DNA of 32,000 nt from NCBI RefSeq assembly GCF_000400465.1, contig NW_008806292.1, positions 60,001 to 92,000 on the forward strand. Direction: 5' to 3'. Under the pieces are notes generated by a model. It did no database searches. It worked only from the letters and a program-made list of their open reading frames with translations, and was not told the origin of the DNA. The number at the start of each line of letters is the position of its first letter. Positions within the stretch are counted from its first letter, which is position 1. The position numbers and the translations under genes were made by a program. Shown one piece after another: positions 1 to 32,000 of this stretch. The DNA is from Wallemia ichthyophaga EXF-994. Its lineage: Eukaryota; Fungi; Basidiomycota.

Positions 1-782
1 ACGACGAAGATGTTTTACCGATAACGCAGGAATATGAGTACAAAAACGATTACAATAATGAATTTAATGAGTACAGCGAATACCCCAATGAATACCCAGA
101 CTACAATCACCTTATCAATACAAACCTGTTGTCTTCAAAACTACCCTCAGAAGATGAAGATGACGAGGATTATGATGTTAACGGTTTTCTACAGCAATAC
201 CAGTCGTTGGAGACTGTAGATGGCGGCGTGGGAAGAGCACCCTCAGAGGCAACGACAGAGAGAGAAAGAGAGAGCATTAGCAACGGCAACAGCTTCAATA
301 ATGACGACCGACCCAAAAAGAAGGGTAGAAAAGCTCATCTCGGCACTGAGGAGGAGAAACGCGAGAGGCGTCTTGAACAACAGAGAATAGCCGCAGCACG
401 CAGTCGTAAAAACAAGAAAGAAGAGTTGAATAAAGTCGAGAAGGATAATGAGGAACTGAGATATCGTGGTAAGATTGCAAATGATCGCATAACCACACTT
501 GAGAAGGAACTGCGGGATGCCAAATTGCACATATACAGGCTGGAGAATGAGAAACTGGCAGTGAAAGGGGTTAATGGACAGCGGCATCCAGCAGTTAAAC
601 AGCTGATTGAATCTGTACAAGCACTCGTTCAGGCTACCGATGGTGATGGTTATGATGTGCTTGATAAGGTTGATCAGGAGGAGGCTGCGCTTACAGAGGA
701 TGAGAATGAGCAGGAACAGGAGCAAGAGCAAGAGAATGATCACGAACACGAACACGACAATTCAAGCAATGAAAGTCTTTAG
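1..782 (+). CDS. bZIP transcription factor, 5'-truncated by the window edge
   Basis: Frame 3 is open from base 3 to TAG 780-782, so the ORF-track start at 129 (TTG) is not the true start. Basic region KRERRLEQQRIAAARSRKNKK is followed by a heptad repeat (V,L,A,L,A,L at d positions). Acidic EQEQ/HEHE tail. Confidence 0.8.
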   Translation, partial: DEDVLPITQEYEYKNDYNNEFNEYSEYPNEYPDYNHLINTNLLSSKLPSEDEDDEDYDVNGFLQQYQSLETVDGGVGRAPSEATTERERESISNGNSFNNDDRPKKKGRKAHLGTEEEKRERRLEQQRIAAARSRKNKKEELNKVEKDNEELRYRGKIANDRITTLEKELRDAKLHIYRLENEKLAVKGVNGQRHPAVKQLIESVQALVQATDGDGYDVLDKVDQEEAALTEDENEQEQEQEQENDHEHEHDNSSNESL

Positions 783-828
783 TTTGTACATAACAATATA
801 TCTGAACTCTCTTTCTCTCACGACGATC

Positions 829-1809
829 ATGTCTTCTCCCAACGAGCGTATCAAAGCACTACTACGCCTTCCAGAGAACAAGAATTGCGTTGATTGTAAT
901 GCACCTTCTCCACAATGGGCCAGTCTCAACAATTGTGTTTTCTGCTGCCTAGAATGTTCCGGGAAACACCGAGGATTGGGTGTACACATATCATTTATTA
1001 GATCAACCAATATGGACGCCTGGAAGGAAGAGCAAGCTGGAAGAATGGAGCTTTTCGGGAATGAGAAATTCCGTCAACTTATCGCAAACTCACCTACACT
1101 ATCCGCCGATACCCCAATCGAAGACAAGTACACGGACGCGCAAGTTGATGCATACAGAGAGGAAATTAACACGCTGGCTAAAGAGAAGGGACTGTGGATG
1201 CCCGCTCAGTCTCCAGCCTACACGCGCACTAACAGCGGCAGCGACAGTGGCTCGCAGACGAGAACGAGAAGGCGTATGAATGACGTGAGTGGAGGAGCAA
1301 CATCATCTACTCAGGAACCCCAGACACACCATGCACACCACGCAAACGAAGAATACTTTGAAAAATTGGGCAGAAAGAACGATTCAAGATCAACAGACTT
1401 ACCACCATCACAAGGTGGTAAGTATACTGGATTTGGTAGCACACCACAGCCACAGACACAGACACAATCCAATACAAGTTCAGATAACGTACCTTCCATC
1501 GATGAGCTTAGAGATAATCCAATGCAGGCTGTGAGTAAGGGATGGGGATTCTTCAGTTCAGCTTTGGGTGGTGCAGCGAGCGCAGTAAAGGGCACAGTCG
1601 ATGACAAATTGGCTGATCCAAATCTAGAGCGTGATTTACAGGGCTACAAGAACAACATTTCCAGTTATTGGTCACAGGGTTTGTCAAGAGCTAGCCAGTA
1701 CAGCAACGTAGCGAATGAGTGGACGCGTAAGGAGCTTGGAATTGATATGCAGAAGGGTACTAGCGGTGGTAATTCTACTAATACCAATGCTAACAACTCT
1801 AACACATAA
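829..1809 (+). CDS. GCS1: ADP-ribosylation factor GTPase-activating protein (Gcs1/ArfGAP1-like), 326 aa
   Basis: ATG at 829. ArfGAP zinc finger CVDC-x16-CLEC-SGKHRGLGVHISFIRSTNMDAW; Gcs1-like C-terminal GGKYTGFGS and KGWGFFSS (ALPS-like) segments. Confidence 0.9.
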   Translation: MSSPNERIKALLRLPENKNCVDCNAPSPQWASLNNCVFCCLECSGKHRGLGVHISFIRSTNMDAWKEEQAGRMELFGNEKFRQLIANSPTLSADTPIEDKYTDAQVDAYREEINTLAKEKGLWMPAQSPAYTRTNSGSDSGSQTRTRRRMNDVSGGATSSTQEPQTHHAHHANEEYFEKLGRKNDSRSTDLPPSQGGKYTGFGSTPQPQTQTQSNTSSDNVPSIDELRDNPMQAVSKGWGFFSSALGGAASAVKGTVDDKLADPNLERDLQGYKNNISSYWSQGLSRASQYSNVANEWTRKELGIDMQKGTSGGNSTNTNANNSNT

Positions 1810-1835
1810 AAGACGGTTCAACTAAAACACTCATC

Positions 1836-2318
1836 ATGGTCAACGATATCCTACACGCGACAGAGAACCTTGGGAATTACATTGAAAATAAAGAAAGTAT
1901 ATCAAAATTTAATAAAATGTACATCGATATCTATACTTCGTATAAGGCGGTTGGTATTAGGGATCGTAACCTAGAGCTTGAGCTGGATAGAACGAGGAGA
2001 GCGTATTTGGATAAGCTTAGTACGGAGTTAGTTACAGCGTTTGGTATTATGAGTATGGCTAGAGCGAATGAGCTTCTTTTTGAAGCGTTGGAATCACTTT
2101 ACGCGGCACTGAGTCGTTTTATAAAGACATCGGGGGTATTGGGCGCGGGGCAAGGACAGGGGCAGCAACAGGATCAGGTGTTTAAGCCGCAGCCACTTTC
2201 CCAACCACATCCTCAACCACATCCACAATCACACCCACATGCTCAGACCAAACAACCACGCAAGAAGCTACATAAGAAGAAATCTGACAATTGGATTTTA
2301 GTTGAAAATACCAATTGA
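1836..2318 (+). CDS. Hypothetical 160-aa protein (helical N-terminus, Q/P/H-rich tail)
   Basis: Intact ATG-TGA ORF that fills the whole gap between the ArfGAP and the phosphatase. No family recognised. Confidence 0.65.
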   Translation: MVNDILHATENLGNYIENKESISKFNKMYIDIYTSYKAVGIRDRNLELELDRTRRAYLDKLSTELVTAFGIMSMARANELLFEALESLYAALSRFIKTSGVLGAGQGQGQQQDQVFKPQPLSQPHPQPHPQSHPHAQTKQPRKKLHKKKSDNWILVENTN

Positions 2319-2343
2319 GTAGGAGCACTACAAAGCGATGCAT

Positions 2344-3193
2344 TCAAAGTTTATCCAAAATCTCCTCAACTTCCCAAGCTCCAACCCATTTAACCACGGA
2401 ACACTTCAAATTGCCTTCTTTCTCTATTCTATTTATCAACGGACGTGGGTACCTTGCAAGCGCGGTATCTTGACTTCTGAGGTGCAACAAGGGACAATAA
2501 TCATTTCCACCATCTCCGACGTAGAATACCTGATTGTACGCGTCCCAGCCACCTTTAGCTGCAACGTAGCTTTCTAATTCTTCACCTGGTATTTTTATAG
2601 ATGTCAGCAACAACATTGTATTAATTTAATTACTTACCCTTGCACATATTTGGTGAGCAGCCGACGCTGCAACCATGCTGTGGACCATTTGGATCGACGC
2701 GTCTGCTCACATTAAGGCAGCCTGACGATGACCATTCTGCCTTATTAGTTATAATAGCATCGAAGAGGTGTAAAATTTTCTTGTCTTGGAGGATAGTCCT
2801 GATGTAGACCTCGTTGCTATTAGATAGAATGACTAGATCTACATCAGGATTGCGATGTTTGAGGTTCTCCAAGGCTCTTTTCATGGCTGGATGGAATGGC
2901 ATCACTTTGAGCGCGTTTTCGATTTCTTCTCTGGACTTTCCATCGTCGTGGAGCTCTTTCATCTTGAGTGCAACGAGATCAGTCCACTGGATGGAAGATT
3001 TGAGTGATTTCATCTGTCTTCTCTTGATCGGGTCGAGGACTTCGAATACCCAGCGATCGGTATCTTGTTCGGAGAGAGACCAATCGAACTTTATGTGTTT
3101 ATAATAAGACATATGAGCTACATGAGCCACTCAACCCACATCGAATGTAACCAATTTCCTCGACATGCTTGTATCGTCAAGAGCAACAGCCAT
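2344..3193 (-). CDS. HAD-family phosphatase, PHOSPHO1/PHOSPHO2 (pyridoxal-phosphate phosphatase)-like
   Basis: Exons 3193-3140, 3088-2638, 2585-2344 (GT-AG introns of 51 and 52 nt). Splicing restores HAD motif I TFDFDWSL; also ILSNSN, CSPNMCKG and YVGDGGND motifs. An alternative start at ATG 3166 is possible. Confidence 0.9.
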
Positions 3194-4870
3194 GGAAATT
3201 AAAGTTTTGTACAAGAAGCAAGAAGGTGTTCTTAAGATAATTGAGTCTGGTTTTGAATTCAAATCCCTCAATTCCTTCCATGTGGGTTTCGACAGGTTGA
3301 ATAGTGGGTCACGTCTCTAGGCGTAGTGTCTGTCTAATCAAGTACACCAGCGCTCTTTGCTAGCAAAGCTGGCTCTACGCCTGTTAGACTCAAAGTTGAC
3401 CTGCTCGATCCACAGCAGTCGCTGACGTTCACCTTTATCCACCCCACCAACGCCTTGTCTGAGCGAGAGGCGGCCAAAGAACAGTTAACCCAGGCTATAG
3501 CGGGCAATAGAGCGCGTGCCAGTAGCCAGATTGATCGTCAGGTTAGTGGTTCTGCCGGTACCTCAGCTACCACTTCACCCCACCCTGGCCTCGGTCTCTC
3601 CAAAGTTGACTTGGAAATTCGCAAGAAAGTTCTTGTAAAGGATCCTCAATTGGCTAAACTACACAGAGATCTCGTCATAGGTGGTGTGATAACAGAGGAC
3701 GAGTTCTGGCAGGGCAGACAGCAACTGCTACTACTCGAGCACCTCTCAGCATCCCAAAAGCCCGGCAAACCATCCACGCTAGTTGACCCTCGCCCGACAT
3801 CCTCCCAAGCCGGTGAATTCACAATAACGATAACTCCCCAACTAGTCCAAGACATATTCCAAGAATACCCCGTTGTGCGCAAAGCCTTTATAGAGAATGT
3901 GCCTAATCCTCTCGCCGAATCAGATTTCTGGATAAGGTACTTTCACTCACATCTATTCGCGCGTCATCGGGCGAGCTCACGGGTGGATGCGAATGACGCG
4001 CGCAACGACCCCGTCTTCGACCAGTATTTGGAGGAGGCAGATGACGGGCTGGAGCCGCGCCACGCACAGCGCCGCGTCTATGACCGTCTGCTCGACCTTG
4101 GCAGCACGCAAGCGGACCACGACGCGAGCGGCAACGCACTCGACATAACCATGCAAGCGGGAAAAGTAAAGGCAGCGCTGCCACTCATGCGTCGCTTCAA
4201 CGAGCATTCGCAGCGTCTTCTCAGCGCGACGGTGGGCGATGCGCCAAGTGTACAGGGTGAGTCGGGCGCGCAAGACAACTACACCCAGCAAATTCGCATC
4301 GATGATCTCGAGCACCACCAGGAGGCTCAGCCAGTTCGCCTCAATATGAAGGACCGCGAGCAGTACTACACAAATATGATACTCGATGGAGAGGCGGGCG
4401 GCGCGTCTGCTTTGCAGTCTGACACGCCTCACATGCTGGACACCGCCCAACTTGCTCATAGCATCAGAGAGGGCTTGGAGGAGTGGGATGTGCTGGTGCG
4501 CGCTGATGATATTCACGATACTACACCCGCCACGCGCGAAATAGAGGACGGATTGCGCTCGACTGCTCAGATCGCCGCGCATGATACTGGCGCTGCTCAT
4601 GTAGCCACCTCTAACGCTATGAAAGCTGCCATTAGCTGCCATACGGCGTGCACTGAGTTCCTCCGGCTCTACTGGTCCAGTAAGTTGTCGCAGCCGCGTG
4701 ATACGGGGAAAGTGGATCGTATGGTGGATTTCATCAGGAAAACACCGTCGAAAGTCGACGCAGTTGTCAAGAAGGCGCAGACTGTGCATGAGGCTGATGT
4801 ACTCAGACAGGCTCTCCAGCCTGTTTTGAATGGCGTTAAGAAGGTGCTGGCTAATGAGCAGCAGGTGTGA
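3192..4870 (+). CDS. TFB1: TFIIH subunit Tfb1/p62 (PH domain plus two BSD domains), 543 aa
   Basis: Exons 3192-3303 and 3351-4870 (47-nt intron gtgggt..ctaat..ccag). The PH start MEIKVLYKKQEGVLKI continues in frame to TLFASKAGSTPVRLKV. BSD motifs ITEDEFWQGR and AESDFWIRYFHS. Confidence 0.9.
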
Positions 4871-4947
4871 TTGTATGTATGTGTATTATGTATTTATTCT
4901 TGTTTTATGTATTTATTCCCATTTTACATCCATCTACGATAACACTG

Positions 4948-4957
4948 ATGACGTCAT
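4948..4957. promoter_or_regulatory. ATF/CREB (CRE) palindrome ATGACGTCAT upstream of ATE1
   Basis: Perfect 10-bp palindrome in the 150-bp TFB1-ATE1 spacer, about 64 bp before the ATE1 ATG. Confidence 0.45.
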
Positions 4958-5020
4958 AGAGTTTTTTTTTGTTGTATCATCTCAATTCATCTACCTTTTC
5001 CCGTCGCCATCTCAACGACG

Positions 5021-6541
5021 ATGTCATCGATAATCGTACCAATTGGATACAGCGGGAGTAGCTGCGGGTATTGCGGGGGAGACGGGCAACGGAGTGAGAA
5101 GGAGGAGAACTACAGCTATGGATTCTGGGCGGTGCAGATGGCGTGTGAGGTGGGTAGAGTGCACATGCATATAGAGACCCGCTAATGCGTCTCAAAGGAC
5201 TACAGACAGCTTATCGATAGCGGGTGGCGCAGGAGTGGTGGATATATCTACAACCCAGACAGATCACGCACGTGCTGCCCCCAATACACAATTAAACTCG
5301 ACGCAGCAGCGTTCAAACCACAGCGATCTCTCAGGCAGGAGCTGCACAGGTTTAATAGGTGGATAAGATTTGGCGGTGATTTGCAGGGTGGAGACACCGC
5401 AGCAGCCACAACAACACCCACAGCAGCACCCAAAGACAAACACAAAGGCAAAAATAAGACATTTGACTTGCTTGAATGTGTAAAGGAGTCCCAGCATGAC
5501 AACCACGCCAACCACAACCTAGAAGTTTCTCTAGAGAGGGCTGGCTACACCGACGAAAAATTTGAGCTGTTCAAGGCTTACCAGGTGTCTATACATCACG
5601 AGACAATATCCGAGCAGCGTAAGGATTCTTTCAAAAGGTTCCTAGTCGATGGCCCACTCAAATACTCACCTATCACCTACAAACACGGCAGACCAGTGAG
5701 CATGCCTTCGCACTACGGTCAATACCATCACGTGTACCGGGTCGATGGTAAACTGATAGCTATGGGTGTTTTGGATATCCTCCCCGAGTGTGTCTCATCC
5801 GTTTATCTCATGTACCATCCTGGGTACCAATCACTCAATCTTGGCAAAGTGGGTTGACTTATATGAGCTATTTGAGCTACTGACCTATCTTTTCCCCTAA
5901 ATCCCCAGATCAGCGCGTTATTTGAAGTCGCACTGGCACTCGAAATGCGCAATGCAGGCGCAGGTGCTGTGGATCTGTACATGGGTGGGTGTCTTAGTGC
6001 ATTTTAGGCGTCAAAAAACATAATTAACTCCACAAACCCACTCTCAGGCTACTATATCCACGACTGCGTGAAAATGAAATACAAGGCCACGTATCAGCCT
6101 TCGTATCTCCTAGACGCTGTGCGTGGAAATATGCATAAGTGGCAATATCAGCTGATTTAGCACCTCCAGGAATCTAACACCTTCTATCCATTTACACAAG
6201 CAGCTGCGATTCTAGACAAACATAAAAACGCATCCTTTGAGCGCGGCGTGAGTATTAAAGTGGATGGAGGTAGTACTCCGGGCGAAACACACAGTGTGAC
6301 AGATAGTGACGATGGCAGCTACTCTGAAGACGACGATAACTTGCCTTCTCCACCTCCAGCTGGTTTCCTCAATCCTCGCGCTCTACCTAAGCAACTCCTC
6401 AATCAAATCAAAATACTCGATAACCGCTCAATGCGTCTACTCACTTACTTCACCTTACCACACTCTTATAGATCTCAAGTGGACGATCTAGTGGCTGCAT
6501 TGGGTGACAAGTCACCTAATTTCGTCATCTTGATAACGTAG
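5021..6541 (+). CDS. ATE1: Arginyl-tRNA--protein transferase (N-degron pathway)
   Basis: ATG at 5021. CGYC, GWRRSG and [11 protein letters not shown]-domain motifs; [28 protein letters not shown] and [17 protein letters not shown]-domain motifs. Introns 5150-5197, 5849-5908, 5985-6047, 6119-6169. Confidence 0.95.
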
Positions 6542-6623
6542 ATAAGATTTGAAACAGTTATTACAATTTAAAATACAATTATTTTGTACAATTCGACCAA
6601 ATGTTTACAACTCGACGTCCCAT

Positions 6624-8303
6624 CTACCACTGTAAAGTCTGCACAACCAACTGCTCTTCTTTTTCGTTGTTTGCATCCTCATCGCTTTCATCTAGTGTCA
6701 AGTCAATAACCATCGAGCCGTCGTGTGAATTGTCTTGGATGTTGTTGTGTGTGTTATATGTACTCTGTGTGTTGTGTGTAATTTGGGTGCGTGGACTGTT
6801 GTTTTGGTTATTTTGTTCGGTTTGAACATTTTGTTTGCTATGGTTGACGCAGTTACTTGGGCTTGGGTTGACATGCATGCTTTGGCTGACACGATTACTT
6901 GGGGTTCGGTTGATATGATTGCTTTGGTGTACACGGTTGCCTGGGTTAACACAGTTGCTTTGGCTGTTCCTATTCCTGTTAGTGCTGCTTATGATTTCAA
7001 TACTACTACTCCGGCTTCTGTCGCCTTGATCGCCTTCTACAATCTCGCCATCTTCAGCTTCCCGAATTTCCCCTTCTTCTGGTCCAATTTGTGTAGGTCG
7101 TGTTGGCTGCTGTCTCATTCGGGTATATTGCGGCGTACTTGCGCGGTTAGTAATTAATTGGAACAATCTGTTATGAGCACGCGCATGCTTATTTGCATTT
7201 TGAGGTCCTTGCTTGTTATTCTGCATAATGTTCTGTATAATGTTCTGTCTATTCAATTGCATCTTGCCCTGCTTAATATCATGCTCATTGTTTGGCTTCC
7301 TGAATTTCTCTCTCTTATTTCTCGCTTGAGTCTCATTGGTGTTTCTGATTTTATTGTCTCTATCACGTATCTGAGCCACCGCGGAGGGTCTACTTTGAGC
7401 AACCCGGTCTGTTCCAAGAATTTGATCTGTAAGGCTGCTCTCTCTTTCGCGCTTCTTCATCATCCGATCCAACTCGCGCATCCTCGCTTCGTGGCTGAGC
7501 ACGTCTGCGTCCTTCTCCGCCTGCTGCGCATGCTCCTTCTCAGCGAGCAGCCTTCTCTCCTCCTTCTTCCTCCGCTTCCACTCCTTACTCACCGCTTTCG
7601 CGGTCGAGAATGTCTTGCACTTCCAGTCTATGTCTAGATTGTGGTTGCTGAGGAAGGGCATACCGAGACTAACAAAGCTGCGCGGAGTGTTTATCACTGC
7701 GAACAACCTCTCTTCCTCAATCTTGCGCAGCTGGAAAGGCACGCTCACTTGTCCGACGACATCCAACACATTCCCGAAGCTGTCTTCGACTTGCACAGCA
7801 GGAAACAGTGTGTCATACTGTATGCCTGCATACCTAGCAAATTGTATAGACAAGCTGTCAATTGGTGAACCTGAATTTATACCTGCGATTGTCGCAACGC
7901 TGTTAACTAAACATTTCGCTCGTGATGACTGCACTATTGGCTGGCTGGTGTAGAATCTGAACTGCGAAGATAACAGGCTGTCACCCATCCCGCCTATCTG
8001 CTGATTGTGGTGCGAGCTCGGATCTGCTTCTACGTCAGCATTCTTGCGGAAGCGTGGTAAAGAGCCTATTGATGTGGGTATATGGCCACTGTCAACGCTG
8101 AAGAATGACTTGTTCCTTATTTGAGTCTCTGCTGGTGGTGGGGCGAATAAAGAGTGATCTAAACCGTCGAGGTTGATGTTGAGACTATCAACGCTATCCA
8201 GTATCAATGGATCTGTGTACTCCGATGAATGCGTTGGTAGCGTTGGCGCATTTTCCAAAACCGAGAAATCTACCGACGATAACAAATCCGCGTCAGTCGC
8301 CAT
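6624..8303 (-). CDS. Intronless 559-aa protein with a catalytically altered retropepsin (Ty3/gypsy-type aspartyl protease) domain and a long disordered tail
   Basis: First ATG at 8303 (the track start at 8342 is TTG); open to the stop at 6624. Contains VNSVATIAGINSGS..SLSIQFARYAGI and VSLGMPFLSNHNLDIDWKCKTF, matching the retrotransposon protease signature but with N in place of the catalytic D. Confidence 0.8.
   Translation of the reverse strand: MATDADLLSSVDFSVLENAPTLPTHSSEYTDPLILDSVDSLNINLDGLDHSLFAPPPAETQIRNKSFFSVDSGHIPTSIGSLPRFRKNADVEADPSSHHNQQIGGMGDSLLSSQFRFYTSQPIVQSSRAKCLVNSVATIAGINSGSPIDSLSIQFARYAGIQYDTLFPAVQVEDSFGNVLDVVGQVSVPFQLRKIEEERLFAVINTPRSFVSLGMPFLSNHNLDIDWKCKTFSTAKAVSKEWKRRKKEERRLLAEKEHAQQAEKDADVLSHEARMRELDRMMKKRERESSLTDQILGTDRVAQSRPSAVAQIRDRDNKIRNTNETQARNKREKFRKPNNEHDIKQGKMQLNRQNIIQNIMQNNKQGPQNANKHARAHNRLFQLITNRASTPQYTRMRQQPTRPTQIGPEEGEIREAEDGEIVEGDQGDRSRSSSIEIISSTNRNRNSQSNCVNPGNRVHQSNHINRTPSNRVSQSMHVNPSPSNCVNHSKQNVQTEQNNQNNSPRTQITHNTQSTYNTHNNIQDNSHDGSMVIDLTLDESDEDANNEKEEQLVVQTLQW
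6832..6960 (-). repeat. Degenerate 42-nt (14-aa) coding tandem repeat, NRVxQSxHxNxxPS-like
   Basis: SNCVNPG-NRVHQSNHINRTPS-NRVSQSMHVNPSPS-NCVNHS. DNA units ggttgacatgcatgctttggctgacacgattac.. and ggttgatatgattgctttggtgtacacggttgc.. Confidence 0.6.
7608..7920 (-). mobile_element. LTR-retrotransposon-derived aspartyl protease domain, apparently domesticated (no other TE parts seen)
   Basis: Hallmarks: hydrophobic-hydrophobic-[D>N]-S-G at 7869-7877, flap region VEDSFGNVLDVVG, and the LGMPFL..N..IDW C-terminal motif typical of Ty3/gypsy proteases. No LTR, gag zinc knuckle, RT or integrase is recognisable in the flanks. Confidence 0.65.
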
Positions 8304-8637
8304 CGTTGAGAAAAACAAAGCCGATGAAAACGAGTAAGTCAATTAGAATGTAATGTATTTGTATAAACAACTTTAGTCTCTGTTCGAACAACAATTCATG
8401 TTGGATTTTATTTGTAATGTGGAAAATTTTGACACAATGAATATGGAAGAATAGGGAAATATGGGAAAGTAGAGTAAAAATGAGTGTGTCCAGCTACCTG
8501 TAGATGGATGACAAGCACAGCCAAGAAATATGGAGCAAAACGGCGTTTGTTGAGTGTACGTTAGTGAGGCGATATTGAAAATGATGTGAGCGAGTACGAC
8601 GACCGTTGGTTATCGCGATTTCCAAGAAACAATCCTC

Positions 8638-9776
8638 TTAGAGGAAGAGGTAAGTAATGATGAATACTGATATCGCAATACCAGCAACCATTGGCATTGA
8701 AATTCCGTCATGTACTTCCTTGGTAGCTGTAGCTGTGGAGTATCCCGAGGATGATTTCTTTGCCTGAGTAAGCTCATACTCCAACGCCTCAATGCGCTTC
8801 TTTGCACCTGCTAATGTTTCACTATTGTCTAAACCTAATCCCCTCTTAATGTCAGTCTCAGGTACGGGCGGCAAATGAGAAGATGGAGTAGATTCTTGAG
8901 GCAATTCTGAGGCCTGTTGATAAGGAGTAGCTGCGATGAATGGGGCACCTTGAGATCCATTCTGTGTGGACTAAACCCAAGTTAACGTTGAATATCGTGA
9001 AAGTAATCATACTCACACTTGAACGGGCATTGCTGTCAGATGGAGGCTCTTCTTCGCCGACAGTCTCAAATTGAGTTGATTTCCAATTGCAGCGTATCTT
9101 TTGCTCGATGACGGCTGTCTTGTCCTCACGCTCGATTTGTGACCACTAATAACGCGTTAAACGAGTCAAATATGAGCAATGTACCCACAAAATCAGCGAC
9201 TGAGAGGGATTGCCTAGATTCGTTGATGTGCACGGACTGCACAAGGAACTTATCCTTGCATTTCGTACCTGGTGGGGGTGCTTCCTTGACAGCTTGTACG
9301 AGTACTATAAGTCGTGTAAGCTGTGAGCTTCCATTTCCGTAAGATCGCACCTTGTATATCGATAGTCTGGCCAGGTTCTATTCTTCCAGCGTTTGGGCGG
9401 ACGCAGTAGCTCTTAGAGGAGTGTGAGCGAGCGTTGAGCCTATCTCAACTGACAAACTCACGCGTGGAGCTGTAGTCTTAACCTTGAAAGCCACTGGAGT
9501 TGCCGTCTACGATGTTAGCTGTTAGATATACCAGAAACCTCGAAAGCTTAGGAAACTTACAGGGTTCTTGATTTTGAGCATTTGCTTATCAATCGCAGTG
9601 CCAACCTTTACATCTGGAGATGCAAGCGGACCTTTTTAGTAGTCGATTAGAGTTGAACGGCTTTAGGTGGTTCAAAACGTACGTGGAAAGATGAGCTCTT
9701 TGGCTGGTTCAAGTGTAACGCTCCTGTAATGTGTAAATACGCGCTTTTACCTCCATTTTCCACGCCAAACTCACAT
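8638..9776 (-). CDS. SCS2: VAMP-associated protein (MSP domain, C-terminal transmembrane anchor)
   Basis: Eight-exon model: [61 protein letters not shown], then a coiled coil and the TM tail VAGIAISVFIITYLFL. The start codon is split AT|G by intron 9774-9724. Confidence 0.9.
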
Positions 9777-9874
9777 TTATAATTATCGATCTGATGATGG
9801 TATCGCCTCAAGTTCGTTTACGAAATTGGAAATTAAGACTTTTAGGAAATTAAAAAATTATTTAAATCTATTGT

Positions 9875-12283
9875 CTACATAATTACACAATCAGGGTCCT
9901 TTTTAGCTGTACCCACTGTTATACCCATTTCATTAAATGTTGCTGGTCCTTTGACTGGCCGTTGCAATGGTCGAGTCGCGCTTGATGGCTTCCGTTCATT
10001 ACTATTCACTTGGGGTGATGGTAGCCTGCTCGAGTTTGTTTGCGCTGAATCTTGTATTGGTGTTGGTGCATCTACCAGTGAGTACCTCGGCACATTGGCT
10101 GGTATACTAAGTTGTGGTGGTGGCTGTGGTACCTGTGTTGGTCCTTGTGATAGTAGCTGATTATGAGTCATTCCTTCAGGCATTGTTGGTGGTGGCATTC
10201 CTTGTCCTACATCTGGCACTTGCGGCATGGGTTGAATGCTTTGATGCGCGTTGTAATATTGCGGCGATCCAAAACCTGCTTCCGCCGTCTGTGGCGCACT
10301 CGTGCTTCCTTGCACATCACTACTCTCTTGCCCCTGTCCTTGTCCAACTGCCTCAGTCTGCGGCTTCTGTCTGCTCGCTTCGGAAGTCTCTGATTCTTTC
10401 TTGGCTTGCGTGCGACGACGTACTAACCTACTACCCACTATCTCATTGTGATCATCTCTAGACATTGGATGAGCGTCTTCTAATGCTGCCAATCTAGAGG
10501 CTGATTCATCATTTCCATGTTCTGCTGCTCGAGCATACCACTTTTTGGCTTGATTCAAATCAATCATTCCACCAACTCCAACTTCGTAATAGTATCCTAA
10601 TGCAAATTCTGCTGATGGTAAGTTACCTCTTGCAGCTTTCTCAGCAAATGTAAATGCCAATTTCTCATCCTTCATGAATGCACCTTCGTGGCCACAAAGG
10701 AACCACTTTGATAACGCCATATCAGCTTCAAACTCTCCTAGCTCGGATGCTTTTGAGTAGTACTGTATCGACAGTAATGGATCAAATTGACATCCCTGCA
10801 AAGCGAATTCATGGTTTAGTCCCATTTTATAAAGAGCAGGTGGATAGAGATAGTAGGCAGCTCTTTCTAAGAATAACTTTGCTTCAATAGTAGGTGGTTT
10901 ATCTGTTGAAGAGCTCAAAAGAGCTTGATCGATTGAAACGTGATCGTATTCTCCAGCCAGTATCATACCGAAAACGTAAGCAGGATTTGGTTGATCAATA
11001 TTAGCTCTTTCAGCTGCCTGTCTAAGAAGCGGAATAGCTTTATGAGGATCTTGAGGTAAATTGAGTTGACCGAGCAAATAAGCAGTACCGATACGCTTTA
11101 ATCGTGTTAGAAGGAGTTTATGATAGACTATTCAGCTCACATATAAGGAAGAACAGTCACTAGCTTTCACACCACGTTGATAAGCATCTACAGCGCGACC
11201 AATGTCCGGAACTTGTTCGTACTCCCTTCCAATTTTAAACCAAGCAGCAGCAAAACCACCTTTAGCCGATGATTCAAAGTCTCTGAAAGCAGCTCTTGGG
11301 TCTCTTGGTCTGTGATCCGAGTATGCGCCGGAAGCAGTCATATCTGCGCGGAAGTACATAGCTTCAATGAGAACAGATTTTGGTGTTGAGTTTGAAGAAG
11401 CAGCTAAGGTCAAGATGACTTGAACGGCATGATCAACCAATGGCGCGATTTGAGCTTCTTCATCGTGATTACGTCTGTCGAATGGAACACCAGTGACAGA
11501 AAGAGTGCGCTCTCTACGCTCAACAAAAGACAAAACATCTTTTGACCACTCGAGTAAATCAGCAGGTTGAGACTGTTTACCTTTCATATCGATTAGGGTG
11601 TTCAAGTCAGGTAGAGAGACAGTAATCGAAGGAGGGCCATTAGTGGATGCGTTTCTTGCTGGGTAAAGCATTGAGGGAGAGAAAGAAGGAGGAGACATGT
11701 AAATAGATGCAGGGGAAGTCTCATTTAGGTTTAAAGAAACGTTTGGATTAGAGTTAGAGTTTGAATTTGGTGAGGAATGATTCTGAGCAGCTGAATTTGC
11801 TAATGATTGGCCTCTATCGGGAATATCAACGTTTAGATCGTTGAAAGACGAGTTAAGTGAACTATTTTTATCACTAACACCAGAATTTGTTGAATTGGAC
11901 TGATTTTCGAGATTGTAAGCCATCTGAAAGGGGGAGTGTGAGAGTATTCACGCGTTTTATAAGCTTAACTAACATCCTGTGGAATCTGAAGGACTCAAGT
12001 CAGAAATGGTGATGATGTGTTAACACTCGCAAACACTCACCGATGGCATTAACCTTTGAGGCTTTGGAGCTGCCAAAGGACGTGAAAGATGTGGGGCTAT
12101 TTAAGTCAGCTGATAAGGCACTTGATTGGCTAAAAGCTCCTCACGAGGTGGACCATTCGCAGATGCAGCTTCTTGGGCTAAATCAGGTGGAAGTGGAGGA
12201 ACTTGAGGACCTTTCGAAGAGCTCCTATCCTTGCTTGATTCTCTTGAATCTCTACTATTTTTAGATAATTTTGGCCATCCCAT
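9875..12283 (-). CDS. SKT5: Chitin synthase III activator with Sel1-like repeats and a C-terminal CaaX (CVIM)
   Basis: Sel1 repeats (AAWFKIGREYE, AMALSKWFLCG, AEFALGYYYEVG) and a terminal DCVIM like yeast Chs4/Skt5. Model: ATG 12283, a 48-nt intron removing the TAA at 12101-12103, micro-exon 11985-11974, and an intron at about 11140-11096. Confidence 0.88.
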
Positions 12284-14739
12284 GTCGTAGTTTAGTCTCG
12301 AGAAGGTGTAACGGTGGATTTGAAGGAATAAACAGAAATTTGTGTAAAATTTATAAAATCCTTTGAAGAGCTTAGGGATTAGATATAGCACAATCCAACA
12401 CCCACTCTGCACTTGTCACCATCTTTCCGAATCTCAGTCCGATGATTCAGTTACACACGCAGCAAACAAGTAAATAAAGCTTCAAGATGGCCTTAGATGC
12501 ATTCGATTGATACAGCTAGTAAATCTACCATGTTCAAATCAAATTCTCAGGAATGTAACTCATTTACTCAATTTGGAATACTAGTAAATTATCGAAGCAC
12601 ATTGTAGCGTGTTACAGCGTGCTATAACTTTCATTTTGATCTAAATCTCAGTCACCTCCACATCAACTACTCCAACACATAAAACAAGAGTGGAGGTCGT
12701 CGCGTCGATCAACATCACATCGGCAGGTCTTTTATACTATGTATCGTGAATTTTAAAGTCCTGTAAATCTATTACGGCCATTTAAACTAACTCGTCTTGG
12801 ATACCAATACATGCGATTAAACTGCACGGAGGCATTCACCCACCGGTCAGTGCGTTCCTTTGAGTGATATGCCTTTACAGCAATACCGGCAACCAAATAT
12901 CATCTGATTCATGTCCATGTACTTATTAATATCACTCAAACACTTCGGGGTCATTCATGATCGTGCCTTAAATCGATCGATGATGTTCAATTCTCCCCTT
13001 GATTCACTCCTAAACATTGCTGAATAATCACAGTGTAATCGTTTAAGTTTTTTTTTACTATTTCTTAATGCCCTTGTTATCGCATTCATCCCCTCGATCT
13101 GCAGTGTGGGTAGTTGAATGCATACCAACTTTTAGTTTACTTAGATTTGTGACTATAAAAAACATTCATGCTGCCTTAGATGATTTGCAATTGTTTGTAT
13201 ATATGCTGTGTCACGGGTCTTTTATACATCTTAAACTTAGTTCGATTTTGCTTGATGACTTTCACTCTGCAATGCAAAATTTGTGGTGACGTCGTTTGTC
13301 CACTTATTCACGGCCAGACGCTCTAGCCAATCATATCCCTTTAGACAATCCCACTTGGAAGATAAGAGAAAGTATAGGATACAATCCCAAAGTCTTCAAA
13401 ATTAAGAACTATCTATACTTATCAATTGTATTCTTTGGTGATGAAATCTGAATACATTTTTAAGACGGTAAATAGTTAAAACTACGTCCATAAATACTTC
13501 TTAAAGCATGAGGAGTCAAAGGGCTTGCTGAATTTACTGGAAGCATTCTTGACTAGCGCCTTAATTTGTAAATTGTTGGTGGTTCTCAGTTACGCTGAAC
13601 CACCGGAGTATCTTCGGTACGTAGTCAATTGCGATTTGAGGAACTCGTAAAGGGCTTTTAGAGAGTGTGCGTTTCTGAGTAATGGACCCAATTCGAACCG
13701 AATATTGATCTTGGTAATCTTTCTTCTCAATGTAATTCTGGCTATTTTATGTCTTTTCAATGAAGAATCCATGCGAGATGGTGTTCTCTGTGCCACACGC
13801 ACTGCATTTAGGTGAATCTATCAGTCGGAAACGGTCGCAGTAGGACTTATTCGTAGGGAAATGCCCTGAGCGTAGCTGGGTGGCTAGGCATCTCGTTGCT
13901 ATGGGCAGTTCATTGAGTATATTGGCCGTTTTTGCTGCTGTTAGCCTTCCAGCTGATTTTTTGCGGCGTTGGACTTAAAGTCTGAAATTTTGGAGGCTTC
14001 TAATTTTAGGGGTGTTGTACAGTGCTCGCGCATTCTGCGTCGCATTGGTGTGTATGAAGTTTTGAGTTTTAGGTTACTCCACACATTCCAGTGGGTCGGC
14101 TGTGTCCTACCCTCGTTAGCTATTCTGTCCGCTATTTAGTTACCTTAAATATCCACATGTCCTGGGATCCAGTTCAATTGGGCTTTTCTTAATGGGATTC
14201 TTAAACTTATTAAAAATGCTCAAATTTTAAATATTAAGTGAAAAAATTTGTAAGATTCACTATAGCGCGTGGGTTGGCGGTCAACGAATGCACATCTTGC
14301 CTTTTCCTAGATTCACGTGCCCGGGCCGTCGACCACTACGAAGCGCTTTAATAATTTCTGGAATCTCAGCAACTAGCTGCAATCTCTTTTTTGGTCTGCA
14401 GTCGCAGAGTTTTGCGTTCGAATCCCGGCGAGATAAAAAATATCGATTAAATTTGTAGTCGATCTTCAGTATGTAAGGTTTAAGTATGGCTTATTTTAAA
14501 ATATAAATCGAAGCCAACCCAGTCTACGTCTGTAATCTGAATCAACCGAAAGTGGCAAGGTGCAACGAAAGGGGTGTTGAGACTTTGAGAGCGAATTTAA
14601 AGCGTAATTTCAGGCAAAAGATTCACTCGTAAGGACTCCTTTTTTAATTTCCTAGCAAAAAGCCAATCTCAGCCCTCGAACTCCAAATTTCAATGGATCT
14701 CCTCTTGTAATCACCCATCGAACATCAGACAATATAATA
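12284..14739. other. About 2.45-kb AT-rich region with no long ORF between divergent SKT5 and FZO1
   Basis: Only ORFs of about 73 codons or fewer lie within it. I could not build a consistent spliced gene, tRNA or snRNA model by hand. Confidence 0.5.
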
Positions 14740-17287
14740 ATGCAGTCAGGCGTCTACAAGGACGTTGATAAAGGTTTAGCTGCCTGTGAGAATACTTGTA
14801 CTGCTTCTTTCAGCCCTCATGAAGATATGGCTAGACCCGGATGGGGTGAAGAAGCCTCAAGAGTCTACGAATCCACAAAGGAAAGGTTTGTACGATTCGC
14901 GCGGCATTAAAGTGTGCTCACGTAACTCTCAGACTCCTAACCACTATCGGTGGCACAAAGTCTTTACTGTCAGATGTTCAGAACTTTAACTCATCCGCAT
15001 GGATGATGCATTATCCTGGTTTAGACGTTGGCGCTGCATCTACACAACAGCAATCCAATTCACTCCATAGAACTGTTTCCTTCGATGATACTTCCCAGCC
15101 AGGTGTCAACCAAAGCGTTGTAGCTAATCCAAATGAAATCCAAGTTCTCAAATTGGACTTGAAACTCGGCTCATCATCAGCACATCCTTCTGCTCTCGTC
15201 AATAGCCTTGAAAAATCATCAATAGCTACCCTCCTTGACTCCAGATTGTCAAAATCTTCACAGCACCTCGATGCCTTATCAACCAGAATCAAGGACACCT
15301 CCTCCAAAGTTCTTGTCACTGGTGATTTGAATAGCGGTAAATCGACTTTCGTCAATGCTATCCTCAGACGTAACGTCATGCCTTCCAATCAACTCCCAAC
15401 GACCACACTGTTCTGTGAAGTGCATCCAGTTGAGGAGCACCCAGAAAAGATTGAACAAGTTCATCTTATCAAAAGCGTCAAAGATTCTTACTCGCCAACT
15501 GATTCATCCACCTTCAAGCCTCACTCACTTGAAGACCTTGAGGTACTCTGCGAAGAGAACGAAACAAATCCAAATCCGCCACTTCTTAAAGTTTATTTAA
15601 ATGATCCTAGGGCTGCTCATAACAGCTTGCTCTCTAATGGTACAGTTTCCATCTCACTGATAGACGCTCCTGGTCTCAACCTCGACACACTCTCGACAAC
15701 CGCTCTCTTCGCACGTCAAGAGGAAATTGACGTAGTTGTTTTCGTTCTTAGCGCTGAAAATAGATTGACTCTTTCAGCTAAGGAGTTTTTAGTACAGGCT
15801 AGTCATGAAAAAGCTTGCGTGTTCTGCGTTGTCAATGGATGGGACAGAATCAGTGAAAGAAATAAAGAGAAATGTAAGAAAGGTGTACTCGATCAACTCA
15901 AGAGTATCTCCAATGAAACTTGGGTTGACAGGGAGGAGCTTGTTCACTTTGTCGATTCAACCGCTGTCGAGGTCGACCAAGATGCAGACAACGCGTCTCG
16001 TTTCGCTAGACTCGAAGATTCATTGAGAAATTTTGTACTCTTCAATCGCCAAAAGTCAAAGCTGGCACCAGCAGCCAGATTCCTGACTCATCTCCTCTCA
16101 GATGTGAACTTGCTATCAAAGGCTAATGTAAAAGTAGCTGATGAGGAATTGGAGATGGCAAAGAAAGAGCTCATACGTGTCAAACCAATACTCGATATGA
16201 TGCGGAAGAAGAGAGAAAGTTTACAAGACGAGTTGGAAAGAATAGAGAACGAAGCTGTGGAAACACTCGGCAAGTACACAAAGAATGAAATTGAAATTGC
16301 ACTCAACGAAATTGCTAACGGTAGATTAGCTTCGGACAAAGTTAGTATGCCAATTTACGAAGGAATTTTATCTATATACCCATACGCGCGTGCTGTTAAA
16401 CATGCTTTGCTTCAATCGCTCGATCTCACCGTCCACGATATCGAAAACCACGTCAGGGACGTGACTGGACAGCAAGTAAGGCACGTTCAAAGCATTGGCA
16501 ACGATGCTCTTCCTGAAGGCGTAGATCGTGTGAAGAGAGTGTTCGTGAAAGAAGCCATGTTCAAGTCACGTTCCAAGGTCAACACATCAACTGTTGGTAT
16601 AAAACTTTCACAGAAGGCTCACAACCTTGATATCTCACCTCGCGAAATATTTAACACAACGCAATTTCTCATCTTTAAAAAGGTTGAGGATAGTAAGGTA
16701 GATGAAGAGCAGGAGGAGAGTTCGATTTTGGGTGCCCTCAGTCTTGCAGTTGGTGCTATCACAATGGTCGGTGGCAAGACGATGGGTATGAGAGGATTTG
16801 TAGAGGGTGCTGTTAGGATCAGCAACTTGTGGGGATCCGATAGAGTACGTCAATGGGCTGCACCTGCAGTTGGCGTTTTGGGTGAGTATATTTTTTTGTC
16901 GTGAAGTAGTCACTCATTTTCTTAGTCTTCGGTGCCGCTACTTATTACATCTATGAGCTGCCAAGAATGATACCAAAGACGATCGGTACATCGATCAAGA
17001 AGTCGCTGGAATCATCAGCTGAGCCATCGCTTTCAATTGATAGCACATCAGACAATTACAATGAAGTGCATCAAGTGCGTGTCGAGCGCGAGACACGCAA
17101 AGTGCTTCGACTTGCTTCTTGGGATGTGAAGGAGAAATTCAGAGCGACGCTTGAAACACACGCCGCTGAATGCCAGAGAGCAGAGCAAGGTGAAGCTAAA
17201 GCCAAGAAGGCTATTGAATGGTTCGATAGCGTCTGCATGAAGGTGGAAGGATTGCGCAAACTCGGTGGACTTGGAGAATCGCGTTAG
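14740..17287 (+). CDS. FZO1: Mitofusin, mitochondrial outer-membrane dynamin-like GTPase
   Basis: G1 GDLNSGKST, G3 DAPG, G4-like VVNGWD, two TM segments and a C-terminal coiled coil. Introns 14886-14932 and 16882-16925. The start may extend further 5': the frame is open back to an AG acceptor at 14655. Confidence 0.92.
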
Positions 17288-17433
17288 TATAATCTAGTAC
17301 CATTACACACACCACTCTTGTATAATTCTATGATTTTATGATTATATTACTTCTCATAAACATTTTCATATCCGATTGTCCTTCCAGTATTATGATTTAT
17401 GTCTTGCAGCTACGACCAAGACGAAATTAGCGC

Positions 17434-19064
17434 ATGGCACCAAAGGTGCGACCAAGACCGCGGGCACGGCAGCATGAGCCGGAAGTGGATATTATAAGCA
17501 GTGGCAGTCCTGGTGGTAGTGGTAGTGGTACACAGGCGCGTGCATCAACTTCGAAATCGACCACGCCAACTCGAGTCACAGCGATGAACAGCGCGGATAA
17601 GATTGTTGACAATGATGATTTCTTTATTCGTAATACAGGCGCAATGTGGAAGCGCAACTTTCTCAAGTCTGCCAAGCGTACGCGTGGTGATGAAGAGCAG
17701 GAGAAGAATGAAGATAAGGATAAGAATGGCGTGATAGATTTATCTTCTAGTAGCGAACATTCATTCACCGACGAAGACGACGATAACCCCGCGTCTAGTT
17801 CACCCGTATACGGTGAGAACGAAGATGGTAGTATGCCTGAACGACCACGACGCCGTCGCAAGCGAGCAAACAACATCAAACAGCACCCCTTGCCTGAATG
17901 GACAAATCCCAGAATACGAGGGCAAAAAATGGTTGCACAGGGTGGCCAACACACGCTTGTGAATGCTTCTGAGACTTTTGAACAACACTTTGAGGACGAT
18001 CTCGACTCACAGGTTGAAGTGAGGGATAGAAAGGACGATAGCGGGCGAGGATCGTCGCACGTAGAACTCACACCTCCACCAACGATCATATCGCGAACGA
18101 CGGTGACGCGACCGCTTCAAAACGTCTACGAGCAAAATGAGAATGAGGAGGAGGTATTCGACTTGACAGAAACGGTGAATCTCAACCCAACTCTTCTGGC
18201 TATACGCGAGAACATGAAGAAGAACCCAGCACCTCAGACTGTCAGTGCTGGTACCGGACCTGAGATAATCGATATAAAGTGCAAGATTATCATAAATACA
18301 CGTGCGAGCAAGAAGTACACAGGAATGGAACAGCACGATGCGATGCAGTTCGGCGAGCTCAACAAATCATTCAGATACAGACGCGCGGATAGCTTCGAAT
18401 CGCTGTTCAGATATCTCGCACAGAAGGACGTGCTCAACACACAACTCGATGGCGTCGTCATGACTTATGAGCGCCACAGAGTCTTCACAGGTGCTACACC
18501 TGAGTCACTGAATATGTGGGATAAGGCAGATATGGAGGCGATGACGGCATCGACGTATGACTTTCTCAAAGAAAAGAGACGACTGCAGTACATGGAACAA
18601 GTAGAGAGAGCAAGGTTTGAGGAAGAGGAGGAGCGTCGAAATAGAATCGAGCAGGAGGAGGAAGTTGTTAAGGAGGCAGAAGATCGTGAAAGCAGCTCTG
18701 ATATCGAGTTTGTTGGTGCTTCTCAGAGACCTTCTCTGAAGCAGACTCCACGGCCACCTCCTAATGCACAACCATCTCCTAATAGGATCAGAATCACTCT
18801 GCGTGGTATGAATAGGGATGAGGAGTATAAGATACAGATCCCTGTAGAGAAGAAATGCTCTGTTCTACTCAGCTCTTACCTCACCTACTTTAAAATCGAT
18901 CATGGTCAGGCTTCATCCTATGAGCTGGATTTGAATGGCGATAGATTGGATCTGAATGATGCAGTCGAGAATACAGATCTCGAAGACGAGGAGTGAGTAT
19001 TGTGAAATAACACCATATTTCACTAACACACTGAAGTCTGCTTAACGTAATCAAAAAGCGGTAA
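17434..19064 (+). CDS. ESC2: RENi-family protein with two SUMO-like domains (Esc2/Rad60/NIP45-like)
   Basis: Disordered N-terminus with SIM-like motifs (EVDIIS, VIDLSS, VFDLT). SLD1 FRYRRADSFESLF..MTYERHRVFTGATPESLNM; SLD2 RIRITLRG..LDLNGDRLDLNDAVENTDLEDEDLLNV, completed by intron 18993-19036. Confidence 0.75.
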
Positions 19065-19128
19065 TAGTACTAGCAAGCATGTTGTAAAAATGTAAAACCT
19101 CTGTATAAATAATTATCATTATAAGCAA

Positions 19129-21136
19129 CTAATCACTTTCAACTTGTATGGCATCATCTTCGTCTGCACCACTTGCACTTTGCTTACGTGCTTTCTTCTT
19201 AGGTGGACCATCAGAGTCCTTATCTTTAGAATTCTTGGCAGTGGACATTTTAGCGTCTCCATCATCGTCCTCATCTTCTGAGTCACTTTCAGATGGGGAG
19301 CCTTCATCGGAAGAGGAAGCTTGGAAATCTTCGTCTTCTTCGGATTCCTCGTCTTCACCACCACCCGCTGTAGCTGTAGGTTGCTTGCGTGCGCTTTTAT
19401 CGCCATCATCCATATCTGAGTCGCTGTCAACTGCAGCCTGCAATGGTGCGCCGATCATATTCTCATTGAGGCTGTTCTTGGTCTTGATTTTCCTACTAGA
19501 GAGATATTCTTCGAGTGGCTCGTGCTCCTCGCGGTTTATTCCACTGAAAACGTTCTCTGTACCCGATCTCTGCACTACACGTAAATCAAACGTACGACTC
19601 GAACTGATTGCACCGCCGACTCTAATAAAACGTTAGTTGAAAGTAATCATGGTGTAAGCGTAGAGCGTACCTAGAAAACTGGGCCGACTGAATATCATTG
19701 AATGGGATGTAAATAGGTTGTTTGGTCATGAAAAGCAGTGACTTCTCCATCACATAGAGATCACCTTGGTTGGCCTTGACGTTGCACTTGATCGCAGGTT
19801 GATTGTTGTAGCTGGAGCATTTGTTAGATGTCGTGTATTAAACCAACAAAGCGCACCTCTTGAATGTCTTTGGAGTAGTTATATCTTTACCACTCAAACC
19901 TCTAAACACTTGAGCAACAACCTCGTAAGCAGGAGCATCGTAATGCTTCTGCAATCTGTCACCATATTTTTCGCTAATCTCTGACTCTTCCATGTTTATA
20001 GTAGCGTCCAATTCCTCGTTCGTAGGGAATTGCATTGTGATGTATGGATACTTTGTCTGACCCTGTCTGATAGGAGGATCCAGCGCGACGACCAATAAGA
20101 CGTGCATTTCGTCAGTCTTTGGGAGGACGAACAAGCGTCTAATAGAGGAGTAGAGAATTTTGTAATCATAAGTTTTACCTCTAAGTCTGATGAAGGTTGG
20201 GTACATGTCAATTTCGTAGCGACCTCTAGGAGTGACGACGAGGATATCATTGAACACAACCAAACCATCGCCAGATACCTGACCAATCTCAGCTTTGTCT
20301 TTGATTTGATCGTGGAAGAGTTGAGCTGCGGAATGCTCTTCTTGATCGTTATCGTCTTCCTTCTCTCCGATAATCTCACGAGACTTTTCTGAGTTTGGTA
20401 TGTAAAATCTCATTTCAACGAGTTCATCAGCTTTACGTGATGAGCTTGAAGAGGAGTCTGTGGGTTCGCCTTGAGCAGAAGCAGTTGGATCAATGAATTC
20501 GAGAGAAACTTCAGTTTTGGAAGCAATATTGGAATTAGCAATTTTGTGAACTGGAATATCGAACATAGTTCTACCAGATACCTGGAAACTAAGATCTTCG
20601 CCTGATTTGATAGAAATATGAGTGGGTGACTGTATTTCAAATCAAAGCACCCACCTCTATACTCTGTTTTACCCCAATTCCAACCTTTGAAAGAAATTTC
20701 ACGAGTTTCAATTGAAACGCCGTAGAATTCCTTTACAGTTTTGCTAAGTCTTTCAAAGTCATCTCTAACTAAGCCATCAAAGACCTCTCTATGTCTATCG
20801 CTTTTAAATCCAATTTTAAGCTGGAAATTTCTAGCCACTCTGGTATACGTATAGTGTGAGCTGTGTAGGAGGTTGAGCAAGCCCTAACAAACCTCATCCA
20901 TTGCATATGAGAGATATCTTCAGCAGAGATTGTAACTAAATTATTTTGAGATTTCCAACCTAAACCGCCTTGTTGTAATCTCAGGACTGTGATTGACTTT
21001 GTTAAAAGGCCTAATATCATATGTATTTTAACTAACTTCCTGGAATTGGATCTAAATTGTGGTATATCTTCTCAAAGCTTTTTATACATTTAGCTTATTT
21101 TTGGATATTATAGAGCAGAACTCACTCGACGGACAT
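19129..21136 (-). CDS. POB3: FACT complex subunit Pob3/SSRP1
   Basis: Seven-exon model starting MSVDFEKIY. Motifs EISFKGWNWGK, TPRGRYEIDMY, RLRGKTYDYKILY and LDPPIRQGQTKYP; acidic C-terminal tail; no HMG box. Confidence 0.95.
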
Positions 21137-21157
21137 GATGGTTGTAAGTGAAGCGTT

Positions 21158-21196
21158 ACGCGTGAGTTACGCGTCATTTACGCGATTGTAACGCCT
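21158..21196. promoter_or_regulatory. Array of MluI cell-cycle box (MCB) elements upstream of POB3
   Basis: ACGCGT 21158, ACGCGT 21169, ACGCGA 21180 and degenerate ACGCCT 21191, at exact 11-bp spacing, 22-60 bp upstream of the POB3 ATG. Confidence 0.65.
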
Positions 21197-21390
21197 GACA
21201 TAGTTTGTTACATCGTTGATTACATTCTATAATAGTGTTAATACCTTTGTATCTCACCTCTAAACGATACTTAGAGGACAATGCAAGTCACTGATACTAC
21301 ACAGAAAGATGCGTAAAAGTTCCAATTTAACACTCACAGTAGGATCCTCATCCACCCTTGAAATTCCTGAATCGCTTAAGATGTAAATTA

Positions 21391-21398
21391 TGACGTCA
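21391..21398. promoter_or_regulatory. CRE palindrome TGACGTCA in the POB3-YPD1 divergent spacer
   Basis: Perfect 8-bp ATF/CREB site about 235 bp upstream of the YPD1 ATG. Confidence 0.4.
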
Positions 21399-21633
21399 CT
21401 ACGTTGAAAAGTACTCAGAATTAAATGATTTAAATTTATATGTAAGAGGCCCACACAATCGCTGCAAATAAGCTACAAAATTTTGAAATTTGTAAAACGA
21501 TTACATCAGTGATCATGTAGTGGAGCGCTCTGAACTCAACCCCCTTCCATCATCATCATTGACTCAGAAACTAAACGCAGACGGTTAGTTGAAATTAAGA
21601 AATAAAACCAAATCTCATTAAAAATTATTTAGA

Positions 21634-22449
21634 ATGTCATCGCCTAGGAATACTTTGGATACATCCGAAAATCCAAATGATCGGTTGAATTCTCCAGTTG
21701 CAAAGAAGGAGAAGCTTTCAGATCTATCTCCGGAGCCACAGCCTGAATCTTCTCAAGGCGATGACAAGTCTTCAAAGCCTCCAAAGCCTTCAAGTCCATC
21801 GCATGATGTTGAGGCGCACAAGTCAGACAAGTTGGATGATTCTAAGAAACATACCGAAAATTCTTCTAATCTCAATGATCAAGACAGCCCCGCTAAACCT
21901 AACAAAGATGAAGAATCACCTCAAAATGAACCTAAAGATCAAGACAAAGAAGACAAAGAAGACACTCCAACTCACAAGACCACTGAAACAGACACTCCAG
22001 CTGACAATCAGGCTAAAAATGATAAGAAGGAAAGACCTGATCCTAAAAAGCCAGCCGGAATTGTCGATATGGATACATTTGGTCAGATATTGGAAATGGA
22101 TGAGGATGAAAGTGACAGAGATTTCAGTCATGGAATCGTAGTCAACTTCTATGAACAAGCTCACGTCACTTTCGAAGAGTTGGACGACGCTTTAAAGAAA
22201 AAAGACTTACACACCCTTCACACTAAAGGTCATTTCCTCAAAGGTTCCTCCGCCGCTCTTGGTTTAATCAAGGTAAAGGCTTCATGTGAAGCTATCCAAG
22301 TCTATGGCAGATTACAAGACCCAAAGACTCACAAAGAAATTTCTGAGCAAACTGCATTGCAACAAGTCGAGAAAGCTCTTTCAAACGCAAAGGATGAGTA
22401 CGAAGAAGCTGAAGGTTGGCTTAAAGCATTTTATGATGAGCAAGATTAA
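21634..22449 (+). CDS. YPD1: Histidine-containing phosphotransfer (HPt) protein with a long acidic N-terminal extension
   Basis: VDMDTFGQILEMDED..DFS and GHFLKGSSAALGLIKVKASCEAIQ, which contains the phospho-accepting His. Confidence 0.93.
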   Translation: MSSPRNTLDTSENPNDRLNSPVAKKEKLSDLSPEPQPESSQGDDKSSKPPKPSSPSHDVEAHKSDKLDDSKKHTENSSNLNDQDSPAKPNKDEESPQNEPKDQDKEDKEDTPTHKTTETDTPADNQAKNDKKERPDPKKPAGIVDMDTFGQILEMDEDESDRDFSHGIVVNFYEQAHVTFEELDDALKKKDLHTLHTKGHFLKGSSAALGLIKVKASCEAIQVYGRLQDPKTHKEISEQTALQQVEKALSNAKDEYEEAEGWLKAFYDEQD

Positions 22450-22626
22450 CTTAATACCATGTATCCCCTTAATTACTTGAAATATTATCTTTCCCGTACC
22501 TAGTACGTCATACGTATTGAGAAGATAGGTTGATTGGGATATTATGTATGTCACCTATATTTTGCTTCTACCCTCTTATCTCATCGTCCAATTCCATCTT
22601 CTCAACCACCACCATCTCCGAAATCC

Positions 22627-25600
22627 ATGGAATCCATTCCATGCAGCTACACAACTCTACCACCACTCTCAAATTCCTTGGAATGGACTCAGGCGTTTAT
22701 AAGCCTCAATAGCAAGCTAAATCTCAAGGATATAGCCTACGATGGCCATCTAATCCCGATGCTTGATGTTTCTCTCACCCTTTTCGATCAAGCATCGTTT
22801 AATAAGCCGAAATCATTGATTCCTTCGTCTGTTATCGATACTCCATTCGTACACCTCCTCTTCCTCCAGTGCGAAGATAACGAGTACTATAAATCAACTC
22901 TCAAGCCTAAAATCAGAGAATGGCTGCAGACAATTAGCTCCCACAAGCGTCAAGAATGGGTTATTGTCCTCATGTCTTCTTCCTCACAAAACAAGACAAA
23001 CAACATCTTCAAAATAAAGTCTGGTGTTATCGATAAGATTAGGATGGATTTTAACTATGATAAGCGTGACCGATGTGTACAAATATCCCGTATTGGGGTT
23101 AATGGTATTGAAGATCCCAACTGCTGGAATCCTCTGCTTGACAAACTTAAAGAAGCCATCGTCGCTGGTTTTGACCTCAACATAAACTCGCGCTTTGCTG
23201 ACGTAGAAAGATCAGAGAGTCAGAGAAATTTGCCAGGTTGGAATTTCTGCACTTTTTTTATCCTAAAGGTATGTCTTGGTGTCATCTCACAGTCTTAGCC
23301 CTGACAACACCTACAGGAATCACTCGCTTTGTCTTATATTGGACTGAATCTCTTCCAGGAAGCTCAATTGGTTTACGAGCAGCTTGAGCAGCTGTTTCAC
23401 CAATCCTTAGACAACAATACGGTCATCAACCAATTTATCGACTCAGGTGGCAAGGAAATACATGACGACTCTGGTGACCTTCTCTCTACCACCAAGAAGC
23501 CATATAGACAGATGATACTCTCCAATTCGATATCCGTGTTCGACTTCAGACTTTATCTGTTCGCCTGTCAATGTAACATAGCTGGTGAGCATCTTGGCAA
23601 CGTGGAATTGGTCGCACAACGCTCCATTAACTTCATTAATATGTTTAGTCGTTCTCTCCAGCCCAAATTGGTTAGTGTTTTCGAACCTTACTAAATCATC
23701 TAACAAACATCAAGGCGGATCTCAGACCGTACTTTGTGCAGTACTGGAAGTTTGTCGCGAGTTTGACGACGATATACCAATGTGATCGGTGGTTCACGGA
23801 AGAGCACAAAGTGAACGACGTGAATCGCGCCCACCAGTATTCATTACGCAAGGCTGAGCTGTACGATATAGCGATCGACCAGGTATGAAGAAAGCTTCCG
23901 CATATATGACTACTAACTACCGAAAAAGCTTCAAGATTTGAGTATCAGATTCGGAATTCTGCCCAACAAATACCCCTTTGCGCAAGACAAGTACATCAAA
24001 GTACACGTCGACGAAATACCCCAAACGACACACAAACAGCTACGGCAAGCACTCAGCAGCAGGCGAGAGTTTGACAAGCTTTTTATCCATCTCTGCAGCT
24101 CTGCTGCGCGGTACTACCGCCAAGTTGCGAAATTTAAAAAGGCATGGTCGCTTGATCTCCTCGTAGCCGGACTGAACATGTAAGTGTGGATTTCTCTGCT
24201 CGTCATCAGATCAGCTCATGCCGCTACCTACTTCTCACCTCTAGGGAACGCGGGCATTACGAGTCATCCCTCCGATTCTTCGAGCTGCTCAACGCGTCTG
24301 AGGCGCGGTCCATGTGGTATTCGACGCGTATGTATGCTTTGCTTGGACAGCTGCTCTCGCATGCGCATCTTGACCGCGTGCGCGATGAGCGCTGGGCGGA
24401 CGCTGCTCTCGATCTCGTCCAGATCGCCTCCACACTTGATGCGACTGAGCGGGGGATGTCTGCTGCGATGGTCGATCAGATGGGCGGTGGTGATGTTGGT
24501 AGTTCCGCTACTTGGGGAGGTTTTGAGTGGCTGCTTCGTGAGCTCAAGATATTTGCGCAACACGCTCATAAGTCTTTCGATATCCCCCTCAGCCCCTCCT
24601 TGAGGGTGTCATTTTCGAGTGTGCGCCCTGATGTTGTCTTCAGCGATGACGACGACGGATCGTCGATAGATGCGAGGATCGATAGCAATCTGCCCTGCGT
24701 GAGTCTGCGCGTCTTTTCAGTACTCATTAAATTCACAATATCTCAATACAGTCACTTGTCGCTGACGCAGTCGTGTTCACTTTCCACTCGCTGAGACATA
24801 GACATGGCATAGAGTATAGGTGCGACAGCGTGAGGTTGGAGCCTGGTCATAATGCTGTTAAGGCCTTCTGCTCGACACCTGCACATGATATCTTCTTTTT
24901 GGGCGCTGTCAACGTCCTAGCGTCTGGTATAAGCTTTTTGGAGCACATACCCGTCAGTGAGGGCAGGAGGCGCTGCTGTCTGAACATACCCTTCGACGCA
25001 CGTGCCCTAGCTGTGAAACTGGAGAGACCAGACAATGGTAGGTAGATGATTGACAAGGCACTCTCATCAGCTCATCTGATTGCACCCACCAGTTGTCGTC
25101 GGTAGTGGTGCACTTCACCTCAAAATGAAAGCGGGGCGAAAAAAGATGGATGCTGCAACAGTTCGCCTCACGAGTCCCCATTTAGTTTTCGGGTATGTTG
25201 ACAGTGAGTTAATTGATGGTATGTAGAGGCGTAACGTGGTGCAACACACGCTAACAAGCACAATGTCAGACACTGATAATTGCAGTCTGGAGCGTAACCC
25301 TGAGAGCGTGATATTGCGCAACCTAGACACTCAGACATGGTGCACCGTCGCCATCCCCTACCACGTCTTTCAAGACACTGACGTCGCCACGGTGAACGTG
25401 CAGGTGGACTACACCTCAGACGCTAGACCCCACCAGCTCGTTAAGACGCTCGCGTACGACCTTGTCAATCCGCTAAAGCTGCATGTGTCGCATACGCAGA
25501 TGAGCGATATGTGAGTAAATAACCTCTAAAGACGTATTGCTTAGCACCCCTAGAACCATTTTGTCTGCCGATGTAGCAGCGTCGGCTGGATACAATGTGC

Positions 25601-26778
25601 GCGTGAAAGATGTCCGGCTTGTCAGTACGCAACATTCGCATCATTCACATTCGCATAGCGCAGATCCATTCGTAAGTACCCTACACTGCTGTTAAGCAAT
25701 TCTATTGGATACGCCGATGGTCTAACCGGCTCTAGATACTCGCTGCTGGCGAAAAAGCGTCTTATGGATTCACTATTAAGAGCGACGAATGCAGTGATTT
25801 GGGTCTACTTGCAGAATACAGCACTATCGAGAATGGTGGGTTGTGCCCTGGTTACGCTGAAATTTCCGTTGACTTTGCTATAGAAGTTTACAACATGTCT
25901 TATGAGATTGTGCAGCATGAGTTGAACGCGCACCAGCTCAAACACCACGCGCAGTGGGTGTCAAAATTCATCACTGCCCACCATACATGGAGTCACTCAA
26001 GCGGATATGAATTCAAGCAGGTCGACGAGAACGCGCTCGACGATGCTCTAAAAACATTTGCCTTCACTGAGGGGGAGAAGCTGGCTCTGAGGGGGGTCAT
26101 AGTCGGTGCTATCGAGGTAGGTTTTGATTGTTGCCAATCCTATTCTAAAGATGCATAGCGACTACCATCTCACCCCATTGAGTCTCGTCATTGGGATAAT
26201 TGTACTCTTCCAATCAAGCTGCCAATCGCTGAGGTAAGTCACCCTACCGAAAAGACATTCTAGCTCACTTTCTAGATTGTCGCTTCTGGTAGCATAAATT
26301 TCAAGCAGCACACCTTGAGATTGGGTGAGGCGGCGCTAGTTAGCATTTTGTTGTCGACAAGTGGTGCTGCCGATGGCGAAGTGCTGCACTACGAGCTCGA
26401 CACACCACTTGACGAGTGGTTAATCAGCGGCAAAGCGCGTGGGGAGTACAAGGTGAGAGGGATAGTTTGAGTTGCTGAACACACTAACTTGTCCAGGTCG
26501 TCACCGATAAGCCGTTCATATTTACTATCACGCTTCTACCTATAAAGATGGGTGCTATCACACCACCGCGTTTGAAGGTTTTCAGCAGGGCAGGCCGCAC
26601 CGTGTCAACATTCATAGAAAATGAACTGCAGAGAATCGTTGTCTTTTCGAAGACGCGCTCCGAACACACTTTTTCCATTGAGATGCCGCGCAGAGAGCTC
26701 CTTGATTGGGCGCGCGAGCGCGAAAAGAATAACAAGCTCCTTTCTTACCATGCTGGAATGACGTTTCAGGGCCATTAA
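22627..26778 (+). CDS. TRS130: TRAPP II complex subunit Trs130/TRAPPC10 (multi-exon)
   Basis: Conserved PFVHLLFLQCEDNEYYKSTLKPKIREW, DKIRMDFNYDKRDRC, LPGWNFCTFFILKESLA and SVFDFRLYLFACQ segments. In-frame exons continue to the stop at 26778. Start and internal exon boundaries are approximate. Confidence 0.85.
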
Positions 26779-26865
26779 CCGTGCTGAAAAACTTATTTGT
26801 GTAGAACATTATATATTTTATGGTCAAGTACTATACTTGGTGTGTCAATGTGTTTTAGGATATGT

Positions 26866-27462
26866 TCAACGCCAAGAAAAGCGAGAGACTTTTTCAACTA
26901 TCTTGTCTCGAAAAGAAGGATGGTGCAAATAGATATAGTCAGCAGTTAAAGCCATCAAAGCAACTATTAAACCCGAGGCGAGGTAGAACAAAGCTGCAAA
27001 CTTTGCGAAGTCATCGTCATCAAAAAAAGCTTGAACATCGTGGATGAATGCCAAAGAAATGACATAATTTGGATCGAACACTATTCCAACAAGAATGAGG
27101 TTAAACGATCCGCGGAGAAAAATCGGTACTTTTGAATCTGAGATGAATTTTGCACATACGCCTCTGAGACCGTCTGAAGCACCACCACTCTGAGTCTCTG
27201 ATAAGTCACAACTAAACCCATTTTCAACCAGTTTAGCCTTCTCAATCTCCTCCGATTGGTCCCTTCTCCATCCATTTGACTTGTTTTTATATAAGGTTGG
27301 AAAGAAAGCAAGACTAAGTGTTTGTACAACGGCAAAGATAAAAGATAAACCAAACATGAAGACGGCTTGGGAAAGACATGATTTGGAGACGTGTCTTCTA
27401 TCTGGTGCGTTGTCATAGAGATAATGTAGTGTGCTTTGTGCGTATTCCATGGTTGTAGTCAT
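26866..27462 (-). CDS. Hypothetical small multi-pass membrane protein (about 198 aa)
   Basis: ATG at 27462 (or 27450). Hydrophobic stretches AVFMFGLSFIFAVVQTLSLAFF, FNLILVGIVFDPNYVISLAFI and FAALFYLASGLIVALMALTA. No family recognised. Confidence 0.65.
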   Translation of the reverse strand: MTTTMEYAQSTLHYLYDNAPDRRHVSKSCLSQAVFMFGLSFIFAVVQTLSLAFFPTLYKNKSNGWRRDQSEEIEKAKLVENGFSCDLSETQSGGASDGLRGVCAKFISDSKVPIFLRGSFNLILVGIVFDPNYVISLAFIHDVQAFFDDDDFAKFAALFYLASGLIVALMALTADYIYLHHPSFRDKIVEKVSRFSWR

Positions 27463-27696
27463 GGCGGGGTTGTTGATGGTTTTATTCAAAAGCTCCGGAT
27501 ATCGTTCCTATGACAGTCTCCGATGTCCGCCAGATAATTACGTCAAAGAGAGTGAAAATTTTGAATGTTTAAGTAGAGTGTCAATGTATTACATAAAATG
27601 GATCATACGTAAAAGATATAAGAACAATACGTGATAATGGGGTGGTAGTTGTAGTTGTAGCTCAAAAGAGCCACGATCCGCGGGGAAGAAGAGGTG

Positions 27697-27752
27697 AGTG
27701 TGTTAGTGTGCTAGTGTGCTAGTGTGTTAGTGTGCTAGTATGCTAATGCACT
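27697..27752. repeat. 8-bp minisatellite (AGTGTGYT)n, about 7 units
   Basis: agtgtgtt agtgtgct agtgtgct agtgtgtt agtgtgct agtatgct aatgcact, directly 3' of the PQ-loop gene stop. Confidence 0.85.
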
Positions 27753-27765
27753 ACTGCGCTAAATC

Positions 27766-28590
27766 CTAATCCGCTTCATCAGTTTCTTGCTTTAAACAAC
27801 TATCGCGATAACGGTAGTAAGCGAACTGAGAGAGAACGACGAGATCGAGGAGAACGGTGCCGATAGTTCCAACGAGCCAACTCATGTTAATCCACAAATA
27901 ATCCCCATCGGTGCTCTCAAAGAGAACTTGAGCGACGTAGCTGCAATTACCGCACAACGCGAATGCGAAGAGGGGTATCGAAAGGCCATCGCAGTGAGTG
28001 TGGGTGTTTTTGATAATCTGGGGGAAACGCGAGAGTATGTAGAGTACAGCACTCGTCCAGCCTGCAAATTGAGCTGTGGGGGTTGAATGGAGAGGTGGTG
28101 TTCCCATATATTCCTTGTCGGCGTTGAGGATGAATGATAGCGCTCCTCCGAAAACTACGAGTGCTGTGCAGAGGAGGTTGACGAATAGCTGGTGAGATTC
28201 CTGTTGCTGGTGGCGGTGTTGCTCCTGTACGCTCAAAAGTCTGTCTGATTCGGTGGGATGCGTTGGTGCAACACCCTCCTCACTCCCGCTCCCACTTCCA
28301 CACTCACTAATCCCGTTGTTTCCCCGATAAATCCACATCTGCCACAGGAGTATGACGTCGCACGCCGTGTAGTACAGCGCGAGGATGAGCATAGGCGGTA
28401 GGAGGTGTACCATGAAGCCGCCAACGAGATTGGTGATATCCCCGAGCAGCCATATCACGACGAAGGTGAGCGACAGACCAGAGGCAGATTGAAGGACGTA
28501 GTTCTCGTAAATCTGGGGACTATATACGACGAACCAGCTCAAGATGCTTATCCAGCCAGATGCAGCGCTGAATGTACTCCTGCTAACCAT
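27766..28590 (-). CDS. PQ-loop vacuolar/lysosomal cationic amino acid transporter (Ypq/PQLC2-like)
   Basis: ATG at 28590. Two PQ motifs (VVYSPQIYENY..SGLS and LSRFPQIIKN..GLS); 7-TM pattern. Confidence 0.9.
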   Translation of the reverse strand: MVSRSTFSAASGWISILSWFVVYSPQIYENYVLQSASGLSLTFVVIWLLGDITNLVGGFMVHLLPPMLILALYYTACDVILLWQMWIYRGNNGISECGSGSGSEEGVAPTHPTESDRLLSVQEQHRHQQQESHQLFVNLLCTALVVFGGALSFILNADKEYMGTPPLHSTPTAQFAGWTSAVLYILSRFPQIIKNTHTHCDGLSIPLFAFALCGNCSYVAQVLFESTDGDYLWINMSWLVGTIGTVLLDLVVLSQFAYYRYRDSCLKQETDEAD

Positions 28591-28706
28591 TTCTGTGTGC
28601 TTTGGGTGGTGGTTAAGACTCAAGACACACACGCATTGGAGAATTTTCAACAAAATTTCAATAAAACAAGCAAAACAAAGCATTCGTTTCTTCTACACCT
28701 CACACT

Positions 28707-29969
28707 TCACCCCCTGGCAGCCTTCATCATCTCCGAAATGCGCGTCGCATTCTCGCCATCCCTGTTCATCCTCTTCTTCTGGTAGAGGGGCAAGTCCTGC
28801 GCGCCTACCAAAAACCCTGTCGGCCTACTACGACCACTTGGTTTATCTTTTTCGAAAGTGCTTACGTACTCGGGTGACCCGATGGGGAAAGCGGTAGCGA
28901 AATGATGCATTTTCTCGAGACTGCCCGCCTCGACGACGTCCAAGTGTATGAAAGCGCCTTCAAGGGTATTCTTACCGCTATGGTTGTGGACCACACGCGG
29001 CACTTTACCAACGGAGGCCTTCTCGACGACTCTGAAATTAGCTGTGCCTGCCTTTTCATCTCTGCGGGCGCTAGTGCTATCCTTGGCGCCTGCGAAATCA
29101 GTCGCTGCCATATTGTGCAAGTTTGACATATCGGTGGTAGCAACGAGACCAGCGAGAGCAATAGGTTTTTTCTGTCTGTTGGCAAAGTTACGCGTGGTGG
29201 GGGAGTGCGGCAGGATGCGACCTGGGAGAGGGGGCGTGAGGCGAGCAGATTCGATAGGAGATGGATGTGAATAGCGCAATCCACCATTCGCGTGCATGTT
29301 GCTCACGAGCACTTGCCCGCGCTGCTCGTCTACTCGCTTGCGCTGCTCTTGCTTGAGGAACTGCTGGTAAGTGTATGCGTCCGTCTGTGCAGCGGCGTAG
29401 AGATCCACGGGAGTGTGAGTGTTGAGTTTGCCATCCTGACCACCCTCACTCTTCTGCCCGCGCATCGCTGCCACTGCTGCCGCGCGCTCACCAGCCAATT
29501 TGCCGAGAAAAGACCTAAAAGCAGGGCGCCTTTCATGGAGACGGGCGACGTAGCGGCGAAACTCGTCAGCAGACATAGCCTCGATATCGGGGCGTGTAGA
29601 GAGGGAGGCGAGGGGGGAATCGGGGTTATCGTGTGTGTGTTTCGCGGAAGGGGGAGCAGAGCTGGAGCTATTGCTATCGCTGTAGCTGCTGTAGGGCGCT
29701 ACAGCACTGCTGACGCCATGCACCGGTACGCGCATGTCGCTGATGCGCTGCACTACCTTTGCATCGCCTGTGGTGTTGGAGTAGTCCACCGCACCCAGCT
29801 CGTTGTCTTGCGACTTGACTCGGATCGATTCGCCTCCAATTACCCCCCGCTTGAACCCGTATTCTCCCCGCTGGCGCTGCGCCCGGCTCGCCGTGTAAGT
29901 CTGCGCTATTGCTGGGTCGTAGCTGGCGAACTTGCTCCTTTGAAGTATCTTTGCGAATGAGTTGGACAT
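28707..29969 (-). CDS. MRP51: Mitochondrial small-subunit ribosomal protein Mrp51 (bS1m)-like
   Basis: N-terminal FAKILQRSKFASYDP..YT..RGEYGFKR resembles the Mrp51-family signature. Confidence 0.75.
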   Translation of the reverse strand: MSNSFAKILQRSKFASYDPAIAQTYTASRAQRQRGEYGFKRGVIGGESIRVKSQDNELGAVDYSNTTGDAKVVQRISDMRVPVHGVSSAVAPYSSYSDSNSSSSAPPSAKHTHDNPDSPLASLSTRPDIEAMSADEFRRYVARLHERRPAFRSFLGKLAGERAAAVAAMRGQKSEGGQDGKLNTHTPVDLYAAAQTDAYTYQQFLKQEQRKRVDEQRGQVLVSNMHANGGLRYSHPSPIESARLTPPLPGRILPHSPTTRNFANRQKKPIALAGLVATTDMSNLHNMAATDFAGAKDSTSARRDEKAGTANFRVVEKASVGKVPRVVHNHSGKNTLEGAFIHLDVVEAGSLEKMHHFATAFPIGSPEYVSTFEKDKPSGRSRPTGFLVGAQDLPLYQKKRMNRDGENATRISEMMKAARG

Positions 29970-30083
29970 CTTGTATCCCGTTTATATTTCTCCAACTGCA
30001 AATGCCGTGGTGGTTGGGGAGAGAATAGCGAGTATCGAGCACGTCGTGAAAATGAAAACAAAGATACAAAAGCGTCATAATGA

Positions 30084-31398
30084 TCAAAGCTTAGATTTTC
30101 TGCACAAGCTGTTACTATTGTCCACCACAACACCCTCCGCTCTCAGCTCGAGTATCTGTTGCTCAGTGTATCCCTCCTCGCGAAGAATTTCCGTGGTATG
30201 TTGAGCGAGGAAGGGCGGCGGGCGGTGAACCTCCAGCCTTTTCCCGCCATATCCGACAGCGGGAGCAGTGAGTTTGAGGGCACCAATGCGAGGATGATCC
30301 ACCTCAGTAACCACACCTCTAGCCAGCGACTGGGGATGCTCCAAGGACTGGGCGATGTTATTGATCGGCCCAAACGAGAAACGTGCTTTCGCTTCACTAA
30401 AAGTATCTAGCCAGTGCTGTGTGGAGTGTGATGATATGATTGTACCCAATTCGCCCACTAGGGCAGTGCGATGACGCACTCTGCCTGCATTGCTCGTCCA
30501 CTCACCCTCCAACCACTCGCGCTTCCCTAATATCCCGCTGAGCGACTCAAACTGCACATCACTGCCCGCTCCTATCATTATCTGACCATCGAGCGTGGGG
30601 AATGTCTGATAGGGGACGATTGAAGGGTGGCTTGTGCCCTGACGCGTAGCTTCTTGCCCCGTGACGAGATAGTTGGAGGCTATGTTGGCGAGCGAGGCTA
30701 GTTGCGTGTCGAAGAGGTTGATGTCTAGATGGACACCTTCCCCGGTACGCTGTTTGTGGAAAAGTGCAGCGAGTATTGCTCCGTGAGCATACAGACCAGT
30801 CGTTATATCCGTTATAGCGACACCTACTTTCACAGGAGATCCATCTCTCTCACCAGTTATATGCATTAGACCAGCTTCAGCTTCAATTAGCACATCGTAG
30901 CCAGGTGCATTGGCATATGGACCAGTCTGACCATAACCCGTTATAGAAGCATAAATGATGCCAGGGTTTATACTCTTTATTGTGTCATAGTCTAGGTTGA
31001 AAATTTTCAGCTTGTTGGGTAAGAAGTTTTCAACAAGAACGTCGGCATCTTTGACAAGATTGTGGATGATAGATTGACCGTGAGGGTGCTTGAAGTTAAG
31101 ACCTAAGCTGCGTTTGTTTCTGTTTGAGGACAGAAAGTAGGCTGATTCAGGGGGAAGGTGGGGAGCGGGGGAGTGCGGCTTGACGGGTGCGGACGGAGGA
31201 AGCCAAGATCCTTTGAAGGAAAGGAGTGAGCGGGAGCGTAAGTGGTCAAGTTGATGAGCACCCACTGGTATCATCACCACGCGTAGGTTCTTCAATCTTC
31301 AAGACAGAAGCACCCATATCACCGAGTAGCATTGTGCAGAGTGGGCCAGCGAGTACCCGTGAGAGGTCCACGACTTTGATCTTCTTTAAGGGCAGCAT
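30084..31398 (-). CDS. Family III CoA-transferase (CaiB/BaiF; SUGCT-like)
   Basis: [37 protein letters not shown] (intron 31265-31211), [15 protein letters not shown], and VAITDITTG with the catalytic Asp. Confidence 0.93.
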
Positions 31399-32000
31399 AT
31401 AGAAATGATGGATGTGAGAGTACAAGTGGGTATGTGTGGATTGTAATTAAAGGGAATGGCTGTGTTATGTGCAACCAGAACCAGTCAGATGAATCCAAAG
31501 ATGTTTTATATGCCCAGTTAATGAGACTTGGATGGAGTGGAAGCAGCCCAACAAGCCAATTTGACTGGGATCGTTGAATAAGCTTGAATATTTCAAGTGA
31601 TTACTACAATTTACTAGCACTGCTATTAAATAGAAATCACTAGAAATATTCAAATGAACGTTCCAATCAGATTTTAATCTCAGCACCTCAGTCAAGCACC
31701 ACCACCAACCAACTAAAAAATCAAAGGAAAAGTTTAAAGTTAATTTGATAAACCAATTGAATTGATTTAAGCTTATCTATTAAACTCCTTATATATCTAA
31801 TCCTAGGTATATCGGGTTCATTGGTTAGTTGGCTTGATTGCCACATTGGGAAGTAAGCAGCTAACATTCCAAATAGAATAGTCATCAAACACACCTTCAC
31901 TGGTTGTAGTTTAACTATTATCTTCTAAAGATCTATTATGGTTCAAGTTACTCAAAGACGCGATGGATACAGCCACACTCCACTCGCACAGAAACACAGT

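Follow-up and report, generated by a model that had tools for sequence, protein, structure and literature searches.

What is a protease of retrotransposon type, apparently deprived of its catalytic aspartate, doing as a gene of its own in Wallemia ichthyophaga, a salt-loving fungus? The frame in question lies in a 32-kb stretch of DNA (hereafter the window), and translation gave an intact ORF of 559 codons at 8303..6624 on the minus strand; the uninterrupted frame of 1.68 kb claimed by the sequence-only reading was thus borne out, with no stop inside its 559 aa. The open frame as such spans 8342..6624 (-) and opens with TTG, the first ATG being at 8303 and the TAG stop at 6626-6624, and in W. 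ichthyophaga strains the gene is labeled only as a 'hypothetical protein'. The peptides quoted earlier as its retropepsin pattern (VNSVATIAGINSGSPIDSLSIQFARYAGI, VEDSFGNVLDVVG, and LGMPFLSNHNLDIDW) were all located in the translated ORF, while the bounds proposed for the block, 7608-7920, turned out to be two bases short of the frame, the in-frame interval being 7608-7922 (aa 128-232). The gene, its domain, and the altered residue are placed as follows:

6624..8303, minus strand: complete single-exon coding sequence, 559 aa plus the TAG stop (ORF and strain annotations).
7596..7955, minus strand: retropepsin-like domain with a conserved leader, aa 117-236 (homology and AF2 model).
7875..7877, minus strand: AAT codon of Asn143, at the site of the catalytic Asp of D-S/T-G, with Ser144-Gly145 kept (codon read and alignment).

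With the single protein as a query, Pfam indicated the gag-asp_proteas family at an E of 0.17, the score of 12.9 bits remaining below the gathering threshold of 28.2; the match covered profile positions 2-92 of 92, and the only ortholog found (see below) matched no Pfam family. Word-indexed homolog searches with either the full protein or the conserved region of the ortholog gave only the query's own cluster, and an exhaustive phmmer search against 1.84 billion representatives was needed. In this search, the nearest non-orthologous sequences were PR-RT fragments scoring as RVP_2, with Ty3/gypsy fragments at E 9e-8 to 1e-5, and one PR-RT match sat directly after a Ty3_capsid plus zf-CCHC gag. 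The phmmer matches P0010 and P0012 were discarded as spurious, these being repeat proteins aligned on a short VEDxFGNV stretch. When the two host orthologs were compared with three element proteases using hhalign, a probability of 99.35%, an E of 6e-21, and 33% identity were obtained. In an alignment of five sequences, the domain was 25-30% identical to the element proteases (34% for the best phmmer match), and these were 26-32% identical among themselves. The AF2 model of the W. ichthyophaga domain, with a core pLDDT >90, showed the six-strand half-pepsin beta-barrel and short C-terminal helix of the retropepsin fold, and its top Foldseek matches were the RVP domains of DDI1, DDI2, and Ddi1 together with the HIV, XMRV, and EIAV proteases (probability 1.0; target-normalized TM about 0.65-0.75). 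FYTSQPI opens the domain, the beta-barrel follows, and IDWKCKTFSTAK closes it, the folded core being aa 128-222 (pLDDT 80-94). The rest of the model, a single helix excepted, is disordered, and most of the protein is low-complexity; as modeled, the retropepsin domain is the sole folded module of a mostly disordered host protein. The identification as a retropepsin was hence upheld by phmmer, by hhalign, and by AF2 with Foldseek, and judged from the sequence, the resemblance is well beyond chance.

Since the RVP domains of Ddi1, DDI1, and DDI2 are the top structural matches and a mixed profile of host and element sequences reaches them at E 3e-8, the gene could be taken for a divergent Ddi1-type shuttle protease. 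We regard the probability of this as close to nil. The host-only profile retrieved nothing significant among the PDB sequences (E about 1) and failed to reach DDI1/2, yet found the element proteases at E 6e-21, so the DDI/ASPRV1 sequence matches rest on the element sequences in the mixed profile. Furthermore, UBL, HDD, and UBA were found neither by Pfam nor in the AF2 model, the structural alignments show only 15-20% sequence identity, and the motif is LGMPFL..N..IDW, as in the element matches, and not the LG(L/I)D.L that Ddi1 shows in the mixed-profile alignments. Both this signature and the nearest sequences, which are Ty3/gypsy proteases, agree with the earlier assignment to the Ty3/gypsy type and not to Ddi1.

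At the catalytic position, the codon AAT at 7877-7875 and the N-S-G-S in place of D-S-G-A, as first described, were both confirmed. In the alignment, N-S-G-S was present in W. ichthyophaga and its ortholog at the position where the element proteases have D-S-G-[AC], so that neither host protein carries D-[ST]-G-[AC]. Conservation of the Asn had been proposed as a check, and the only ortholog found indeed has Asn as well, encoded by an identical AAT codon. In family A2, a change of the catalytic Asp to Asn abolishes activity, and the substitution is routine for preparing inactive crystallization mutants. The best-scoring PDB match of the host-only profile, at the E of about 1 given above, was a chain of Retroviral-like aspartic protease 1 with N-S-G-A aligned at the Asn143 site, which we take to be an engineered inactive mutant. 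One might nevertheless imagine a protease that is still active through non-canonical catalysis, relying on Asn143 or a different acidic residue, as both the S-G of the active-site loop and the LGMPFL of the second lobe are intact and the conserved acidic residues D149 and E173-D174 lie close by. However, no other acidic residue was aligned to the catalytic position in the five sequences, which, together with the behavior of family A2 and the N-S-G-A chain, makes such an enzyme extremely improbable. Because Asn stands at the catalytic Asp site both here and in a distant relative, the gene looks like a retained, non-cutting "pseudoprotease".

The locus itself was then considered as a possible site of a retrotransposon. 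No direct repeats of at least 30 nt were present in the 32-kb window, and Pfam detected no gag, RT, RNase H, or integrase domain in the protein, in keeping with the earlier remark that no LTR, gag, RT, or integrase was recognizable. Exactly 82 bp separate the gene from the stop of the convergent ATE1 (6541), as had been reported, and an ATE_C domain was found in this neighbor. The annotation of another strain has Motile_Sperm (VAP/Scs2-like) in one flanking gene and ATE_N/ATE_C in the other, which confirms the proposed SCS2-like upstream neighbor, a single exon having been insufficient for Scs2 identity; the neighbors are ordinary housekeeping genes. As to copy number, for which a check had been suggested, one gene was found per W. 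ichthyophaga strain assembly, and there were only two ortholog clusters among the 1.84 billion representatives searched with phmmer, so the gene is single-copy and not a member of a multi-copy family. Eight allelic proteins, all without stops, differed at 12 variable sites, just one of them inside the domain, a within-species variation too low to inform dN/dS.

The single ortholog found by phmmer comes from an AT-rich wallemiomycete lineage outside the sequenced Wallemia species; Basidioascus, which has 58% GC, was ruled out as its organism. Over the domain-holding part of the query, identity to the ortholog is 52%, a conservation similar to that of Vps52 (50-53% identical between this lineage and Wallemia, and 72-79% among Wallemia species), and the tails barely align. 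Its apparent premature stop (796 aa versus 912 aa) was no truncation, both TAGs lying inside a 63-nt in-frame intron. The proposed dN/dS comparison of the two lineages gave a domain dN of 0.41 and no ratio, because synonymous sites were saturated; this dN with a saturated dS indicates that the domain has been under purifying selection. Both orthologs also have N- and C-terminal motifs in common outside the protease domain, so that there was one domestication event. A syntenic ortholog, in contrast to what had been sought, was not obtained: the ortholog's 22-kb locus has nothing in common with the window but the gene, placing the two orthologs in different gene neighborhoods, and the repeats at that locus are coding low-complexity only. 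Moreover, no ortholog was found in the annotated proteomes of W. hederae and W. mellicola (word-indexed and phmmer searches), which weakens the notion of a 'conserved host gene'. In W. mellicola and W. hederae, the loci linked to Vps52 were inspected for an unannotated copy and gave no match, both contigs stopping within ~0.3-2 kb of the LysM gene. When JGI metagenomes were scanned with back-translated motifs, 160 pattern matches resulted, none of which was confirmed. With only two lineages carrying it, either some relatives can do without the gene or it escaped detection in them, and on the sequences searched it seems confined to wallemiomycetes.

Its absence from the annotated proteomes of W. 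hederae and W. mellicola, the bare label 'hypothetical protein', and a mostly low-complexity, predicted disordered protein would fit a decaying retrotransposon remnant or a spurious gene model whose frame is open by chance. This we consider very unlikely, since the 1.68-kb frame is intact in eight of eight allelic forms, the ortholog has kept its identity over the domain-holding segment despite saturated silent sites, along with the outside motifs, and neither LTRs nor further element genes accompany the frame. Domestication with loss of catalysis is, by comparison, well supported: homology, a single copy, the lack of element parts, an Asn-bearing ortholog, and purifying selection all favor the original proposal that a retrotransposon protease was domesticated as a host gene.

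These findings led us to the explanation that we hold to be probable, with some reserve, namely that the gene is an exapted Ty3/gypsy protease that has lost its Asp and is retained under purifying selection as a folded module, for which we propose the role of a bivalent adaptor. The protease domain would have been captured without gag, RT, and integrase before the sequenced Wallemia split from the AT-rich sister lineage; the catalytic Asp would have been lost (it is now Asn), and the domain would then have been maintained by purifying selection. The domain may still form the retropepsin homodimer, because it keeps the Ser-Gly of the 'fireman's grip' and the IDW strand at its C-terminus; the roles of both features in retropepsins are described in PMC11402058. 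Without the Asp pair, no hydrolysis would be expected, and the cleft might serve as a peptide-binding or dimerization platform. The following features lie outside the protease domain:

8043..8111, minus strand: linear motif KSFFSV-x5-P-x(5-6)-LPRF-x-K, aa 65-87, also present in the ortholog; the rest of the N-terminus is disordered (alignment and AF2 model).
7419..7604, minus strand: NLS-like basic patch KEWKRRKKEERR at the start of a long alpha-helix predicted over aa 234-295, pLDDT about 90 (alignment and AF2 model).
6981..7013, minus strand: SIM-like motif 1, RSSS-IEII-SST, aa 431-441 (motif scan).
6669..6716, minus strand: SIM-like motif 2, SM-VIDL-TLDESDEDAN, aa 530-545, its acidic tail being CK2-like (motif scan).
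6627..6650, minus strand: conserved extreme C-terminus LVVQTLQW, ending in Trp, predicted weak helix; LIEETIEW in the ortholog (alignment and AF2 model).

A dimer of this kind would display two disordered arms with linear motifs, i.e. KSFFSV...LPRF, the basic NLS-like patch, the SIM-like motifs, and the C-terminal ...T(L/I)(Q/E)W. Conservation of the basic patch directly after the domain suggests a nuclear location; the ortholog keeps the patch only, the long post-domain helix not being conserved. SIM-like motifs were defined by a core of [VIL]x[VIL][VIL] or [VIL][VIL]x[VIL] and by flanks that are acidic or contain Ser. The W. ichthyophaga tail contains two versus 0.22 expected by shuffling (P about 0.02), from which SUMO binding may be supposed, and the D/E/I-rich tail of the ortholog also contains two, versus 1.8 expected, which is not significant. 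The ortholog counterpart of SIM-like motif 2 is PE-IISI-DDSDHED, and a motif of the IISI/VIDL plus D-S-D-x-E-D type looks conserved between both orthologs. The protein might accordingly be pictured as a bivalent adaptor that probably acts in the nucleus and whose partners may be SUMOylated, and the earlier suggestion of a dimerization or peptide-binding module in a nuclear protein seems reasonable.

A dead subunit could also act against the elements themselves, as a dominant-negative restriction factor that heterodimerizes with an incoming Ty3/gypsy protease and blocks Gag-Pol maturation. The retropepsin active site takes one Asp from each subunit, so a mixed dimer would be inactive, and Asp-to-Asn subunits of retroviral proteases are trans-dominant inhibitors. 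The domain falls within the diversity of Ty3/gypsy proteases (25-30% identity versus 26-32% among elements), the best conserved parts of it in the alignment are the interface elements SG and LGMPFL..N..IDW, and the closest element protease, L007, has an equally low GC (32%) and derives from a sibling sample of the ortholog-bearing organism. The genome of W. ichthyophaga is, in addition, very repeat-poor, repeats making up 1.67% of it (PMC3849046). If true, gag-derived restriction factors would have a protease-based counterpart in this protein, which might be one reason why retroelements are extremely scarce in the compact genomes of Wallemia. We nonetheless find this role unlikely on the following grounds: (i) at an identity of ~30% to the nearest element, efficient heterodimerization is improbable; (ii) no close Ty3/gypsy protease from W. 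ichthyophaga appeared in the phmmer search, so that targets for restriction may be lacking, and the gene is intact nonetheless; (iii) the domain shows purifying selection between the two lineages compared, and not arms-race behavior; and (iv) the conserved motifs outside the domain would be left unexplained.

Among known systems, the Ty3/gypsy (Metaviridae) protease, RVP_2 / gag-asp_proteas, is homologous over the whole domain (about 108 aa, 25-34% identity) and has in common with the W. ichthyophaga gene the x-S-G loop, LGMP(F/W)L..N..IDW, and the retropepsin fold; the latter gene differs in having Asn for Asp, no gag, RT, integrase, or LTR, a single copy, and host-specific disordered arms with conserved linear motifs. 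Ddi1, DDI1, and DDI2, ancient cellular retropepsin-like proteases and the best structural matches, likewise carry the domain inside a cellular protein, flanked in Ddi1 by modules reading a ubiquitin-like modifier, to which the SIM-like motifs would be the putative parallel. However, Ddi1 has D-[ST]-G-A, is an active ubiquitin-dependent protease with UBL, HDD, and UBA, and occurs across eukaryotes, whereas the W. ichthyophaga gene has none of the three domains, is catalytically dead, and was found in wallemiomycetes only. To our knowledge, few host genes retain a retroelement protease (Ddi1/DDI2, ASPRV1, PEG10, RTL1), and the characterized ones, Ddi1/DDI2, ASPRV1, and PEG10, keep the Asp. The mammalian ASPRV1/SASPase, PEG10, and RTL1/PEG11 are likewise lineage-restricted host genes with a Metaviridae- or retrovirus-derived protease (PMC11402058; PMC7212762). 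ASPRV1 and PEG10 keep Asp-Ser-Gly and self-cleave, PEG10 also keeping gag (PMC7212762; PMC11402058), whereas the W. ichthyophaga gene keeps the protease fold alone and has lost the catalytic Asp. It is of the same kind as DDI1, ASPRV1, and PEG10; our literature search surfaced no transposon-derived pseudoprotease of the retropepsin family in fungi.

The immediate impact is modest, the family being tiny and the role putative. The gene nevertheless represents a fungal, lineage-restricted case in which the protease fold alone was kept, catalysis was lost, and the domain has remained at the conservation level of a housekeeping protein. As a natural experiment, the gene may tell what retropepsin dimers are able to do without cutting: act as scaffolds, capture peptides, or inhibit element proteases in a trans-dominant way. 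It also adds a fungal example to transposon domestication, where animal gag and transposase cases dominate. The iRhoms, Derlins, and CspC are pseudoproteases that likewise kept their fold after losing a catalytic residue and were reused for binding or scaffolding, their folds and clans being different from those of retropepsin.

The gene under study and its retropepsin-like domain correspond to the following features of the window:

8342-6624, minus strand: open reading frame beginning with TTG; counted from its first ATG, at 8303, it has 559 codons and a TAG stop
7608-7922, minus strand: in-frame retropepsin-like domain (aa 128-232)
7877-7875, minus strand: AAT codon for the Asn of G-I-N-S-G-S

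All peptides quoted in the sequence-only reading were found in the translated frame, and the position of its Asn codon was confirmed; the domain block that it had placed at 7608-7920 is present, but two more bases are needed to keep it in frame. Annotators of another W. ichthyophaga strain give the gene one exon of 1680 bp and place it, as had been proposed, between ATE1 (with ATE_N and ATE_C) and an SCS2-like gene (237 aa, VAP/Scs2-like, with Motile_Sperm); a Sel1-repeat gene lies beyond. The 82-bp gap to the ATE1 stop given in the sequence-only reading is exact, since the convergent neighbour, which carries ATE_C, ends at 6541. The other genes of the window are ordinary housekeeping ones (ArfGAP, BSD, dynamin-like, Rad60-SLD, SSRP1/Pob3, Hpt, TRAPPC10, PQ-loop, Mrp51 and CoA-transferase). 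No direct repeats of at least 30 nt were detected across the 32 kb, which indicates that LTRs are absent, as the sequence-only reading had it.

The sole Pfam match of the protein was gag-asp_proteas, which was spanned completely, with an E-value of 0.17 and a score of 12.9 bits that falls below the 28.2-bit cut-off. When aa 100-240 were searched exhaustively with phmmer against 1.84 billion cluster representatives, seven proteins were hit: the query, its orthologue P0009 (E 6e-34), two repeat proteins that were judged spurious, and three fragments, P0011, P0013 and P0014 (E 9e-8 to 1e-5). All three fragments contain D-S-G-[AC] and score with RVP_2, gag-asp_proteas and Asp_protease_2, and P0011 and P0014 extend into the first part of a reverse transcriptase. 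Furthermore, P0011 is located directly 3' of a gag ORF with Ty3_capsid and zf-CCHC and thus comes from a genuine Ty3/gypsy element. When host and element proteases are aligned, S-G, LG(M/I)P(F/W)L and IDW show little or no variation, and the host Asn falls exactly on the column of the catalytic Asp, which contradicts the possibility that the protein is an active protease. In family A2, loss of the catalytic Asp leads to loss of catalysis, and for this reason we consider catalysis to be lost here.

When the profile of the two host orthologues was compared with that of the three element proteases, they matched with a probability of 99.35% (E 6e-21; 109 columns at 33% identity). The host-only profile had no significant match among solved structures, and DDI2, DDI1, Ddi1 and ASPRV1 were reached only by the mixed (host and element) profile; hence, the nearest sequence relatives are element proteases rather than Ddi1, as had been claimed. 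The AF2 model of aa 100-240 (core pLDDT >90) matched the RVP domains of DDI1, DDI2 and Ddi1 as well as HIV, XMRV and EIAV proteases in Foldseek with a probability of 1.0, and also viral retropepsins in BFVD, so the retropepsin assignment held in both profile and fold. In the full-length model, only aa 128-222 and a long helix (aa 234-295, pLDDT about 90) are folded, the remainder being predicted as disordered with a weak C-terminal helix. Both this architecture and the closeness to element proteases contradict a relationship with Ddi1. A Ty3/gypsy fragment at L007:357-2224 (a contig of 32% GC from a sibling sample of the source of L001, one of the orthologue's contigs) consists of gag (Ty3_capsid and a CCHC knuckle), a stop and, 8 bp later in a different frame, PR-RT. 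Among active-type proteases, that of this element is nearest to the host domain, and the element may represent the donor lineage.

The exact protein falls in a 90%-identity cluster of eight, all of them W. ichthyophaga entries named 'hypothetical protein', with one accession, and therefore a single gene, per strain assembly. These eight allelic forms differ at 12 positions (one being a single-residue indel); one of these differences lies inside the domain, and no form has gained a stop. The orthologue (P0009, P0015, P0016) is encoded at L002:1-22391 and also on L001, L003 and L004, ENA and Logan metagenome contigs of 27-30% GC, the only assemblies in which its carrier was seen. Since the nearest named relatives of its neighbours are Wallemia proteins, and its Vps52 shares 50-53% identity with those of W. 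ichthyophaga, W. hederae and W. mellicola, as against 72-79% among these three, the carrier is a wallemiomycete beyond the sequenced Wallemia crown; judging from its sequences, it looks like a lineage with Asn/Asp-rich proteins. Basidioascus was ruled out as the carrier by its 58% GC. The Asn is conserved in the orthologue (N-S-G-S, same AAT codon). Identity reaches 52% over the query segment holding the domain, which is about the Vps52 level, and the long tails scarcely align. Over the domain, Nei-Gojobori dN between the two lineages is 0.41, with synonymous sites saturated and hence no dN/dS ratio.

Several motifs outside the domain are common to both orthologues: KSFFSV-x5-P-x(5-6)-LPRF-x-K, FYT(S/T)Q-x-I just ahead of the domain, a basic patch right behind it, and the C-terminus L-[VI]-x-[QE]-T-[LI]-[QE]-W. 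The basic patch opens the long helix, which is itself not kept. Being shared, these motifs argue for one domestication event older than the lineage split. They also contradict, together with the retained N-S-G-S, the 52% identity and the eight intact forms at one copy per assembly, the view that the gene is a decaying remnant. An early stop in the orthologue was rejected as a true truncation: both in-frame TAGs fall within a 63-nt phase-0 intron (L002:12371-12433; GTGAGT, CTGAC branch site, pyrimidine tract, terminal TAG), after which the frame runs to the conserved ...IEW end. The 796-aa database protein stops at this intron. In the 912-aa P0016, the two TAGs of L002 are replaced by Gln, and this protein looks like a read-through translation.

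Two observations weaken the case for deep conservation as a host gene: (i) the neighbourhoods of the two orthologues are unrelated and (ii) the annotated proteomes of W. hederae and W. mellicola yielded no orthologue. Scanning JGI metagenomes gave none either, nor did the Vps52-linked loci in these two species, which stop at contig ends. These contigs (L005:12950-15026, W. mellicola; L006:13057-13387, W. hederae) end about 2 kb and 0.3 kb past the Vps52-LysM pair, where the orthologue lies in the AT-rich relative, and the region may be assembly-breaking. A clean exaptation of a transposon protein with loss of catalysis, limited to a small fungal lineage, is well supported.

Cellular retropepsin-like proteins are already known (Ddi1/DDI2, ASPRV1, PEG10, RTL1); the characterised Ddi1/DDI2, ASPRV1 and PEG10 keep the catalytic Asp, in contrast to the Asn found here, and PEG10 retains gag as well (PMC11402058, PMC7212762). 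In full-text literature searches, no retropepsin pseudoprotease came up, and no fungal stand-alone gene based on a Ty3/gypsy protease.

We infer that a catalytically dead retropepsin dimer would act as a hub, by dimerisation or peptide binding, for disordered arms with short linear motifs, in a protein that is probably nuclear and possibly reads SUMO. Two SIM-like motifs, SSS-IEII-SS and VIDL-TLDESDED, lie in the C-terminal tail of the W. ichthyophaga protein, for which shuffling predicts 0.22 (P about 0.02), and the acidic Ile-rich tail of the orthologue also has two, including IISI-DDSDHED, which is no more than chance. A SUMO-like Rad60-SLD domain (Esc2/Rad60-type) forms the end of a 520-aa ORF about 9 kb away (17434-18996, plus strand), which is mentioned solely because of these motifs. 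An attractive alternative to the hub is a trans-dominant inhibitor of Ty3/gypsy proteases, as the host domain falls inside element-protease diversity, the closest element matches the orthologue's host in base composition and sample origin, and Wallemia genomes are repeat-poor. Against this reading, an identity of about 30% is low for heterodimerisation, the search gave no close element protease from W. ichthyophaga itself, and the additional conserved motifs would be unaccounted for. The published W. ichthyophaga genome is 9.6 Mb in size, repeats make up 1.67% of it, and its introns average 61 bp (PMC3849046).

The conserved N-terminal S-F-F-S-V-D-S (8093-8111, aa 65-71) loosely resembles a (phospho-)FFAT motif, to which VAP/Scs2 MSP domains bind, and in W. 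ichthyophaga the VAP/Scs2-like gene (about 8638-9350) is the immediate upstream neighbour. The flank upstream of the motif is basic, not acidic, and the adjacency is not kept in L002; the pairing may be a coincidence. A phase-0 GTGAGT also occurs right after the domain (7587-7592, codons V238-S239), though annotators call the gene intronless and the predicted helix spans this point. In strain GCA_004918755.1, the ATE1 model (L008:7763-11138; window 3455-6541) is 1003 aa long and joins PH_TFIIH and BSD (Tfb1-like) to ATE_N and ATE_C, probably because the gene predictor fused two adjoining genes.
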